From: Oligosphaeraceae bacterium
GTDB taxonomy: Bacteria > Verrucomicrobiota > Lentisphaeria > Oligosphaerales > Oligosphaeraceae
Reading direction: 5' to 3'
Length of the DNA stretch: 64,000 bases
Assembly (NCBI GenBank): GCA_051884615.1
Contig: JBJEVT010000041.1
Location: 125,898-189,897, forward strand
The position numbers and the translations under genes were made by a program. This document shows, piece by piece, positions 1-64,000 of the stretch. A model generated the notes under the pieces. That model was not told the DNA's origin and did no database searches. It saw nothing but the letters and a program-made list of their open reading frames with translations. Numbering within the stretch: position 1 is the first letter of the stretch; every line of letters starts with the position of its first letter.

Positions 1-348
1 CTGGGCAAGCTCTTCCCCCCCGCGGCGGACGCCCTTCCCCCCGTCCTCACCCCCGCCCTCCTCCTCTCCAGCTGCCTGCTGGCGCCCTGCGCCGAGGAAC
101 TCCTCTACCGGCGCCTTCTGCCGGACGCCCTGGCGGCCCGGGGATTTCCCCGGTTCGCCGGCCACCTCCTCTCCGCCCTTCTCTTCGCCCTCGCCCACGG
201 CAATCCCCGGGTCCTCCCCGGGCTCTTTCTTCTGGGCCTTGCCCTGGGCGCCCTCCGGGAGCGGGAGGACACCCTCCAGGCCATCCTGGTCCACGGGGGC
301 TTCAACGCCCTCACCCTCCTGACCCTCGCCCTCCTTCCCTCCCCCTGA
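1..348 (+). CDS. CPBP-family intramembrane glutamic endopeptidase (CAAX/Abi type), C-terminal part; 5' end lies outside the window
   Basis: Frame 1 is open from base 1 to TGA 346-348. The translation carries EELLYRR (EExxxR), FALAHG (FxxxH) and HGGFN (HxxxN) motifs in hydrophobic segments. It is absent from the ORF track because no start codon lies in the window. Confidence 0.75.
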   Translation: MGKLFPPAADALPPVLTPALLLSSCLLAPCAEELLYRRLLPDALAARGFPRFAGHLLSALLFALAHGNPRVLPGLFLLGLALGALREREDTLQAILVHGGFNALTLLTLALLPSP

Positions 349-373
349 CACCGCCTCCCCTCTCGCCACCGCC

Positions 374-1687
374 ATGCCAAACAACATCTATCTCACGGGA
401 TTCATGGGAAGCGGCAAAAGCCGCGTGGGGCGGGAATTGGCACGGATGCTGGGGCGTCCCCACCTGGACACCGACCAGCTCTTCCAGGAGACCCACGGGA
501 TTTCCCCGGGGGATTTCATCCGTCAGCAGGGGGAGGAGGCCTTCCGGCAAAAGGAGCAGGAGGTGCTGCGCCAGGTGGCGAAGGAGCGGGAGTTCGCCGT
601 CATCTCCACCGGAGGCGGCATCCCCGTCTATCCCGGCAACAGGGAGATCATGCGGGAAAGCGGCATCACCGCCACCCTCCAAATCTCCCTGGACGCCATC
701 GCCGCGCGGCTCTCCCCCCAGGAAAAGGCGCAAAGACCCCTCTGGGACGAGGAGCGCTTCCGCCAACGCCAGCCCTTCTACCAGGACTGCGAAATCCGGC
801 TGGACGCCGCCCGCACGCCCCGGGAGGTGGCGGAGGAGTTCCGCCAGAAGGCCCGGGAATTCCTCCAGGAGGCCCCCCGGCGCTGCGCCGCCTTCCAGAA
901 ACTCCTGCGCCAATGCGCCCGGGACTGCGCGCGCTTCGGGCTCCTCCAGCGCCAGGACAGAATCCTCCTGGGACTCTCCGGCGGGGAGGACAGCTTCCTC
1001 CTCCTGGAACTCCTCCACGCCATCGCCCGGAAGGCCCCCTTCCCCCTGGAGATCCTGGCCGCCACCATCCACGTGGGCTATCCCGGCTTCCAGGCGGAGC
1101 CCATCCGGCAATACTGCCAGGAACGGGGCTGGGAGTTCCATCTCCGGACGCCGGACCTCTATCCCCTCCTGTCCCCGGAGAAGGTGGGCGACAAGCCCTG
1201 CCCCCTGTGCTCCCGGCTCCGGAGAGGGCAGCTCCACCATCTCCTCCGGGAGCTGCGCTGCAACAAGCTGGCGCTGGGCCACCATCTGGACGACCTGTGC
1301 GTCAGCTTCCTCATGAGCCTCTTCCACGGCGCCGGCCTGAAGACCATGGGTCCCTGCGTGCCCGCGGACCAGGGGAGCGCCACCCTGATCCGTCCCCTCT
1401 GGGGCATTTCCAAGGCCCGGATCCGCCAGGCCGCCCGGCTCTTCCCCTTCCCGGAACCCCAGCCCTGCCCCTACGAGCCGATGCTGGAGGCCCAGGGGGA
1501 CCGGCATTTCCTGGAGCAGACCCTGGACCGCCTGGAAGACCACTTCCCCCATCTCCGGGAAGCCATGAAGAAATCCATGGGGGACCTGCGGCCCCGGCAC
1601 CTCCTGGATTCCCGCTTCCTGGAGACGCCCCCGCCCGGGGAGCCCGCCCCTCCGGAAGAGGGCGCAAATCCCCCTGACCCCCTTTAG
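374..1687 (+). CDS. Fusion protein: N-terminal shikimate kinase (AroK-like) plus C-terminal PP-loop ATPase of the TtcA / tRNA 2-thiocytidine type
   Basis: 437-aa ORF. The N-terminus is MPNNIYLTGFMGSGKS (Walker A), followed by DTD and STGGG motifs typical of shikimate kinase. From about residue 175 there is LLGLSGGEDS (SGGxDS PP-loop), a CPLCS CxxC pair and a later PCPY cysteine, as in TtcA Fe-S ligands. Confidence 0.8.
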   Translation: MPNNIYLTGFMGSGKSRVGRELARMLGRPHLDTDQLFQETHGISPGDFIRQQGEEAFRQKEQEVLRQVAKEREFAVISTGGGIPVYPGNREIMRESGITATLQISLDAIAARLSPQEKAQRPLWDEERFRQRQPFYQDCEIRLDAARTPREVAEEFRQKAREFLQEAPRRCAAFQKLLRQCARDCARFGLLQRQDRILLGLSGGEDSFLLLELLHAIARKAPFPLEILAATIHVGYPGFQAEPIRQYCQERGWEFHLRTPDLYPLLSPEKVGDKPCPLCSRLRRGQLHHLLRELRCNKLALGHHLDDLCVSFLMSLFHGAGLKTMGPCVPADQGSATLIRPLWGISKARIRQAARLFPFPEPQPCPYEPMLEAQGDRHFLEQTLDRLEDHFPHLREAMKKSMGDLRPRHLLDSRFLETPPPGEPAPPEEGANPPDPL

Positions 1688-1800
1688 GCGGGAAGCGGTA
1701 GGAATGCTACATTTTCCCCGTTTTCCGGCGGCCTCCCCCCACCCTGGAAACGCCCCCGGAACCCTCCTTTCCCCCAACCAAAACCGGTCCCCTTTTACAC

Positions 1801-4470
1801 ATGAGCGAAGAACCCCTTTCCAAAGCGTACTCCCCTGCGGAGGTCGAGGCCAAATGGTATGCGATCTGGGAGAAGCGGGGATATTTCCACGGCAGCGTGG
1901 ACAGTCCCAGGAAGCCCTACACCATCGTCATCCCGCCGCCCAACGTCACGGGCATCCTCACCCTGGGGCACGTCCTGAACAACACCCTGCAGGACATTCT
2001 GATCCGCTTTGAGAAGATGCGAGGCCGGGAGACCTGCTGGGTGCCCGGCATGGACCATGCGGGCATCGCCACCCAGGCGAAGGTGGAGGCCTTCCTGAAG
2101 AAGGAGAAGGGGCTCACCCGGTACGACCTGGGGCGGGAGAAGTTCCTGGACGAGGTCTGGAAATGGAAGGAGCAGTATGGCGGGAAGATCATCCGCCAGC
2201 TGCGCACCATCGGCACCGCCTGCGACTGGCCCCGGGAGCGCTTCACCTTCGACGAAGGGCTCTCCAACGCCGTCCAGGAGGTCTTCATCCGCCTCTACCA
2301 GGACGGCCTGATCTACAAGGGCCACCGGATCATCAACTGGTGCCCCAAGAGCCGCACCGCCCTCTCCGACGAGGAAGTGATCTACCGCCAGGAATCCGGC
2401 CATCTCTGGCACATCCGCTATCCCTTCGCCGACGGCTCCGGGGAGGTGGTGGTGGCCACCACCCGCCCGGAGACCCTCATGGGCGACACCGCCGTGGCCG
2501 TCAACCCCGGCGACGAGCGCTACCAGGGGCTGGTGGGCAAGATGCTGGTCCTCCCCATCGTCAACCGCCAGATCCCCCTCATCGCCGACGACTATGTGGA
2601 AAAGGAATTCGGGACCGGCGCCGTGAAGATCACCCCCGCCCACGACCCCAACGACTATGAAGTGGGCCTCCGGCACCATCTGGAGATGCCCAACATCATG
2701 AACGACGACGGCACCCTCAACGAGAATGCCGGCGCCGAGTTCGCCGGGCTGGACCGTTCCGTCGCCCGGAAGCTGGTGGTGCAGAAGCTGGAGGAGGCCG
2801 GGCTTCTGGTGAAGACCGAGGACTATGTCCACCAGGTGGGCTATTCCGAGCGCGGCGGCGTGCCGGTGGAGCCCCGTCTTTCCGAGCAGTGGTTCGTCCG
2901 CATGGAGCCCCTGGCCAAGCCCGCCATCGAGGCCGTCACCAGCGGGCGCATCCGCTTCCATCCGGAGCGCTGGGTCAAGACCTATCTCCACTGGATGGAG
3001 AACATCAAGGACTGGTGCATCTCCCGCCAGCTGTGGTGGGGCCACCGCATCCCCGCCTACTACTGCAAGAAGTGCGGCAAGGTCTTCGTGGGCAAGGCCG
3101 CCCCGGAGAAGTGCCCCTGCGGCTGCACCGAATTCCGGCAGGACGAGGATGTGCTGGACACCTGGTTCAGCTCCTGGCTGTGGCCCTTCTCCGTCTTCTC
3201 CTGGCCCCAGGAGACCCCGGAGCTGAAGCACTTCTATCCCACCGACACCCTGGTCACCGGGCCCGACATCATCTTCTTCTGGGTCGCCCGCATGATCATG
3301 AGCGGACTGCGCTTCATGGGCGAAGTCCCCTTCAAGGACGTCTACTTCACCTCCATCATCCGGGACGACAAGGGGCGCAAGCTCTCCAAGAGCCTGAACA
3401 ACTCCCCCGACCCCCTGGACGTGGTGGCCACCTACGGAGCGGACGCCCTCCGCTTCACCATCATCTACATCGCCCCCATGGGGCAGGACATCCGGTACGA
3501 CAACAAGAAGTGCGAGATCGGCCGCAACTTCGCCAACAAGCTGTGGAACGTGGTGCGCTTCCGGCTGCAGCACGGCCCCGCCTCCCCGGACTGGCAGGAC
3601 CTCTCCGGCCTGAAGCGGGAGGAGCTGCGCCCCGACGACCAGTGGATCCTGGCGCGCCTCAACTCCATCGTCCGCACCATGACCCGGGATTTGGACACCT
3701 TCGATTTCAACGACGCCACCAAGGCCATCTACGACTTCGTGTGGAACGAGTTCTGCAGCTGGTATCTGGAGAGCGCCAAACCCGCCCTCTCCTCTCCCGC
3801 CGGCACCACCTGCGCCACCCTGAAGGTCTTCGACTACTGCCTGGGCACCTTCCTGAAGCTCCTCCATCCCATCATGCCCTTCGTCACCGACGAGCTCTAC
3901 CACCAGATGGGCTTCTGCGGCGAGGAGGATTCCATCATGCTTCAGGCCTGGCCCCTGCCGGTGGAGGCTGACCGCATGGAGGCATGGGGCGCCACCGAGG
4001 AGGTGGAGCGGCTCAACGCCGCCAAGTACGACCTGGTGCGCTCCGTCCGGAATCTCCGCGCCAACTACCAGATCTCCACCACCCTGCCCCTGGACGTGGT
4101 GGTGACCCCCGCCGGAGAGGACGCCCGGCGCTTCCTGGATCTGGACCGGGAGGCCCTTGCCGCCCTGCTGAACGCCAAGACCCTGACCCTGGGCGCCAAG
4201 CCCGCCGGCCCCGCCGGCGTCGCCCTCTCCGCCATGGGCACCGCCTTCGTCCCCCTGGAGGGGCTGGTGGATCTGGAGGCGGAGAAGAAGCGTCTGGAGA
4301 AGCAGTCAGAGGAGGCGGCGAAGTACATCGCCACCCTGGAGAAGAAGCTCTCCAACCAGGGCTATGTGCAGCATGCGCCCGCCGCCGCCGTGGAGGCGGA
4401 CCGCACCCATCTGGCGGAGACCCGGGACAAGCTGGCGCGCATCAAGGAGCAGCTGGGGGAGCTGCAGTAG
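1801..4470 (+). CDS. valS: Valine--tRNA ligase
   Basis: 889-aa ORF with class I aaRS motifs (PPPNVTGILTLGHV = HIGH region, KLSKSLNN = KMSKS), a ValRS-like editing domain and a C-terminal coiled coil. Confidence 0.97.
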   Translation: MSEEPLSKAYSPAEVEAKWYAIWEKRGYFHGSVDSPRKPYTIVIPPPNVTGILTLGHVLNNTLQDILIRFEKMRGRETCWVPGMDHAGIATQAKVEAFLKKEKGLTRYDLGREKFLDEVWKWKEQYGGKIIRQLRTIGTACDWPRERFTFDEGLSNAVQEVFIRLYQDGLIYKGHRIINWCPKSRTALSDEEVIYRQESGHLWHIRYPFADGSGEVVVATTRPETLMGDTAVAVNPGDERYQGLVGKMLVLPIVNRQIPLIADDYVEKEFGTGAVKITPAHDPNDYEVGLRHHLEMPNIMNDDGTLNENAGAEFAGLDRSVARKLVVQKLEEAGLLVKTEDYVHQVGYSERGGVPVEPRLSEQWFVRMEPLAKPAIEAVTSGRIRFHPERWVKTYLHWMENIKDWCISRQLWWGHRIPAYYCKKCGKVFVGKAAPEKCPCGCTEFRQDEDVLDTWFSSWLWPFSVFSWPQETPELKHFYPTDTLVTGPDIIFFWVARMIMSGLRFMGEVPFKDVYFTSIIRDDKGRKLSKSLNNSPDPLDVVATYGADALRFTIIYIAPMGQDIRYDNKKCEIGRNFANKLWNVVRFRLQHGPASPDWQDLSGLKREELRPDDQWILARLNSIVRTMTRDLDTFDFNDATKAIYDFVWNEFCSWYLESAKPALSSPAGTTCATLKVFDYCLGTFLKLLHPIMPFVTDELYHQMGFCGEEDSIMLQAWPLPVEADRMEAWGATEEVERLNAAKYDLVRSVRNLRANYQISTTLPLDVVVTPAGEDARRFLDLDREALAALLNAKTLTLGAKPAGPAGVALSAMGTAFVPLEGLVDLEAEKKRLEKQSEEAAKYIATLEKKLSNQGYVQHAPAAAVEADRTHLAETRDKLARIKEQLGELQ

Positions 4471-4609
4471 CCTTCCGACCCCATCCCCGGGGAAACCCAG
4501 GGGAGGGAGAGGCTCTTTCCTCCCCTCCCTGGCTCCCCGCCCATCCCACCGGCACTCCCCTTCCCGGTCTGGAGAAGACGGATGCCCCTAACGACAGGAG
4601 TTTAGAACC

Positions 4610-4846
4610 ATGACCAAAGAACAGGAAACCCAAGTGAAGGAAGTGCTGGAATCCCTCCGCTCCAATCTGCAGGCGGATGGCGGCGACGTGGAGCTGGTGA
4701 GCATCCAGGACAACCAGGTCGTGGTGCGTCTTCTGGGGCATTGCTCCGGCTGTCCCTACCGCCGTCAGACCCTGAAGGGCGGCATCGAGCGCATCCTCCG
4801 GGAGAAGGTCTCCCAGGACATCACCGTGGAGAGCGAAAACCAGTAG
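4610..4846 (+). CDS. NifU-like (Nfu-type) Fe-S cluster assembly/carrier domain protein
   Basis: 78-aa ORF with ...LQADGGDVELV...LLGHCSGCPYRRQTLKGGIERILREK, the NifU C-terminal domain CxxC signature. An SD-like AGGAG lies 9 nt upstream. Confidence 0.85.
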   Translation: MTKEQETQVKEVLESLRSNLQADGGDVELVSIQDNQVVVRLLGHCSGCPYRRQTLKGGIERILREKVSQDITVESENQ

Positions 4847-4924
4847 AGTCCGCGCCCCCGGTCCCCGGCTCCCTCGTCCCGCCCCGTGGTGGCGCGTCCA
4901 GGGAGCGGGGCCGGTGTTCCCCCC

Positions 4925-6784
4925 ATGTCTTCCCCCGCCCGCGAAAAGAATCTCACCCGCGCCCAGGGCTTCGCCTTGACGGCGTGTCTGCTTTCGCTGG
5001 CACTGCATCTCCTGCTTTTCCAGCTGGCCGCCCGTCTTCCCCTCTCCGGCACCGTGGCCGACTCCCTCCGGGACAAGCAGCGGAGCCCGCGGGACTACGC
5101 CAAGATCCGGCTCCAGCCCCCGCCCCAGGAGCCCGCCCCCGTCCCGGAGGGCTGGCTGGACGCCTCGGAGATGGAAATCCCCGAGTTCCAGAATCTGGCG
5201 GGAGAGCCGGAGGACCTCCTTCCCTCCCTCCAGGAGCAAAGCGACAAGGTGCGCTCCATCCTGGATGACTATGCCTTGAAGGAGCCCCCGGTGGAGCTGT
5301 TCCAGCTGCAGCCCGCGCCCCTGGCCCCCGCGGACCTGCCCGCCGCCCCCCAGGCCATCGCCTTCCCCCTGGAGGGCCTCCAGGTGACCGCCCCCAGCCC
5401 GGAGATCCTCGCCGTTTCCGAGGAGGATCTCGCCCCGGAGCGCCTGGAAGACTCCCGGCGTCCCTTCCTGCCGGACTGGGATCGGGAGTTCGTGCCCCCG
5501 GACGTCGCCCTGCCCAGCCTGGCGAATCCCGGGGCGCTGGCGGGGCCTCCTCCGGCGGCCGTCGCCTCCCAGCTCTCCCTGCAGAGCATGCGTCCCTCCT
5601 TCTCCCTCTCCGACCAGGAGCTGGAGGCCCTGCTGGGCGCGGAGGGGGCGGTCGCCGCCCAGGCCGCCCCGCTCCAGGGGGATCTGCCCGGGCTGGACGC
5701 CGGCGGGGCCCTGTCCACCTCCGTGGGCGCCGTCGCCGGGGAGCTTCCCCTGCCCCTGGACGAATATGTCTCCGTCCAGGTCTACACCTATCCCGACCCG
5801 GCGGGGAGCGGGGGCACCTTCCTGGTGGAGATCCGTCCGGGTCCCAAGAGCGAGAGCCTGGACGACATTCCCAAGGACGTCCTCTTCCTGCTGGACCGCT
5901 CCTCCAGCATCTCCCTGCCCAAATTCCAGCAGTTCCGGAAATCCGTCCTGGAGGTGCTGCCCGCCCTTTCGCCCCGGGACCGCTTCAACGTGGTGGCCTT
6001 CAACGACCGCCAGAGCGCCGTCTTCCGGGAATATGTGCCCGCCAGCCGGGAGAATCTGGCCACGGCGGCGGAGAAGCTGCGCCAGCTTCCCCACGGCGGG
6101 CGCACGGACGTCTTCGGCGGGGTGGCGCCCTTTGTGCGGCAGGCCAACGGGGATCTCCGGCGTCCCCTGAACATCTTTCTCCTCACCGACGGGCAGTCCA
6201 CGGTGAACATCTACGAGCCCAGCCTCTTCCTGCGCCAGATCAGCGGCATCAACCCGGGCAACGTCTCCATCTTCCCCTTCAGCGCCGAGCGGAAGGCCAA
6301 CCGGATGCTCCTGGATTTCCTGGGCTATCTCAACCGGGGGGAGAAGTGCCATGTGGAGACCACGGAGGAGATCCGGGACGCCATGGTGCGCTTCTATTCC
6401 CAGCACGCCAGCCTGATCATCACGGCGCTGCGCTGCGCCGCCACCAGCGGAGCGGACGTCAACGAGATCTTCCCCCGCTCCCTCCCCAATCTCTACCGCG
6501 ACCAGACCCTCCGGCTCTTCGGACGCTATCGCTCCCTGGAGGACAATCTGGTGCTCTCCCTCACCGGACGGGACGCCCAGGGAAAGCCCCGGGACCTCCT
6601 CTTCCGACGCCCCCTGGCGCAGTGCCCCCGGGGACAGGACACCCTGCCCGCCCAGTGGGCCGCCCAGAAAATCCTCTTCCTCCTCTCCCGCATGAATCTC
6701 TCGGAGAACCCCGCCGAACAGGAGAGCCTCCGGGAGCGCATCGAGACCCTGAAGAAGCAATACGGCATCCTTTCCCCCTACTGA
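4925..6784 (+). CDS. Membrane-anchored von Willebrand factor A (VWA) domain protein
   Basis: The N-terminal TM helix is ALTACLLSLALHLLLFQLAA, followed by a Pro-rich linker. The VWA MIDAS motif is VLFLLDRSSSIS (DxSxS), followed by GGRTD and LLTDGQST. I start at ATG 4925, in frame with the GTG 4886 given by the track. Confidence 0.8.
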   Translation: MSSPAREKNLTRAQGFALTACLLSLALHLLLFQLAARLPLSGTVADSLRDKQRSPRDYAKIRLQPPPQEPAPVPEGWLDASEMEIPEFQNLAGEPEDLLPSLQEQSDKVRSILDDYALKEPPVELFQLQPAPLAPADLPAAPQAIAFPLEGLQVTAPSPEILAVSEEDLAPERLEDSRRPFLPDWDREFVPPDVALPSLANPGALAGPPPAAVASQLSLQSMRPSFSLSDQELEALLGAEGAVAAQAAPLQGDLPGLDAGGALSTSVGAVAGELPLPLDEYVSVQVYTYPDPAGSGGTFLVEIRPGPKSESLDDIPKDVLFLLDRSSSISLPKFQQFRKSVLEVLPALSPRDRFNVVAFNDRQSAVFREYVPASRENLATAAEKLRQLPHGGRTDVFGGVAPFVRQANGDLRRPLNIFLLTDGQSTVNIYEPSLFLRQISGINPGNVSIFPFSAERKANRMLLDFLGYLNRGEKCHVETTEEIRDAMVRFYSQHASLIITALRCAATSGADVNEIFPRSLPNLYRDQTLRLFGRYRSLEDNLVLSLTGRDAQGKPRDLLFRRPLAQCPRGQDTLPAQWAAQKILFLLSRMNLSENPAEQESLRERIETLKKQYGILSPY

Positions 6785-6804
6785 ACCCCCCATAGATTCC
6801 CCCT

Positions 6805-7416
6805 ATGAACGCCCCCACCATCGTGGCCATGGACCTGGAAGGGGTCCTGGTTCCTGAAATCTGGATCGCCTTCGCCGAAAAGACCGGCATCCCCGAACTG
6901 AGACTCACCACCCGGGATGTGGCGGACTACGACGAGCTGATGCGCCACCGTCTGGCCATCCTCAAGCAGCACGACCTGCGGCTGAAGGACATCCAGGAAG
7001 TCATCTCCCGGATGGCCCCCCTGCCCGGCGCCGTGGAGTACATGCAGTGGCTCGCCCCCAAACTCCCCAACGTCATCCTCTCCGACACCTTCTACCAGTT
7101 CGCCACCCCCCTGATGCGGCAGCTGAACTACCCCACCCTCATCTGCAACAGCCTGGAGGTGGACGCCGAGGGACGGGTCACCGGATACAAGCTACGCCAG
7201 AGCAACGGCAAGCGCCATGCCGCCCTGGCCTTCAAGCAGCTGAACCTCAAGGTGATCGCCATGGGCGACTCCTTCAACGACACCGCCATGCTCAAGGAGG
7301 CGGATCTGGGCATCCTCTTCCGCCCCTCCGACAAGGTGCGCCAGCAGTTCCCCCAGTTCCCCGTGGTCACGGAATACGCCCAGGTGCAGCAGCTCATCGA
7401 GAATTTCCTGGCCTGA
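6805..7416 (+). CDS. thrH: Phosphoserine phosphatase / homoserine phosphotransferase ThrH-type HAD hydrolase
   Basis: MDLEGVLVPEIWIAFAEKTGI...ILSDTFYQFATPLMRQLNYPTLICNSLEVD...GYKLRQ...AMGDSFNDTAML closely follows my recollection of Pseudomonas ThrH. The true start may be the internal Met at MDLEG. Confidence 0.85.
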   Translation: MNAPTIVAMDLEGVLVPEIWIAFAEKTGIPELRLTTRDVADYDELMRHRLAILKQHDLRLKDIQEVISRMAPLPGAVEYMQWLAPKLPNVILSDTFYQFATPLMRQLNYPTLICNSLEVDAEGRVTGYKLRQSNGKRHAALAFKQLNLKVIAMGDSFNDTAMLKEADLGILFRPSDKVRQQFPQFPVVTEYAQVQQLIENFLA

Positions 7417-7456
7417 TCCCCCGCTCCCGCACCCCACATAACATCACCCCGCGGTC

Positions 7457-9013
7457 ATGAAAATCGAGAATCTCCGACTCAATCTCACAGAATACCGGGA
7501 CAAGGTCTACGGTTGCTGGCTGGGCAAGAACATCGGCGGCACCCTGGGCGCCCCCTTCGAGGGACAGAGAGTCACCAACGACTGCACCTTCTACACCCAG
7601 GATCTGAAGGGCGACCCCCTCCCCAACGACGACCTGGATCTCCAGCTGATCTGGCTCTGCATGGCGGAACGGCACGGCCTCCTGAACCTCAACTCCAGAC
7701 TCTTCGGCGACTACTGGGCGTCCCACATCATCGGCCCCTGGAACGAATACTCCGTGGCCCACCACAATGTGCGAAACGGCTTCTATCCCCCCATCTCCGG
7801 CGCCCTCAACAACGACCCCTGGAAATTCTCCAACGGCGCCTGGATCCGCTCCGAAATCTGGGCCTGCCTCTTCCCCGGCAACCCGGACCAGGCCATCCGC
7901 TTCGCCTACCTGGACTCCAGCTGCGACCACTGCGGAGAGGGCATCTACGCCGAAATGTACACCGCCGCCCTGGAATCCGCGGCCTTCGTGGTGAAGGATC
8001 TCCGGAAGCTCATCTCCATCGGCCTCTCCAAGGTCCCCGAAGACAGCAGGGTGGCAAAATACGTCAAGATGGTCTGCGACGCCTATGACAAGGGCGAGGA
8101 CTGGCTCACCGCCCGCAACCGGGTGGTGGAGGACAACAACAAGGATCTGAAGTGGTTCCAGGCTCCCGCCAACGTGGCCTTCGCCACCCTGGGCCTCCTC
8201 TATGGAGAGGGAGACTTCGGCAAGACCATCTGCCGCGCCGTGAACTGCGGCGACGACACGGACTGCACCGGCGCCACCGCCGGCGCCGTCATGGGCATCA
8301 TGTACGGCCGCCAGGGCATCCCCGCCCAATGGCTGGATCCCATCGGCGAGAAAATCCTCACCTGCGCCATCAACCGCTTCGGCCTGATGACCATGCCCCC
8401 CGCCTCCATCCGGGAACTCACCAACCGCACCGTGCGCCTGGCCTGCGAGACCGCCGCCAGCGACCCCGATTTCGTCCCCCTCTCCTCCGAGCCCAGCCGG
8501 ATTCCGGAGAAGGTGGAGGAGGCCCTCATGGACGCCACCCAGGCAAAGGCCATCTGGGCCAGAAACCCCTTCCAGATGGACTACTACCTGACCAATGTGG
8601 CCGTGCGGGTCATCTACGAGAACCCCCAGGTGGAGCCGGGCAAGCCCACCAAGGTGCGCATCGAGGTCCGCAATCCCCTCATCTCCGAGGGCGTCTACAA
8701 CCTCCGCTGGATTCTTCCCGAGGGCTGGAGCGTGGACAAGACCGAGGGGCGCACCTGCTCCAAGAACTACTTTTACGGCTGGCAGGAGTTCGTCCTCACC
8801 CCGGGCCCCTTCCAGGAGGCGGTGACCTACGTCACCCTGGATGTGCGCCTCCACGACCGCTTCTTCCCCAACTACCTCAGCATCCCCTTCCAGCTGAAGG
8901 GCTCCGTGGAATATCCCAAGAGCTACGAGGAGACGGATTGCGAGGAGTTCGAGGAGCAGGCCTTCCGCCTTCGCCGGGCGCTGAAACAGCTGGACAAGAA
9001 CTCCCCCGCCTAG
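7457..9013 (+). CDS. ADP-ribosylglycohydrolase family protein with an extra C-terminal domain of about 190 aa
   Basis: GCWLGKNIGGTLGAPFEG near the N-terminus and NCGDDTDCTGATAGAVMG are typical ARH/DraG-fold metal-binding motifs. The C-terminal third is beta-rich and has no motif I recognise. Confidence 0.85.
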   Translation: MKIENLRLNLTEYRDKVYGCWLGKNIGGTLGAPFEGQRVTNDCTFYTQDLKGDPLPNDDLDLQLIWLCMAERHGLLNLNSRLFGDYWASHIIGPWNEYSVAHHNVRNGFYPPISGALNNDPWKFSNGAWIRSEIWACLFPGNPDQAIRFAYLDSSCDHCGEGIYAEMYTAALESAAFVVKDLRKLISIGLSKVPEDSRVAKYVKMVCDAYDKGEDWLTARNRVVEDNNKDLKWFQAPANVAFATLGLLYGEGDFGKTICRAVNCGDDTDCTGATAGAVMGIMYGRQGIPAQWLDPIGEKILTCAINRFGLMTMPPASIRELTNRTVRLACETAASDPDFVPLSSEPSRIPEKVEEALMDATQAKAIWARNPFQMDYYLTNVAVRVIYENPQVEPGKPTKVRIEVRNPLISEGVYNLRWILPEGWSVDKTEGRTCSKNYFYGWQEFVLTPGPFQEAVTYVTLDVRLHDRFFPNYLSIPFQLKGSVEYPKSYEETDCEEFEEQAFRLRRALKQLDKNSPA

Positions 9014-9142
9014 CTCCGGCCCGTCCCGGCTCTTCTCCTCCCCCTCCCTCTCTCCGGCCGGGCGGACTCCCGGGAGGGGCGAAGGGAGGGCGTCTCCCGC
9101 CAATCCGGAAGCGCCCTCCCCCCTCTTCTCCATCCCTGCGGA

Positions 9143-10453
9143 ATGACCCGACGACAGATCCATCCCCTTCTGCTCCTCCTGCTGGCAGTCCTGCTCCTTT
9201 CCCCTGCCTTCTCCCAGGACGCCCCCTGGAGGCTCCAGCTCTCCCACTACGCCCAGAGGAAGAGCTGGGAGACGCCCCCCGAGAAGCCCCTGCCCCCCCT
9301 CACCGCCGACATGCTGGAGGAGGCCATCGAGGCGGCGGGCACCTATCTGCGGAACCAGCAATATCCCGAGGGGAATTTCCGCTACGCCTACGACTTCATC
9401 GCCGACGCCCTGGACGAGAAGGACAACCAGGTCCGGCAGGCAGGCGTCCTGTGGAGCATCTGCAACCTGAACCGCCATCGTTTCACCGAGGAGACCCGGA
9501 GAAGCGCCCTGCTGGGCCTGGATTTCTTCCTCCGCAGCCAGCGGGGACTGCCTGACGCCCCCCAGGTGGTGGTCACCTACAAGAGCGAGACCGTCGTCCG
9601 CACCGGGACCGTGGCGCTCTTCTGCATGGCCCTGGTGGATTTCCTGGAGGGGCAGGAACGCTATCTCACCGAAGCCCAGAAGCAGCCCTTCCTGCTGGCT
9701 CTGGAGAACAACCTGAAATTCCTCCAATACCAGGAGCTGGCCAGCGGCTCCTGGCGGGAAGACTACGAGCTGAACGGCGTCCGTCTGCCCGAGGACATCG
9801 CCCCCTTCTCCTCCTATTTCGACGGGGAATGTCTCCTTGCCTACGCCAAGGCCGCCCTCTACTACCAGGCGCGCCCCCATCTCCCCCCCCCCGTCCCCCT
9901 GGAGGCACGGCTGCGGGACGCCCTGCCCAAACTCCTGCGGAAATACACCGTGGAATGTTTTGGGGAAGGCGGGGACACGGACTACACCAAGGGCTTCTAC
10001 CAATGGGGCGCCATGGCCTGCCAGCAGACGGCCCTGCTCCTTCCCCAGGACCAGGACATCCAGAAGCTGACCCTGGAGGGCGCCCTCGCCTTGAGCTGGT
10101 GGCAGATTTTCGGCCACAAGGTGGAGACCCGGGCCGGCAACACGGGCTATGCCGTGGAGGGCCTGGCGGCCACCATCATGACGGCGGAGCGGGCGGGCCT
10201 TCACGAGGAGGCGGAATTCCTGCGGCAGCGCACGGAGGGGTTGCTTCTGCGGCTGATGAGCTGGCAGGTGGGCGGCCCCCTGGCGGCCTACAATCCCCTC
10301 CTCAGGGCATGGGAAGGCCGCATCCCGCCCCGGGCCTTCGGGGGAATCACCTCCACCGCCGACTCCAGCTTCATCCGCATCGACGTGGTGCAGCACCAGC
10401 TCCACGCCATGCTGCTCGCCCTCCAAGCCTTCTTCCCGGAACCCCTCCCGTGA
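9143..10453 (+). CDS. Secreted hypothetical protein, possibly an alpha/alpha-toroid fold
   Basis: Signal-peptide-like N-terminus (LLLLLLAVLLLSPAFSQDAP). The amino-acid composition is normal and helix-rich, with repeated aromatic/Gly motifs. No family was recognised with certainty. Confidence 0.6.
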   Translation: MTRRQIHPLLLLLLAVLLLSPAFSQDAPWRLQLSHYAQRKSWETPPEKPLPPLTADMLEEAIEAAGTYLRNQQYPEGNFRYAYDFIADALDEKDNQVRQAGVLWSICNLNRHRFTEETRRSALLGLDFFLRSQRGLPDAPQVVVTYKSETVVRTGTVALFCMALVDFLEGQERYLTEAQKQPFLLALENNLKFLQYQELASGSWREDYELNGVRLPEDIAPFSSYFDGECLLAYAKAALYYQARPHLPPPVPLEARLRDALPKLLRKYTVECFGEGGDTDYTKGFYQWGAMACQQTALLLPQDQDIQKLTLEGALALSWWQIFGHKVETRAGNTGYAVEGLAATIMTAERAGLHEEAEFLRQRTEGLLLRLMSWQVGGPLAAYNPLLRAWEGRIPPRAFGGITSTADSSFIRIDVVQHQLHAMLLALQAFFPEPLP

Positions 10454-10581
10454 CCGCCCCCCTGGAAAGCACGAGAACCCTCCGGCCCGCCGTGGAGGAG
10501 ACCCAGTTCTCCTCGGGGGAGCCTTCCCCGCGGCTCACCAACACCCGGATCCGAAGAATCCGGGAACGTTTCCATGCCCGG

Positions 10582-12303
10582 ATGCATGGGAGCCGCACCC
10601 AGTGGCGTCCCTTCTCCCCCCTTCCCGGCGACGTCCCCCACAATCTGGTGCCGGGCTGCACCCTCCAGGCGGTGATTGGCTCCGGGGGCATGGGCACCGT
10701 CTATCTCGCCCGCCAGAACGCCCTGAACCGCCAGGTGGCGGTGAAGGTCCTGAATCCCCGTCTGGCCAACGACCCGGTCTTCATGGAGCGTCTGCGGAAG
10801 GAGGCCCAGATCATGGGCACCTTCTCCCATCCCAATCTGGTGGGCTGCCACGATATCATCGTCTCCCGCAACGGCGCCTGCATCCTGATGGAGTATATCC
10901 CGGGGCACCTGAACGGGCGGAATCTGGTCCAGCTCCTGGGCCCCATGCCGGAGCGCTACGCCATCCCCGTGCTCCACGCCGTGGCAAAGGGCCTGGCCTA
11001 CGCCTACGAAAAGGGCTTCACCCACCGGGATGTCAAACCCGACAATCTCCTCTTCGCCTTCCAGGACAAACGCCCCCCGGAATCCTACGAGGAGCTCTTC
11101 CAGTCCCCCGATTTCCGGGTGGCTCTCTGCGATTTCGGCATCGCCTCCACCCAAAACCAGTTTCCCGAGGAGCATGGCGGGGAGGACGCCCCCCGGGAGG
11201 AACCCGCGCCGGAGCCCCGGACGGAGGAGGACGAGGAGGAGAACGCCATCGTGGGCAGCCCCCTCTACATGTCTCCGGAACAGGCCATCATGCCCGAGGA
11301 CGTGGATTGCCGGAGCGACATCTACTCCCTGGCATGCACCGCCTTCTTTCTCCTGACCGGAAAGCCCCCCTTCCCCGGAAAGACCCTGGAGGAGGTCCTG
11401 GACCTGAAGACCCAGTGCGACCTCCCCCTCCCCGTCCCGCCGCCGCCCGCCAAACCCCTCAATCCCGTCCTGGGCAAGGCCCTCCTCCGCATGGGCGCCC
11501 TGCAGCAGGAGGACCGGTTCCAGGACTACGCCACCCTCCTGGACATCCTCTCCACCCTGGAGACCTCCCTGGTCTCCCCCCTCTCCTTCCGGCTCTTCAC
11601 CTACCATTACCGGAAATTCCTCATCCGGCTCTGCCTGGGGGCGCTGCTGCTGGGAGGCGTCATCCTCCTGGGCCTCTTCGGATACACCCAGTGGCTGAAC
11701 AACTACGAGCGGCGCCTCATGGACGACACGGTCTTCCTGGGCAAATGGGAAGGCACCCTCTCCACCTGGCAGCAGATCTTCACGGCGGAGGGACGGGTCC
11801 TCCTGGGCACCCCCTCCTCCGGCCCCCTCACCCTGAAGGAACGCCTCCGCCCCGGCGACTATCTCCGGGTCTCTCTGAATTTTCAAGATGTGGGCAGCGC
11901 CGTCCTCATGCTTCACATGACGATGGGGGAGGAGACGATTCCCCTGGTGCGCATCATCTGCTACCGGGAATCCCGGCGCAACGTGGTGCAGCTGGGCATT
12001 CCGTCTCGGCGACCGGACTCCACCACCTCCTTCGAGGAAATCCCCGGCCCCCTGGATCTCCCCGACGCCACCAATCCCTGGATTCAGTTGCGCCTCCAGT
12101 TCCACGAGAGCTTCTGCGTGGTCTGGAACCAGGAACGCCCCCTGGGCATCTGCCACTTCCCCCCCGGCATGACCCCCGTCCAGGAAGCCGCTTTCTCCAT
12201 CTCCCGCCTGAATTGCCCGCAAGTGCAGTTCGCCAACATCGCCCTGGTCAAGGAAAAATACGCCCAGCGCATCCTTCCCCGCCTGAACGAAGAATATCCC
12301 TGA
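10582..12303 (+). CDS. Ser/Thr protein kinase (Hanks type) with a TM helix and C-terminal extracytoplasmic domain
   Basis: Kinase motifs are GSGGMGTVYLA (Gly loop), VAVK, HRDVKPDNLL, CDFG and SPLYMSPEQ. The TM segment is LIRLCLGALLLGGVILLGLFGY. The track ORF begins at 9829, but the first in-frame ATG after the upstream gene ends is 10582. Confidence 0.85.
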   Translation: MHGSRTQWRPFSPLPGDVPHNLVPGCTLQAVIGSGGMGTVYLARQNALNRQVAVKVLNPRLANDPVFMERLRKEAQIMGTFSHPNLVGCHDIIVSRNGACILMEYIPGHLNGRNLVQLLGPMPERYAIPVLHAVAKGLAYAYEKGFTHRDVKPDNLLFAFQDKRPPESYEELFQSPDFRVALCDFGIASTQNQFPEEHGGEDAPREEPAPEPRTEEDEEENAIVGSPLYMSPEQAIMPEDVDCRSDIYSLACTAFFLLTGKPPFPGKTLEEVLDLKTQCDLPLPVPPPPAKPLNPVLGKALLRMGALQQEDRFQDYATLLDILSTLETSLVSPLSFRLFTYHYRKFLIRLCLGALLLGGVILLGLFGYTQWLNNYERRLMDDTVFLGKWEGTLSTWQQIFTAEGRVLLGTPSSGPLTLKERLRPGDYLRVSLNFQDVGSAVLMLHMTMGEETIPLVRIICYRESRRNVVQLGIPSRRPDSTTSFEEIPGPLDLPDATNPWIQLRLQFHESFCVVWNQERPLGICHFPPGMTPVQEAAFSISRLNCPQVQFANIALVKEKYAQRILPRLNEEYP

Positions 12304-12329
12304 CCTCCTCCCCCCCCCTCCGCCACCCC

Positions 12330-13730
12330 ATGGACTCCTCCCCACTGCTCAAGGCCATCCAGCTGGTGAACAGCTGCCTCTCCGACTACGTCCTCACCGT
12401 GCTCCTGGTGGGAACCGGCATCTTCTTCACCCTTCGGACGGGCATGGTCCAGAGATACTGCTTCGGGAAGGGAATGAGGCAGGCGCTGGGGGACTTCTCC
12501 CTCCATGGCAGGCAGAACGGGCATGGTCTCAATTCCTTCCAGGCCCTTTGCGCCGCCGTGGCGGCGCAGGTGGGCACGGGAAACATCGTGGGCGCCTCCG
12601 GCGCCATCCTCACCGGCGGCCCCGGCGCCATCTTCTGGATGTGGGTCATCGCCTTCTTCGGCATGGCCACCATCTATGCGGAGGCCATCCTGGCCCAGGT
12701 GACCCGCATCCAGGATCCCGCCGGCGAACTCCACGGCGGCCCCGTCTACTACATCAAACGGGCCTTCCCCGGACTCCTGGGCTCCTTCCTGGCGCATTTC
12801 TTCGCCATCGCCTGCATCCTCTCCCTGGGATTCATCGGCTGCATGGTCCAGGCCAACTCCATCAGCGAAACCTGCCATAACGCCTTCGGACTGCCCACCC
12901 CCCTCATCGGACTCCTCATCGCCACCCTCTCCTTCCTCATCTTCACCGGCGGCATCTCCCGCATCTCCCGGGTCACCGAAAAGCTGGTCCCCCTCATGGC
13001 CCTCCTCTATCTCCTGGGCGGACTCCTGATCCTCGCCCTCCGCTGGAGATACCTCCCCACCACCTTCGCCGCCATCTTCCAATACGCCTTCAACCCCGAA
13101 GCCCTCATCGGCGGCGGCATGGGATACGCCTTGAAAACCGCCATCAGCCAAGGCGTGAAACGGGGACTGTTCTCCAACGAGGCCGGCATGGGCTCCACCC
13201 CCCACGCCCATGCCCAGGCCATCGTGGACAAGGCCCACGACCAGGGCGTGGTCGCCATGTGCGGCGTCTTCGTGGACACCTTCGTGGTCCTCACCATGAC
13301 CGCCCTGGTGGTGATCTCCACCATCTACTGCGGAGACGGCCCCCTGGCCGGCGCCACCGGCGAAACCTACAGCCAGCTGCTGGCCAGCCAGGGACTGACC
13401 AAAACCACCCTGGTCCAAACCGCCTTCTCCCATTCCCTGGCGGGGGGGAATCTGGGCGAGGCCTTCGTGGCCGTCTGCCTCTTCTTCTTCGCCTTCTCCA
13501 CCATCCTGGGCTGGAACTTCTTCGGGAAAATCAACTTCCACTATCTCTTCGGGAAAAAGTCCCTCCCGGTCTACTATCTGCTGGCCGCCGGCTTCATCTT
13601 CCTGGGCTCCATCGTGCAAAACGACCTGGCCTGGGAACTCCAGGATATGTTCAACCAGCTCATGGTCCTCCCCAACGTCCTCGCCCTCCTGGCCCTCTCC
13701 TCCCTGGTGGCCAAGGCAAAACGGGAATAG
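12330..13730 (+). CDS. Alanine/glycine:cation symporter (AGCS family)
   Basis: From ATG 12330: ...SFQALCAAVAAQVGTGNIVGASGAILTGGPGAIFWMWVIAFFGMAT... and GLFSNEAGMGSTPHAHA, both classical AGCS motifs. The protein is polytopic. Confidence 0.9.
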   Translation: MDSSPLLKAIQLVNSCLSDYVLTVLLVGTGIFFTLRTGMVQRYCFGKGMRQALGDFSLHGRQNGHGLNSFQALCAAVAAQVGTGNIVGASGAILTGGPGAIFWMWVIAFFGMATIYAEAILAQVTRIQDPAGELHGGPVYYIKRAFPGLLGSFLAHFFAIACILSLGFIGCMVQANSISETCHNAFGLPTPLIGLLIATLSFLIFTGGISRISRVTEKLVPLMALLYLLGGLLILALRWRYLPTTFAAIFQYAFNPEALIGGGMGYALKTAISQGVKRGLFSNEAGMGSTPHAHAQAIVDKAHDQGVVAMCGVFVDTFVVLTMTALVVISTIYCGDGPLAGATGETYSQLLASQGLTKTTLVQTAFSHSLAGGNLGEAFVAVCLFFFAFSTILGWNFFGKINFHYLFGKKSLPVYYLLAAGFIFLGSIVQNDLAWELQDMFNQLMVLPNVLALLALSSLVAKAKRE

Positions 13731-13760
13731 CCTTCCCCCCGCTGCAGGAAAAGAAATAGA

Positions 13761-13796
13761 GGGGGGGAAAGGGGGAGAAAGGGGGAGAAAGGGGAG
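13761..13796. repeat. Purine-only short tandem repeat (GGGGGAGAAA-like decamer, about 3.5 units)
   Basis: The sequence ggggggaaa gggggagaaa gggggagaaa ggggagg is read directly. It lies in the spacer after the AGCS gene. Confidence 0.9.
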
Positions 13797-13921
13797 GTCT
13801 CATGGCTCAAAAACCAGAAAACCTCGCTCCCTCGCCCCGCTTCCCGGCCCCATGGATACTGCCTTGGATATCCTTTCGGGTCTGACATGAAGATTCATTT
13901 CATGCCCCGGGAAGAGGCAAA

Positions 13922-14098
13922 ATGAAGAATGCCGCCAACGTCATGGCGAACGTCTCGGTGGAACTCCCCCGTCCGCTGAACTGGTCCCATGAGGATATTT
14001 CCATGGGGAACGAGGGCATCGAGGATCGCTCCAATGAATATCCTGATTTGGCAAAATGTGCGTGTTCGGGGAAGGGAAAGAACGATGGGATTCTTTAG
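13922..14098 (+). CDS. Possible 58-aa acidic small protein ending in a CxCxGKGK (SEC-C-like) motif
   Basis: ATG 13922 to TAG 14096-14098 gives MKNAANVMANVSVELPRPLNWSHEDISMGNEGIEDRSNEYPDLAKCACSGKGKNDGIL. The ORF is below the track cutoff, has a weak SD (gaagagg), and has no support beyond being open. Confidence 0.2.
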   Translation: MKNAANVMANVSVELPRPLNWSHEDISMGNEGIEDRSNEYPDLAKCACSGKGKNDGIL

Positions 14099-14387
14099 GA
14101 GAACGACTTGCGTTTTTTTCCTTTCATGAAACGGTAAAATCTGCTGAATTGACAACGGATATCGTGAGCATCCAGGAAAAGAATCAAAGACCGTTTATCT
14201 TTACGAATCCCAAAGGAATCCCCATACGTTTCGGGACAAAAACTCTTTGTCTGGAAAATGGTTGCTATCGGTCGGAAATCTTGAAGGCATAGAGGAGGCA
14301 AAGCGCAAGAGATACCGCAAGGGGCCTGTTGAAGCCTGGTTTGCCGACAAGACCACAATCAACAATGAACACATAGGAGGATACAAC

Positions 14388-14870
14388 ATGGCTGGCTTGC
14401 TTTGCTTGTGTGGTAATGGAATGAGCAATTCCACGGCACCGTCGGAATCCATTGCGGAAATCCATAGCCCGGAGGCCCTGGAAAGAGACAGGGACATCGA
14501 ACTATGGGATTTTTGGGATGAGCAATGGGAATATTGGCACTGCCAGGCGTGCCAGCGCGTCACCGTGATTGATAGAAAGACTTGTTTGTATGTAAAAAGC
14601 TACTCCCGGATGACGGAGAAACACCCTCCATGCCTTGACACTCTTGGAGACTGGAAGACGCTTTACTACTGGAGCGACCGGGAGTTCTACGATGGGATAG
14701 AGGAAGAGGAGAAGCGCACCTTGGGAGATTTCGTGCAAAAACATCCCCCCCGCTATGTCATCCGTCTCTCTCCCGATCAATCCAAGGCCCACGTCTTCCG
14801 TACCGACACGAAGGAATACCGGTGCACCTACGTTCTGGATCCCCCACCGGACTTCCTCAAGAAGCCCTGA
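14388..14870 (+). CDS. Hypothetical protein, tandem paralog A (160 aa), unknown family
   Basis: The start MAGLLCLCGNG is preceded by AGGAGG 7 nt upstream. It is a paralog of 14990-15478. Substitutions between the copies are conservative in this frame (W/Y/C positions kept). The 207-aa track version starts at TTG 14247, but that extension is not conserved in copy B. Confidence 0.6.
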   Translation: MAGLLCLCGNGMSNSTAPSESIAEIHSPEALERDRDIELWDFWDEQWEYWHCQACQRVTVIDRKTCLYVKSYSRMTEKHPPCLDTLGDWKTLYYWSDREFYDGIEEEEKRTLGDFVQKHPPRYVIRLSPDQSKAHVFRTDTKEYRCTYVLDPPPDFLKKP

Positions 14871-14989
14871 AGCAAAAAAGGCGTGCCTTCCTGGCTGTTC
14901 GCTGCAACCAGGGGCACGCCCGGCTTGGGGTGAAGCCTGGTTTGCCAACAAGACCAAAATCGCCCCTCGACACATAGTGAGGATATAAC

Positions 14990-15478
14990 ATGGCTGGCTT
15001 GCTTTGCTTGTGTGGCAATGGAATGAGCAATACAACCGTTCCCTCCGATTCCATCATTGAAATCTACCGTCCCGGGGATATCACCCTGGCGATTGACCAG
15101 GAAACAAAACTGATTGATTTATGGGACGAAAAAATTGAGTACTGGTACTGCCATAAATGCAGGCGCATTACTCTCATCGAGCGCAAGACCTCAAAATACA
15201 AGTGCAGTTATTCTAGAATCCGATCTATTCCTTCGCCGAACATGGAAACTCTACAAGGCTTTTCCCCATTGTTCTTTTGGAGAGACAATGATTTTTACAG
15301 AGCAACGGAAGAAGACTGGGGAATCACCGTCAAGGACTTCGTGAAGCATACTCCCCCCCGCTATGTCATCCGTCTCTCGCCTGACGAATCTATGGCCCAC
15401 GTCTTCCATACCGACACGAAGGAATACCAGTGCACCTACATCCGGGATCCCCCACCGGATTTCCTCAAGAAGCCCTGA
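14990..15478 (+). CDS. Hypothetical protein, tandem paralog B (162 aa), unknown family
   Basis: It shares the first 14 residues with paralog A (MAGLLCLCGNGMSN) and 35 of the last 42 by hand alignment. An in-frame stop lies just upstream of the ATG, and GAGGA serves as an SD. Confidence 0.6.
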   Translation: MAGLLCLCGNGMSNTTVPSDSIIEIYRPGDITLAIDQETKLIDLWDEKIEYWYCHKCRRITLIERKTSKYKCSYSRIRSIPSPNMETLQGFSPLFFWRDNDFYRATEEDWGITVKDFVKHTPPRYVIRLSPDESMAHVFHTDTKEYQCTYIRDPPPDFLKKP

Positions 15479-15662
15479 AGCAAAAAAGACAGGACCGGGG
15501 CAACGGAGCATCCGGCGCCGGATGTCAGGACGCCCCCCTCGCCCGAAGCCCTATGTGTCGTCTGTGCCGCCCGGCGAGCCGGGCGGCACTGTGTGGTCTG
15601 TGTTGAAGCGGCAGCGTCCTCTGGGCTCGCCCTGTGGTCTGGGGCGGGCCGCAGGCGTTGCG

Positions 15663-18950
<3,288 letters not shown>

Positions 18951-19640
18951 TCAGGCAAGTTCCTGGAGGATCTTGGCGGCGGCCTCGGCGGGATCGGGAG
19001 CCGCCAGAATGGGACGGCCCACCACGATGAAGTCGGCGCCCGCCTCCTGGGCCTGCCGGGGCGTCATGATCCGCTTCTGGTCCCCGGCGTCCGCTCCTGC
19101 GGGCCGGATGCCCGGAACCACCGTCAGGAACTCGTCCCCCAGCTCCTTCCGCAGCAGAGGCAGCTCCAGGGCGGAGCACACCACCCCGGAAAGGCCCGCC
19201 TGACGCGCCAATTTCGCCAGGCGCAGCACCTGCTCCTGGGGAGAGGCGCTCACCCCCACCGCCTCCAGCTGCGCCTGGTCCATGCTGGTGAGCACCGTCA
19301 CGGCGATGACCCGGGCGCCCGTCTCCCGCATGGCCTGGGCGGCGGCATCCAGCATGGCGGGGCCGCCGAAGGCGTGGACATCGATGATGTCGCCGCCGAC
19401 GAGGGCGCCGGAGCGGATGGCGTTGGCCACGGTATTGGGGATGTCGTGGTATTTCATGTCCAGGAAGACCTTTTTGTTTCGGGCCTTGAGTTCCTGGAGC
19501 ACCCGGGGGCCGTAGTGGGTGAAGAGCTGTTTGCCCACCTTATACCATTCCACACTGGGGCCGATGCGGTCCACCATGGTCAGGGCCTGTTCCAGCTCCG
19601 GGAGATCCAGAGCGCAGATCAGGGTCGTCTTCTTGGTCAT
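18951..19640 (-). CDS. pyrF: Orotidine 5'-phosphate decarboxylase
   Basis: From Met at 19640: MTKKTTLICALDLP...FLDMKYHDIPNTV...VVPGIRP...IVVGRPI, the OMP decarboxylase signature. The upstream part of the 467-aa track ORF is a low-complexity artefact. Confidence 0.93.
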   Translation of the reverse strand: MTKKTTLICALDLPELEQALTMVDRIGPSVEWYKVGKQLFTHYGPRVLQELKARNKKVFLDMKYHDIPNTVANAIRSGALVGGDIIDVHAFGGPAMLDAAAQAMRETGARVIAVTVLTSMDQAQLEAVGVSASPQEQVLRLAKLARQAGLSGVVCSALELPLLRKELGDEFLTVVPGIRPAGADAGDQKRIMTPRQAQEAGADFIVVGRPILAAPDPAEAAAKILQELA

Positions 19641-19669
19641 CTTTCCTGTCTCCGTTGCGTATCGTGTCT

Positions 19670-20476
19670 TCAGGGTTCCCTCTCCGGGGGCTCTGCTCCC
19701 TCTGTCTGTTGCGCGGGGGGAAGAGAAGGAGAGGGGGAGGGAGAAAGGGAGGGAGGGGCCGTCCTGAGGCGGACGACGGCTCTTGCCAGCAGACAGGTCC
19801 TCTTGTGAAGGCTCCGGCAAATCAGCACCATGCCCGAGGCATGGAGGACGAGCGCCATGAGGGCGAAGACAAGCCAGATGTTCCGGGAGAGCTCCCCGAA
19901 GAGCAAATAGCCAAAGCCGTAGAAGAGGCTCCACACCGTCTCCCCGAAGGGCTCTTCCAGGCACGCGCTGACGATCACGCCCAGCGCCAGAAGCCCCAGG
20001 CACAGGAGCGACAAACCGCCCAGGAGCCTTCCCGGAAGCAGAAGCAGACTCCGGAAGGCGGACTTCCGGTTCCAGAGCTTCTGATAATACAAGGTGAATC
20101 CCACGAGGTTCAGGGGGAAGCAGACCACCCAGAGCACCGCCCAGGCCCTGCAGTAGAAAAGTTCCCAGGAAATGCCCCACAGTTCGTCCACCCGCATCAA
20201 CCCGAACCACCGGGGAAAGGAGGAGATTCCCAGGAGGAAGAGGGAGAGGAAGAGGAAGCAATCCGGGTTGAACCGGAAGCGTCCCGGGCGGGAGAAGGGA
20301 CGGCTCAGGAGGAGATAGGAGAGGAAGAAGCACAAAGAAGCCGCTTCCGGCCAATACCCCAGGGACATGACGGGGACCAGAAGCGGCATGGGCTGGACGA
20401 GCAGCGACAACGCCAGCAGGAACAATATCAGCGCCCCGACGAAATACAGGGTCAGAGAGATACTGCGTCTTGCCAT
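19670..20476 (-). CDS. Polytopic membrane protein, unknown function
   Basis: The 268-aa ORF has about 6-7 hydrophobic, Trp-rich segments and a Pro/Ser-rich C-terminal tail. Codon use looks genuine. No family was recognised. Confidence 0.6.
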   Translation of the reverse strand: MARRSISLTLYFVGALILFLLALSLLVQPMPLLVPVMSLGYWPEAASLCFFLSYLLLSRPFSRPGRFRFNPDCFLFLSLFLLGISSFPRWFGLMRVDELWGISWELFYCRAWAVLWVVCFPLNLVGFTLYYQKLWNRKSAFRSLLLLPGRLLGGLSLLCLGLLALGVIVSACLEEPFGETVWSLFYGFGYLLFGELSRNIWLVFALMALVLHASGMVLICRSLHKRTCLLARAVVRLRTAPPSLSPSPSPSLPPAQQTEGAEPPEREP

Positions 20477-20502
20477 GGAAAATGCGGGAAGGGGTGGTTC
20501 TG

Positions 20503-20940
20503 CTAGAGGTCGTCCAGATGTTTTGCGTACTGATTGCCGTCCATCAGCAAATTCAGTTCGTTGGGATCGTCGTATTCCATCTTGAAGAGCCAGGCCTTCT
20601 TCCAGTCCAGGTAGATTTGGGAGGGGTCGTCCAGCACGTCCCGGTTGACCTCCACCACCCTGCCGGTCAGGGGGCAGCGCAGATGGCGGATGCGGTTGCG
20701 CACATGGAGATGGATGACCAGGGAATCCATGCCCAGTTCATCGCCCTCCATGGGGATGTCGATGCTGGCGATGTCCGTCAGCTCCTCCGCCAGATAGTCG
20801 GTGATGCCCACGCGGGCGGTCTGGTTTTCCTTGTCGACGCTTGCCCAGACGTGATACCGGTTGAAGACGAAGTCTCTCTTCGGATTCTCCGGATCCTTGC
20901 TGGGGTATTCAGGTTCTTTGCTGGGGTGTTCGGGGGTCAT
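20503..20940 (-). CDS. GcvH-like (glycine cleavage H / lipoyl-domain fold) protein lacking the lipoyl-lysine
   Basis: HVWASVDKENQTARVGITDYLAEELTDIASIDIP...PLTGRVVEVNRDVLDDPSQI...WLFKME aligns with GcvH. The position of the E-S-V-K-A lysine reads H-V-R-N-R instead. AAGGAG serves as an SD. Confidence 0.8.
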   Translation of the reverse strand: MTPEHPSKEPEYPSKDPENPKRDFVFNRYHVWASVDKENQTARVGITDYLAEELTDIASIDIPMEGDELGMDSLVIHLHVRNRIRHLRCPLTGRVVEVNRDVLDDPSQIYLDWKKAWLFKMEYDDPNELNLLMDGNQYAKHLDDL

Positions 20941-21224
20941 GGTGTTCTACTCCTTGATTCCCTAGGGATGCCCTTTGGCCCGGGATCATCGTCTCCGGGG
21001 GAGCCGGAGGAGGCGGCGAGGCCCAAGGGGAAAAGACGAATGGTGAGGACGGAAGCGGAGGGACAGGCGCCGGGGCGGGAGAAGCCCGCTCCGTGTCGTC
21101 TCCGGGGTTTCTGGGTTGGTGTCCCGTTCCCTGGCCAGGTTCCCGGGGAGACGGGAAACTTTCCGCGGGGTGTGCGGCGGCCCGGGGAACGGGGGAGGGG
21201 AAAGAGAGGGGAGCGGCGGGGGAG

Positions 21225-22094
21225 TCAGGACTGTTTGGGAAGGAGCTGGTCCACGATGCCCTCGAAGGCCGTCGCCGTGGCAGAGGCGGCGTAGCGCTCC
21301 ACAAAGGGCTCTCCCGCATCCCCGCCGGCGCAAACCTGGGGATCCAGGGGCAGACGCCCCAGGAAGGGGACGTCGTACTTCCGCGCCAGCTCCTCGCCGG
21401 CGCCCCGGGAGAAGATCTCCACCCGCTCCCCGCAGTGGGGGCAGACGAAGCCGCTCATGTTCTCCACAATGCCCAGGACGGGCAGGGAGAGCTGGGAAAG
21501 GAAATTCAGGGACTTGCTCACATCCGAGGCGGAGACCTGCTGGGGCGTGGTCACCAGGACCGCGCCGTCCGCCTGGGGCAGCAGCTGGCAAGTGGAGAGA
21601 CATTCGTCGCCGGTGCCGGGAGGGGTGTCGATCACCAGGGCGTCCAGGTCGCCCCACAGCACATCCCCCAGCAGCTGACGGATGATGCCGTGCTTCATGG
21701 CGCCCCGCCAGATCACCGCATGGTCGGCCTGGGGCAGCGTGAAGCCGATGGACATCACCTTCATGTTCAGGGCGCCCATCTCCACGGGAAGGAGCTTCTC
21801 CCCCTCCGCATAGAGGGACGCGCCCTCCAGCCCCAGCATCTTCGGAATGCTGGGTCCGTGGAAATCCACGTCCAGCAGTCCCGTCTGCCAGCCCCGCAGG
21901 GAGAGACTTGCCGCCAGATTGGCCGCCACCGTGCTCTTGCCCACGCCGCCTTTTCCCGACATCACCAGGAAAATGTGGCGGACACCCTTCAGGTTCTCAT
22001 GCACCGCCCGGGTGTCGTCGTGGCATTTTCCACCACAGCTCTCGCAGTCGCCCCCGCTGGGGCAATGGGGACGCTCGCTCTCGTTGCTCTCCAT
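21225..22094 (-). CDS. mrp: Mrp/NBP35/ApbC-family Fe-S cluster carrier ATPase
   Basis: From Met at 22094: MESNESERPHCPSGGDCESCGGKC..., then VMSGKGGVGKSTVAANLA (deviant Walker A), then the CPHCGERVEIF CxxC motif. Confidence 0.93.
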   Translation of the reverse strand: MESNESERPHCPSGGDCESCGGKCHDDTRAVHENLKGVRHIFLVMSGKGGVGKSTVAANLAASLSLRGWQTGLLDVDFHGPSIPKMLGLEGASLYAEGEKLLPVEMGALNMKVMSIGFTLPQADHAVIWRGAMKHGIIRQLLGDVLWGDLDALVIDTPPGTGDECLSTCQLLPQADGAVLVTTPQQVSASDVSKSLNFLSQLSLPVLGIVENMSGFVCPHCGERVEIFSRGAGEELARKYDVPFLGRLPLDPQVCAGGDAGEPFVERYAASATATAFEGIVDQLLPKQS

Positions 22095-22430
22095 AAAGAA
22101 AAAAGAAAAAAAACTCTTGGAAGACTCTGGGAAACGCCGGATTCCCGGACGCCCCGCCCCGCGGGAAAAACGCCTCCCCCCAGGGAACCGACAGGAAAAG
22201 TTTATCGGCAAATATAGCCTATGGGAAAAAATTGCAAGGAGGCGGGAAACGGAAACCGACAGAATTTCCAGATTTTCCTGACATCTTCGGACTTTTGGCG
22301 ACAACACCCGATTCCCTCCCGACTCTATCCACCTCCCCCGCCACCCTCCCCCGCATTATATTCTGTCCCTGTGCGGATTCGTGCGGAGCGAATGCGCCTT
22401 TCTTTCTGGTCTTTACGGAGTCCCATTTCC

Positions 22431-23660
22431 ATGTCTGACATCATCACCATGACCCCGCAGGGTCTAGTCACCGGGGACCATCCCGTCATTCCCTTCATCG
22501 AGGGCGACGGCATTGGCCCGGACATCTGGCGCGCCACCCAGTCCGTCGTGGACGCGGCGGTGGAGAAGGCCTACCAGGGTCGTCGTTCCCTGGAGTGGCT
22601 GGAGGTTTTGGCGGGGGAGAAGGCCTTTCACGCCACGGGCTCCTGGCTGCCCGACGCCACGCTGGACGCCTTCCGGAAGTACCTTGTGGGCATCAAGGGT
22701 CCCCTGACCACCCCCATTGGCGGCGGCATCCGCAGCCTGAACGTGGCCATCCGCCAGGCCCTGGACCTCTATGTCTGCCTGCGTCCCGTGCGTCACTTCC
22801 AGGGGGTCCCCTCCCCCGCCAAGCATCCCGAGCTGGTGGACATGACCATCTTCCGGGAGAACACGGAGGACATCTACGCCGGCGTGGAGTTCAAGGCGGA
22901 TTCTCCGGAGGCCAAGCGCATCCTGGAGTTTCTGAAGACCGAGTTCCCGGCGCATTTCGCACGGATCCGCTTTCCCCAGGAGTGCGGCATCGGCGTGAAG
23001 CCCGTCTCCCGGGAGGGCACCCAGCGTCTGGTGGAGGCCGCCATCGAATACGCCATCCGGGAGGAGCGGGATTCCGTCACCCTGGTGCACAAGGGGAACA
23101 TCATGAAGTTCACCGAGGGCGCCTTCCGGGACTGGGGCTACCAGGTGGCCCGGGAGAAGTACAACGCCCAGCCCGTGGGCGAGGGTCCCTGGTGCTCCTT
23201 CCCCCATCCCCGCACCGGCAAGCCCATCGTGGTCAAGGACGTCATCGCCGACGCCTTCCTGCAGCAGATCCAGACCCGTCCCGCCGAATATAGCGTGGTC
23301 GCCACCCTGAACCTGAACGGGGACTACATCTCCGACGCCCTGGCGGCGGAAGTGGGCGGCATCGGCATCGCCCCCGGCGCCAACATCAACGCCCGCACCG
23401 GCGCGGCGGTCTTCGAGGCCACCCACGGCACCGCCCCCAAGTACGCCAACCAGGACAAGGTGAATCCGGGCAGCCTCATCCTCTCCGCGGAACTCCTGCT
23501 GCGCCATCTGGGCTGGCGGGAGGCCGCCGACCTGGTGATCCAGGGTCTGGAGAAAGCCATCGCCGGCAAGACCGTCACCTACGACTTCGCCCGGCAGATG
23601 GAGGGCGCGACCCTGGTCAGCTGCTCCGAGTTCGGCAGACAGATCATCCGCTGCATGTAG
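22431..23660 (+). CDS. icd: Isocitrate dehydrogenase (NADP-dependent, prokaryotic homodimeric type)
   Basis: From ATG 22431: [47 protein letters not shown] and [10 protein letters not shown] motifs. Confidence 0.95.
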
Positions 23661-23695
23661 CCCCCTCCCTCCCCCGTCTCCTCCCTTCCCCTCCC

Positions 23696-24442
23696 ATGGA
23701 ATTTCTCGGCATAGACTGCTCCACCCCCCAGGGGATCCAGGCGGCCTTCCGCGCCCATGCCCGCATGCTGCGGGACGACATGGTCGCCTTGGACCGTTTC
23801 CGGCATCTTCCCGCCTGCGAGGAGCTCACCTCCCGGGATTTGAAGGGGAAGGGCTACGACGGGGCGTTTCTGGACTCCCTGGACACCCTGACCTGCCTTC
23901 CCCCGCCGGGAGACAGCCTCTACCAGGGGGAGGACTCCCCCTTCTCCCTCCAATACGAGAACATTCTGGAGCGGATGGGGGAGAATCCGGAGGAGTTGAA
24001 GCGGGAGAGCCAGGAGTACTACGACAGCCTTCCCCCCGAGGGCAAGCTCCAGGCGGATGCGTTGGACATGGCGCACATCCTGGTCAACACCTTCTTCATG
24101 CTCTCCCTGGACTGGGCGCAGGTCTCCGTCATCGGCAACCTGCCCTTCTGCCCGCCCCGGGTCCAACTGGGTTTTCTGGGGCGGCTGGGCATGGGATGCG
24201 CCCACGCCAAGAGCGTCTTCGACCGCGTCAGCTCCCAGCAGCTCGACCTCGCCCTGATCGAGCAGCTGACCATCCTCTCCCTCGCCCAGGAGTTGAAGAC
24301 CGTCCTGGAGACCTGGATCCGGGAGAATCCCCAATACGGGCAGGCGCTGGAGACCCGCACGGACATCCTGAACCAGATCCTGGACACCCTGAAGAAGCTG
24401 ATAAAGACCACGCGGCGGCTCCAGAAGGGAGAGACCCAGTAA
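23696..24442 (+). CDS. Hypothetical protein, first gene of the Mla-like operon
   Basis: The 248-aa ORF has normal composition and lies 19 nt upstream of mlaE on the same strand. The N-terminus FLGIDCSTPQGIQAAFRAHARML is faintly J-domain-like but has no HPD motif. Confidence 0.55.
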   Translation: MEFLGIDCSTPQGIQAAFRAHARMLRDDMVALDRFRHLPACEELTSRDLKGKGYDGAFLDSLDTLTCLPPPGDSLYQGEDSPFSLQYENILERMGENPEELKRESQEYYDSLPPEGKLQADALDMAHILVNTFFMLSLDWAQVSVIGNLPFCPPRVQLGFLGRLGMGCAHAKSVFDRVSSQQLDLALIEQLTILSLAQELKTVLETWIRENPQYGQALETRTDILNQILDTLKKLIKTTRRLQKGETQ

Positions 24443-24461
24443 AACAGGAGAAAGCCCCACC

Positions 24462-25577
24462 ATGGCCCAACCCCAGGCGATTTTCCAGGAGGGAAGACTC
24501 CAGTTGTCCGGCTGTTGGCGCCAGGGCGCGCCCCGCCCCGCCCCGGAGGAGACCCTCCAGGGCGTCCCCCGGGAGCAGACCGCCACCCTGCCCCTCCAGG
24601 CCGACGCCCTGGAGGAATGGGACACCTCCCTCCTCATCTTCCTGGACGCTCTCCAAAGCCTGGCACAGGCCCGGGGGCTCGCCCTGGACACCTCCACCCT
24701 CCCCGACGGTCTCCAGACCCTCCTGAAACTCCAGGAGCAGGGACGCCAGAACCAGCCCCGGGAGGCCGACGCCCCCCGCCCCCTCCCCTTCCTGGCGCGC
24801 TGGGGCACCGCCACCCTGGAGACCGCCCGGCTCTTCCTGGATCTGCTCCAGTTCCTGGGCGAGCTCCTCATGGCCCTGGGAAGACTCTTCACGGGACGCA
24901 GCACCATGCGCCTGGAAGACCTGCGCCGCCAGCTCTGCGCCTGCGGCCCCGGCGCATTGCCCATCATCGCCCTCATCAGCTTCCTCATGGGCCTGGTGCT
25001 GGCGTTCGTGGGCTCCATTCCCCTGAAATGGTTTCAGGCGCAGCCCTATGTGGCCAGCCTGGTGGGCATCGGCATGCTGCGCCTCATGTCCCCGGTGATG
25101 GTGGGCATCGTCATGGCGGGGCGCACCAGCGCGGCCTACGCCGCGGAGCTGGGCACCATGAAGACCAACGAGGAGCTGGACGCCTTCCAGACCCAGGGCA
25201 TCTCCCTGATGGACTTCCTGGTGATGCCCCGTTTCCTGGCCATGTCCCTCATGCTGCCCCTCCTCTGCCTCTTCGCGGACGTGGTCAGCATCCTGGGCGG
25301 CATGCTGGTGGCCATCCTGGATTTGGGGCTCACCGCCAACGCCTACTGGAACACCCTGGTCACCACCACCCGGACCAACGACCTGGTGGTGGGCGTGTTC
25401 ACCTGCGCGGTCCTGGGCCTGCTGGACGCGTTGTGCGGGTGCTACCAGGGGATACGGTGCGGCAGGAACGCCGCCGCCGTGGGCAGGGCCACCACCGCCT
25501 CCGTGGTCTACAGCATCGTCTGCATCGTCATCGCCACCTCCCTCATCACCGTCATCACCGTGGTGCTGAAGTATTGA
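24462..25577 (+). CDS. mlaE: MlaE-family ABC transporter permease with an N-terminal STAS-like extension of about 120 aa
   Basis: LPIIALISFLMGLVLAF...VGIVMAGRTSAAYAAELGTMKTNEELDAFQTQGIS...MPRFLAM is the conserved MlaE core. An AGGAG SD is present. Confidence 0.9.
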   Translation: MAQPQAIFQEGRLQLSGCWRQGAPRPAPEETLQGVPREQTATLPLQADALEEWDTSLLIFLDALQSLAQARGLALDTSTLPDGLQTLLKLQEQGRQNQPREADAPRPLPFLARWGTATLETARLFLDLLQFLGELLMALGRLFTGRSTMRLEDLRRQLCACGPGALPIIALISFLMGLVLAFVGSIPLKWFQAQPYVASLVGIGMLRLMSPVMVGIVMAGRTSAAYAAELGTMKTNEELDAFQTQGISLMDFLVMPRFLAMSLMLPLLCLFADVVSILGGMLVAILDLGLTANAYWNTLVTTTRTNDLVVGVFTCAVLGLLDALCGCYQGIRCGRNAAAVGRATTASVVYSIVCIVIATSLITVITVVLKY

Positions 25578-25598
25578 GGCACCCTCCTTCCCTCCCCC

Positions 25599-26366
25599 AT
25601 GCCCTCGGCCGCCCCTCCCATTGACGTCAGCCATCTCACCATGGCCTACGGAAACCGGGTCATCATGGAGGATCTCACCTTCCAGGTGGACCGGGGCGAG
25701 GTCTTTCTCCTCATCGGCCCCTCCGGCTGCGGCAAATCCACCCTGCTGCGCCACCTCATCGGCCTGCTGCCCCCCGCCTCCGGCTCCATCCGCATCCTGG
25801 GACGGGATTTCTGGGAGATGCCGGAGGAGGAGCAGGGCCCCTTCCTTGCCAGGATGGGGGTCCTGTTTCAGAGCGGGGCGCTGTGGGGCTCCATGACCCT
25901 GGAGGAGAATCTCTCCCTGCCCCTCCAGCTCCACACCGAGCTTTCCCCCGAGGAGATCCGGCAGGTCTGCCGCTGCAAACTGGAACTGGTGGGTCTGGCG
26001 GGGTTCCAAGACTACTACCCCGCCCAGCTCTCCGGGGGCATGCAGAAACGGGCAGGCCTCGCCCGCGCCATGGTCCTGGACCCGGAAATCCTCTTCTTCG
26101 ACGAACCCTCCGCCGGACTGGACCCCGTCAGCGCACGGAATCTGGACCGGCTCATCCGACAACTCCGGGATTCCCTGGGCACCACCGTGGTCATGGTCAC
26201 CCATGACCTGGACAGCATCTTCGCCGTGGGCACCCAGGCCATCTACCTGGACCCCCGCTCCCGCTCCATCCTGGGCAGGGGCACCCCGCGGGAACTCCGG
26301 GACAATCCCCCCGCCCCGGAAATCCGGGACTTCCTGACGGGAGGCGGCGCCGGACGCCCCCTCTGA
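25599..26366 (+). CDS. mlaF: MlaF-type ABC transporter ATP-binding protein
   Basis: Walker A is GPSGCGKST, the signature is LSGGMQKRAGLARA and Walker B is ILFFDEPSAGLD. Confidence 0.93.
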   Translation: MPSAAPPIDVSHLTMAYGNRVIMEDLTFQVDRGEVFLLIGPSGCGKSTLLRHLIGLLPPASGSIRILGRDFWEMPEEEQGPFLARMGVLFQSGALWGSMTLEENLSLPLQLHTELSPEEIRQVCRCKLELVGLAGFQDYYPAQLSGGMQKRAGLARAMVLDPEILFFDEPSAGLDPVSARNLDRLIRQLRDSLGTTVVMVTHDLDSIFAVGTQAIYLDPRSRSILGRGTPRELRDNPPAPEIRDFLTGGGAGRPL

Positions 26367-26378
26367 CCCCACTCTGCC

Positions 26379-27533
26379 ATGAAGAAGAAGAAAAGCGCAG
26401 CCCAAGCCACCTTCCTGGGAGCCTTCGTCCTGGGCGCCCTCGCCCTGCTGGTGTTCTTCCTGATGTCCATCGGCAACTGGAACTGGGTGAAGGACCCCCT
26501 GCGCTACCGCATCTACTTCCCCTCCAATGTCAAGGGGCTGAACGTGGGCGCCCCCGTCATGTTCCGGGGCATCTCCGTGGGCGAGGTGGAGAAGCTCAGC
26601 CTGGCCCCCTCCGGCCCCGGCGACCTCCCCGACGACGTGGCCGCCCCCCGGCTCCATGACGTGCTGCCCGTGGAGGTCTCCGTGAAGCTCTTTCCGGAGC
26701 GTCTTGGCTTCCCCGCCCCCTCCGGCCCCCTCGCCCTCTTCCAAAGCCGGCATCCCCAGAACGAACAGGCCCACGCCTTCCTCAGCGACCTGGTCCTGGA
26801 ACAGCATCTGTGCGCCAAGCTGGAGCCCCTTTCCCTCCTCACAGGCCAAATCTATGTGGCCCTGAACCTGGCCAGCCCCTCCAGCGCCCCCTCCAAGGAA
26901 ATGACCCGGAATCTCTGGGAGCAGGGCATCCTCCCCTCCCGCCTCTCCACCCTGGACAACTTGAGCCACAGGATCAACGAGCAGGAGCTGGGGGATTCCC
27001 TGGAATCCATCCAGAAGTTTCTGCAGCAGGTGGCGTTGTTCGTGGAGCAGGGCAAGGCCCAGGAGACCATGGAGAATCTGTCCGCCACTCTTCGCACCCT
27101 CTCCCAGACCACCCTCGTGCTCCAGGAAAGGCTTCCCCAGGCCCTGGAGAATCTGGAGAAGACCGGGGAGGAGGCCAAGCTGGCCCTTCGGCAGGGCAGG
27201 CAGGCCCTGGAGAGTCTCCAAGAGGAGCTGACCCTCACCCTGCGCCAGGCCCATGACACCCTGGAGGAGCTGGAGGGCCTGCTCCGGGAGGGGCGTCCCC
27301 AGGCCCTGGGCGCCCTCGCCCAAATGGAGCAGTCCCTGGCGCATGCCAGCCAGACCCTGGACCAGGTCAACGCCCTGCTGACGCAGCTGCAGCCCGCCCC
27401 CTTCCCCGGCGCGCCTCCGGAAAATCTCCTGGGAGACACCCTCCAGGAGACCCGGATGACCATGATCCAGCTTCGCTCCCTCCTGGAAACCCTCAACCGC
27501 ACGCCCCAGGCCCTGCTGCTGGGTTCCCCGTAA
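26379..27533 (+). CDS. mlaD: MlaD/MCE-domain protein with a long C-terminal coiled-coil extension
   Basis: An N-terminal TM helix is followed by the MCE core (VKGLNVGAPVMFRGISVGEVEKLSL). About 230 further residues are Leu/Gln/Glu-rich with a heptad-like pattern. Confidence 0.85.
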   Translation: MKKKKSAAQATFLGAFVLGALALLVFFLMSIGNWNWVKDPLRYRIYFPSNVKGLNVGAPVMFRGISVGEVEKLSLAPSGPGDLPDDVAAPRLHDVLPVEVSVKLFPERLGFPAPSGPLALFQSRHPQNEQAHAFLSDLVLEQHLCAKLEPLSLLTGQIYVALNLASPSSAPSKEMTRNLWEQGILPSRLSTLDNLSHRINEQELGDSLESIQKFLQQVALFVEQGKAQETMENLSATLRTLSQTTLVLQERLPQALENLEKTGEEAKLALRQGRQALESLQEELTLTLRQAHDTLEELEGLLREGRPQALGALAQMEQSLAHASQTLDQVNALLTQLQPAPFPGAPPENLLGDTLQETRMTMIQLRSLLETLNRTPQALLLGSP

Positions 27534-27566
27534 GCCACCCCGCCCCTGTCGAAGGAGAAGACACAG

Positions 27567-28145
27567 ATGAAGAACATTCTCTCCCTCTGCCTGCCCGCCC
27601 TTTTGTCCGCATGGCTGACCGCCTCCTGTGTGACCAAGGCCCCCGAGCCCCGCGCCTTCCTCCTGGACCCCCTCCCCCCCGACACTCCCTGCTTCGACGT
27701 CTCCGTCTCCAACCTGTATAACAGCCAGGTGATGCGATATGCCACGGAACACCGGGAGGTGAAGACCATCCCCCACGCCCGCTGGGCCCTCCCCCTCAAG
27801 GACGTCTGCTCCGCCGCCACCCCTGTTTCCTATACGCGCGCCCAGTTCACCCTCCATGTGCGCGAGGTGCAAGACCAGGGGGCAAGCCGCGCCCTGGTCT
27901 TCCGGGCGGCTCTCTTCCCCCACCGGAAGGGGCAAATACTCACGCATGTCGGAGGAGGAGAACAGAGAGTCGTCACTCACTCCGACAACGAAACAGTCAA
28001 CCTCATTCCCCTGGAAATCTCCATCCCCTATGAAGGGGAATTGGACGCCCTGGCGTTCCGCGACGCGTACTCCGAGTTCCTCCGGCAGGCCGCCCGGCGC
28101 ATGAAGCAGCTTCTGCAGGAGAATCCCCCGCCCCAGAATCCTTGA
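27567..28145 (+). CDS. Lipoprotein, PqiC / ABC-type transport auxiliary component-like
   Basis: The lipobox is LSAWLTASC. Its size (192 aa), its position directly after the MCE gene and the HARWALPL segment resemble PqiC/DUF330 lipoproteins. A GAAGGAG SD is present. Confidence 0.65.
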   Translation: MKNILSLCLPALLSAWLTASCVTKAPEPRAFLLDPLPPDTPCFDVSVSNLYNSQVMRYATEHREVKTIPHARWALPLKDVCSAATPVSYTRAQFTLHVREVQDQGASRALVFRAALFPHRKGQILTHVGGGEQRVVTHSDNETVNLIPLEISIPYEGELDALAFRDAYSEFLRQAARRMKQLLQENPPPQNP

Positions 28146-28165
28146 GCTCCCTCTCCTCCCGCCCC

Positions 28166-30733
28166 ATGTCCACCCCCTCCCCCATCCTCCTGGGAACCCT
28201 GGCCCTCCTCCTCCTGGGCGCTGCGCTCCCCGCCCCTCTGCCCGCCGCCCAGGACCCCGCCCTCTTCCTCTTCCCCGAGGAAAGTCCCCTTCCCCAGAGC
28301 CTGAACCGGCGCGCCGGCATGGAGGCCCTCTCCCAGCGCCTCTATAAAAACGCCATCCGGTATTTCACCCTGGCTCTCGCCGAGGAAAAGCTCCCCGAGG
28401 AGAAGGACGAGCTGTCTCTCCTGCTGGCCCGCTCCCTTCTGCTGGACGGGCAGCACGCCGAGGCGCTGAAGGTGGCCAACGACACCCTGACGGGACAGGC
28501 GGGAAAGGGGAAGGACCCCGTCCTGGCCGACTCCCTCCGTCTGGTGGCCGGCCTGGCCAGCCTCCAGGGGGGGGACAGCGCCACCGCCCTCAACTTCCTG
28601 CTCCCCCTCCGGGAAAGCCCCCTGATGGAGACCTCCCCCGCCCGAAAGGCACAGATCCTGGAGGCCCTGGGACAGGCATGGAACGCCAGCGGACTCTGGG
28701 AGGAGACCCGGCAGGCCCTCCTTCCCGCCCTCTCCCAGTTCGACTACGCCTCCCCGGAACGAATCTCCCTGGGCTGGAGACTCCTGGACGCCACCCTGCC
28801 CCTGGGACTCTGGCAGGAGACCCGCACCCTCCTGGACGAACTCTCCAGCCAGCCCGTCTCCCAGGAACGCCAGGCCCTGCTGAAACTGCTCCGCATCCGG
28901 TGCGACATCGGCGAGGGGAAAATCTCCGAAGCCAACCAATACTACCACGCCAGCCGCCTGGATTCCCTGCTGCCCCGCACCCCCGCCCCCACCTGGTGGG
29001 AGGTGCTCTCCTCCCTGGCACAGGCTTGCCAGGCAAAGGGCATGCCCCAGGAGGCCGCCCAGCTCTTCGGAGACGCCGCCCAGGTGGCCCCCTCCCCCCG
29101 GCAGGCACGGCAGGCGCGGGAGCTTCAGGCGGAGGCCCTGGTGGCCTGCCAGCGTCTGCCCGAAGCCAAGGAAATCCTCCTGGCTCTCCATGAGGCCCAG
29201 CCCCAGGATTCCACCCTCTCCCTCCGTCTTGCCGAAATCCGCATGAGCCTCCAGGAACGGCGCAGCGCCTCGGAACTCTTCCAGCAGGCCGCCGAAGACG
29301 CCGCCCTCTCCCGGGAAACGCGTTGCCGGGCATGGCAGAAGAGCGCCCAGTGCCTCTCTCTGGAGGGGCTTGCCGGGGACGCCTCCCTGGCCTATCAGAA
29401 AGCGGCGGCGCTGGCCGACACGCCCCGGGACCAGGCCGACTCCCTGCTCCATGCCGCCCGGGAAGAGGAGCGGGCTCTGCATGCCCAGGAGGCCGTCCGT
29501 CTGTATCTTCTGGTGGCCGACGCCCTGGCCGACCGTCTGCCCTCCGCGTCGGAGGCCCGGCTGGAGGCCGCCCGACTTCTCCGGGAGAACGCCCCCGCCC
29601 AGGCGGTGGCACAGCTGCGGAAATTCCTGGAGGAGCGGCCCGACTCCCCCCGCCTGTGGGAGGCCCGCCTCGCCATCGCCACCGCCACCCCGGAATATGC
29701 CCGGGCGGTGGAGGAGATGCTCCAGGTCGCCCGGGAGTGCCCCCAGACTCCCCTGGCCATCCAGGCATACTTCGAGGGTCATGCCCGCGCCCTGGCCCAG
29801 GGCGGCTCCGGTCTGGAGCAGGCCATGTCCATCCTCCAGGAGCTGCTGACCCGCTTCCCGGAGATGGAGGGAGAGAAGCTGCGGCTGGCGCGGCATCAGT
29901 ATCTCCTGCTGGGCCTTGCCCTGGAAAAGCCGGAGGCCCTGGCATGGGGACGGGACTTCCTGACCTCCTATCCGGACGCTCCGGAATCCCCCGAGGTGGC
30001 CATGAATCTGGCGGACTGGCTCTCCACCCAGAAGCGCCACGCCGAGGCGGCGCAGCTCTACCAGACCCTCCAGAACTTCCCCCAGGCCCCCCAGGCCCTG
30101 CGGGAAATGGCCGCCTATGAAGAGGCGTTCTGCCACGCCCAGCTCCCCGACGGCACCCCCAAGGCCCTGGAGCTCCTCCGGAATCTGGCCGCCACCGCCC
30201 GGCAAAACACCGAGGTGGCGGCCCGGGCCGCCTTCCTCCAGGGGGATCTCCTGACCTGGTCGGACGCCCCCCAGGACGCCCTGGAACAATACCGCATCGC
30301 CCGAGAAAAGGCCGGCGACACCCTCCTGGGGCTGGCCGCCACCGGAAGAATGGCCGAGCTCCTCTATGCCCTGGGCAAGGTGGAGGAAGCCGCCCGGGAG
30401 GCCGACGCCATCCTGCGGAAGGAAGGCCATGCCGACCGCCTTCTGCTGGCCAGGGCCAAGCTGGTGCGCGCCCGCTGCTACCGCCGCCAGGGCAACCTCT
30501 CCATGGCGAAGTCCTGCTACCACGACATCCGGCTGGAGTATGAATCCACCCGGGGCGCCGTCCCGGATGCCGCCGCCACTCCCGCCGTCTATGTGGCCGC
30601 GGTCAACGAAGTTCTGGAAATCCTGGACGAACAGGGAGAGGCCACCGCCGCCAAGACCGTTCGCCAAAACTACGGCAGGAACCCGGCGCTGCCCGCGCTG
30701 CCCGCCTCGCCCCAGCCGGAAAAGTCCCGCTGA
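28166..30733 (+). CDS. Large secreted tetratricopeptide-repeat (TPR) protein
   Basis: The signal-like N-terminus is ILLGTLALLLLGAALPAPLPAAQD. The rest is Ala/Leu-rich and helical with TPR-like periodicity. ATG 28166 is preferred over the TTG 28142 used by the track. Confidence 0.75.
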   Translation: MSTPSPILLGTLALLLLGAALPAPLPAAQDPALFLFPEESPLPQSLNRRAGMEALSQRLYKNAIRYFTLALAEEKLPEEKDELSLLLARSLLLDGQHAEALKVANDTLTGQAGKGKDPVLADSLRLVAGLASLQGGDSATALNFLLPLRESPLMETSPARKAQILEALGQAWNASGLWEETRQALLPALSQFDYASPERISLGWRLLDATLPLGLWQETRTLLDELSSQPVSQERQALLKLLRIRCDIGEGKISEANQYYHASRLDSLLPRTPAPTWWEVLSSLAQACQAKGMPQEAAQLFGDAAQVAPSPRQARQARELQAEALVACQRLPEAKEILLALHEAQPQDSTLSLRLAEIRMSLQERRSASELFQQAAEDAALSRETRCRAWQKSAQCLSLEGLAGDASLAYQKAAALADTPRDQADSLLHAAREEERALHAQEAVRLYLLVADALADRLPSASEARLEAARLLRENAPAQAVAQLRKFLEERPDSPRLWEARLAIATATPEYARAVEEMLQVARECPQTPLAIQAYFEGHARALAQGGSGLEQAMSILQELLTRFPEMEGEKLRLARHQYLLLGLALEKPEALAWGRDFLTSYPDAPESPEVAMNLADWLSTQKRHAEAAQLYQTLQNFPQAPQALREMAAYEEAFCHAQLPDGTPKALELLRNLAATARQNTEVAARAAFLQGDLLTWSDAPQDALEQYRIAREKAGDTLLGLAATGRMAELLYALGKVEEAAREADAILRKEGHADRLLLARAKLVRARCYRRQGNLSMAKSCYHDIRLEYESTRGAVPDAAATPAVYVAAVNEVLEILDEQGEATAAKTVRQNYGRNPALPALPASPQPEKSR

Positions 30734-30770
30734 CCCACGTCACGCCCACCCCCAAACGCCCCTCTTCCCC

Positions 30771-31709
30771 ATGAAGCCCCGTTTCCTTCTTCTCGCCCTC
30801 GCCCTCCTCTGCCCCGTCTGGTGCTCCTCCGCGGAAATCAGCGAATCCGTCCTGGCACGGGTGGGGGACACGATCCTCACCTCCTACGAGGTGCGCCTCG
30901 CCTCCGCCGCCGAAGAATCCCAGCTGCCCCCGGGGCTCTCCGAACGGGAGCACATGGACGCGGTGGCCGCCATTCGCCAGGAAACCCTGGAGGCCATGAT
31001 TCTCCAGGAACTGGTCTGGCTGGATTTCCAGGCCCTCAAGGGCAAGATTCCCGCCGAGCTGGTGCAGGAGCGCATCGACAACCTGATTCTGACCCAGGCC
31101 AACGCCAGCGAGGAGCGCTTCCGGGACATGCTGCACGGCATGAACATGACCTACAAGGAGTTCCAGGAGAAGATCACCAAGCAGCTGGCTGTGGAGATGC
31201 TCCTCTACGACCGCACCCGCCGCAACCTCTTCATCTCCGACGCCCAGATCCGGGAATATTTCCAGGAGCACCGCCAGGACTTCGTCACCGCTCCCCAGTA
31301 CCGGGTGCATGCCATCCAGCTGGCCGCCGGGGAGGGCTGGGAGGAGACCTGCCAGGAGATTCAGCGGCGTCTGAAGGAGGGAGAGGACTTCGGCGCCCTC
31401 GCCATCCAGTTCTCCCAGGGTCCCAATGCCCAGCAGGGAGGGGATCTGGGCTGGCTGGAGACCATGGCCCCCGCCCTTCAGCAGGTGGTGGACACCCTGG
31501 CCCCCGGAGAGGTGGCGGACGCCCCCCTTTCCCTGGGCAACGCCTACTACATCATCAAGCTGGCCGACCGCAAGGGAGGCAACGCCCCCACCCTCACCCC
31601 GGAACTCCAGGACACCATCCGCAAACTCCTGGAGGAGCAGACCGCCGCCCAGCGGCTGGAGGAGTACAAGAAGACGCTGGTCACCAAATATCCCCTCCGG
31701 AGATACTAG
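30771..31709 (+). CDS. SurA/PrsA-like peptidyl-prolyl cis-trans isomerase (parvulin type)
   Basis: The signal peptide is MKPRFLLLALALLCPVWCSSA. A SurA-N-like chaperone region precedes the parvulin motif FGALAIQFSQGPNAQQGGDLGW. Confidence 0.85.
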   Translation: MKPRFLLLALALLCPVWCSSAEISESVLARVGDTILTSYEVRLASAAEESQLPPGLSEREHMDAVAAIRQETLEAMILQELVWLDFQALKGKIPAELVQERIDNLILTQANASEERFRDMLHGMNMTYKEFQEKITKQLAVEMLLYDRTRRNLFISDAQIREYFQEHRQDFVTAPQYRVHAIQLAAGEGWEETCQEIQRRLKEGEDFGALAIQFSQGPNAQQGGDLGWLETMAPALQQVVDTLAPGEVADAPLSLGNAYYIIKLADRKGGNAPTLTPELQDTIRKLLEEQTAAQRLEEYKKTLVTKYPLRRY

Positions 31710-31817
31710 CCCGTCCTTCCCGCGGAAGAGAAGGGGGGGGGAGGAAGCATGGCTCCCCTCCCCTTGCGGGAGGAGCCCCGGAGGCGCCCAAGCTTCCCCC
31801 TCCCCACCTCCACGCAT

Positions 31818-31845
31818 TTGAAAAACCTGGGAAAACGGCTACATT
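31818..31845 (+). promoter_or_regulatory. Putative sigma70-type promoter (TTGAAA-16 nt-TACATT) for the bS22-like mini-gene
   Basis: The hexamers are read directly (31818-31823 and 31840-31845). The promoter lies about 73 nt upstream of ATG 31919. Confidence 0.4.
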
Positions 31846-31918
31846 ACGCCCCTGTCATTTTCTTCTCTCATTTCCCATAACATCATCACCCTTCATCACA
31901 CACTGAGGACACACCAGA

Positions 31919-32008
31919 ATGGGCTCCGTTAAGAAGCAGCGCCGCCGGAAGATCGCCAAGCACAAGAGGGACAAGATCCGCAAGGCGCTTCGCCACAAGA
32001 ACAAGTAG
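31919..32008 (+). CDS. 29-aa highly basic mini-protein resembling ribosomal protein bS22 / AURKAIP1-COX24-like family
   Basis: The product is MGSVKKQRRRKIAKHKRDKIRKALRHKNK. A GAGGA SD lies 9 nt upstream. It is flanked by a promoter-like site and a strong intrinsic terminator, and is too short for the ORF track. Confidence 0.6.
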   Translation: MGSVKKQRRRKIAKHKRDKIRKALRHKNK

Positions 32009-32134
32009 TCACGAAGCAGGAAGCCCGGGCGGGCTCCCCGGATGTTCCGGGAGGATTTCCCGCCCCTTCCTCCCCCCTCTCTCTTCCCCCGGGCGCGACG
32101 CCAGACCCACCCCTCTGGCACGAGACGCCTCGCA

Positions 32135-32172
32135 ACGCCGCTGGACATTCCTCCAGCGGCGTTTTTCTTTTT
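32135..32172 (+). terminator. Rho-independent terminator after the mini-gene
   Basis: An 11-bp perfect stem acgccgctgga / tccagcggcgt with a 6-nt loop is followed by tttttctttttt. Confidence 0.8.
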
Positions 32173-32243
32173 TCCCCGCCATCCCCTCTTTTTCCCAGGA
32201 GGGGGGAAGGCGCTGCCTCGGGAAGGCGGACTACATTAGCCCC

Positions 32244-33926
32244 ATGCCTCTTCTCCTCCTCCATCTCCTCCTCCTCCTGGGCCTGTGCCTCCCGGCGCTG
32301 GACGCCCAGACCATCCCCGCGGAACGCCGTTCCCCCCTGCCTCCTCTTCCGAAGGAGCTCCAGGAGGAGAAGGAGCTCCTCCTGGACTACGCCTCCGTGG
32401 CCCTCCAGGATCTCCTTGCCCCCGAGGAGAATCCGGGAAGCGAGAAGGACGGGCAGGTGCTCATGGGGATTCTGCGGCGGCATCCCCAGGCGGTGCCGGC
32501 CCTGGAGCGCCTCTTCCAGCTTCGGCTGGAGCGCGGGGAGGAGGAGCTCCTGCTGGAAGAGCTGCGGGAGCTGAACCAGGGAGAGAATCCCCCCCTGGAG
32601 ACTCAGTGCGCCCTCTGGGATCTGCTCTTCTATCTGGAGGAACCCGAGGCCGCCCCCCTTCTGGAGACCATACGCCGTCGGGCGCCCGAAAATCCCCAGG
32701 TCCTGCTGCGGGCCATCCAGTTCTATCACGAGCAGGGAGAGAAGGAAGCCCGGGACCAGGCCATCGCCCTGGCCGTCTCCCTCCCCGACTTCCCGAAGGA
32801 TTTGTCCCTCAACTTCCTCCTCCTCCGCATCGCCGCCGAGACCCGGAACACCGCCATGGCGGCGGAGGCCGCCCAGCGCATCACCGACGACACCCAGGAC
32901 CTCCTCCTCCGCGACACCGACTACGCCGACGATTTCCAGGACGCCTGGAACTATCTCTGGGAGGCCAGGATGTACCATCCCCTCTCCCTCATCCTCCACC
33001 CCGTCCTCCCTCTCCTGTGGGACATCCTCGGGACGAATGATCCCAAGGAGTTCCTCCAGGTGACCTTCTACATCGCCCTGAAGGCCCAGGACTACACGGA
33101 AGCGGAGGAGATCCTCCGCTTCTTCCAGGACAAGATGTCCCCCCAGCTCTGGAACGAGGCGCTGCCGGATGTTCTGGGCGTCTTCCCGACGGTGGAGATG
33201 GAGGATTTCGCGCCCTTCCAGAGGGTCCCCCCCGCTCCCTTCCTGAAGATTCAGGGGGACATCCTGGAAAGCTACCTGAACTCCCTTCCCCTGCTTCTCC
33301 GCAAGGACGACTACCTCCGGCACCTTGCCAAGCTGGGCGCGTGCGTCAAGGACGCCCCCCGCATCATCCGGGCGCTTCGCCAACTCGCCAATCCCGATCT
33401 CCAGGACAGCCTCCTCCTCCTGGACGCCCTCATGTTCGCCGAGAATCTGGAGGAGGCGCGTCTGGAGATGCGGCGCATCCAGGCCCGCTTCCCCGGGGAG
33501 CTCGACGCGGATTTCTATTTTCGCCAAGCCTATCTGGAGGAGCTGGCGGGGGAGATCGACGCCGCCATCCAGGCCAGCCAGAAGGTCCTGGAGCGGAATC
33601 CCGACTTCCACGAAGCCGCCAATTTCCTGGGCTATCTCTACGCCGACCACAACATCCACCTGGACCTGGCGGAACCCCTCATCCAGAAGGCTCTCGACGC
33701 AGACCCCGGAAATCCCGCCTATGTGGATTCCCTGGCCTGGCTCCGCTATCGTCAGGGGCGCCCCGCGGATGCCCTCGTCCTCATGGCAAGGGCATTCCAT
33801 TCTCTCTTCCAGGATCCCGAAGGGGAGCTGGACAGCGAGATGTCCCTGGAGCTTCTGGAGCATCTCCAGGAAATCCTGAGGGCCCTGGGGGCGGGCCGCC
33901 TGGCCGACTTCCTCTCCGTTCCCTGA
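32244..33926 (+). CDS. Secreted TPR-repeat protein
   Basis: The signal peptide is MPLLLLHLLLLLGLCLPALDAQ. C-terminal TPR consensus stretches are present (AANFLGYLYADHN, PAYVDSLAWLRYRQGR). Confidence 0.7.
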   Translation: MPLLLLHLLLLLGLCLPALDAQTIPAERRSPLPPLPKELQEEKELLLDYASVALQDLLAPEENPGSEKDGQVLMGILRRHPQAVPALERLFQLRLERGEEELLLEELRELNQGENPPLETQCALWDLLFYLEEPEAAPLLETIRRRAPENPQVLLRAIQFYHEQGEKEARDQAIALAVSLPDFPKDLSLNFLLLRIAAETRNTAMAAEAAQRITDDTQDLLLRDTDYADDFQDAWNYLWEARMYHPLSLILHPVLPLLWDILGTNDPKEFLQVTFYIALKAQDYTEAEEILRFFQDKMSPQLWNEALPDVLGVFPTVEMEDFAPFQRVPPAPFLKIQGDILESYLNSLPLLLRKDDYLRHLAKLGACVKDAPRIIRALRQLANPDLQDSLLLLDALMFAENLEEARLEMRRIQARFPGELDADFYFRQAYLEELAGEIDAAIQASQKVLERNPDFHEAANFLGYLYADHNIHLDLAEPLIQKALDADPGNPAYVDSLAWLRYRQGRPADALVLMARAFHSLFQDPEGELDSEMSLELLEHLQEILRALGAGRLADFLSVP

Positions 33927-33946
33927 ACGCCCCACCTCCCCCATCC

Positions 33947-34588
33947 ATGTCCCCCAATCTGTTCATCACCTTCGAAGGCGCCGACAAGGCAGGGAAATCC
34001 ACCCAGATCCTCCGGCTGGAGGAACGCCTCCTGGCCGCCGGAAAATCCGTGCTCCGCACCCGGGAGCCCGGCGGCACCCCCCTGGGAGAGGAACTCCGCA
34101 GCCTGGTCATGGTGTGCCGGCAGGAAAAGCTGGCCAACGAGACGGAACTGCTCCTCTTCGCCGCCAGCCGGGCGCAGCTCCTCCGGGAGACCATCTGGCC
34201 CGCCCTCCAGGAGGGAAAGACCGTCCTCTGCGACCGCTTCGCCGACTCCACCACCGCCTACCAGGGCTTCGCCCGGGGCATGGACCGCGCTTTCCTGGAG
34301 ACGCTCCACCAGTTCACCGTGGGGGGGCGCTGGCCGGATCTGACCTTCCTCCTGGATCTTCCCGTGGAGGAGAGTTTCCGCAGACTCCACCGGGTGCTTC
34401 AGGAAACCCACGGAGAGAACGACCGCTTCGAGGAGGAGGGGCGTTTGTTCCATCAGAGGGTGCGGGAGGGCTTCCTGGCGGTGGCCCAGGCGAATCCCCA
34501 GCGGGTCGTGGTGCTGGACGCCACCCGTCCTCCGGAGGAATTGTCCCGGGAGATTTGGGAGACCGTGCAGCGGAGGATGGCCCTATGA
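33947..34588 (+). CDS. tmk: dTMP (thymidylate) kinase
   Basis: From ATG 33947: FITFEGADKAGKSTQ (P-loop), TREPGGTPLGEELR and the DRFADSTTAYQG motif. Confidence 0.93.
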   Translation: MSPNLFITFEGADKAGKSTQILRLEERLLAAGKSVLRTREPGGTPLGEELRSLVMVCRQEKLANETELLLFAASRAQLLRETIWPALQEGKTVLCDRFADSTTAYQGFARGMDRAFLETLHQFTVGGRWPDLTFLLDLPVEESFRRLHRVLQETHGENDRFEEEGRLFHQRVREGFLAVAQANPQRVVVLDATRPPEELSREIWETVQRRMAL

Positions 34589-35637
34589 GCACTCCCGTCG
34601 CGCCCGCCGAAGAGTGGAGGCGTCTCTTCCCCAAGCAGGCCGCCGCCTTGGAGGCCGCCAATGCCCACCACCGCAGAGGGCAGGCCTACCTCTTCACCGG
34701 CTCCTCCCTGGAACCCATGATCCTCTTCGCCCGGGGCTGGGCGCAAACCGCCGCCTGCCTCTCCCCCACTCCCCAGGGCGCCGCCTGCGGACACTGCCGG
34801 AACTGCCAGCTCTTCCGGAACAACGCCTACAGCGAATTCTTCACCGTCGCCCCGGAATCCAAAATCTCCACCATCCGGGTGGAGAAGATCCGGGAATTCA
34901 ACCAGGACATGGCGCTCTCCACCCCGGATGGCATGCTGAAATTCGGCATGGTGGTCCAGGCGGACGCCATGATGCCCGAGTCCGCCAACGCCTTCCTGAA
35001 GACCCTGGAGGAACCCTCCCCCCAGGTCATGTTCCTCCTCCTCACCACCCGCCCCCAGGCACTGCTCCCCACCATCCGCTCCCGCTGCCAAACCCTCCTG
35101 CTGCCCTCCAACCAGCGGGACTACGGCCAGCTGGTGCCCCGGGAATTTCTGGAGATCCTGGGGCGCCTCCATCGGGGCGCCGGCGCCAAGGTCGCCCTGA
35201 ACGCCTCGCGGGAGCTGCTCCTGCTCTTCGGCCAGCTGAAGGAGCAGGCCGCGGAAAACACCAAGGGCGGCTTCGACCCGGAACTGGAGGAGCAAGCCAA
35301 GAAGGACAAGACCCTCCGGGACGAGATGAAAAAACGCCAGGAGGCCAGGGAAGCCACCGAATACGCCAAACTCCTGGGCAATTATCTGGAGACCCTCCAA
35401 AGCTGGTTCTACCAGCGCTTCCTCATGGCCTCCGGCATCCCCCGGGAACGACTCCCCCAGCAGGAGTTCCTCCCCTTCCTCCCTCCCGACACCCCCGCCC
35501 CCTCCCTCCTGGAAGCCCAGGAAGACCTGAAGCTGGTGGAACAACTCCGCAGAGCCCTCCATGCCAAAGTCCCCGAGGATCTCTGCCTGGACGCCTTCAC
35601 CCTCCCCCTCTGCGAAATCCCGCCCCGGCAACCCTGA
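34585..35637 (+). CDS. holB: DNA polymerase III delta-prime subunit
   Basis: The ATG overlaps the tmk stop (ATGA). Motifs are QAYLFTG, the zinc module CGHCRNCQLF, NAFLKTLEEP and TIRSRCQ (SRC motif). tmk-holB is a classical gene order. Confidence 0.85.
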   Translation: MSTPVAPAEEWRRLFPKQAAALEAANAHHRRGQAYLFTGSSLEPMILFARGWAQTAACLSPTPQGAACGHCRNCQLFRNNAYSEFFTVAPESKISTIRVEKIREFNQDMALSTPDGMLKFGMVVQADAMMPESANAFLKTLEEPSPQVMFLLLTTRPQALLPTIRSRCQTLLLPSNQRDYGQLVPREFLEILGRLHRGAGAKVALNASRELLLLFGQLKEQAAENTKGGFDPELEEQAKKDKTLRDEMKKRQEAREATEYAKLLGNYLETLQSWFYQRFLMASGIPRERLPQQEFLPFLPPDTPAPSLLEAQEDLKLVEQLRRALHAKVPEDLCLDAFTLPLCEIPPRQP

Positions 35638-35696
35638 AGCCCTCCCCCTGGGCGGTTGCGTTTTTCTCCCAGGGAACTAAATTATGCGCCACGCAC

Positions 35697-35786
35697 GGAG
35701 AGATGCCGGAGTGGCCGAACGGGGCGGTCTCGAAAACCGCTAGCCTGGCAACAGGCTCGGGGGTTCAAATCCCTCTCTCTCCGCCA
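35697..35786 (+). tRNA. tRNA-Ser (anticodon CGA), class II with long variable arm, CCA encoded
   Basis: Manual fold: acceptor GGAGAGA/TCTCTCC, D stem CCG/CGG, anticodon stem GCGGT/ACCGC with loop CTCGAAA, variable stem AGCCTG/CAGGCT, T arm GGGGG-TTCAAAT-CCCTC, discriminator G, then CCA. Confidence 0.93.
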
Positions 35787-36230
35787 CTTGTTTCTTGAGG
35801 GGAGAATATTCCACCGGACCATTTGTCCCCGTTTTCCGGGGACGGGCGCAAAGAGGGAGAGGGGGACTTTCCCGCAGGGGAGGATTCCGCAACGAGCCAC
35901 AGGGAAGGCACCTCGGCAAGACACGGATGCGTCTTCAGAAGAACGCGTGCGCCCGTCCTCTTCCGCGGAAGATTCCCGAATTCCCGTGGTTCGCGAAGAA
36001 GATTGACTTGCTGCCGCTGCCCGGCGCCTCCCCTCCCCGGGGTTTCCCTTCTCTTCTCCGGCCCGCCCAGGAGAAAACCGGGCGAAGCCCATTATTTTAT
36101 CCTCTTTTCGTTCCCCGGGTTTCCCCCTTCGGGAAAGCGTCTTTTTCCCCCTCTCCTGCCTGCCGTCGGGAGCGTCCCGCCTTTGATTCCCCGGCACCTT
36201 TCATCCCCCCTCTCCGGAAAAATTCCCCCC

Positions 36231-38750
36231 ATGCCCCATTATCCCGTCATCGACCTTTGCGGAACCTGGCAACTGAGCCAGAGCGGCCAGAGCAACGCCA
36301 TTCCCGCCCAAATTCCCGGAGACAACTACTCCGCTCTCCTGGAGAACGGGCTGATCCCCGATCCCTACTACGGAGAGAACGAGCGGGATGTGCAGTGGGT
36401 CGCCGATGTGGACTGGGTCTACCAGCGCACCTTCTTCGTGCCCCCGGAACTGCTGAAGGCCCAGGGCGTCCTCCTGAATCTGGACTCGGTGGACACCGTG
36501 GCGACCCTCTTCCTCAACGGCAGGGAAGTGGCGCGCCTCAACGACCAGTTCCTGCGCTTCCGGAAGGATGTGAAGTCCTTTCTCAAGGCGGGGGAGAACA
36601 CCATCCGCCTGGAATTCCGGGCCGTCCGGCAGGCCGGCGAGGATGCCGCCAAGGAGATGCTGGTCCATCCCCCGGAAATGGGCTGGTTCACCACCGTCAA
36701 GAAACTGAACTATCTGCGGAAATGCCAATGCTCCGCCGGATGGGACTGGGGCATCTCCCTGCCCTCCTCCGGCATGACCGGAAAGTGCTACCTGGAGGGC
36801 GTGGACCAGGCGGTACTGGACTACGTCTATGATGTCCAGACCCACCGGAAAGGCTCCTGCGACGTCCTCCTCACCGCGGAGCTCACTCCCCTGGAAAGCA
36901 CCCCCATCGGCGAGAAGGTGACCGTGGATTTCCTCTTCAACGGACAGAAGAAGAAGGGAACCGCCACGGTGCCCCGGGTGGGAAAGATGACCACCTCCGC
37001 GAAATTCACCGTGAAGTCCCCCGCCCTCTGGTGGCCCAACGGCTTCGGGGAACAACCCCTCCATCCCCTCCAGGTCACCTGCAACGGACAGGTCATCACC
37101 CAGCAGCTGGGCCTCCGGGAATTGAAGGTGGTGAACGAAAAGGACGACGTCGGCTTCAGCATGGTCTTCCAGGTCAACGGAGTCCGCATCTTCGCCAAAG
37201 GCGCGGACTGGATCCCCTGCGACGCCATGCCCCAGAGACATACCCAGGAACACTACCAGAATCTCCTGGAAAGCGCACGGGACGCCAATATGAACATGGT
37301 GCGCCTCTGGGGAGGCGGCAAATTCGAGGAGGACGCCTTCTATCAGGAATGCGACCGCCTGGGACTCCTGATCTGGCACGACAATATGTTCGCCTGCGCC
37401 ATCTACCCCGACGCCCCGCAGTTCCTCCAGAATGTCCACGATGAAATCACCCACCAGGTGAAACGCCTTCGCCACCACCCCGCCCTCGCCCTGTGGTGCG
37501 GAGACAACGAACTCATCGGCTCCGTGAACAGCGCCGGGGACAACCGCCGGCAGCGGGACGAATGGCTGGTTCTCTACGACCGCCTGAACCAGACCGTGGG
37601 CAAAGCCATCACCGACGCCGACGACACCCATATCTTCTGGCCCTCCTCCCCCTGCGCCGGCCCCAACAACTTCGCCGACAACTGGCTTGCGGACGCCGAC
37701 GGCGACATGCACTACTGGCAGGTCTGGCATGGCGGCGCCACCTTCGAGGACTACTACAAGGTGCGCCCCCGCTTCTGCAGCGAGTTCGGCTTCCAGTCCT
37801 TCCCCTCCCTGGAAACGGTGCGCACCTTCGCCGACGCGGAGGATTTCAATGTCTTCTGCCCGGTCTTCGACCGTCACCAGAAGGCGGGTCTGCCCGCCAA
37901 TTCCAAGATCGTGGGCATGTTCGGCAACTACTTCCGGATGCCGGCTTCCTTCCCTGCCATCCTCTACCTCTCCCAAATCCAGCAGGGGCTTGCCATCCGC
38001 ACCGGCGTGGAATACTGGCATAGCCTGCGCCCCCGCTGCATGGGCACCATCTTCTGGCAGCTGAACGACAACTGGCCCGTTGCCTCCTGGTCCTCCCTGG
38101 AATATTCCGGGCGCTGGAAGGCCCTCCACTACATGGCAAGGCGCTTCTACGCCCCCGTCTCGGTGGTGGCCTACCACACCAGCCCGGAGAAGCCCATGGA
38201 GGCCTTCTTCGTCACCGACCTGCCCGGAAAGGTGGAGGCCACCGTCCTCTTCACTCTTCTGGACGTGGCCAGCGGCAAGCCCGTCCTGAAGAAGGAATAT
38301 GTGGTCAAGGCGGACCGCATGGGCTCCCTTCCCCTGGATGTGCCCGACTTCTACCACGACACGAAAGCACGGAAGGGACACGCCGCCCAGGATTGCTTCC
38401 TCCTGCTGGAGGTGAATGCCACCGAGGAGAACGGCACCAGGCACCAGTACCGGGAGACCCTGGCGCTGGCGCGCTGGAAGGATATGCGCCTGCCCCAGTG
38501 CAAGGTGAAGGTCGCCGAGGTCGCTCCTACGGGAAAGGACAAGCGGAACTTCCAGATCACCCTCCAGGCCGACGCCCCCGCCTTCTATCTGTGGCTCGCC
38601 CTGAAGAGCGATCCCCACGCACGCTTCCAGGACAACGCCTTCACCCTCCTCCCCGGAACCACCACCCTCCAGGTGACCACCAGCGCAGACTACACTCCCG
38701 CAAAACTGGCCAGGGATTTGACTCTCTGCCACCTCCGGGAAACCTACTAG
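36231..38750 (+). CDS. Beta-mannosidase, glycoside hydrolase family 2
   Basis: From ATG 36231: LCGTWQLS...IPAQIPGDNYSALLENGLIPDPYYGENE..., MVRLWGGGKFEED, WHDNMFAC, WCGDNE and FCSEFGFQSFP, which is typical of the GH2 beta-mannosidase (ManB/BmnA) layout. Confidence 0.9.
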   Translation: MPHYPVIDLCGTWQLSQSGQSNAIPAQIPGDNYSALLENGLIPDPYYGENERDVQWVADVDWVYQRTFFVPPELLKAQGVLLNLDSVDTVATLFLNGREVARLNDQFLRFRKDVKSFLKAGENTIRLEFRAVRQAGEDAAKEMLVHPPEMGWFTTVKKLNYLRKCQCSAGWDWGISLPSSGMTGKCYLEGVDQAVLDYVYDVQTHRKGSCDVLLTAELTPLESTPIGEKVTVDFLFNGQKKKGTATVPRVGKMTTSAKFTVKSPALWWPNGFGEQPLHPLQVTCNGQVITQQLGLRELKVVNEKDDVGFSMVFQVNGVRIFAKGADWIPCDAMPQRHTQEHYQNLLESARDANMNMVRLWGGGKFEEDAFYQECDRLGLLIWHDNMFACAIYPDAPQFLQNVHDEITHQVKRLRHHPALALWCGDNELIGSVNSAGDNRRQRDEWLVLYDRLNQTVGKAITDADDTHIFWPSSPCAGPNNFADNWLADADGDMHYWQVWHGGATFEDYYKVRPRFCSEFGFQSFPSLETVRTFADAEDFNVFCPVFDRHQKAGLPANSKIVGMFGNYFRMPASFPAILYLSQIQQGLAIRTGVEYWHSLRPRCMGTIFWQLNDNWPVASWSSLEYSGRWKALHYMARRFYAPVSVVAYHTSPEKPMEAFFVTDLPGKVEATVLFTLLDVASGKPVLKKEYVVKADRMGSLPLDVPDFYHDTKARKGHAAQDCFLLLEVNATEENGTRHQYRETLALARWKDMRLPQCKVKVAEVAPTGKDKRNFQITLQADAPAFYLWLALKSDPHARFQDNAFTLLPGTTTLQVTTSADYTPAKLARDLTLCHLRETY

Positions 38751-38778
38751 CCTCCCCCCACCAGGGGAAATACGAAAA

Positions 38779-38815
38779 CCGCCGCCCCTTTGCTGCAAGG
38801 GACGGCGGTTTTTAT
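38779..38815 (+). terminator. Rho-independent terminator between convergent genes
   Basis: Stem ccgccgcccctt / aagggacggcgg (one mismatch) with loop tgctgc, followed by tttttattt. An aaaa run precedes the stem, so it could act in both directions. Confidence 0.7.
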
Positions 38816-38846
38816 TTATAACTCGTTGATTACAAACAAGTTATAA
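38816..38846. repeat. 31-nt AT-rich palindromic intergenic motif, copy 1 (TTATAACTCGTTGATTACAAACAAGTTATAA)
   Basis: Read directly. The arms TTATAAC/GTTATAA are reverse complements. 27/31 positions are identical to copy 2 at 50930. Confidence 0.9.
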
Positions 38847-38848
38847 TA

Positions 38849-39961
38849 TTATTGCACTTTCACCAGCTCGTATTCCCGGGTGCCCAGGCCGATCTTCTCG
38901 GCGTGCTCCAGCTGAAGCTTCCAGTTGGTGCTGGGGGAGATGGTGGTGAAGTGGTCTCCCTTGGGCTTCTTGGCGAGGTCGCCCAGCTTGCTCTGGGGCA
39001 CCATGGGGGCGGCGTTGACGGCGTCCGCGCAGGCCTGGTCCAGAGCCACGGGGTCGAAGGAGGCGAAGATGCCGATGTTGGGGACGATGGCGGCGTCGTT
39101 TTCCGGATGGCAATCGCAGTTGGGGGAGACATCCATCACCAGGCTCACATGGAAATGGGGGCGGTGGTACAGGACCGCCATGGCGTATTCCGCCATCTTC
39201 TTGTCCAGGGAGCCGGGGTGGGAGACGGAGGAAGGTTCGATGGCATCCTTGGGGCAGACCCCCATGCACTGTCCGCAGCCCACGCACTTCTGGTGGTCCA
39301 GATGGGCCTTTCCATTCACGAAGACCGGGGCTTCGTGGGCGCAGATTCTGACGCAGTGGCGGCAGCCCACGCATTTATCGGGGTTCACCTGGGGCTTTTC
39401 GTCGCAATGCTGGTCCATCTTGCCGGCGCGGGAGCCGCAGCCCATGCCAATGTTCTTGATGGCGCCGCCGAACCCCGTGCCCTCATGCCCCTTGAAATGG
39501 GTCAGGGACAGGAAGACATCCGCATCCATGATGGCGCGTCCGATGCGGGCCTCCTTCACCAGCTCCCCGTTGTGCACCGGCACCACCACCTCGTCATTCC
39601 CCCGCAGGCCGTCCCCGATGAGGATATGGCATCCGGTGGTGTAGGGAGTGAAGCCGTTGAGATAGGCCGTCTCGATATGGGACAAGGCATCCCGGCGGTG
39701 CCCCACATAGAGGGTGTTGCAGTCCGTCAGGAAGGGCTTGCCGCCCAGGCGCTTCACCTCGTCCCCCAGGGCGCGGGCGTAGTTGGGACGCACAAAGGAG
39801 AGGTTTCCCAGCTCGCCGAAGTGGAGCTTGATGGCCACGAAACGTCCGGAAAAGGGGAGTTTCTCCATCCCCGCCGCCCGGGTCAGCTGCACCATCTTGC
39901 CGGCGAGACCATCCCCGAAGGCCTTGGTCCGCAGGTCCGTGAAATAGACTTTCGCTTTCAT
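38849..39961 (-). CDS. DUF362 domain protein with an embedded 2x[4Fe-4S] ferredoxin domain
   Basis: From Met at 39961: MKAKVYFTDLR...AIKLHFGE...FLTDCNTLY...SLTHFKGHEGTGFGGAIKNIGMGC is the DUF362 core. Two CxxCxxCxxxCP motifs follow (CVGCRHCVRICAHEAP, CVGCGQCMGVCPKDA). Confidence 0.88.
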   Translation of the reverse strand: MKAKVYFTDLRTKAFGDGLAGKMVQLTRAAGMEKLPFSGRFVAIKLHFGELGNLSFVRPNYARALGDEVKRLGGKPFLTDCNTLYVGHRRDALSHIETAYLNGFTPYTTGCHILIGDGLRGNDEVVVPVHNGELVKEARIGRAIMDADVFLSLTHFKGHEGTGFGGAIKNIGMGCGSRAGKMDQHCDEKPQVNPDKCVGCRHCVRICAHEAPVFVNGKAHLDHQKCVGCGQCMGVCPKDAIEPSSVSHPGSLDKKMAEYAMAVLYHRPHFHVSLVMDVSPNCDCHPENDAAIVPNIGIFASFDPVALDQACADAVNAAPMVPQSKLGDLAKKPKGDHFTTISPSTNWKLQLEHAEKIGLGTREYELVKVQ

Positions 39962-39981
39962 TTGGGAAAACACCTCTCGTG

Positions 39982-40010
39982 ATTCTACCAACAGGACAGG
40001 GGGACGACAA
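39982..40010 (-). promoter_or_regulatory. Putative promoter for the DUF362 gene (TTGTCG-17 nt-TAGAAT with TG extension)
   Basis: The minus strand reads ttgtcg tccccctgtcctgttgg tagaat. The -10 hexamer ends about 20 nt before the ATG, and GAGAGG serves as an SD. Confidence 0.4.
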
Positions 40011-40098
40011 ACAACACCTGGGGAAAACACCCCTGGACGTCCCCTTACCCCTGATTGCCGCCCAATATATTCCCTCGCCCCCGTCCCCCCGCCAGCGG

Positions 40099-40122
40099 GG
40101 AAATCTGGAAATCTGGAAATCC
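40099..40122. repeat. Three tandem 8-nt direct repeats (GGAAATCT x2 plus GGAAATCC) clamped by the inverted repeat AGCGG/CCGCT
   Basis: Read directly as ccAGCGGggaaatctggaaatctggaaatcCCGCTcccc. The element lies in the 212-nt spacer between the MTHFR-like and DUF362 genes. Confidence 0.85.
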
Positions 40123-40173
40123 GCTCCCCGAGGAGCTCTCTGCGGGGTCCGTGTCCGTCCCGTTGAAGCGGGG

Positions 40174-41523
40174 TCAGCGTTCCAGCTCGGGGAGGCGTCC
40201 CTGGGCGGCGGCAAGGGCCAGGACGCGCCGGAAGAAGCAGAGCCCCTCCCGGCAGTCACATTCTCCCTCCCCGTTCACATTTCCGCAGGCGCCGCCGGTG
40301 AGCCCCTTGGGGCACTGGGCGTTGGGGAGATATCCCAAGGCGCCCAGGGCGGGAAGCTGCCGGGGGGTCACGCCGCAGAGTTTGCAGAGGAAATCCCGGA
40401 GTTTGGGGGAGGTGGTGGGCGTGGAGGCCTTTCGCAGGAGGCGGGAGACCAGCCGGTCGTTCCAGGAGGGCTTTCCCACATCCAGGGCGCTGGTGGGGTC
40501 GAAATCCAGGTGTCCGGGATCCCGTCCGTGTTCCTGGAGGAGTCCGGCGAAGAGATAGCGTGGATTCTTCACGGGGGGTCTCATGACCAAGGCATTCTCC
40601 TGGCGCCATGCCGCCAGCCAGGAATCATAGTCGGGGCATTTTTCCTGGCACAGGAGGAACTCCTCCTGGAGGGCGGCACGGTCCATGCCGGTGTGTTCCC
40701 CCGCCAGCAGCACGCCGCTGAAGCCCAGGCGCCGGAATCCGGTCATCAGGAGGGCAAGGGAGCGGGCCTGGAAGCGGCGTCCTTCCTCCGTGCCCTGGTC
40801 ATAGGCCTCCTTCAGGGCGCGCAGATGCAATTCGGGAAGGAGGACGCCTGGCGGCAGGCAATGGGGAAGCAGTTCCATCTGGTCGCGGGAGAGCCAGAGA
40901 ACCCGGGCCACCACGGGCACCATGGTGTCCCGGATTTGGAGGAGCCATTGGAGTTCCTGCGCCTTCCCCATGTCCCATCCGGCCTGGCACAGGAGGAACC
41001 GGGCGCCCCGGGAGAGTTTCCGCGCGGCCTTGGCGTAGGCCAGCGCCATGTCGGGGGCGGTGTATTTGGAGACGTTGACCGTGGCGCCCGTCAGAATCCG
41101 GGGGCACTTGCTTCGGCAGAAGGTCAGGGCATCCACGGAATCCACATAGGATTCCTCCAGCGGGAGGGCGTCTCCGCTGGCAGCGCAGACTCCCTGGTAT
41201 CCCCCGGCGGTCAAGGCGCCGGACTCCAGGGCGTCGGAGAGCTGGGTGCGGGTGCGTCCCTTGCCCGAGAGCATCCTCACCATGGGGCGGGGGAACTCCC
41301 GGGAGAAGGCGGCGCCGAAGGCCTCCGGGGAGAAGCGTTCCAGCTCGTCGGGGCGGTCCGCCACCACGGCGCCGTAGAGCCAGGGCTCCCCGGCGTATTC
41401 CACCCCCATGCTCCGGGCAATCTCCTCCAGGGCCTGGGGAGACAGATCCGAGGTGGGAGGCACCACCTCGACCAGCACCCGGAAGACCCCGCTCAACAAT
41501 CCATCCAGAAATGATTCCGACAT
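40174..41523 (-). CDS. Methylenetetrahydrofolate reductase-like TIM-barrel protein with a C-terminal Cys-rich (MTHFR_C / MetV-like) domain
   Basis: From Met at 41523 (449 aa): the N-terminal two-thirds resemble MetF-family proteins (VEVVPP..., ...FLLCQAGWD...). The C-terminus CKLCGVTPRQL...AQCPKGLTGGACGNVNGEGECDC matches my recollection of the MTHFR C-terminal zinc-ribbon-like domain. The family call is tentative. Confidence 0.6.
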   Translation of the reverse strand: MSESFLDGLLSGVFRVLVEVVPPTSDLSPQALEEIARSMGVEYAGEPWLYGAVVADRPDELERFSPEAFGAAFSREFPRPMVRMLSGKGRTRTQLSDALESGALTAGGYQGVCAASGDALPLEESYVDSVDALTFCRSKCPRILTGATVNVSKYTAPDMALAYAKAARKLSRGARFLLCQAGWDMGKAQELQWLLQIRDTMVPVVARVLWLSRDQMELLPHCLPPGVLLPELHLRALKEAYDQGTEEGRRFQARSLALLMTGFRRLGFSGVLLAGEHTGMDRAALQEEFLLCQEKCPDYDSWLAAWRQENALVMRPPVKNPRYLFAGLLQEHGRDPGHLDFDPTSALDVGKPSWNDRLVSRLLRKASTPTTSPKLRDFLCKLCGVTPRQLPALGALGYLPNAQCPKGLTGGACGNVNGEGECDCREGLCFFRRVLALAAAQGRLPELER

Positions 41524-41548
41524 CCTCGTCCCCGTTGCTTCTTCCGCA

Positions 41549-42970
41549 CTACCACCAGAGATAGCCTGCCAATTCCAAGGCACGGCGGCGGGACAGGTAG
41601 TCCCCGAAGGACCCGCCCGCCGGACTCCAGGCGGATTCCGCCGCCGCCACCAGCCGGGGGAAGAACTTTGCGCCGAGACGCCATTCCGGCACCAGTTCCG
41701 TCCACAGGGGACATTCCAGGCCCAGGAGGCGCGTTCCCAGCTTCTCCCCCATGTGGGCGGCGGGGTTGGCGGAGTAGACCCCCTCCTCCGAGAGATTCAC
41801 CATCCAGCTGAAGCGGGGTTCCTCCGGGGATTGGGGGTAATCCAGATAGTAGGCGTTGTCGATGGAGGAGATCACCAGATTCTCCGCCTTGTCGTGCCAG
41901 GCGCAGGCGTTCATGTCGTTGGCGTTGCCCCAGCACTGCAGCACGTTTTCCGGGGTGAGGATCGCCTCGGTGCGCCAGGAGATGGGGGTCCGTCCGTGGT
42001 CCAGCAGGAACTGGGAGAGTTCCCGCATGAACCATTCCTCCAGCTTTCGGGCGCTGGGCAACCCCAGCTCCCGGCATTTCGCCTGGCACTTGGGGCAGGC
42101 ACGCCAGTTCCCGTCCCATGCCTCGTCTCCCCCGATATGGAAATACCGGCTTTCCGGGAAGAGTTCCATGGCCTCCTGGAAACGGGCCTTGGCGAAGGCG
42201 AGAGAATCGGGATTGCCCAGACACACCTCGTTGCTGGCGCCCTCGGGATCGCAGCGCAGCTCCTTGTGGAGGGTCAGCAGCCCCCCGTTGTGCCCCGGAA
42301 AATCAATCTCCGGCACAATCATGATCCCGTTCTCCCGGGCCACGGCGCGGATTTCCTGGATCTCCTCCACCCGGTAGCCGCCCTCCTGGAGCCTTCCCAG
42401 CGTGGAGAGCTCCGGCGCCCCCGGGCAGGGCAGGCGCCAGCCCTCGCCGTCCGTGAGATGCCAATGAAAGCGGTTCAGCCGCAGCCGGCCCATGGCGCGC
42501 AGCAGCCGTTTGACGACCTCAGCGCTTTGGAAATGCCGGGCGGAATCCAGCATGACGCCCCGCCAGGGGAGCCGGGGCTGGTCCGTCAGGGTGCCACATT
42601 CCAGCATGGCCTGGTCGGCCCCGTAGCGGTAGGCAAGATAGAGCAGTTGCTCCAGGGTGTTCAAGCCGTAGATGCGGCCGGAGGCATCGCTGAAGGCCAG
42701 GGAGATGCGGCTGGGGGTCACCTCCAGGCGAAATCCCTCCGCCGGCAATGTCGCCTCCTGGGAAAGCACCAGCTGGGCATCCCCCTCGCAAGGCACCGGC
42801 TCCGTCCCGAAGCGCCGCAAAGTCTCCCCCAGACGCTCCGCCGCCAAAGGATTCAGGGAAAGGGTCTTGCCAAAGAGAAACTCGCCCGCCCCACGCTTGC
42901 ACTCCAGGGAACGGGGGACGGCGCCCGCAAAGGCCGGGGCCAGGGGCTCATAAGAGGTGGGTCTGGGCAT
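41549..42970 (-). CDS. Beta-N-acetylhexosaminidase, glycoside hydrolase family 20
   Basis: PWRGVMLDSARHF, LNRFHWHLTDGEGWR, IVPEIDFPGH and YFHIGGDEAW (catalytic D-E pair) are present. Met at 42970 is chosen because the longer track N-terminus looks non-coding. Confidence 0.9.
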   Translation of the reverse strand: MPRPTSYEPLAPAFAGAVPRSLECKRGAGEFLFGKTLSLNPLAAERLGETLRRFGTEPVPCEGDAQLVLSQEATLPAEGFRLEVTPSRISLAFSDASGRIYGLNTLEQLLYLAYRYGADQAMLECGTLTDQPRLPWRGVMLDSARHFQSAEVVKRLLRAMGRLRLNRFHWHLTDGEGWRLPCPGAPELSTLGRLQEGGYRVEEIQEIRAVARENGIMIVPEIDFPGHNGGLLTLHKELRCDPEGASNEVCLGNPDSLAFAKARFQEAMELFPESRYFHIGGDEAWDGNWRACPKCQAKCRELGLPSARKLEEWFMRELSQFLLDHGRTPISWRTEAILTPENVLQCWGNANDMNACAWHDKAENLVISSIDNAYYLDYPQSPEEPRFSWMVNLSEEGVYSANPAAHMGEKLGTRLLGLECPLWTELVPEWRLGAKFFPRLVAAAESAWSPAGGSFGDYLSRRRALELAGYLWW

Positions 42971-43158
42971 GAATCGTCTGGGGTTGGGAAAAAGACACGC
43001 TGGAAAATACGGGGCGCCCCCCGCCAAGGAACGGCGGGAACCGACGCAGGACAAGGAGGAATATAAGGGGCAATCCCCGAACCGACCCCCATGGACGAGG
43101 GAAAGGAACACCTCTGCCCCCCATCCCCCCCCAAAAACAACCGGTGTATTTTTGACAT

Positions 43159-43189
43159 TCATAACCCATTGAAAAAAAAAAACTTATGA
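43159..43189. repeat. 31-nt AT-rich palindromic intergenic motif, copy 3 (TCATAACCCATTGAAAAAAAAAAACTTATGA)
   Basis: It has the same length and layout as copies 1 and 2, with 22/31 identity to copy 1. The arm change T->C at position 2 is mirrored by A->G at position 30. Confidence 0.7.
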
Positions 43190-43275
43190 TATCGTACCCG
43201 CTGTCCCTCCCCCCTTGGGAACGCGAGAACTGCCTTTCCCTCCTCCAAACATTTGCAACATAAGGAATCCCCACC

Positions 43276-43809
43276 ATGTTCTGCACAAGCTGCGGCCGCG
43301 AGCTAGGTAATAATGCCAGCCTCTGCGTCCATTGCGGAGTTCTCTGCGGCACGGCAAAGAAGTTCTGTGCCACCTGCGGAAAACCCGTCTTCGAGAATCA
43401 GGCCATCTGCCTGGGCTGCGGATGCGCTCTGCCAAATGTTCAGGGACAACAGAATGCTGCAACTGCCCCCGCCGTGGATTGGTTGGCCGCATCACAAGCA
43501 CAAGCACAGGCACAGCAGCCTCAATATCAACAACCCACTCCCCTTGCGCCTCCGCCTTCTGCGGTTCCCGGGACTTTCCGCAAGGACTGGCTCTCCACGC
43601 TTCTGATCGGAATCTTCCTGGGATGGTGCGGCGCCCACCGTTTCTATGTAGGGAAAGTGGGAACCGGCATCTTGTTCGTCGTCATTCTGCTTTCCTGCAT
43701 TCCCACCTACGGCATCACCCTCATTTTTCTGCTTGTTTGGTGGATTATCGACGTGGTCAACATCGGCCACAAGCAATTCACCGACGGCAAGGGCAATGTG
43801 ATCCAGTGA
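43276..43809 (+). CDS. TM2-domain membrane protein with an N-terminal double zinc ribbon
   Basis: Two CxxC-x11-CxxC units are present (CTSCG...CVHCG, CATCG...CLGCG), followed by a Q/P-rich linker. The TM2 signature is WLSTLLIGIFLGWCGAHRFYVGKVGTGILF. Confidence 0.85.
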   Translation: MFCTSCGRELGNNASLCVHCGVLCGTAKKFCATCGKPVFENQAICLGCGCALPNVQGQQNAATAPAVDWLAASQAQAQAQQPQYQQPTPLAPPPSAVPGTFRKDWLSTLLIGIFLGWCGAHRFYVGKVGTGILFVVILLSCIPTYGITLIFLLVWWIIDVVNIGHKQFTDGKGNVIQ

Positions 43810-43969
43810 CCTTCCGGGCGGGGGGGCCGGCTGGCAAAATCCCCCGGGTGGATTATGTTAACGCCATTTCCCGCCGAAGGGGAGCGACCAGGGGTTCTCC
43901 CTGGATTTCCAGGTTTTCCTCCGGCTTTCGACGATCCCTTTCCCAATGGCCCCAAGGGGGTGATACAGC

Positions 43970-44131
43970 ATGCCAGAAGTCAAGCTCCGCAAAGGTGAAC
44001 CCATCGAGCGCGCCATCCGCCATCTTCGCAAGAAGATGGACAAGGAGAATGTGATGGACGAATACAAGTCCCGCCAGGCTTATGTGAAGCCCTGCGAGGC
44101 CCGTCGTCGCGCGGCCGGCCTCATCCGGTAA
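43970..44131 (+). CDS. rpsU: 30S ribosomal protein S21
   Basis: The 53-aa ORF is MPEVKLRKGEPIERAIRHLRKKMDKENVMDEYKSRQAYVKPCEARRRAAGLIR, the bS21 pattern (..V.V..ge..e.AlrrfKr....g......r.~y.kPse.rr). An AAGGGGG SD is present. It is below the track cutoff. Confidence 0.9.
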   Translation: MPEVKLRKGEPIERAIRHLRKKMDKENVMDEYKSRQAYVKPCEARRRAAGLIR

Positions 44132-44278
44132 CGTCTCGTCCCTCCCGCTTCCGAAAGCGAGCAGAGCCCTGAATTTCCTTCAGCTCTCTGTTCGCTTTCT
44201 TCGTTTCTGGGGGAGGCAGACTCCTGCGTTTTCTCCCCCGCCCCGTCCTTCCTCCGCCCCATCCCTCCCTCCCCCGCC

Positions 44279-45793
44279 ATGCCCGCCGCTTTCGACAACC
44301 AAAAATATCTCGACGCCCAGAAAGCCTCCATTCTCCAGCGCGCCGCCCGGGGGGAGGGGCGTCTCTATCTGGAGTTCGGTGGCAAGCTCATGGGGGACTT
44401 CCACGCCGCCCGGATTCTTCCGGGCTACGACCCGGACGTGAAGGTGCGCCTGCTCCAGAGCCTCTCCTCCGAGGCGGACATCATCGTCTGCATCTATGCG
44501 GAGGACATCGAGCGGAAGCGCATCCGCGCGGATTTCGGCATCACCTACGACAATGCGGCCATGAAGCTCATCGACGATCTCCACGGGGTGGGGGTGGAGG
44601 TGACGGCGGTGGTGGTCACCCGGTATTCCGGGCAGCCCGCCGTGCAGACCTTCAAGCGCCGTCTGGAACGCCATGGCATCCAGGTCTTCCTCCACGGCAA
44701 CCTGGACGGATATCCCAACCAGGTGGAGCGCATCGCCAGCGCCGAGGGGCTGGGCTCCCTCCGCTATGTGCCCGTGAGCCGCCCCCTGGTGGTGGTCACC
44801 GGCCCCGGCCCCAACTCCGGAAAGATGGGCACCTGCCTCAGCCAAATCTACCACGAATTCCAGCAGGGACGCCCCGCCCGCTACGCAAAATTCGAGAGCT
44901 TCCCCGTCTGGAACCTCCCCTTGAGCCACCCGGTGAACATCGCCTACGAATCCGCCACCGCCGACCTCCAGGACAACAACGCCATGGACCACTTCCACTT
45001 CGAGGCGTACGGCGTGGCCTCCGTGAACTACAACCGGGATCTCCAGACCTTCCCCCTCCTGAAAGCCCTCCTGGAACGCATCTCCGGAGGACAGGGCGGC
45101 GGGTATCGCTCCCCCACCGACATGGGGGTGAACTGCATCGCCGCCGGCATCGTGGACGACGATGCCGTGCGGAAGGCGGCCCAAATGGAGATCATCCGGC
45201 GCTACTTCCAGTATGTGGCCGCCCAGGAGCTGGGGCGGGCCACCGAGGCGACCGTCCAGCGGGCGGAGGAGCTGGTGCGCCGGGCGGGCCTGAAGCCCAC
45301 GGACCGGGTTGTGGTGGAGAAAGCCCGGGAGACTGCCCAGCGCTGTGAAACCGAGGGGGAAGGAGACGGCGGCATCTTCTGCGGCGCCGCCATCCAGCTG
45401 CCCGACGGCTTCGTGGCCACCGGCATGAACTCCAGCCTCATGCACTCCGCCGTGGCCATGATCCTGAATGCCGTGCGCCATCTGGCCGGCATCCCCAGGG
45501 ACCAGCATCTCCTGCAGCCGGACATCCTGGAGAAGGTGGCCCGCTTCAAGCATGGCCTGGGCACCAGCGCCAAGCGCAGCGGCCTCAACCTCTCCGAGGC
45601 CCTGATCGTGCTCACGGTCTCCTGCGCCACCTCCCCCCAGGGGCAGAAGGCCCTGGACTGCCTGGCACGGCTGAAGGGCTGCGACGTCCATCTCTCCCAC
45701 ACCCCGGGCCACGGCGACGAGCAGGGATTGCGCCATCTGGGCTGCTCCTACACCTACGATCCCCTGCCCCCCACCAAAAAACTCTTCCCCTGA
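44279..45793 (+). CDS. DUF1846 (UPF0371) family protein
   Basis: FDNQKYLDAQKASILQR...GRLYLEFGGKLMGDFHAARILPGYDPD...VVTGPGPNSGKMGTCLSQIYHE...YAKFESFPVWNLPLSHPVNIAYESATADL tracks the conserved UPF0371 sequence I recall from Firmicutes. Confidence 0.85.
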   Translation: MPAAFDNQKYLDAQKASILQRAARGEGRLYLEFGGKLMGDFHAARILPGYDPDVKVRLLQSLSSEADIIVCIYAEDIERKRIRADFGITYDNAAMKLIDDLHGVGVEVTAVVVTRYSGQPAVQTFKRRLERHGIQVFLHGNLDGYPNQVERIASAEGLGSLRYVPVSRPLVVVTGPGPNSGKMGTCLSQIYHEFQQGRPARYAKFESFPVWNLPLSHPVNIAYESATADLQDNNAMDHFHFEAYGVASVNYNRDLQTFPLLKALLERISGGQGGGYRSPTDMGVNCIAAGIVDDDAVRKAAQMEIIRRYFQYVAAQELGRATEATVQRAEELVRRAGLKPTDRVVVEKARETAQRCETEGEGDGGIFCGAAIQLPDGFVATGMNSSLMHSAVAMILNAVRHLAGIPRDQHLLQPDILEKVARFKHGLGTSAKRSGLNLSEALIVLTVSCATSPQGQKALDCLARLKGCDVHLSHTPGHGDEQGLRHLGCSYTYDPLPPTKKLFP

Positions 45794-45820
45794 GGCCGCC
45801 CGCCCCGGCCACCCCGCCCC

Positions 45821-48811
45821 ATGGATGAGCTGACGGTATCCCCTCTGAAGACTCCGCGGAAAAGGAATCCCGGGAGAGATCAGGCGCTGGATTCCCAGGG
45901 GCAGCTGGTGGAATATGAGCGGGGCTATTTGCGAAGGAAGGCCCAGGCGGCGCGGGGCGTCCTCCCCTCCTCCCGGAAGCGCCGGGACGAGGGGTTTCTC
46001 CCGGAAGTCTCTCCCGGGCTGGCCGTGGAATTCCTTTATGTCTTGGAATTGCCCTCCCTCCCTGCCCGGCTCGAGGAGGCGCTGACCCTGGATGTCTGGT
46101 GGAGAGCCCGGGGCGCCGCCCCCTCCCCCCTCCAGCCTGTGGTGGAACAGCCCGACCTGCAGGTGCCACGGCCGGAGGACCAGGCCCTGCTTTCCTGGCT
46201 TCATCCCTATCGGGAGAAGCGCCCGGGCTGCCGGGGCAACCGCTATCTGGTGCCCCAGGAGGCCCAGCGCGCCCTCTGCCCCCTCCTCTTCGCCCTCCCC
46301 GACTCCCTGCGGTGGGCCAGCCGGATTCCCGGGGAACCCTGGAGGCTCCATCGCCTCTCCCAGGCAGGGGAGTCCCCCTGGTTCGCCCGCTGGGAACATT
46401 CCCCCCAGGGCTTGCGCCGTCTGGTCCTGTGGATTGGCGCCCAGGCGGGGGACGTCCCCCTGGAGGAATGGCTGGCGCTCTCCCAGGCGGGCTGGGCGCT
46501 GACGCCCCAGGGGCTCCATCTCCTGGACATCCACCTGGCGGCTCCCCGGCTGCTCCCCCGCATCGGCGCCCCCATGCCTTGGATGGACCGGCGGGAAGCC
46601 AGCCACTGGGGAGAGCTGCTGGCCCTGGACGGCGGGGCGGATCTCTCCCAGATTCCCGAAGCGGAGCAGATTCCCGTGGATTCCCTCCCTCCCCTGGGCA
46701 GACTCTATATCACCCCCGCCCGGTTCAAACATCTGGGCAAGGAACAGCTCCAGGGAGAACTCTCCTTCCGCTACGGCGACACTCTCTGCCCCGAGGACTC
46801 CCCGGAACCCCGGCTGGCCGGACGACACCAGATCCTGCTGCGGCAACCCCAGGAGGAGGAACGGCTGAAGGACCGCCTGAAGAAGCTGGGATTCCGCAAC
46901 GTGACCCGCACCGGAGGCGACGAGGACCCCGGCTGGAAGCTCCTGCCCGTCCAACTGGAGAAGGCCGTCCAGGCGCTGGTGCTGGAGGGGTGGGAGGTGA
47001 CCGCCCAGGGCAAGACCTACCGGCGCCCCGTGGAGAAGTCCTTCGGCGTGGCAGGCTACGGGCTGGATTGGCTGGAGCTGAAGGCCGATGTGGAATTTCC
47101 CGACGGCACCCGCCTGGCGACCCCGCAGCTCCTCCAAATCGCCCGGAAGGGAATCCGCTCCGTGCGCCTGGATGACGGCACCTATGGCATCCTGCCCCGG
47201 GAATGGCTGGAGAAATTCACCTCCCTGGTGGAAATCGGGGAATCCGACGACCAGAAGGTGCGCTTTCGCCAGGAACAGGCCGCCCTCCTGGACGCCCTTC
47301 TCCAGGAACAGCTCAAGGACTGGGATGGACGCTACGGCGAAATCCTGGAGAATCTTCGCCGGGTTCCCCCGCGTTCCGAAGCCCCGGAGCCCACCGCCCT
47401 CCCCCCCTGGTTCCAGGCACAGCTGCGCCCCTACCAAAGCGCCGCCCTGGACTGGCTCACCCGCCAGGAACGCCGGGGACTCTCCTGCATCCTGGCAGAC
47501 GACATGGGACTGGGAAAGACCGTCCAGGTGCTGGCCCTTCTTGCCCGGCGCCACCAGGAAAATCCCTTGTCTCCCTCCCTGGTGGTCATGCCCAGCTCCC
47601 TGCTCTTCAACTGGCAGGAGGAAGCCAGGCGGTTCGCCCCCGCCCTGCGCACCGCCTGCCATCACGGCCCCTCCCGCCTCCCCACCCCGGAGTGGTTCTC
47701 CCAATACGACCTGGTCTTCACCACCTACGGCACCCTGCGGCAGGACGCCCCGAAGCTGGCTGAAATCCCCCTGGACTACCTGGTGCTGGACGAATCCCAG
47801 GCCATCAAGAACGGGGAGAGCCTCACCGCCAAGGCCGCCCGGGCCCTCAAGGCGCGGCACCGCCTGGCCCTGACCGGAACCCCCGTGGAAAACCACCTGG
47901 CCGAACTCTTCAGCCAACTCACCTTCCTGAATCCGGGACTCTTCCCCGAATCCCTCACCCGCACCGTGGCACGGGACAACGGCATCCTCGCCAACCCCGA
48001 GACCGCCCGGCGGGTGCGCCAGGCCGTGGCCCCCTTCATCCTCCGACGCCGCAAGGAACAGGTGGCCACAGACCTGCCCCCCAAGACGGAGCAAATCCTC
48101 TGGTGCGACCTCCCGCCCCTCCAGAGGGAACAGTACGACCAGCTGCGGAACTACTACCGCCAGAAATTCTCCCAGGGAGGAGAAGAGGCCCCGGGGACGG
48201 GCACCATGCTGGACGCCCTCCTGCGCCTTCGCCAGGCCGCCTGCCACCCCGGACTGATCCAGGAGGCCCGCCGACAGGAGGAAACCGCCAAGCTCACCTG
48301 CCTCCAGCTCACCCTCGCCCCCCTCCTGGAGGCAGGACACAAGGCCCTGATCTTCTCCCAGTTCACCACCCTCCTCCATCTGGTGGAATCCCTCTGCCAA
48401 CAGGAACATTGGGGATATGTCTATCTGGACGGCACTACCCAGAACCGGCAGGAGGTGGTCCGCCAATTCCAGGAGGATCCCCAAATCCCCCTCTTCCTCA
48501 TCAGCCTGAAAGCCGGCGGCGTGGGCCTGAATCTCACGGCGGCGGACTATGTCTTCCTCCTGGATCCCTGGTGGAATCCCGCCGCGGAAGCCCAGGCCAT
48601 CGACCGCTGCTACCGCATCGGCCAGACCCGGCCCGTCTTCGCCTACCGCCTGGTGGCCCGGGACACCGTGGAGGAAAAAGTCCTGGAGATGCAGCGGCGA
48701 AAGCAACGGGTGGCACGGGCCGCCCTGGGAGAGCAGACCGCCCAAAGGGGCGATCCCCTGGACGCCCCGCCGGAACTCACGGCAGAAGATCTCCGACTCC
48801 TCCTGGAATAG
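45821..48811 (+). CDS. SNF2/RAD54-family helicase-like ATPase with an N-terminal region of about 520 aa and unknown function
   Basis: LRPYQSAALDWL, ILADDMGLGKTVQ (motif I), VLDESQAIKN (DExx), LTGTPVEN, then helicase-C motifs (LIFSQFT, SLKAGGVGLNLTAADYVFLLDPWWNPAAEAQAIDRCYRIGQ). Confidence 0.9.
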   Translation: MDELTVSPLKTPRKRNPGRDQALDSQGQLVEYERGYLRRKAQAARGVLPSSRKRRDEGFLPEVSPGLAVEFLYVLELPSLPARLEEALTLDVWWRARGAAPSPLQPVVEQPDLQVPRPEDQALLSWLHPYREKRPGCRGNRYLVPQEAQRALCPLLFALPDSLRWASRIPGEPWRLHRLSQAGESPWFARWEHSPQGLRRLVLWIGAQAGDVPLEEWLALSQAGWALTPQGLHLLDIHLAAPRLLPRIGAPMPWMDRREASHWGELLALDGGADLSQIPEAEQIPVDSLPPLGRLYITPARFKHLGKEQLQGELSFRYGDTLCPEDSPEPRLAGRHQILLRQPQEEERLKDRLKKLGFRNVTRTGGDEDPGWKLLPVQLEKAVQALVLEGWEVTAQGKTYRRPVEKSFGVAGYGLDWLELKADVEFPDGTRLATPQLLQIARKGIRSVRLDDGTYGILPREWLEKFTSLVEIGESDDQKVRFRQEQAALLDALLQEQLKDWDGRYGEILENLRRVPPRSEAPEPTALPPWFQAQLRPYQSAALDWLTRQERRGLSCILADDMGLGKTVQVLALLARRHQENPLSPSLVVMPSSLLFNWQEEARRFAPALRTACHHGPSRLPTPEWFSQYDLVFTTYGTLRQDAPKLAEIPLDYLVLDESQAIKNGESLTAKAARALKARHRLALTGTPVENHLAELFSQLTFLNPGLFPESLTRTVARDNGILANPETARRVRQAVAPFILRRRKEQVATDLPPKTEQILWCDLPPLQREQYDQLRNYYRQKFSQGGEEAPGTGTMLDALLRLRQAACHPGLIQEARRQEETAKLTCLQLTLAPLLEAGHKALIFSQFTTLLHLVESLCQQEHWGYVYLDGTTQNRQEVVRQFQEDPQIPLFLISLKAGGVGLNLTAADYVFLLDPWWNPAAEAQAIDRCYRIGQTRPVFAYRLVARDTVEEKVLEMQRRKQRVARAALGEQTAQRGDPLDAPPELTAEDLRLLLE

Positions 48812-48971
48812 AAGCAGGGCGAGCCCGGAAAGGGCGCTGACGCTTCCACACAGACCACACGGAGGCGCCTGCGGCCCACCCCCCCGCCGGCTCTGTCTAT
48901 AGGAAGTAACTCCTAGGGAATCTAGAACATCCAGCCTATCTCGCCTCTTTCGTCCCCCCGTTTCGGGGGCG

Positions 48972-49793
48972 TCAGCCCAACAGCTGCAGATAGAAATGGA
49001 GAGCCACGCCCATGGGCAGCAGGCTGTCCATCATGTCCAGCACCCCGCCCAGGCCAGGCACCTTGCCGGAATCCTTGGCTCCCGCCGCCCGCTTCCACAG
49101 GGATTCGCAGAGATCCCCCAGCAGTCCCAAGGTGGCTGCCAGGACGCCGAAGAGGACGCCCCCCAGGCATCCCCCAGGAAGCAGCCCCTGCCGGAAATGG
49201 AGGAAGAGGAGGGAGGCGACCACGGAGAAGAGGATGCCCCCCAGGAGTCCCTCCCAGCTCTTCTTGGGACTCACATGAGGAGAGAGCTTGTGGTTGCCCC
49301 CGGGCAGCCTGGCCGTCAGGCTTCCCAGAAGATAGGCGCCGATGTCGGCGATCTTGGTGACCACCACGAGATAGGCCATGAGCATCGGGCCCTCCGGGCG
49401 TCCGTAGAAGATGCCCGCCAGGAAGGAGAGGCTCCAGCAGACCAGGAGCCCCACCAGGAGGATGCCCGCCACCCGGTCCAGGGTCTGCCGGGTCACCTCC
49501 CGGGAGAAATGGAGGGCAAAGGCCGCCAGGACGAAGAGCATCAGGAGGGCGCCATCCAGCCCCCAGCCGCCCCAGCTGTTGGCGACGAGGGTCACCGCAT
49601 AGACGTCCAGCAGAATCTCCTCCTTCTTCCAGGGCGAGAATCCGCACAAGAGGACGCCCTCGTGGTTGGCGGTGAAGAGCATGGCCGCCGCCAGGGCGGC
49701 GAAGGCGCTCCTGCCCCAGACGCCCGGCAGGAAGAAGGCGGCGAAGACGACGCAGAGGAGGGGAATGGCGACTTTCAGGCGGTCTCGGAGCAT
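48972..49793 (-). CDS. Phosphatidate cytidylyltransferase (CdsA) family protein with a deviant signature
   Basis: From Met at 49793 (273 aa): the protein is polytopic. The C-terminal SLWKRAAGAKDSGKVPGLGGVLDMMDSL aligns with the CdsA signature S-x-x-KR-x4-KD-x5-PGHGG-x2-DR-x-D, but has L for H and M for R. Confidence 0.8.
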   Translation of the reverse strand: MLRDRLKVAIPLLCVVFAAFFLPGVWGRSAFAALAAAMLFTANHEGVLLCGFSPWKKEEILLDVYAVTLVANSWGGWGLDGALLMLFVLAAFALHFSREVTRQTLDRVAGILLVGLLVCWSLSFLAGIFYGRPEGPMLMAYLVVVTKIADIGAYLLGSLTARLPGGNHKLSPHVSPKKSWEGLLGGILFSVVASLLFLHFRQGLLPGGCLGGVLFGVLAATLGLLGDLCESLWKRAAGAKDSGKVPGLGGVLDMMDSLLPMGVALHFYLQLLG

Positions 49794-50045
49794 GGGCGGG
49801 AATTTCGAGAAAAGGGGGCTGGGAGGAAAGGAGGGGGAAAGGGACGGCAGGGGAAGTGTTATCTTAACCCCTGCGTCTTCCCCGGCAACGGGATACCGGA
49901 GGCGCAGACAGAAACGGGGGGACGGGCGACGGGACGGGCCACGCCAGGCGCCTCCCCGCCAGACTCTCTCTTCTCCGGCAACGGAAGGGCGGCAGGGGAA
50001 ATGCCTCTCTCGCCACCGCCCGGAATGCCGGGAATATAACCAGAA

Positions 50046-50912
50046 ATGACCATGCGTTTTCACGAGGAATTGACAAGTCTCCAGAATCCCAAGGTAAAGC
50101 AGGTGGTGCGCTGGCGCGACCGCCCCGACCGGGATGACAGCCAGGTGGTCCTGGCCGAGGGCTACCGCGCCCTGGTGCGCGCCCTGGCAGGCAACTACCC
50201 CCTGAAGGAGATTTTCGTCTGCCCCGAATGTTTCCCCCCGGAAAAACACCACGAGGAGGAATTGCTGGAGCAGTGGGCCGCCCGGGGCGCCAGACTCATC
50301 CGGGTCTCCCCCCCCGCCTTCGCCAAGATGTGCTACCGGGACCGTCCCGAGGGATTGCTGGGCATCGGGCCCCAGGTCCACCGGGGACTGGACAAGCTGC
50401 CCCACTCCGCAAACCCCTTCTTCCTGGTGGCGGAACAAATCGAAAAACCCGGCAACCTGGGCACCATCATGCGCTCCTCCGACGCCGTGGGCGTGGACGG
50501 ACTGATTCTCTGCGACTCCCGCACCGACCTCTTCAACCCCAACGTGGTCCGCGCCAGCACCGGAAATCTCTTCACCCTCCCCGTGGCGGAGGCCACCACC
50601 CGGGAAACCATCCCCTGGCTGAAACAACAGGGGGTCCGCATCCTGGCGACCTCCCCCCATGTGGACACCCTCTACACCCAGGTGGACCTCACCACCCCCG
50701 TGGCCGTGGCCGTGGGCGCCGAACAATACGGACTCACCCGGGAATGGCTCCAACAGGCGGATCTGGTGGTGAGGCTCCCCATGATGGGGGAGGCCGACTC
50801 CCTCAACGTCTCCACCGCCACCTCCATCCTCCTCTACGAAGTCCTCCGCCAGCGGCTCCAGGCCGGCTTGGTGGAAGACCCCGGGAAAGTCCCCGATTCC
50901 GCCGATTGCTGA
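50046..50912 (+). CDS. TrmH/SpoU-family RNA 2'-O-methyltransferase
   Basis: SPOUT motifs are EKPGNLGTIMRSSDAVG, NPNVVRASTGNLF and LPMMGEADSLNVSTATSILLYE. An N-terminal substrate-binding domain is present. Confidence 0.88.
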   Translation: MTMRFHEELTSLQNPKVKQVVRWRDRPDRDDSQVVLAEGYRALVRALAGNYPLKEIFVCPECFPPEKHHEEELLEQWAARGARLIRVSPPAFAKMCYRDRPEGLLGIGPQVHRGLDKLPHSANPFFLVAEQIEKPGNLGTIMRSSDAVGVDGLILCDSRTDLFNPNVVRASTGNLFTLPVAEATTRETIPWLKQQGVRILATSPHVDTLYTQVDLTTPVAVAVGAEQYGLTREWLQQADLVVRLPMMGEADSLNVSTATSILLYEVLRQRLQAGLVEDPGKVPDSADC

Positions 50913-50929
50913 CTCTGGATTTCATATTG

Positions 50930-50960
50930 TTATAACTCGTTGAATATAAAGATGTTATAA
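50930..50960. repeat. 31-nt AT-rich palindromic intergenic motif, copy 2 (TTATAACTCGTTGAATATAAAGATGTTATAA)
   Basis: Read directly. It lies 18 nt after the methyltransferase stop and 20 nt before the transpeptidase ATG. The flanks extend the palindrome (ATTGTTATAAC ... GTTATAACAAACAAT). Confidence 0.9.
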
Positions 50961-50980
50961 CAAACAATACCCCCTAGCCC

Positions 50981-52789
50981 ATGCCCGAGAAGCGACGCCA
51001 GCAAGATGCCGATCCCCCGGAGGAGGGGACGCCGGGCCGGGGCCGGGTCGGCTTCTTCTCCCTGCTGGTCACCCTGGTCTTCCTGGGGCTGCTGGCGGTG
51101 GTGGGCTGGGTGCAGCTGCGTCCCTCCCGGGCCTTGCTGGAAAAAGCCGTCCGGGAGCAGAACCGCCTGGTGTATGTGCCCGCCTGCCGGGGGGAACTGC
51201 AGGCGCGGGACGGCGCGCCCCTGAATCTGACCCTGCCCAGCTACGCCATCGTCATCCGGCCGGACATGGTGCGGGATCCCCGGGACACCCGCATGACCAC
51301 CCTGGCCAAGCTGGAGGAGGAGATCGCCTCCCTGGCCTCCGCGCTGGGCCCCGAAGCCTACCTGAAACGCCCGGGACGGGACCAGATCCTCCGGCATCTC
51401 CGGACCGCCCCCGCCCTCCCCCTGACCCTCTGGGACGAGGTGGACGCGGAGACCCGGGCGCGCTGGCTGGCCCTGCAGCAAAAACACCCCGCCACGGAAC
51501 TCCTCCTCTCCTGGAAACGACTCTACCAGGAGCCGGAGCTTGCCTACCATCTCCGGGGCAGAGTCCGCTCCGCTCCCCCCCGGCGGGATGGCATCCGGCG
51601 CTTCTGGAACGCCAGTTCCCCGGAACTCCAGGGCTTCTCCGGCATGGAGCGGACGCTGGACTATCTCCTGGCGGGCAGCGCCGGCGCGGAACTGCTCCAG
51701 ACCGATGTCCTTTCCTACCGCAGCCAGGTCCTGGAATACCAGGCGGCCGTCCGGGGGGACGACTGCCGGCTGGCCCTCTGCCTCCCCGCCCAGCGCGCGG
51801 CCGAGGAGGCGTTCCGTCGCCAGGGGCTCTCCGGGGCGGTGGTGGCCCTGGAGATGGAGACGGGGAAGGTGCTGGTGATGGCCTCCCTCCCCTCCCCCTC
51901 CCTGGCGGGCGGCACCTCCTCCCCCCAGGGAAAATCCGGCGGCGAGCAGGTGAACCGCGCCCTGGCGGGATACTATCCCCCCGGCTCCATCCTGAAACCC
52001 CTCCTGGCGCTCTATGCCCTGGAACACGGGGTGGTCTCCCCCCGCGCCCCCCTGGTCCTGGATTGCCCGGGATATTTCTCCCTGGGGGGCGGCAAACGCC
52101 TGGGATGCTCCCATGTCCACGGGAAAGTGGACCTGGTCCACGCCCTCTCCCTCTCCTGCAACACCTACTTCTGCACCCTCGCGGGAAAGCTGAGCCGGGA
52201 ACAATGGGATGATTTCGCCGCCTTCTTCGCCTTCGGACAAAAAACCGGCGCCGACCTCCAGGAACAGGAAATCAACGGCATCCCCTTCTCCCCCGCCTGG
52301 GTCAAAGAACACCGCAAAGGAGACAAGGCATGGCACCCAGGGGACGCCGCCAACGGCGCCATCGGACAGGGAGGCTGGATCATCACCCCCATGCAAATCG
52401 CCCTTGCCATGAACTACGCCTTCACCGGAAAACTCTTCGCCCCCCGCTACGCCCTGGACGACGAACCCTCCCTCCGCACCACCCACGCCTTCCCCGCGGA
52501 AGCCCTGGCCATCCTCAAAGATGGCATGCGACAGTGCGTCCTCCAAGGCACCGGACAATCCCTGAACACCCCGCAGCTGGAAATCCTGGCCAAAACCGGC
52601 ACCGCGGAAACCGGACGGAATCAACGACCCCATGCCTGGGTGGTTGCCCTGGCGCCCGCCAACCAGCCCCGTTTCCTGGTGGTGGTGGTGGCGGAACACG
52701 GGGGAGGCGGCGGGAAAGTGGCAGGCCCCATCGCCCGGGATGTCCTCCTGCAGCTCCACCGGGAAATCCCGCCGCCATCCCCGCTTTGA
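50981..52789 (+). CDS. Class B penicillin-binding protein (PBP2/FtsI-type peptidoglycan D,D-transpeptidase)
   Basis: An N-terminal TM anchor is followed by the SxxK (PGSILKP), SxN (LSCN) and KTG (AKTGTAE) active-site motifs in the correct order. Confidence 0.9.
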   Translation: MPEKRRQQDADPPEEGTPGRGRVGFFSLLVTLVFLGLLAVVGWVQLRPSRALLEKAVREQNRLVYVPACRGELQARDGAPLNLTLPSYAIVIRPDMVRDPRDTRMTTLAKLEEEIASLASALGPEAYLKRPGRDQILRHLRTAPALPLTLWDEVDAETRARWLALQQKHPATELLLSWKRLYQEPELAYHLRGRVRSAPPRRDGIRRFWNASSPELQGFSGMERTLDYLLAGSAGAELLQTDVLSYRSQVLEYQAAVRGDDCRLALCLPAQRAAEEAFRRQGLSGAVVALEMETGKVLVMASLPSPSLAGGTSSPQGKSGGEQVNRALAGYYPPGSILKPLLALYALEHGVVSPRAPLVLDCPGYFSLGGGKRLGCSHVHGKVDLVHALSLSCNTYFCTLAGKLSREQWDDFAAFFAFGQKTGADLQEQEINGIPFSPAWVKEHRKGDKAWHPGDAANGAIGQGGWIITPMQIALAMNYAFTGKLFAPRYALDDEPSLRTTHAFPAEALAILKDGMRQCVLQGTGQSLNTPQLEILAKTGTAETGRNQRPHAWVVALAPANQPRFLVVVVAEHGGGGGKVAGPIARDVLLQLHREIPPPSPL

Positions 52790-52794
52790 CCTCA

Positions 52795-52856
52795 AAAAAG
52801 AGCCAGGCAGGACGATGCCCCGGGATCTTTTCCTGGCTTCCCCTTTTTCTTTTTGC
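52795..52856 (+). terminator. Probable intrinsic terminator after the PBP gene
   Basis: An A-tract precedes the stem agccagg / cctggct (large 24-nt loop), which is followed by tcccctttttcttttt. Confidence 0.45.
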
Positions 52857-52891
52857 ACAAGTCAATTGATATTTTGCCCAGTGCAAACAGA

Positions 52892-53394
52892 ATGGGGAGG
52901 CGCCAGCTGATTCAGCGCATCAAGAACTATCTGCGGAAGACGTTGGGCATGGAGGTCCGGGCCGTTCCCCGGGAGAACCGGTCTTTTCCCGCCTGCCTGG
53001 GATGGAGTTTTGATTTTTATAAAACCGTCCTTGGCCGCCGCCCCTGTCTTCTAGCCCTGGAAAAGCCGGGAGTCCACCTGACCCCGCCGACCATCGACAA
53101 AAGCTTCGCGGCACTTTCGCCCCACGCGGGGGGGGCGCGGTGGTTGTTTTTGCCTGCGAGACCATGCCCGCCTATGAGAGGCAGCGGCTAATGCAACGCC
53201 GGATTCCCTTCCTCATCCCCGACCGCCAGCTCTATCTTCCTTTTCCCGCCAGGGTCTTTTCCGAGTTTGGCACGAAGAAGCAACGGAGTTTCGAGGGTCT
53301 TGGCAACGGGGCGCAAATCCTCCTGTTGCGCTGGTGGAATGGTCTTTCCGCCGAGTTCAGCCTCCCGGAGGCGAGGAACGCCACCTGCCTGTAG
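52892..53394 (+). pseudogene. Frameshifted (in a G8 run) and probably 3'-truncated gene of unknown family
   Basis: ORFs 52853-53191 and 53140-53394 join into one reading frame if one G is added to the run at 53128-53135, giving ...FAALSPHAGGGAVVVFACETMPAYERQRLMQRRIPFLIPDRQLYLPF.... Both halves have protein-like composition. Confidence 0.5.
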
Positions 53395-54089
53395 CTCCTC
53401 GCCAGTGCCGATCCTGCGACGCTTCCCCGTATACCCATGTTAGCCAGGACGCCAAGGGCAGCGGAAGTCTGACGGAGACTCTGCCCGACGGAAGATGCCG
53501 CAGGTCCTGCCGTCTTTAGAGCCTCGCCCAAGTCCGTCAGAGTCTGGGCAGAACCGTTGGCGGTGGCGGCAAGGTAATCGGATGCAGGACCAATGTCCTG
53601 CGCACCAAGGCCGAAGACGCGCAAGTTGTTTGCAGCGATAGTGGCGGCCGTCGCAAGGTCGGTGCCGGTGGCCTGGGACAGGGCCATGATGGTCCCCGTC
53701 GCCTCCTTGATCTCCTCCGGGGAGAATCCCATCATCCCAAGGGACTGCATCCCGCTGGCCACCTGGGAGGACGTGAAGGCAGTAGAAGCCCCAAGTTCCC
53801 TGGCCAAGTCGTTCAGTTCCTTCAAATTGTCGCCTGTCGCACCCGTGACGGCACCAACTCGGCGCATCACATCGTCAAATCCTGCGAAAGCCTTGACACC
53901 CCCCGCAAACGGTGCAAGCATCTTCTCCCCGATGTCCTGGAGTGGTTGCCCAAATTTTGCGCACGCCTTGGCAAAGTTTCGAGTCTTGTCCTCTAAACCA
54001 TTGAGATCTTTCAGGAAGCCGTCTGACTCAAGGACAACCTGAGGATATGAATATGCGGCAAATTTATCACTGGGAACAGTTCCACTCAT
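53232..54089 (-). pseudogene. Phage tail tape-measure protein, N-terminal fragment (TP901-type core), truncated near 53395
   Basis: FDDVMRRVGAVTGATGDNLKELNDLARELGASTAFTSSQVASGMQSLGMMGFSPEEIKEATGTIMALSQATGTDLATAATIAANNLRVFGL...LGVLANMGIRGSVAGSALARSY matches the conserved TMP core as I recall it. The last ~55 codons run antisense through the neighbouring gene and look non-homologous. Intact TMPs are several-fold longer. Confidence 0.7.
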
Positions 54090-54123
54090 GATTGTGTGCT
54101 ATATTGGGGGGCGGAGGTGAAAG

Positions 54124-54483
54124 ATGATGAAACGTTACCTTGTACGTGTTTATAAGTTTGATCCAGGAAGTTACGCAACGATACACTATAATGTCCGTGA
54201 TAGGTTGACTGGTAAATCGTATTCAGGCCTAGATACCATTGAAGCATTCAAGGATTATAAAGGGACGATACAGGAACTGGCGAATGACATGGACATAGAA
54301 GATGAGTATCCAATTCTTGGTGTGTATGGAGATAGGTACATTGTATCCAACAAAAGCTGGACAGGGTTTCCTTTCTTGTATCTTGAACTGAATGAAAAGG
54401 GGAAAAGAGAACGGCATTGGGCGATGTTTCACAAGCATTTGTGGAAGCCTTGGAATGTATCCATAGTTCCCTATCATAAATAA
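54124..54483 (+). CDS. Hypothetical 119-aa protein, orphan, AT-rich
   Basis: A strong SD GGAGGTG lies 8 nt before ATGATG. The composition is Lys/Tyr/Asp-rich and globular-looking. A weak AT hairpin (aataac ctcct gttatt) follows just after the stop. No family was recognised. Confidence 0.55.
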   Translation: MMKRYLVRVYKFDPGSYATIHYNVRDRLTGKSYSGLDTIEAFKDYKGTIQELANDMDIEDEYPILGVYGDRYIVSNKSWTGFPFLYLELNEKGKRERHWAMFHKHLWKPWNVSIVPYHK

Positions 54484-54520
54484 TAACCTCCTGTTATTCG
54501 CAAGCAATTGCCTTGAAGAC

Positions 54521-54856
54521 TTGCGCCGCTTCCTTGGGGGATTTCACCACCTTGGCATGGGTTGCTTCTCTTCTGTATGGATTAAGGCAAAGGCATGGAC
54601 GGACTTGTCCACTCGCAGAGCCAGGGGAGAACCGGTGGATTCCAGGAATGTAAAGAAGCACCGCAACGACGTGTCCCGCCTGGTCACCATGATTCCCCCC
54701 GGCCTTTCCCTCCGTCTTCCCCCAGCCATCTCCATGGAAATGGCGGAGTTTCTCCGGCGTCTGACCATCGAACGCCACGACCTTGCCGTGCTGGACATTC
54801 GCGGAACTCCCGATGAAATCCGTCCCTTGCCGACGACTCTGCCAGGGCAGCCGTGA
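54521..54856 (+). pseudogene. 5'-truncated gene fragment (C-terminal ~110 codons) of a protein I associate with nucleotidyltransferase-fold / TA-like families
   Basis: IKAKAWTDLSTRRARGEPVDSRNVKKHRNDVSRLV resembles a conserved C-terminal block (..KAKAWLDL..R...GE.VDS..I.KHRNDV.RL) that I recall from uncharacterised mobile-element proteins. There is no plausible N-terminal domain or ATG start, and the frame opens only at 54467. Confidence 0.35.
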
Positions 54857-54930
54857 TTTTCCCGGCACAGGGGCGTTTTTCCCGCGCCCCTCCCTGGAAT
54901 GGCGGCGACGCGCCCCCCTGGAGGGACGTG

Positions 54931-56919
54931 TCAGCTCAACAGAAGGTCGATGGCGGCCTTGGCGTCCAGTTTCACATAGAGATCCTCCGGCTTTCCCAGG
55001 CGAAGCAGTTCCTGGGGGATTTCCGAGAGGAACTTGGAGGGGGTGCGGGGCATGCTGACCTTTCCCTCCCGGCGTCGTTCCGCGTGGGTAAGGAAGAGTT
55101 CCCGTTTGGCGCGGGTGATGGCCACATAGAAGAGGCGTCGTTCCTCGGCCTCGTTTCCTTCCTCCATGGCCCGGGCGTGGGGGAAGAGATCCCGTTCCAT
55201 GCCCGCCAGATAGACCACGGGAAATTCCAGGCCCTTGGCGGCATGGACCGTCATCAGCGTGACGGCCTCCTCTTCCTCCTTCTTTCGCCCTCCCTTGGCG
55301 GCGTCGTCCATGAGGCTGATTTCGTCCAGCAGGCCGTCCAGGGTGCCCCGTCCCCCGTTTCTCTGGTCGTAATCTGCCAGGGAGGAGAGGAATTCCAGGA
55401 CATTGTCCCGTTTGGTCAAAGCCAGTTCCAGGGGCTTGTAGAGTTTGGCCAGTCCCTCCAGGTATCCCATGTCCTGGTAGAGCCGTCGGGTTTTCTCGTA
55501 GAGCCCGCCGGCCTCCTGGAAGGCGTCGCGGGCCTTTCGGAGAATGGCCAGGAAATTGCGGAGAGAGCCCTGGGCGTCGGCGGGGAGGCGGGAGAGGACA
55601 TCCTCCCGCCCCGCCAGTTCCTGCATGGGCAGATGGCGTTCCTCCCGGAAGGCGTGGAGGCGTTCCAGCGTGGTGTCTCCGATGCCCCGGGGGGGGACGT
55701 TGACCACCCGGAGGAAAGCCTGGTCGTTCCGGGGATTGGCCACCGCCTCCAGGAAGCCCCGGGCATCCAGGATTTCCCGTCCCTGGTAGAAGGCGGTGCC
55801 TCCCACCAGATGATAGGGGATGCGTTCCTTGCGGAACTGCTCCTCCAGGATTCGGCTTTGGAGATTGGAGCGGTAAAGGACGGCGAAATCCTTCCAGGGG
55901 AGGCGGCGATGTTCGTGGGCCTCCTTGATGTTCCGCACCAGGAATCTGGCCTCGGCGGTCTCGTCCTCGCAGCGCACCTCCTGGATCAGCGGGCCATCCT
56001 CCTTTTCCGACCACAGATTCTTCGTGTGGCGTTCCTGGTTGTGGGCGATGACGGCGTTGGCCGCCTTGAGGATCACGCCGGTGGAGCGGTAGTTCTGCTC
56101 CAGCCGGATCACCTTGACATTGGGGTAGAGGCGGTCGAAATGGAGGATGTTCTCCACCTCGGCGCCCCGCCATCCGTAGATGGCCTGGTCGTCGTCTCCC
56201 ACCACCGCCAGATTTCCCTCCGCGCCCGCCAGCATGGTCATCAGCTTCAGCTGGACCCGGTTGGTGTCCTGGTATTCGTCGATCATGATGCGCTGGTAGC
56301 GGCGGTGATATTCCTCCCGCACCTGGGGATGCTCCTCCCACAGTCTCACCGTCAGATAGAGGAGGTCGTCGAAATCCAGCCGGTCCATCTGCTTCATGCG
56401 CCGCTGGTATTCCTCGTAGACCTGGGCCACCTCCTGGCAATGGGGATAGCCCTGCCGGCGCACCTCGTCGGGGGAAAGGCAGGCCGCCTTCGCCATGGAG
56501 ATGCGGTTGCTCCACAGGGCTCTGTCATAGCCCTCACCGGTCTGGCCCAGGCGGGTCATGATCTCCGTCACCAGCCCGATCCGGTCCCCCTCCTGTCCGA
56601 TGGAGAAATGGGAGCTGTATCCCAGCAGGGAGATGTGGCGGCGCAGGACCTTGACGCAGAAGGCGTGGAAGGTGGAGATGGTCATCTCCCCGGCGCTCTG
56701 GGGTCCCACGAAGGCGGAGATTCTCTCCTGCATCTCCCGGGCGGCCTTCCGGGTGAAGGTCACCGCCAGGATGGCGCCGGGGGGGATGCCGTGCCGGACC
56801 AGATTGGCGATGCGGTGGACGATGACGGTGGTCTTTCCGGTGCCTGCGCCTGCCAGCAGCAGAAGCGGCCCGTCCAGGGTGTCCACCGCCTCCTGCTGGC
56901 GGGGATTCATCCGGCTCAT
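54931..56919 (-). CDS. UvrD/PcrA/Rep-family ATP-dependent DNA helicase
   Basis: From Met at 56919: MNPRQQEAVDTLDGPLLLLAGAGTGKTTV (motif I), AVTFTRKAAREM, IDEYQDTN, VGDDDQAIYGWRGA, YRSN and TVHAAKGLEFPVVYL. Confidence 0.93.
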   Translation of the reverse strand: MSRMNPRQQEAVDTLDGPLLLLAGAGTGKTTVIVHRIANLVRHGIPPGAILAVTFTRKAAREMQERISAFVGPQSAGEMTISTFHAFCVKVLRRHISLLGYSSHFSIGQEGDRIGLVTEIMTRLGQTGEGYDRALWSNRISMAKAACLSPDEVRRQGYPHCQEVAQVYEEYQRRMKQMDRLDFDDLLYLTVRLWEEHPQVREEYHRRYQRIMIDEYQDTNRVQLKLMTMLAGAEGNLAVVGDDDQAIYGWRGAEVENILHFDRLYPNVKVIRLEQNYRSTGVILKAANAVIAHNQERHTKNLWSEKEDGPLIQEVRCEDETAEARFLVRNIKEAHEHRRLPWKDFAVLYRSNLQSRILEEQFRKERIPYHLVGGTAFYQGREILDARGFLEAVANPRNDQAFLRVVNVPPRGIGDTTLERLHAFREERHLPMQELAGREDVLSRLPADAQGSLRNFLAILRKARDAFQEAGGLYEKTRRLYQDMGYLEGLAKLYKPLELALTKRDNVLEFLSSLADYDQRNGGRGTLDGLLDEISLMDDAAKGGRKKEEEEAVTLMTVHAAKGLEFPVVYLAGMERDLFPHARAMEEGNEAEERRLFYVAITRAKRELFLTHAERRREGKVSMPRTPSKFLSEIPQELLRLGKPEDLYVKLDAKAAIDLLLS

Positions 56920-57602
56920 GGGCGTCTCTCCTCCGGGTCCCGGATCAGGGAGAGCATGGCATCCCGGATGCGCTCCTGCTCCTCCTCCTCCGAGGGCGGG
57001 GAAGCCTCCCGGCGGGGAGCGACATGGATGGGTTCCCCCAGGACAATCTCCACCTTGGAGAAGGGCCAGGGGATCTGCATGCGGTCCCAACTGTGCATCT
57101 GCCAGCAATGGGAGGCGTTCAAGGCGATGGGCACCAGGGGCACCGCCCCGATCCTGCCCAGGGCCACGGCGCCGGGATGCACCGTGTATCGGGGTCCCCG
57201 GGGACCGTCCAGGGTGAGGACGGCGCTTCGCCCCTCCTTCAGGGCGTGCAGCAGCCCCAGCAGTGCCTGCCCCCCCTTCCGGGAGGAGGAGCCGCGGACG
57301 CTCTCCAGGCCGAAGGAGCGGACGATGGTGGAGATATATTCGCCGTCCCGGGAGGCGCTGATCATGACCGTGCAGCGGGAAAGGACGCTCCGGGGCACCA
57401 GGCACACGGCGGAAAGGACCCGGTTGTGCCACAGGAGGAAGGCCACGGGCTGTTCCGGCAGGGTGTCCAGCACCTCCCGGCATCCGGTGATCCTCACCCG
57501 GATGGTGGCGGCGTAGAGCTTCATCACGCCGGCCAGCAGCCAGGCCAGCCACCGGGGCATGTGGCGTTTGTTCTTCAGGGTGAAAAGGGAACGGGTTCCC
57601 AT
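56916..57602 (-). CDS. DUF374 / lysophospholipid acyltransferase-like protein
   Basis: LLWHNR...MISASRDGEYIS...SSSRKGGQALL...LTLDGPRGP is the pattern typical of DUF374 (LPLAT superfamily). The stop overlaps the helicase start (ATGA). Confidence 0.8.
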   Translation of the reverse strand: MGTRSLFTLKNKRHMPRWLAWLLAGVMKLYAATIRVRITGCREVLDTLPEQPVAFLLWHNRVLSAVCLVPRSVLSRCTVMISASRDGEYISTIVRSFGLESVRGSSSRKGGQALLGLLHALKEGRSAVLTLDGPRGPRYTVHPGAVALGRIGAVPLVPIALNASHCWQMHSWDRMQIPWPFSKVEIVLGEPIHVAPRREASPPSEEEEQERIRDAMLSLIRDPEERRP

Positions 57603-57626
57603 GGCGAGGCGCTCCGGGTCAGTCCG

Positions 57627-58346
57627 TCAAGAAAGCTCCTCCAGCAGGATCGCGCCGCAGTGGTCGCAAGTCTGGAGAGTCTTGTCCCGGTTCAGCTCCT
57701 GGATCTTGTGGGGGGTGACGGCACGGCGGCAACGCTGGCAGACCCCCTGTTCCACAGACACGGCCCAGGGGCGCAGGGCGCCCTGCTGACGTCCGGAGAG
57801 GAGATGTTCGTAGAGGCGACGGACCTCCAGGGGGACTTGCTCCGCCAGGGCCGCCCGCTCCCCTTCCCGTTTGGCCAGTTCCTCCCCCAGATTCCGGGCC
57901 TTCCGCCCCAGGGAGAGCTTCTGTTCCTCCAGGGTCTTGCGCTCCTGCTGCAGCCGCTCCTTCTCCTGGAGAAAATCCTTCTCGGCCTTCTCCGCCTCCT
58001 CCAGGGCCAGCAGCTGGCGCTCCTCGTTCTCCTGGAGCCGGAGGCGATACCGCTCCAGGGTCTCCATGGCCATCTGATATTCGTCGTTCTTGCGGATTTC
58101 GGCGGTCTTCACCTGGAACTGATGGCGCTCCTTGGCAAGCTTCAGCCCCTCCTCCTCCAGGGCGCGGCACCTCTCCCGGGCCGACACCGCCAGACGCTGG
58201 ACGCCCGCCACCTCCTCCTGCCGGGCAAGAAATGCCTGGGAAAGCCGCTTCCATTGGACGTTCAACTCCTCCCGCTCCCTCCGCAGGGAGTCCCGGGTCA
58301 AGTCATTCTCCTGCAACGCCAGCAACTTTTCCTTCCATTCCTGCAT
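57627..58346 (-). CDS. Coiled-coil protein with a C-terminal C4 zinc ribbon (COG1579 / DUF164-like)
   Basis: About 190 aa of Glu/Leu/Arg/Lys heptad sequence are followed by CQRCRRAVTP...CDHCGAIL. Confidence 0.85.
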   Translation of the reverse strand: MQEWKEKLLALQENDLTRDSLRREREELNVQWKRLSQAFLARQEEVAGVQRLAVSARERCRALEEEGLKLAKERHQFQVKTAEIRKNDEYQMAMETLERYRLRLQENEERQLLALEEAEKAEKDFLQEKERLQQERKTLEEQKLSLGRKARNLGEELAKREGERAALAEQVPLEVRRLYEHLLSGRQQGALRPWAVSVEQGVCQRCRRAVTPHKIQELNRDKTLQTCDHCGAILLEELS

Positions 58347-58406
58347 GGTTCTACCTCGTGGGGGAAGAGGGGGGGGTGAGAAAAACGGGGAGAGGCCGGG
58401 ACGGAA

Positions 58407-60092
58407 TCAGATTCTCTGGTCGATGGCCTGGAGAATCCGCTGGTTCACATCCTGGACCCACTGGGCGGAGTGGGGATAGTCGGTCATGGACAGAGGACGC
58501 TCCACTCCCTCCTGGAGAATGGCCAGCACCGCCTCCCGGCCCGCCAGGGACTCCAGCAACTGGCAGGCCCGATAGTCCTGCATGGCCTCGGCGAAGACTT
58601 CGTAGCGCAGGGAATCCACGGGATCGTCGTGGCGTCCGGGATAGACCAGATAGGAGTCTCCCCCGAAGAAACCGAAGCCGGCGGAGGTGTTCTGCCAGGG
58701 ATTGAGATCCCAGTCCAGGGAGTATTGGGAGAACCAGAAATTGTGCCCCCAGTGGAGGAATCCCTCCTGCCCCAGGGCATAGAGGAGGACGCCCAGGGCC
58801 CGGTTGCGCCAGCTGGGCAGCCCCATGAGGCGGTTGGGCGCGCCGTGCTGCCAGGTGCCGCAGTAGTAGCACCAGCGGCTCTTCAGGGGCAGCGCCTGGA
58901 AATTGTCCAGGGCGGTGGTGACGGGGATGGGGCGCTGGCTGACTCCCTCCTTCACGAACTCCACATCGGACATGGCGTCCACCACGGGGAATTCCTCGTC
59001 GGGGAGATGGCGGGTCATGAGAGCCAGGCTCTGGCGATAGCGTTCCAGGGAATCGGCCTGGGGTTCGTCGGAGTTATGGAAGATGCACTTTCCGGCCAGG
59101 TCCCGTTCCCGGAGGAACCGCGCCAGGGCGGGGAGCAGCTGGTTCAGGAAATCCTGGTATTCCGGGGAGGTGGCGGCCACGTCCCATCCGAATCTCCGCT
59201 TGCCGTTCACCAGGATCTTGGGGGTGGCGCGGGCGCCCCACTGGCTGAAGGCGTGGGTGAACTCGAAGCGCTCCATGCCCCACTGCCGGGCAAGGGTGAT
59301 CCACTTCTCCAGCAGGGCGAAGTCGAAGCGATACCGGCCCTCCTCCTCGGTGATGCCCAGCAGCTGGCAGGTGGGACGCTCCCGCCCGATGGCGGTGTCC
59401 AGGGGCGGCGTCCACAGGGGCGTGAAGAGGACATTGACCCCGTGCGCCACCATGTCCTTCACATATTTCTCCAGAATCTCCCAGAAACGGGGCTCCTGGA
59501 AGCCCACGCCATACCAGTGCTGCAGGCAGTCCACATGAAACCAGGAGCAGGACCACAGGGTCTGCTTCGGCAGCTCCGCGGGGATGATGTCCAGCTCCAC
59601 CTCCATGACGGCGGGGGGCATGGGTTCCAGAGGCCAGGCCAGGCGCACCTGCTCCTGGGAGGGGGTGGAGAGGAGAATCCGCAGGGGATGACGGCCCGAG
59701 GGGCACTCCCGGGGAATGTCCACGGAGACCCACAGGCTGGTCCATTTCCGGGAGGGGACGGAGAGGAGGCTTTCCGCGCCCAGGGGCAACAGGGGGTCGG
59801 GGAAGAATCCGGGGTCGGCGGTCAGGACGAGGGGATCCTCGGGAGCGGCGGGCAGATCGCTGAAGACCATGCCTGTCTGGCGCAGGACGACCTGCTCCCG
59901 GAAGAGGGAATCCACCTGGCAGAGCTGGAAGGTGCGCACCGGGGAGAAGACAGCCACCTGGAAATTCAGGCGCTGGCCCTGGAGCACGGTGAAGCGCCGG
60001 GAGGTCCTGGGGACGGCGGTGAGTTCCGGCTTCAGAAAGACCTTCTGGAGATCATCCAGCAGACGGAGTTGCAAAGTCTGGGATTCGCCCAT
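58407..60092 (-). CDS. DUF4091 domain protein (glycoside-hydrolase-like)
   Basis: The 561-aa ORF has WFHVDCLQHWYG, NVLFTPLWTPPLD, WCYYCGTWQHGAPNRL and FLHWGHNFW blocks, as I recall for DUF4091 proteins of gut glycan degraders. Confidence 0.8.
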   Translation of the reverse strand: MGESQTLQLRLLDDLQKVFLKPELTAVPRTSRRFTVLQGQRLNFQVAVFSPVRTFQLCQVDSLFREQVVLRQTGMVFSDLPAAPEDPLVLTADPGFFPDPLLPLGAESLLSVPSRKWTSLWVSVDIPRECPSGRHPLRILLSTPSQEQVRLAWPLEPMPPAVMEVELDIIPAELPKQTLWSCSWFHVDCLQHWYGVGFQEPRFWEILEKYVKDMVAHGVNVLFTPLWTPPLDTAIGRERPTCQLLGITEEEGRYRFDFALLEKWITLARQWGMERFEFTHAFSQWGARATPKILVNGKRRFGWDVAATSPEYQDFLNQLLPALARFLRERDLAGKCIFHNSDEPQADSLERYRQSLALMTRHLPDEEFPVVDAMSDVEFVKEGVSQRPIPVTTALDNFQALPLKSRWCYYCGTWQHGAPNRLMGLPSWRNRALGVLLYALGQEGFLHWGHNFWFSQYSLDWDLNPWQNTSAGFGFFGGDSYLVYPGRHDDPVDSLRYEVFAEAMQDYRACQLLESLAGREAVLAILQEGVERPLSMTDYPHSAQWVQDVNQRILQAIDQRI

Positions 60093-60113
60093 GGGGAAAA
60101 GGAGGAGGGAGAG

Positions 60114-61835
60114 TTACTCGAAGGACTGGGTCTCGCCGTCGGGGGAGGCGGGAAGGCCGATCTTGCCCAGCTTCTGGAGTTTTTCGTAGAAGTTCTCCGC
60201 ACGGTCGGCGATGTTGGCCAGATGCCGTCCGATCTTGCGGAACTCCTCCAGCAGCTCCAGGTAGATGATGCCCACCTCGGGGACGCAGAGGCCCTGGTTG
60301 ATGCGGTTCAGATGCTCCCGCTCGCAGTCGGTGAGGGCCTCCACCATGTGCCGCCGGATCTCCCGCGCCCGCGCCACGTTCTCCGGCGTGTTTTTCTCCA
60401 GGGTGAGAATCACGGCGTCCGCCAGATTGCGGAGCTGTTCGTGGAGGCCGTCCAGCTCGGCGGAGGCCTTGGGGCTGAAACGGCGTCCCTGTTCCTCCAG
60501 GCGTCCCAGGATGCCCCGGATGAGGGCGGTGTGGTCGCCGATGCGCTCGGCGTCATTGGTGCAGTGGAGGAGGAGGGGGATCTGGCTGGCCTCGTTGGCG
60601 CGGAGTTCGCCCTGCTGCATCAGGGCGGAGAGATAGTCGGCGATTTCCTGCTGCCGCTGGTCCACATCCTCCTCCCGTTTCTCCAGCTGGCGCACCATGC
60701 GCTGGTTGGATTCGTCATTGTGGTTGTAGATGTTGATGGCGCAATCCACCATGCGGCAGGCCTTCTGGAGCATCTTGCGGAGGGCGGCGGTGGTCTGGGC
60801 CAGGGCGATGGAGGGGCTGGCCAGGAGGAGGGGATCCAGGCGACGGAACTTCACGTCCTTCCGGTCCACGGGGATGATGCGTTCACAGAGCCGGGCCAGG
60901 TGGGGGATGAAGGGCAGGAAGACCAGGGTGGAGAAGACGTTGAAGACGGTATGGGAGTTGGCGATGAGGCGGGGGACGCCGGCGTTGGGGGAGATGGACT
61001 GGATGAACCAGAAGAAGAGGGGTTCTCCCCGGAAGCGCACCCAGAAGGTGATGGCGATGAGGACGACGCCCAGGGCCTGGGTCAGGGTGTGCGCCATGGC
61101 CGCCTGCTTGGCCACCCGGTTGGCGGAGATGGCCGCCAGCTGGGCGGTGATGGTGGTGCCGATGTTGGAGCCCATGGCCAGCGCCACGGCCGTGTACAAA
61201 TCCACCAGCTCGTTGCCCGCCAGGATGATGATGATGCCCGTGCAGGCGGAGCTGCTCTGAATCAGGACCGTCACCAGCATGCCCACCAGGATGGCCCCCA
61301 GCACCGCCTTGGGCGGCATGACCCCGTTCACCGGGGTGCACTGGAAATATTGGAAGGCCGTCTTGATGAACTCCAAGTCCTTGAGGGTCCCGTTCATCAT
61401 GTCCATCCCCAGGAAGAGGAAGCCGAAGCCCATGATCACCTGCCCCCAGTGGCTCACCGTCCGCTGCCGCCACAGGCTCATGAGAAGGCCCAGGATGATG
61501 GCGGGGAAGATGACCGCGCTGATCTTGAACGCCACCAGCTGGCCGGTGATGGTGGTGCCGATATGGGCGCCGCAGATGATGCCGATGGATTGCTCCAGGT
61601 TCAACAGACCCGCGTTGACGAAGCCCACCACCATCACCGTGGTGGCGGCGGAGGACTGGATCACCGAGGTCACCCCCACGCCCGTGAGCACCGCCACGAA
61701 CCGGTTCTTGGCGAACAGACGCAGAATGGAGCGCATCTTCGTGCCGGCCACCTTCTGCAGGCCATCGCTCATCAGGGTCATGCCATAGATGAAAATGGCC
61801 ACGCCGCCGAGAACCTTAAGTATGTTGGAAACCAT
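60114..61835 (-). CDS. Na+/phosphate cotransporter (NptA / YjbB family) with C-terminal PhoU-like domains
   Basis: Duplicated Na_Pi_cotrans repeats are present (GMTLMSDGLQKVAG...TSVIQSSAATTVMVVGFVNAG and ...LIQSSSACTGIIIILAG). The helical C-terminal half is PhoU-type, with NDAERIGDH. Confidence 0.92.
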   Translation of the reverse strand: MVSNILKVLGGVAIFIYGMTLMSDGLQKVAGTKMRSILRLFAKNRFVAVLTGVGVTSVIQSSAATTVMVVGFVNAGLLNLEQSIGIICGAHIGTTITGQLVAFKISAVIFPAIILGLLMSLWRQRTVSHWGQVIMGFGFLFLGMDMMNGTLKDLEFIKTAFQYFQCTPVNGVMPPKAVLGAILVGMLVTVLIQSSSACTGIIIILAGNELVDLYTAVALAMGSNIGTTITAQLAAISANRVAKQAAMAHTLTQALGVVLIAITFWVRFRGEPLFFWFIQSISPNAGVPRLIANSHTVFNVFSTLVFLPFIPHLARLCERIIPVDRKDVKFRRLDPLLLASPSIALAQTTAALRKMLQKACRMVDCAINIYNHNDESNQRMVRQLEKREEDVDQRQQEIADYLSALMQQGELRANEASQIPLLLHCTNDAERIGDHTALIRGILGRLEEQGRRFSPKASAELDGLHEQLRNLADAVILTLEKNTPENVARAREIRRHMVEALTDCEREHLNRINQGLCVPEVGIIYLELLEEFRKIGRHLANIADRAENFYEKLQKLGKIGLPASPDGETQSFE

Positions 61836-62123
61836 GTGAACTCCGGAAGGGGGTATCTGGGGTCTTCTTCTGCAATGCCTGGAACCGCGTCCCCGGAAAA
61901 GGCCTCCATCATCAAGGAAACGCCCCCTCGCAACGGGACAAATTGAACAGGCGCCTAATATAGTTCCCGGGAGACGCCCGGGAATGACGGGCGCCCCCTC
62001 CCCGCCCCGCCCGCGCCCCCCCGGAATTCCCCCGGATTTTCCGGAGGAATCTGCCTGGGAAGAGGCAGGAAACAGGCAGACGGAGGACGGAGTTGGGATT
62101 ATAGTATGCCCTGTTCTTTTGCG

Positions 62124-62156
62124 CCTGTCCGGGAGCCGTGCCGGACGGGTTTTCGC
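62124..62156 (+). terminator. Terminator-like hairpin inside the 445-nt divergent intergenic region
   Basis: Stem cctgtccgg / ccggacggg (one G-U pair) with loop gagccgtg, followed by ttttcgcg. It lies about 125 nt upstream of ATG 62280. Confidence 0.35.
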
Positions 62157-62279
62157 GCTTGCAGGATTTGTATCATCGCCAAGCCTTTCGGCCGGGTAGG
62201 ACGGAGGCAGGGGAGAGCCGCCGCCCCTCCTCGCCTGGCGTGGGCTTCAGGCTGAATCAGGGAGTCAAGGAATCCATCT

Positions 62280-64000
62280 ATGGTCGCCAGCCGTCGTTTT
62301 GAAATTGCCGAGCTTTTCCCCCAGCCCAAGGAAGTCATTCTGGGGGAGGGCATCAGCGAACTCGCCAAGGACGTCCGCCTGTCCACTTCCAACGTGCTGC
62401 CCATCCAGCGCAAGGCGTTGCGTTCCATCCTGAATCTGGCGGGGGTGCGGGTGGTGGCCAACAAGAAGAAGTATGTGGTGGACGCCCAGGTGCTGGAGGA
62501 ATCCGAATTCGACCTCTCCCGGGTGCCCGAGGCCGTGCGGCGGGACTACTACTCCCTGGAGATCCGGGGAAGCGAGGTGTTCATCCGCACTCCCCACCAG
62601 GAGGGCATGGTGTGGGCGGCGCAGACCCTGTCCAGCCTCTTCGCCATGATGTTCCACGGACGGGCGGTCCCCAACCTGGTGATCCACGACTGGCCTGTGG
62701 TGCCCCTCCGGGGCATTCTCGCCGGGGCGGACTGGGGCACGGAGCGGATGGATCCCGTGGCGTGGAACCAGATGCTGGACTGCATGAGCGCCATGCACCT
62801 CAATCTCTGCGGACTGGGAGTCTATGACTGCCGTCCCGCGAGCCGTCCCTTCCAAGCCACCCGTCCCTCGGAGTTCCTGCTGGCTCCCCTGGAGGAGGAG
62901 GGCGCGCCCTCTTCCCTGGTCTCCCGGAACCGCTATCGCTACTACAACGTGAAATACGACCGCTGGTATGACCGGGAGGCGGTGCCCGCGCTGGCGGAGG
63001 GGGAGGCCTTCACCGAGGTGCTCACCTACGGCAAGGAGCGGGGCGTGACCATCTTCCCCTACATGGAGCTGCTGGGCCATTCCACCCTGCTGCCCCGGCT
63101 GACGCCGGCCATCTCCGCCTGCGACGAGAAGGGACGTCCCACGGGACAGGGCCTGTGCCTCTCCTCCCCCGCCGCCCGCCAGGAGCTGGAAAAGGTGCTG
63201 GAAAGTTTCCTGAAACGCCATTTCCCCACCGACGTGGAGTTCTTCCACATCGGCCTGGATGACCTGTCCTCCATCCCCCTGCACGAGAATGACGGCGTGA
63301 AGGATGGCATCTGGTGCCGTTGCGCCAAGTGCCGGAAGGCGGGCCAGGCCGCTCTTCTGGCCTCCTATCTGAAGTGGATGGTGGATTTCCTCACCGCCCA
63401 CGGCGTGAAGCGGGTCCTCTTCTTCGGAGAGGAGCTCTGCCACGGAGGCAAACTGCTGGGCGCGGAGCTGGAAGCCCTGTTCCGGGACGAGGATTTCGCC
63501 TCCAAGGTGGTGGTGCATTGGCAGGGCCGGGTGCCCGCCTTCGCCCGCAAGGGCGCCCTGGCCAAGGTCCAAAGCTGGTATGGCCCCTGGATGAACCTGG
63601 GCAACCACACCTGGTTCAATGGCGATCTGGCCACCATGGACGCCAGTCTGGTGGAAGTGGTGGAGAAGCACGGCGAGGCCGCCCTGGTCCGGGGACAGTT
63701 CGATCCCGGATACTGGGAGCAGCTGGCTCTCCTGGGCGTGCGTTGCTGGGAAACCCCGGATGCCCAGGAGGACACGGTGCCCAATCTACGCCGCCGCTGG
63801 GCGGAACTGCAGTGGGGCAACATGGCGGAATCCTATCTGGAGCTGCTGGACGGACTGAAGAAACTGGCGGAATCGGAGCTCTGCCGCCAGATCCTGCCCA
63901 CCTGGCAAGTGGAGGAGAACGCCAAGGATCATGCGGTGCCCGCCTATCCCGAAAGCGTCCTGGCCGCCCTGCCCGCCGCCTCTGTCGCCCGTCTTGCCAA
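62280..64000 (+). CDS. Divergent GH20-like (beta-hexosaminidase fold) protein; 3' end lies outside the window
   Basis: The frame is open from ATG 62280 to the window end (checked by hand at 62700-63000, 63000-63270 and 63840-64000). The GH20b-like N-domain ends in IHDWPVVPLRGIL. Later come FPYMELLGHS and FFHIGLDD where GH20 has PEIDxPGH and HIGGDE. It is absent from the ORF track because no stop lies in the window. Confidence 0.7.
   Translation, partial: MVASRRFEIAELFPQPKEVILGEGISELAKDVRLSTSNVLPIQRKALRSILNLAGVRVVANKKKYVVDAQVLEESEFDLSRVPEAVRRDYYSLEIRGSEVFIRTPHQEGMVWAAQTLSSLFAMMFHGRAVPNLVIHDWPVVPLRGILAGADWGTERMDPVAWNQMLDCMSAMHLNLCGLGVYDCRPASRPFQATRPSEFLLAPLEEEGAPSSLVSRNRYRYYNVKYDRWYDREAVPALAEGEAFTEVLTYGKERGVTIFPYMELLGHSTLLPRLTPAISACDEKGRPTGQGLCLSSPAARQELEKVLESFLKRHFPTDVEFFHIGLDDLSSIPLHENDGVKDGIWCRCAKCRKAGQAALLASYLKWMVDFLTAHGVKRVLFFGEELCHGGKLLGAELEALFRDEDFASKVVVHWQGRVPAFARKGALAKVQSWYGPWMNLGNHTWFNGDLATMDASLVEVVEKHGEAALVRGQFDPGYWEQLALLGVRCWETPDAQEDTVPNLRRRWAELQWGNMAESYLELLDGLKKLAESELCRQILPTWQVEENAKDHAVPAYPESVLAALPAASVARLA

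Follow-up and report, generated by a model that had tools for sequence, protein, structure and literature searches.

Two putative orphan zinc-ribbon immunity genes as the remnant of a decayed cassette in an Oligosphaeraceae bacterium

Introduction

Among described systems, the Rhs/CDI toxins with a CdiA_C domain (PF18451), such as CdiA-CTII/CdiI of Burkholderia pseudomallei 1026b and SitA3/SitI3 of Myxococcus, have a toxin domain that also occurs beside homologs of the genes analysed here. PF18451 corresponds to the PD-(D/E)xK tRNase of CdiA-CTII from Bp1026b (PMC9990079). In such systems the immunity gene lies immediately downstream of the toxin, the variable C-terminal half of the toxin moves together with its immunity gene as a single block, and immunity genes as well as toxin C-terminal cassettes can be present as orphans. 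A comparable layout is found in type II toxin-antitoxin modules in which the toxin gene comes first (higBA-like order). In gut Bacteroidales, orphan immunity genes arranged in arrays were reportedly described by Ross et al. in 2019 as acquired interbacterial defence islands. Finally, PD-Lambda-2, which consists of a HigB-like protein A, an Xre-peptidase B and a protein C, is an anti-phage system of E. coli (PMC9519451).

Here, a low-G+C islet was analysed within a 64-kb stretch of DNA, referred to as the window, from an Oligosphaeraceae metagenome-assembled genome (MAG). An earlier note on this DNA had singled out the islet as a possible accessory module encoding two small tandem paralogs, and had proposed orphan immunity or antitoxin genes, or phage defence or anti-defence genes, as possible identities.

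Results

A compositionally foreign islet with two intact paralogs

The islet (13886..15524) lies between an AGCS/Na_Ala_symp gene (12330-13730, + strand) and a convergent GH2 gene (15663-18884, - strand), two flanking genes that had been named in the earlier note and were confirmed by Pfam. Its G+C content is 50.5%, compared to 64.6% for the window, which makes it the minimum of the 64 kb (z = -4.2 among 1639-bp windows), and its tetranucleotide distance falls within the top 0.3%. The foreign composition claimed earlier was thus borne out, and the G+C counts on which the claim was based (23/60 for 14101-14160 and 26/60 for 15121-15180) were exact on recount. Scans of the islet for Rfam families, promoters and terminators were negative, with neither a sigma-70-like promoter match nor a + strand terminator; as no such terminator was found and the AGCS gene is co-oriented, read-through from it into the islet genes would be possible.

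Gene A (14388..14870, + strand) encodes a 160-aa protein and gene B (14990..15478, + strand; NCBI MGN0867784.1) a 162-aa paralog, both assigned to a four-cysteine (Cys4) zinc-ribbon family of putative orphan immunity/antitoxin proteins (profile E 3e-51 and 2.6e-51, respectively). The tandem paralogs of the earlier note are therefore real, with 58% identity between them (E 2e-69), and the repeat, of a period of ~602-608 bp, includes the DNA upstream of each gene. When the exact sequence of A was looked up, no record was found, probably because a different start had been called by NCBI. Gene A is the ortholog of the 160-type copy of the relatives (88% nucleotide identity to locus L001), and gene B that of their 162-type copy (amino-acid identity of 93% to P0001 and 84% to P0002). 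The spacer that follows gene A (14871..14928) is homologous to the DNA located 3' of the 160-type gene of the relatives, within an alignment of 14284-14928 to positions 7897-8540 of L001.

Both genes are full length, and every invariant residue is intact, including the CxCG (C6, C8) and CxxC (C54, C57) motifs that are invariant across 51 homologs. Their ribosome-binding sites are also preserved: GGAGGA for gene A (14376..14381, + strand), read from the sequence 6 nt before the ATG, and GTGAGGA for gene B (14977-14983, + strand), within the second of the stubs described below. Compared to the orthologs, dN/dS was 0.11-0.12 for gene A and 0.17-0.21 for gene B, values that point to purifying selection mostly from the ancestry before the deletions and that are uninformative on selection after toxin loss, because a 5'-truncated copy in the related locus L017 has the same ratio.

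Upstream of both genes, a segment of 390 bp (13893..14282, 46.8% G+C) matched no related locus, either as DNA or in translation, and none of the cassette profiles. It holds the 58-aa ORF (13922-14098, + strand; hypothetical protein MGN0867782.1 at NCBI) that had been suggested as a further member of the family. This is not supported: the ORF forms a one-member cluster, none of the fetched loci holds a homolog and the family profile does not match it; its CxCSGKG motif also differs from that of the family, and the second Cys pair is absent.

The Cys4 proteins match no described family

Searches with A, B and the 58-aa ORF against Pfam, NCBIfam, PADLOC and PHROGs gave noise-level matches only, and PDB sequence searches with profiles of Cys4, of its partners A3 and DUF4417 (see below) and of the toxin of locus L057 gave nothing significant. 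The earlier impression that these proteins could not be placed hence holds for all five resources.

In the AF2 model of gene B (pLDDT 92.7), C6/C8 lie between strands 3-5 and 11-13, and C54/C57 between strands 49-53 and 60-64. The four cysteines are modelled as an ordinary two-knuckle zinc ribbon and are the predicted metal ligands, so that the long form of Cys4 to which A and B belong would combine a four-cysteine zinc ribbon at the N-terminus with an alpha/beta domain at the C-terminus, the latter being an addition relative to a short form. No analog of the Cys4 model was found with Foldseek in the PDB (best TM-score <=0.23) or among the viral structures of BFVD (<=0.27). Beta-propeller and PCNA matches were also returned for this model and were discarded as meaningless (TM-scores <=0.27).

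Across Pfam, NCBIfam, PDB, Foldseek and BFVD, no similarity in sequence or fold was detected to a described immunity family, CdiI included, and a zinc-ribbon immunity family is not described in Zhang et al. 2012. The analogy with SEC-C motifs put forward in the earlier note did not stand: A, B and the 58-aa ORF had no Pfam SEC-C match at E up to 1, and the motif of A and B pairs an N-terminal CxCG with a distant CxxC, compared to the C-terminal CxC(x)SGxKxKxCC/CH of SEC-C.

The intact cassette in other genomes

Of 28 loci in other genomes, 26 had DUF4417, an intact A3 gene and an intact Cys4 gene in that order, usually preceded by genes for an XRE repressor and an M78 peptidase. A3 and Cys4 are directly adjacent, often with 4-bp overlaps, and DUF4417 adjoins them in nearly all loci. 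One or two Cys4 copies are present per cassette, and duplication beside a single nuclease gene is frequent (L011, L024, L036, L037). The phyla with this cassette include Lentisphaerota, Bacillota, Fibrobacterota and Myxococcota, and it was also found in an actinobacterium and a gammaproteobacterium. In the relatives, Cys4 thus occupies the position that would be expected of an immunity gene, directly downstream of A3 and co-oriented with it, and only stubs of A3 are kept in the window.

The earlier note had proposed to look for polymorphism at the AGCS-GH2 junction, and in relatives from pig-gut metagenomes this junction indeed holds larger, differently arranged islands, with HigB, an HTH-M78 protein, [A3 + 162-type], [A3 + 160-type] and DUF4417. 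At L001-L008, genes resembling PD-Lambda-2_A and PD-Lambda-2_B (E 1.7e-105 for B) lie directly upstream of the A3/Cys4 arrays, and no match to PD-Lambda-2_C was found; in other phyla, split XRE and M78 genes take their position. Matches to PADLOC were limited to these HigB-like and HTH-M78 genes (PD-Lambda-2_A/_B), which are absent from the window, and A, B, A3 and DUF4417 matched no model of PADLOC-DB v2. Nuclease genes that appeared split in L005, L006 and L001 were rejected as pseudogenes, the interruptions being 100-N scaffold gaps.

In the literature on DUF4417, nothing functional was found beyond fusions to ParB-CTPase folds in phages. As this partner is conserved and unexplained, the cassette may differ from a simple toxin-antitoxin pair.

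Two nuclease genes reduced to 3' stubs

The window aligns to the relatives only at the last 105 bp and 58 bp of A3 and at the Cys4 genes. The first stub (14283..14387, + strand) covers approximately residues 118-145 of A3 (hmmsearch, profile positions 118-144 of 145, E 1.4e-10) and is 88.9% identical at the nucleotide level to the A3 3' ends of L001-L008. Since the TAA stop of A3 has changed to GAA, the stub reads in frame into gene A, and this loss of the stop is common to the window and L017. The second, shorter stub (14932..14989, + strand) retains the last ~19 codons (..EAWFANKTKI..) and was recognised by blastn, by direct repeat D3 and by DNA alignment: positions 14932-15488 matched positions 6746-7299 of L001 in an alignment that begins inside the first A3 gene of that locus, and the match to the profile was weak (positions 134-143). 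The remainder of the 64-kb window contains neither further Cys4 genes nor any A3, DUF4417 or M78 gene or CdiA_C-type toxin C-terminus.

The earlier statement that no toxin gene is adjacent was nearly true, apart from the 3' remnants of two deleted nuclease genes that immediately precede A and B. Its view of the pair as a complete module was not upheld: A and B are the residue of a five-gene cassette, of which the toxin, DUF4417 and the regulators are missing here.

In L017, a related MAG, the nuclease and Cys4 form one in-frame ORF, which is unusual for a toxin-antitoxin pair, and a 5'-truncated A-type copy is also present.

A3 is a predicted PD-(D/E)xK nuclease

A3 is a free-standing protein of ~145 aa. 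One of the five AF2 models was confident, and in it the core has an alpha-beta-beta-beta-alpha-beta order (H26-37, E40-44, E55-59, E65-73, H80-90, E98-103). Residues E33, D54, K72 and Q92 are invariant and E70 nearly so; the modelled core together with the E...D...ExK motif corresponds to that of PD-(D/E)xK enzymes, and A3 is thus a predicted nuclease. Recurrent sub-threshold Pfam matches (NOV_C, PDDEXK_4, AHJR-like, pPIWI_RE_REase) and the top Foldseek matches, all weak (SfsA, SPARDA complex, NucS/EndoMS, Can2), are enriched for nucleases of this type.

No direct match of A3 to CdiA_C was found in Pfam. The profile of the Rhs C-termini described below matched A3 proteins with E down to 5.8e-8 (35 targets), and hhalign of A3 versus these C-termini gave E 4.3e-4 over 98 columns (probability 34%), with the motifs D, ExK, Q and VEIW aligned. 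These matches marginally suggest a remote homology between A3 and the tRNase toxin domain CdiA_C.

A short form of Cys4 follows Rhs toxins

The N-terminal half of Cys4 is homologous to proteins of ~80 aa (hhalign probability 99.7%, E 4.6e-27), which constitute the short form. In 32 of 47 metagenome loci with an adjacent upstream ORF, that ORF ends in CdiA_C, a biased sample, as patterns derived from four sequences had been used to collect the short-form loci. All of the seven upstream proteins tested exceeded the PF18451 gathering threshold, four of them being RHS-repeat proteins, and the gap between the CdiA_C ORF and the ~80-aa gene was mostly -8 to +28 nt. From this arrangement we infer that the short form neutralises Rhs toxins ending in CdiA_C.

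Scans of IMG/VR with the nuclease alignment and with close Cys4 relatives detected no nuclease and no long-form Cys4. Scans with other alignments returned a single contig, L057, in which a short form of 84 aa adjoins a phage tail protein L gene and also follows a CdiA_C toxin. The anti-defence or phage-gene option of the earlier note hence found little in IMG/VR to sustain it.

Asymmetric loss and co-diversification of nuclease and Cys4

None of 26 intact A3 genes was found without Cys4. The sole locus devoid of Cys4 is L042, in which A3 is truncated at 108 of 145 residues. Conversely, Cys4 is intact in L044, where the catalytic core of A3 (residues 49-120) is lost, and in the window, where both A3 genes are lost and both Cys4 genes are intact; orphan copies are also present in L014-L016 and in GCA_016648615.1, in the latter as tandem pairs. 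A toxin that never occurs without its antidote and an antidote that can stand alone are what would be expected if Cys4 were the immunity partner.

The pairwise identities of A3 and Cys4 are correlated (r = 0.80, 29 loci), and Cys4 evolves faster, with a median identity of 31% versus 60% for A3. In L002, codons 73-145 of A3 and codons 1-115 of Cys4 together make up a single deeply diverged block, with nearly identical sequence on either side. Judged by these comparisons, both genes have diversified together, as would be expected of a toxin and its immunity partner.

Discussion

The Cys4 cassette resembles Rhs/CDI systems in having the putative immunity gene immediately downstream, in the exchange of the variable toxin half and the immunity gene as one block, and in the occurrence of orphans, and the toxin domain family is the same, with the Rhs C-termini next to the short form above threshold and A3 as a remote homolog. 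In contrast, the Cys4 zinc ribbon is unlike any solved immunity protein, CdiI included, the toxin in the lineage of the window is a free-standing protein of 145 aa with no Rhs/CdiA delivery domain, and the A3/Cys4 pair belongs to a larger cassette that includes DUF4417 and XRE/M78 genes and whose toxin is absent from the window. As in type II modules with the toxin gene first, A3/Cys4 has a small, predicted cytoplasmic nuclease followed by a tightly coupled neutraliser, which evolves faster, and loss of the toxin is tolerated, whereas loss of the neutraliser is seen only with a broken toxin; however, Cys4 has no recognisable DNA-binding antitoxin domain, regulation is apparently left to separate XRE and M78 proteins, and DUF4417 is a third conserved gene of the operon. 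PD-Lambda-2 and the CapH/CapP-like and ImmR/ImmA-like XRE + M78 pairs have counterparts at L001-L008 and in other phyla, but the window has none of these genes, and A3, Cys4 and DUF4417 match no PADLOC model. With acquired interbacterial defence islands, the window shares the tandem arrangement of orphan immunity genes that lack cognate toxins, and their location on a compositionally foreign islet of a gut bacterium; it differs from them in having two genes only and no integrase or mobile-element backbone, and its stubs reveal the in-situ decay of a resident cassette, not a collection of foreign immunity genes.

The feature is a decayed remnant. As both toxin genes are cut to stubs, A and B are most likely the leftover antidotes of a decayed mobile conflict cassette, and they are probably orphan immunity/antitoxin genes, from a zinc-ribbon immunity family that is so far undescribed. 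This option of the earlier note is the one favoured by the comparative evidence (adjacency, immunity slot and asymmetry). A horizontally acquired toxin-immunity cassette would have decayed at a recombination-prone junction, from an ancestral order of XRE repressor and M78 peptidase followed by DUF4417, A3 and one or two Cys4 genes. Cys4 would bind its cognate nuclease and hold it inactive, as proposed above for the short form with Rhs-CdiA_C toxins. In this Oligosphaeraceae MAG, the nuclease genes have been deleted down to 3' stubs of 105 bp and 58 bp, with DUF4417 and the regulators lost too, leaving the two immunity genes intact with their ribosome-binding sites. Family membership, gene order, the deletions, the asymmetry of toxin and immunity gene and their co-diversification are direct observations, and physical neutralisation, zinc binding and the substrate of the nuclease are inferences. 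If A and B are still active, they may now protect against incoming cassettes or Rhs-delivered toxin relatives.

Whatever the ancestral role, A and B could be neutral debris, recently orphaned, unexpressed, unselected and decaying, and this deserves weight even if we consider it the less probable outcome. Every partner gene is deleted, the islet has no promoter-like site, the 5'-truncated A-type copy in L017 indicates that such copies decay, and dN/dS cannot separate constraint before the deletions from constraint after them. Yet A and B are full length with invariant residues and ribosome-binding sites intact, each of the two separate deletions ends before a Cys4 start codon, tandem orphan pairs recur in GCA_016648615.1, and transcription might be provided by read-through from AGCS. 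Leftover status is also part of a different proposal, in which Cys4 would serve a three-gene anti-phage system (DUF4417, nuclease and Cys4) as its sensor or specificity subunit, with XRE/M78 in control. The rapid evolution of Cys4 would then keep pace with phage proteins, and the copies in the window would be useless remains of an inactive defence system. The rapid divergence of Cys4 relative to the nuclease and its frequent duplication beside a single nuclease agree with this, as do the compact, horizontally spread islet after XRE and M78 genes, the PD-Lambda-2 A/B-like neighbours in the pig-gut relatives and the in-frame fusion in L017, which would suit an effector-regulator pair. The proposal is nonetheless improbable in our view: the short form sits in the canonical immunity slot behind Rhs-CdiA_C toxins, where no sensing is needed, the nuclease never occurs without Cys4 while Cys4 outlasts the nuclease, an asymmetry not expected of a sensor, and no component is matched by PADLOC models.

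That A and B are SEC-C-like metal-binding anti-defence proteins of phage origin, with the 58-aa peptide as a third member, is largely refuted and very improbable. Four conserved cysteines, the foreign base composition and the short-form homolog beside the phage tail protein L gene of L057 would fit; against this, neither a SEC-C or other Pfam match nor a PHROG match was found, BFVD holds no structural analog, IMG/VR yielded no nuclease or long Cys4 form, the L057 copy again follows a CdiA_C toxin, and the 58-aa ORF has no relatives or profile match. Returning to the orphan immunity reading, a bolder extension of it can be put forward only as a speculation that we regard as rather unlikely: XRE-M78-DUF4417-A3-Cys4 could be an uncatalogued inducible abortive-infection or addiction system spreading horizontally among gut anaerobes, in which a free-standing CdiA_C-like tRNase would be held by a zinc-ribbon antidote of new fold and freed via M78 upon a phage or DNA-damage signal, orphan Cys4 arrays being kept as 'acquired immunity' against incoming cassettes or Rhs-delivered relatives.

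The apparently undescribed zinc-ribbon immunity family comprises ~120 clusters at 50% identity and has a confidently predicted fold without a solved analog; the short form is encoded after Rhs-CdiA_C toxins, and the long form after a free-standing protein homologous to them. The tightly conserved five-gene cassette, apparently undescribed too and absent from PADLOC, provides a first consistent genomic context for DUF4417 (PF14386). If neutralisation is true, Cys4 and its nuclease would be a new toxin-inhibitor pair for structural work, and the family would provide a marker to annotate orphan immunity genes in gut metagenomes. In Lentisphaerota, a little-studied gut phylum, the locus offers a clear natural case of toxin loss with retention of immunity at a recombination hot spot.

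A low-G+C islet with two paralogous genes

The islet at 13886-15524 lies between an alanine/sodium symporter (AGCS) gene (12330-13730, + strand) and a convergent GH2 beta-galactosidase gene (15663-18884, - strand), the flanks that the earlier note had named. Its low G+C content, first read from two 60-nt lines (23/60 and 26/60, exact on recounting), was borne out by sliding-window analysis: at 50.5% G+C vs 64.6% for the window overall, the islet has z = -4.2 relative to segments of equal length, a lower G+C content than anywhere else in the 64 kb, and it is among the most deviant 0.3% in tetranucleotide composition. The tandem paralogs reported there are real. Gene A (14388-14870, 160 aa) and gene B (14990-15478, 162 aa) encode proteins with 58% identity, each is preceded by a GGAGG-like ribosome-binding site, and both lie within a ~605-bp tandem repeat that also takes in ~60-100 bp ahead of each start codon. 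A scan of the islet for promoter-like sites was negative. B and a 58-aa ORF (13922-14098) are labelled 'hypothetical protein' by NCBI.

Two other regions of the window were observed in passing. At 9829-12303 and in overlapping frames, around the Ser/Thr kinase and AGCS genes, there are very long overlapping ORFs on both strands and in several frames (e.g. 10602-13730, + strand, and 10288-12345, - strand); they are not genes but an artefact common in DNA of 65% G+C. The second-lowest G+C patch (53201-54839, 54.1%) contains a 285-aa ORF (53232-54089, - strand) matching PhageMin_Tail, a phage minor tail/tape-measure family (E 1.5e-31) though falling well below tape-measure length, and an adjoining 119-aa ORF without a family (54124-54483); the stretch 53232-54483 looks like a prophage fragment.

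The Cys4 protein family

Neither Pfam nor NCBIfam, PADLOC or PHROGs has a match to A or B. When 5.8 billion proteins were searched by word index, only six clusters of close relatives came back; an exhaustive profile search returned 121 clusters at 50% identity (65 with E <= 1e-10), nearly all of 150-180 aa. Across 51 members of this family, here called Cys4, only M1 and the cysteines C6, C8, C54 and C57 are invariant. A confident AlphaFold2 model (22 sequences, pLDDT 92.7) places the two Cys pairs on two beta-hairpins followed by an alpha/beta domain, and the Cys-bearing half is predicted to be a zinc ribbon. The resemblance to SEC-C motifs suggested earlier was not upheld, the proteins lacking a Pfam match and the model being that of an ordinary zinc ribbon. 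That they stand outside described families was confirmed. Foldseek found no analog in PDB or BFVD (best TM-score 0.27), and the fold was therefore left without a class.

In some homologs, of this long form and of an ~80-aa short form alike, two Cys4 modules are fused in tandem within a single polypeptide, and several loci carry at least two consecutive short-form genes, resembling immunity arrays; examples of these arrangements are P0026 (316 aa), P0041 (333 aa) and loci L117, L118 and L121.

A putative nuclease-Cys4 cassette in other genomes

A look at this junction in relatives, as had been proposed earlier, showed that its content differs: pig-gut metagenome contigs with the same AGCS-GH2 junction carry a much larger island. 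It comprises a HigB-like gene, a gene for a 426-aa HTH-M78 protein, two pairs in which a 145-aa gene precedes a Cys4 gene (162 aa in the first pair, 160 aa in the second), and a DUF4417 gene. The 145-aa protein, A3, a predicted nuclease, has the invariant motif E33...D54...(E70)xK72, recurrent sub-threshold matches to PD-(D/E)xK families and structures, and a modelled alpha-beta-beta-beta-alpha-beta core, for which only one of five AF2 models was confident.

A3 was used to retrieve 28 genome loci, which come from Lentisphaeria, Victivallales, many Clostridia, Fibrobacter, an actinobacterium, a gammaproteobacterium and a myxobacterium. A compact operon of DUF4417, intact A3 and one or two copies of Cys4, its genes often overlapping, occurs in 26 of these loci, usually downstream of genes for an XRE protein and an M78 peptidase; in Firmicutes, the five genes are a free-standing ~2.7-kb islet between housekeeping genes. 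The literature on DUF4417 holds only fusions to ParB-CTPase folds in phages.

The HigB-like and HTH-M78 proteins match PADLOC PD-Lambda-2_A and _B, respectively. Such genes lie directly upstream of the nuclease/Cys4 arrays in the relatives L001-L008 (e.g. L002 3354-4927; B, E 1.7e-105), where no PD-Lambda-2_C match was found; the pair may regulate, or act together with, diverse cargo encoded downstream. At L026 4288-9910, in a Clostridia MAG from goat rumen, a nuclease-Cys4 pair without DUF4417 lies between two ORFs (484 and 519 aa) that look transposase-like from their sequences, which suggests that an IS element has moved or disrupted the cassette.

Remnants in the window

Only two parts of the islet align to relatives: one comprises gene A and, before it, the final 105 bp of an A3 gene (14283/14284-14928), the other gene B and the final 58 bp of a second A3 gene (14932-15488). 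The 160- and 162-type copies stand in the opposite order to that in the relatives. The islet has neither DUF4417 nor the regulators, nor the main part of either nuclease gene, and nothing similar occurs in the rest of the window. The 390-bp segment 13893-14282 matched nothing; the 58-aa ORF there, taken earlier as a possible family member, is a singleton.

The closest genome, Lentisphaeria MAG302 (L017; 6.3 kb of flanking sequence at 87% nucleotide identity), has a third arrangement, in which an A-type copy truncated at its 5' end is followed by an in-frame A3-Cys4 fusion and then by DUF4417. The fusion (6761-7942) results from a change in the A3 stop codon, TAA in L002 and GAA in both L017 and the window (14283-14870). 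It joins an intact nuclease and Cys4 in one ORF through the linker INNEHIGEHN, and would be a natural toxin-immunity fusion, unless it is an assembly artefact common to two assemblies. These three arrangements argue that the junction is a rearrangement hot spot, the window holding the most reduced of the states observed. Both genes A and B are intact, with dN/dS of 0.11-0.21 against orthologs; as a truncated copy gives the same value, this ratio is no evidence of constraint since the deletions.

A short form behind CdiA_C toxins

The N-terminal half of Cys4 is homologous to the ~80-aa proteins (hhalign 99.7%, E 4.6e-27). Among 71 metagenome loci fetched for these, 47 have an adjacent upstream ORF, ending in 32 cases in a conserved domain (...TPDFxVNGVKTELKTL...VIIDGR...LPGxVEIWT). 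All seven upstream proteins tested exceeded the Pfam threshold for CdiA_C (PF18451), the PD-(D/E)xK tRNase of CdiA-CTII Bp1026b (PMC9990079), and four of the seven were RHS-repeat proteins. In polymorphic toxin systems, the gene directly after a C-terminal toxin domain is established to be its immunity gene (PMC3482391); by this logic, the short form is a putative immunity protein of CdiA_C-ending toxins. A profile of the Rhs C-termini matched A3 proteins (E 5.8e-8 among 35 targets; hhalign over 98 columns, E 4.3e-4) with catalytic and C-terminal motifs in register, a likeness weak by the usual standards that suggests A3 is a remote free-standing homolog of the CdiA_C domain.

A contig classed as viral (L057 1532-3441, IMGVR_UViG_3300050335_000067) encodes a 552-aa protein with a CdiA_C C-terminus, an 84-aa short-form protein whose gene follows with a 4-nt overlap, and, ~2 kb downstream, a phage minor tail protein L; it may represent a toxin/immunity pair carried by a phage, or a toxin associated with the tail. 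This was the only locus to turn up in IMG/VR, where neither A3 nor long-form Cys4 was found, which speaks against the anti-defence role offered earlier as an option.

A putative immunity role for Cys4

Loss of the two genes is asymmetric. No intact A3 lacked a Cys4 gene (0/26), and in the one locus without Cys4 (L042) A3 is cut at residue 108. In L044, A3 has lost residues 49-120 in frame beside an intact Cys4, orphan Cys4 genes recur in other loci, and the window has lost both A3 genes and kept A and B. When the two modules of L002 are compared, A3 codons 1-72 are near-identical (dS < 0.1), A3 codons 73-145 and Cys4 codons 1-115 are saturated, and Cys4 codons 115-160 are similar again; the same mosaic accounts for the G+C minimum midway through each gene. 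Across 29 loci, median identity is 60% for A3, 45% for DUF4417 and 31% for Cys4, and A3 and Cys4 identities correlate (r = 0.80).

The short form in the immunity slot, the weak likeness of A3 to CdiA_C, this asymmetry and the co-diversification argue for an immunity function of Cys4 and, with the cassette context, favour the earlier suggestion that A and B are orphan immunity or antitoxin genes, a putative assignment from sequence comparison. The in-frame fusion in L017 and the frequent duplication of Cys4 beside a single nuclease gene leave room for a sensor or regulator rather than a plain immunity protein.

Read as immunity, the A3-Cys4 module would act in the manner of a toxin-immunity pair or of type II toxin-antitoxin genes. 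The putative toxin belongs to a known superfamily. Cys4 resembled no described immunity family by Pfam, PDB sequence search or Foldseek and is best treated as a candidate new family. The five-gene cassette, absent from PADLOC, is a variant on an already known type of conflict system. The islet is a remnant, yet following it leads to a putative immunity protein of uncharacterised fold and to a widespread, directly testable cassette.

What the first reader, a model, noticed from the sequence alone, without database searches (positions are those of the whole stretch)
38816..38846. 31-nt AT-rich palindromic motif present three times in intergenic DNA of a G+C-rich genome
Copy 1 (38816-38846) is TTATAACTCGTTGATTACAAACAAGTTATAA. 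Copy 2 (50930-50960) is TTATAACTCGTTGAATATAAAGATGTTATAA, 27/31 identical. Copy 3 (43159-43189) is TCATAACCCATTGAAAAAAAAAAACTTATGA, 22/31 identical. All three have the same length, 7-nt inverted arms, a conserved TTGA and an A-rich centre. Their contexts differ: between convergent genes just after a terminator, 20 nt upstream of the PBP gene, and in a divergent promoter region. Read on the opposite strand, each contains an A/T tract followed by a close match to the E. coli IHF core WATCAANNNNTTR (AATCAAcgagTTA in copy 1). An IHF/HU-type architectural site is therefore one hypothesis. Others are a dimeric regulator operator or a REP-like element.
Basis: partly seen in the sequence, partly recalled or inferred. 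Interest (0 to 1): 0.6.

Follow-up and report, generated by a model that had tools for sequence, protein, structure and literature searches.

The report
Palindromic IHF-like DNA-binding site family
Three conserved 31-base AT-rich palindromes between genes of a G+C-rich gut bacterium look like mirror-symmetric versions of the site bound by the DNA-bending protein IHF, which hints at an unstudied DNA-bending protein in this and other phyla.

Summary
Three 31-nt copies sit at 38816, 43159 and 50930 (0.02 expected by chance), and the repeat unit is exactly 31 nt.

All three copies are kept at orthologous positions in a related species (MAG302, PBP 89% identical), and copy 2 also in a second one. 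Arms and 17-nt spacing are conserved in copies 1 and 2 while the inner bases drift; copy 3's orthologue has an 18-nt spacer.

Related copies give the consensus TTATAAC-N3-TTGAT-W-ATCAA-N3-GTTATAA. Read outward from its centre on either strand, this is WATCAA-N4-TTR, the E. coli IHF consensus in its published register. The TT and AA steps lie 9 bp apart, the spacing of the two IHF kinks.

The same palindrome is enriched in Bacteroidota, Planctomycetota/Omnitrophota, Acidobacteria and 33 phage contigs. Mirrored variable positions do not covary, so a hairpin is unlikely. No canonical sigma-70 promoter, Rfam family, target-site duplication or REP tag was found.

Best reading (about 0.45): a symmetric architectural site for a homodimeric HU/IHF-family protein. 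Rivals are another dimeric regulator's operator, a REP-like repeat, or promoter elements.

The parts
38816..38846 (.). Copy 1: TTATAACTCGTTGATTACAAACAAGTTATAA. It lies between the bidirectional terminator and the DUF362 stop codon, in a convergent gene gap.
   Evidence: The orthologue in MAG302 is L123:14131-14161, CTATAACTTGTTGATAATCAATAGGTTATAA, in the same position.
38819..38831 (-). Perfect IHF-type core AATCAACGAGTTA (WATCAA-N4-TTR) of copy 1. The W is the central base of the palindrome.
   Evidence: Read directly. The register follows PMC2709558 and PMC1874591.
50930..50960 (.). Copy 2: TTATAACTCGTTGAATATAAAGATGTTATAA. It lies 17 nt after the SpoU stop and 20 nt before the PBP2 ATG.
   Evidence: Orthologues are L114:9947 and L116:2073, with arms 14/14 and the 17-nt spacer kept while the inner part is about half changed.
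50933..50945 (-). IHF-type core of copy 2, ATTCAACGAGTTA (one mismatch: A to T at the second base).
43159..43189 (.). Copy 3, a divergent member: TCATAACCCATTGAAAAAAAAAAACTTATGA. It lies in the divergent GH20/TM2 spacer and has an 11-A tract in one half.
   Evidence: The orthologue at about L114:1753-1784 is GCATAACCCTTTGAAAAAATATATACTTATGA with an 18-nt spacer. It is among the best-conserved blocks of the 300-nt spacer.
43162..43174 (-). IHF-type core of copy 3, TTTCAATGGGTTA (one mismatch), preceded on that strand by a T-tract (an A-tract on the other strand).
   Evidence: The A-tract is the fourth IHF consensus element according to PMC1874591.
38779..38814 (.). G+C-rich hairpin with flanking A and T runs, a bidirectional intrinsic terminator directly abutting copy 1.
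   Evidence: terminator-like site 38790-38808 followed by TTTTTATTTA. It is conserved in MAG302.

Best explanation
The three copies belong to a family of 31-bp palindromic double-stranded-DNA sites bound by a sequence-specific, two-fold symmetric protein. The most likely binder is a homodimer of the HU/IHF family with IHF-like specificity.

Proposed mechanism (inferred, not shown):
1. The dimer sits on the central W.
2. Its two beta-arms kink the DNA at the TT (positions 11/12) and AA (20/21) steps, 9 bp apart, inside TTGAT-W-ATCAA.
3. The AT-rich, flexible arms (TTATAAC / GTTATAA, which contain the TTR element four bases beyond the core) wrap against the body of the protein and give a sharp bend.

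Such bends at gene boundaries would shape local promoter geometry (copy 2 before PBP2, copy 3 in a divergent promoter region). Next to a terminator between convergent genes (copy 1) they would act as an architectural or topological barrier.

Shown: the motif, its symmetry, its register relative to the IHF consensus, its orthologous conservation, its spread to other phyla and phages, and the lack of hairpin covariation.
Inferred: the identity of the protein and what the bend does.
For: 1. The motif is non-random and discrete: 3 sites against 0.02 expected, with a unit of exactly 31 nt.

2. In about 200 kb from the window and relatives, TTATAA hexamers pair only at 25-nt spacing (6 of 6 pairs). 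Arm pairs occur only with a 17-nt spacer when spacers 15-19 are tried.

3. All three copies are kept at orthologous positions in MAG302 (GCA_016302315.1), and copy 2 also in GCA_016303095.1. For copy 2 the arms are 14/14 identical while the inner 17 nt are about half identical and the flanks hold indels.

4. The symmetrised consensus of nine Victivallales copies is TTATAACTTATTGATAATCAATAAGTTATAA. A weight matrix built from them finds 15 sites of 14 bits or more, against 0.16 in locally shuffled DNA.

5. That consensus equals YAA-N4-TTGAT-W-ATCAA-N4-TTR. The literature states that WATCAA starts at the centre of the IHF site, that TTR lies 4 bp further 3', that two AA steps 9 bp apart take the intercalating prolines, that an A-tract can fill the other half, and that the site spans 34 bp (PMC1874591). 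[quoted passage not shown]

6. In 22-24 distinct phage copies found with only TTGA/TCAA and the arms fixed, the free positions are T15 (23/24), W16 (24/24) and A17 (22/24). The full WATCAA therefore emerges unforced.

7. Mirrored variable positions show no excess of Watson-Crick complementarity: 9/23 gives 5 observed against 5.6 expected, and 10/22 gives 5 against 9.9. Fold energies of the window copies are only -6.8, -3.6 and -0.5 kcal/mol.

8. The asymmetric inner half points opposite ways relative to transcription in copies 1 and 2, as expected for a symmetric DNA site.

9. The hits are enriched in Bacteroidota, Acidobacteria and Planctomycetota/Omnitrophota. In Bacteroidota and Acidobacteria a single IHF-like subunit without a partner has been reported, with unknown specificity (bioRxiv 10.1101/2024.06.24.600358).
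Against: - The strongest conservation is in the outer TTATAA+C arms, which extend beyond the IHF consensus. Within the window, the ATCAA half is perfect only in copy 1.
- IHF subunits are reported for Proteobacteria, Acidobacteria and (alpha-like) Bacteroidetes, not for Lentisphaerota. Ordinary HU has little sequence specificity.
- No HU/IHF gene lies in the 1.37 Mb of DNA I hold. The window's genome could not be searched.
- The match to IHF was found after comparing the motif with many known consensus sequences. I estimate roughly 1 in 100 after allowing for that; this is a rough figure of mine, not a tool result.
- Classical IHF sites are asymmetric.
- A MarR-type operator (FabT of streptococci) contains the same TTGATTATCAA core (string hits; the FabT consensus is from memory).
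Confidence: 0.45

Rival explanations
1. Operator of another two-fold symmetric regulator, either a dimer with widely spaced DNA-reading heads or a pair of dimers. It would read four blocks (TTATAAC, TTGAT, ATCAA, GTTATAA) and control the flanking genes. It would work like the BirA or NikR operators (7-9-nt arms with a 13-16-nt AT-rich spacer), QacR-type pairs of dimers, or a MarR-type dimer on TTGAT-W-ATCAA.
For: - The conserved arms with fixed spacing and a drifting spacer are the classic signature of such operators.
- Published operator architectures are comparable: BirA TTGTAAACC-N14/15-GGTTTACAA and NikR GTATGAT-N13/14-ATCATAC, with the half-sites sometimes in opposite orientation (PMC545781).
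- A variant in a more distant relative reads TTGTAAC-N17-GTTACAA (L012:5195).
- In other phyla the sites lie mostly in tandem or divergent gaps: 19 tandem, 12 divergent, 1 convergent.
Against: - The flanking genes share no theme. In the window and relatives they are PBP2, TM2/rpsU, GH20, GH2, DUF362, GH38-Maf, a histidine phosphatase and a hybrid kinase. In Microscillaceae they are a thiolase, aconitase, peptidase, AcrB, galactokinase and others.
- At least four sites in the Victivallales group lie between convergent genes next to terminators, where an operator has nothing to control.
- One copy spans a 24-nt gap from the stop codon to the start codon.
- The half-sites and target genes do not match BirA or NikR.
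Confidence: 0.25
2. A REP- or MITE-like selfish palindromic repeat that spread through intergenic DNA, possibly via a single-stranded hairpin. The window copies would be old, decaying insertions.
For: - The element is multi-copy, strictly intergenic and often sits just past terminators.
- One Microscillaceae MAG holds at least 19 strict copies, some inside longer shared repeats.
- The site is absent from the SpoU|PBP spacer of relatives whose PBP is 65% identical.
- Copies 1 and 2 share 13/17 inner bases, more than the orthologues of copy 2 share with it.
- Earlier notes of this scan describe tiny hairpin elements across similar phyla and a TTATAAC/GTTATAA repeat past terminators in another genome. 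These are leads only.
Against: - No consistent target-site duplication appears in the flanks (and my own reading of the flanks).
- There is no GTAG or CGTC tag, and the stems are weak and AT-rich.
- Mirrored positions do not covary.
- All three window copies are orthologous in a different species and the arms look to be under purifying selection.
- The strict pattern occurs only once each in the two related Lentisphaeria genomes held in the collection.
Confidence: 0.12
3. Promoter elements. Each arm (G)TTATAA(T) would be a -10 or extended -10 box (TGnTATAAT) firing outward, so the palindrome would be a compact bidirectional or internal promoter.
For: - Right arm plus the next base reads TATAAT (copy 1, L116, L119a), TATAAC (copy 2) or TATAAA (L114, L061). 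Four copies have TG at the extended -10 position.
- Five copies lie 15-35 nt before a start codon.
Against: - There is no -35 box at 16-18 nt, and the consensus scan finds no promoter at any copy. The tRNA promoter in the same window has a canonical layout, TTGCGT-N17-TAAATT.
- Copy 1 and its orthologue face only a terminator and the 3' end of a gene.
- In L119a the box overlaps the start codon.
- Conservation of the arm that points away from the gene is left unexplained.
Confidence: 0.1
4. Chance similarity of AT-rich spacers, or an RNA hairpin element.
For: AT-rich intergenic DNA is low in complexity. Copy 1 folds with z = -4.4.
Against: Shuffles give 0.02 sites. The sites are conserved at orthologous positions. 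No Rfam family matches. Copies 2 and 3 barely fold. Orientation relative to transcription is not fixed.
Confidence: 0.03

Closest known systems
E. coli IHF binding sites (for example lambda H', ttgctTATCAAtttgTTG)
   Same: The WATCAA core starts at the site centre, TTR lies 4 bp further on, and two AA/TT steps lie 9 bp apart. The other half is AT-rich or an A-tract, and the extent is about 31-34 bp (searches compared).
   Different: Here the consensus is present on both halves (a palindrome), whereas classical sites are asymmetric, matching the alpha/beta heterodimer. The outer arms (TTATAA plus C) are conserved far more strongly than in IHF sites. The organism is a Lentisphaerota member, for which no IHF is documented.
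RIP/RIB (BIME-1) elements of E. coli: repeated IHF sites flanked by REPs at 3' ends of transcription units (from memory: Boccard and Prentki 1993; Oppenheim et al. 1993)
   Same: These are multi-copy intergenic IHF-type sites that often follow terminators. Copy 1, L114:19233 and L122:4795 all abut terminator hairpins.
   Different: No flanking G+C-rich REP hairpins with GTAG/CGTC tags. The unit is only 31 bp, and many copies lie just upstream of start codons.
Sites of homodimeric HU/IHF-family proteins such as Borrelia Hbb, and the unpartnered IHF-alpha-like (Bacteroidetes) and IHF-beta (Acidobacteria) proteins
   Same: A homodimer should prefer a two-fold symmetric site. The palindrome is most frequent in exactly the phyla said to have an unpartnered IHF-like subunit.
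   Different: No binding data exist for these proteins; the preprint itself says their specificity is 'to be tested'. The link is my inference.
BirA and NikR operators (TTGTAAACC-N14/15-GGTTTACAA; GTATGAT-N13/14-ATCATAC)
   Same: Long palindromes with 7-9-nt arms and a 13-17-nt AT-rich spacer, about 28-33 bp in all.
   Different: The arm sequences differ, those regulators have one or two sites per genome upstream of biotin or nickel genes, and none of the genes here belongs to those regulons.
REP elements with RAYT transposases
   Same: Short (20-40 bp) palindromic, multi-copy, extragenic sequences.
   Different: No GTAG/CGTC tag, AT-rich weak stems, no covariation, and old orthologous copies (PMC3733652 is listed).

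Membership tests
IHF-type binding site | WATCAR core whose first base is the centre of the site | tested here: met
   The central base 16 is W in all three copies. On the minus strand copy 1 is perfect (AATCAA), and copies 2 and 3 have one mismatch each (ATTCAA, TTTCAA). The family consensus is TTGAT-W-ATCAA. The register is from PMC2709558.
IHF-type binding site | TTR element four base pairs 3' of the core | tested here: met
   All three copies read N4 then TTA (CGAG-TTA, CGAG-TTA, TGGG-TTA). The definition is from PMC1874591.
IHF-type binding site | Two AA/TT steps 9 bp apart in the middle (proline intercalation sites) | tested here: met
   T11T12 and A20A21 are present in copies 1, 2 and 3 and in the consensus.
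IHF-type binding site | AT-rich 5' half, sometimes an A-tract of 4-6 | tested here: met
   The opposite half is AT-rich in all copies. Copy 3 has an 11-bp A·T tract.
IHF-type binding site | Consensus confined to one half (asymmetric site of a heterodimer) | tested here: not met
   The family is palindromic and both halves carry the consensus. I therefore file it as a symmetric variant, not a classical IHF site.
IHF-type binding site | An IHF/HU-family protein is encoded in the genome and binds the site | not testable with these tools
No such gene lies in the 1.37 Mb of loci held.
REP / RAYT repeats | Conserved GTAG or CGTC tag at one end of the palindrome | tested here: not met
   The ends are TTATAAC / GTTATAA and no tag appears in the flanks.
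REP / RAYT repeats | Stable stem-loop with compensatory changes | tested here: not met
   Fold energies are -6.8, -3.6 and -0.5 kcal/mol. Mirrored variable positions show no excess complementarity.
REP / RAYT repeats | High copy number and a RAYT gene in the genome | not testable with these tools
MITE | Terminal inverted repeats flanked by a target-site duplication, with presence/absence polymorphism | tested here: not met
   There is no consistent duplication in the flanks. The copies are orthologous between species.
Sigma-70 promoter | -35 and -10 hexamers 16-18 nt apart | tested here: not met
   The consensus scan finds none at any copy. TTGA to TATAA spacing is 10 nt.
BirA / NikR operators | Family half-site sequence and location upstream of biotin or nickel genes | tested here: not met
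   The half-sites differ, and the neighbouring genes are unrelated.
Known structured RNA (Rfam) | Match to a covariance model at gathering score | tested here: not met
   Only tRNAs and one group II intron were found in the window and 10 loci. Nothing matched at the motif.

The most novel reading that the evidence does not exclude
The palindrome TYATAAC-N3-TTGAT-W-ATCAA-N3-GTTATRA is the cognate site of homodimeric IHF-like proteins in Bacteroidota, Acidobacteria and the Planctomycetota-Lentisphaerota group, and their phages exploit it. Sequence-specific, IHF-style recognition would then exist in a symmetric form outside the proteobacterial alpha/beta heterodimer. The classical asymmetric IHF site would be a half-degenerate derivative of this form.
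Probability: 0.3. Interest if true: 0.75.

Novelty: new variant of a known kind. Interest (0 to 1): 0.55.

Why it matters
A 2025 preprint on HU/IHF evolution leaves two questions open: whether the unpartnered IHF-like subunits of Bacteroidetes and Acidobacteria form homodimers, and whether they read DNA sequence. A conserved, perfectly mirrored IHF consensus, enriched in those phyla, in Planctomycetota/Omnitrophota and in phages, gives a concrete predicted target. It can be tested with a gel shift and a bending assay.

For the window's organism, an uncultured gut Victivallales relative, it marks three gene boundaries that appear to be under purifying selection for a DNA-level function: before PBP2, in the GH20/TM2-rpsU control region, and behind the DUF362 gene.

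If the binder turns out not to be HU/IHF, the family is still an undescribed, widely spread 31-bp protein-binding palindrome.

Tried and rejected
- **Whole-genome scan of the window's genome.** The one genome-contig scan did not return the window's own genome. Copy number is therefore unknown; rough bounds are about 10 to 200.
- **Rfam.** Nothing matched at the motif.
- **Canonical promoter.** None was predicted at any copy.
- **RNA evidence.** DNA runs hold only 5-10% of the sampled words. The one metatranscriptome (X12) holds only 90-95%-identical pieces of a relative's DUF1846 gene, and nothing near copy 3.
- **Literature search by sequence string.** No description of the palindrome was found. 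The only hits were an IHF site string in a Dickeya paper and TTGATTATCAA in streptococcal FabT papers.
- **Known operators compared from memory and rejected.** FNR/CRP (spacing N4, not N1), the Fur/PerR/Zur 7-1-7 layout, Zur GTTATA..TATAAC (arms everted here), ArgR, NrdR, CIRCE, LexA variants, parS, dif/lox/rox and hix recombination sites (many dispersed, orthologously conserved copies do not fit a recombination site), MerR-type 19-20-bp spacer promoters, and the T4 late TATAAATA box.
- **TTATAA arms as a 6-bp target-site duplication.** Rejected, because copy 3 changes the arms as an inverted pair (TCATAA / TTATGA), not as a direct one.
- **HU/IHF genes in all held loci.** tblastn and a small HMM found none.
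- **Regulon logic.** The neighbouring genes share no theme.

Full report
**Observation.** TYATAAC-N17-GTTATRA with up to two mismatches finds only these three sites in the 64-kb window, against 0.02 expected from dinucleotide shuffles. The repeat finder returns a three-member family of exactly 31 nt (87% and 71% identity to copy 1) with unrelated flanks, so the copies are not fragments of longer duplications. The window is 64.6% G+C, and the three copies are the longest of its AT-rich islands.

**Gene context.**
- Copy 1 (38816) lies between the convergent GH2 and DUF362/ferredoxin genes. It directly follows a G+C-rich hairpin with a T-run and ends 2 nt from the DUF362 stop codon.
- Copy 2 (50930) lies in the 68-nt gap between a SpoU-type methyltransferase gene and a PBP2-type gene, 20 nt before the ATG.
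- Copy 3 (43159) lies in the 305-nt divergent gap between a GH20 gene and a TM2-domain gene that heads an rpsU-DUF1846-SNF2 row.

Protein matches place the organism among uncultured Victivallales/Lentisphaeria of animal guts.

**Limits.** The single scan of the species-genome collection did not return the window's own genome. Genome-wide copy number, and the presence of any candidate binding protein in this genome, therefore could not be determined.

**Conservation.** I fetched relatives through exact-protein look-ups.
- In MAG302 (GCA_016302315.1; PBP 89% identical, same gene order) all three sites are present at the orthologous positions:
  - Copy 1 corresponds to CTATAACTTGTTGATAATCAATAGGTTATAA, between the DUF362 stop and the same bidirectional terminator.
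  - Copy 2 corresponds to TTATAACTTACTGATATTCAAGTAGTTATAA, 23 nt before the PBP ATG.
  - Copy 3 corresponds to GCATAACCCTTTGAAAAAATATATACTTATGA, one base longer.
- A second genome (GCA_016303095.1, PBP 87% identical) has TTATAACATGTTTGTATTCAATATGTTATAA before PBP.

In the copy 2 series the 14 arm bases and the 17-nt spacer are invariant. About half of the inner bases differ, and the flanks hold substitutions and indels. Relatives whose PBP is 65% identical have a 27-nt SpoU|PBP gap with no site.

Across about 200 kb of window plus relatives:
- Arm pairs occur only with a 17-nt spacer when spacers 15-19 are allowed.
- TTATAA hexamers pair only at 25 nt (6 of 6 pairs).
- A weight matrix from nine copies finds 15 sites scoring at least 14 bits, against 0.16 in locally shuffled DNA.

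Further copies:
- Before a GH38-Maf gene (L061/L121).
- At three successive gene junctions around a histidine-phosphatase gene and a hybrid-kinase gene in Tb.RUG.64. One of these spans a 24-nt gap from the stop codon to the start codon.
- Next to terminator hairpins in convergent gaps (L114:19233, L122:4795).

**Anatomy.** The symmetrised consensus of the Victivallales copies is TTATAAC-TTA-TTGAT-A-ATCAA-TAA-GTTATAA. It has four conserved blocks: positions 1-7, 11-15, 17-21 and 25-31. These are separated by variable 3-nt linkers around a central W.

**What it is not.**
- No Rfam family matches.
- No sigma-70-type promoter with 16-18-nt spacing is predicted at any copy, although a tRNA promoter in the same window has a canonical layout, TTGCGT-N17-TAAATT.
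- As single strands the window copies fold weakly: -6.8, -3.6 and -0.5 kcal/mol.
- In 22 distinct phage copies, the mirrored variable positions (2/30, 8/24, 9/23, 10/22) show no excess of complementary pairs over shuffled expectation. At 10/22 there are fewer, 5 against 9.9. The same holds for positions 2/30 in the bacterial hits.
- The flanks carry no consistent target-site duplication and no GTAG/CGTC tag.
- The asymmetric inner half points opposite ways relative to transcription in copies 1 and 2.

Together these results argue for recognition of double-stranded DNA by a two-fold symmetric protein. They argue against a hairpin, a mobile repeat or a promoter.

**Match to IHF.** Read outward from the central base on either strand, the consensus is W-ATCAA-N4-TTA. 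The published description of E. coli IHF sites has these elements (PMC1874591):
- WATCAA starting near the centre.
- TTR four base pairs further 3'.
- Two AA steps nine base pairs apart, where the prolines intercalate.
- Sometimes an A-tract in the other half.
- About 34 bp in all.

PMC2709558 states that the centre of the site is the first base of the consensus, and it prints lambda H' as ttgctTATCAAtttgTTG. In H' the bases left of the centre (ttgct) are already a near mirror of ATCAA.

In the present family the centre is W. The TT (11/12) and AA (20/21) steps are nine base pairs apart, and TTA follows four bases beyond the core on both sides. It is therefore the fully mirrored form of the IHF site, in register.

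In the window, read on the minus strand:
- Copy 1 has a perfect core, AATCAACGAGTTA.
- Copies 2 and 3 have one mismatch each.
- Copy 3 carries an 11-bp A·T tract in the other half.

My rough estimate, not a tool result, is that an arbitrary AT-rich palindrome would fit these nine positions in fixed register about 2 times in 10,000. Allowing for the several dozen known motifs I compared, that is about 1 in 100.

**Spread.** The strict pattern TYATAACYCRTTGA-N10-STTATRA found 66 stretches among 185,579 species genomes:
- At least 19 copies are in one Microscillaceae MAG, with the consensus TCATAACTCATTGAT-W-ATCAA...GTTATRA.
- About 15 are in other Bacteroidota.
- About 16 are in Planctomycetota, Omnitrophota and Lentisphaeria.
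- Two are in an acidobacterial MAG.
- About ten are in loci with at least 54% G+C, where my composition-based estimate expects fewer than one.

The doubly palindromic pattern TYATAAC-N3-TTGA-N3-TCAA-N3-GTTATRA found 33 phage contigs of 28-38% G+C. My composition-based estimate expects fewer than one. The sites lie in gaps among DNA-metabolism genes, often with partial copies alongside at a 25-bp period.

In these phage hits the positions that the pattern left free are T15 (23/24), W16 (24/24) and A17 (22/24). The complete WATCAA therefore emerges unforced.

Neighbouring genes share no functional theme in any group. Outside the Victivallales group the sites lie in tandem (19) and divergent (12) gaps and only once in a convergent gap. 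In the Victivallales group at least four of about a dozen sites are in convergent gaps beside terminators.

**Interpretation.** The best-supported reading is a symmetric architectural site for a homodimeric HU/IHF-family protein that kinks and wraps the DNA. The shown and inferred steps are separated in the explanation section.

A 2025 preprint reports IHF-beta without a partner in Acidobacteria and an IHF-alpha-like protein without IHF-beta in Bacteroidetes. It says that their dimer state and sequence specificity are untested. The phyla richest in this palindrome overlap with those.

Three points weigh against the reading for this window:
- The outer arms are conserved well beyond the IHF consensus.
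- No IHF is documented for Lentisphaerota.
- I could not look for the gene.

I put this reading at about 0.45. The rivals are another symmetric regulator (BirA-, NikR-, QacR- or MarR-like architecture) at 0.25, a REP-like repeat at 0.12, outward-facing extended -10 promoter elements at 0.10, and chance or an RNA element at about 0.03. I leave the small remainder unassigned.

**Novelty.** I found no description of this palindrome in the searchable literature. I class it as a new variant of a known kind: an IHF-type site in a symmetric form, in phyla where such recognition has not been shown.

Noticed in passing
L114:18950-19230 (MAG302, between the UvrD-like gene and a GH20b gene): A G+C-rich segment of about 45 nt (…CCCCGTCCTGCGGGGTGACAGGATCGCTAGACGGGGGTG…) occurs twice about 160 nt apart, just upstream of a degenerate motif copy and a terminator hairpin. 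It may be a separate intergenic repeat family.
   Followed up: no
L119:9157-12123 (Lentisphaeria MAG Tb.RUG.64): Three motif copies sit at three successive junctions of co-directional genes (AXE1 | His_Phos_1 | hybrid histidine kinase | ORF). The first supplies the last sense codon and the TAA stop of one gene, and its last base is the A of the next gene's ATG.
   Followed up: partly
L017, L042, L044 and 15 other loci of Microscillaceae MAG Prado074: This Bacteroidota MAG holds at least 19 strict copies. Some share a further 40 nt or so downstream (…AAGATTTWAGTTAATTRCTTGATTTTCAATTAC), and some have a second partial copy about 25 nt away. In that genome the palindrome is part of larger composite repeats.
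   Followed up: partly
L131, L132, L135, L137, L138, L145, L149, L156, L158 and other IMG/VR loci: In phage contigs the palindrome is often flanked on one side by a conserved G-rich box (AAATGGGGTATTTTGGG or CCCTAAAATAGTTG) and by partial copies that share arms (GTTATAAC alternating with TTGATWATCAA at a 25-bp period). This looks like a phage regulatory or origin-like array.
   Followed up: partly
L071:3995-4039 and L079:251-295 (Pirellulales MAG); window 43147-43174: Copy 3 and two planctomycete sites share an upstream extension, ATTTTTGAC(A/T)T…TCATAACYCATTGA. A -35-like TTGAC box sits 1-3 nt before the left arm, which suggests a promoter-linked subclass of the motif.
   Followed up: no
L023:688-760 and L069:4396-4440 (gammaproteobacterial MAGs): A pattern hit (TTATAACCCATTGATATTGTTATGGTTATAA) is followed by a sequence ending in a tRNA-like T-arm (GGTGGTTCGAT). 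The Rfam tRNA model did not call it in L023. It may be a tmRNA or tRNA-like gene, or a chance hit.
   Followed up: no
L007:1-4475 (relative with 87% identical DUF1846): A type V-B CRISPR locus (a C2c1/Cas12b RuvC-like 1354-aa protein next to a Cas4-Cas1 fusion) lies about 5.5 kb upstream of the rpsU-DUF1846-SNF2 row. It is absent from the window.
   Followed up: no
window 35655-35696: The tRNA gene at 35697 is preceded by a canonical TTGCGT-N17-TAAATT promoter-like pair. This organism therefore seems to use ordinary sigma-70 spacing.
   Followed up: no
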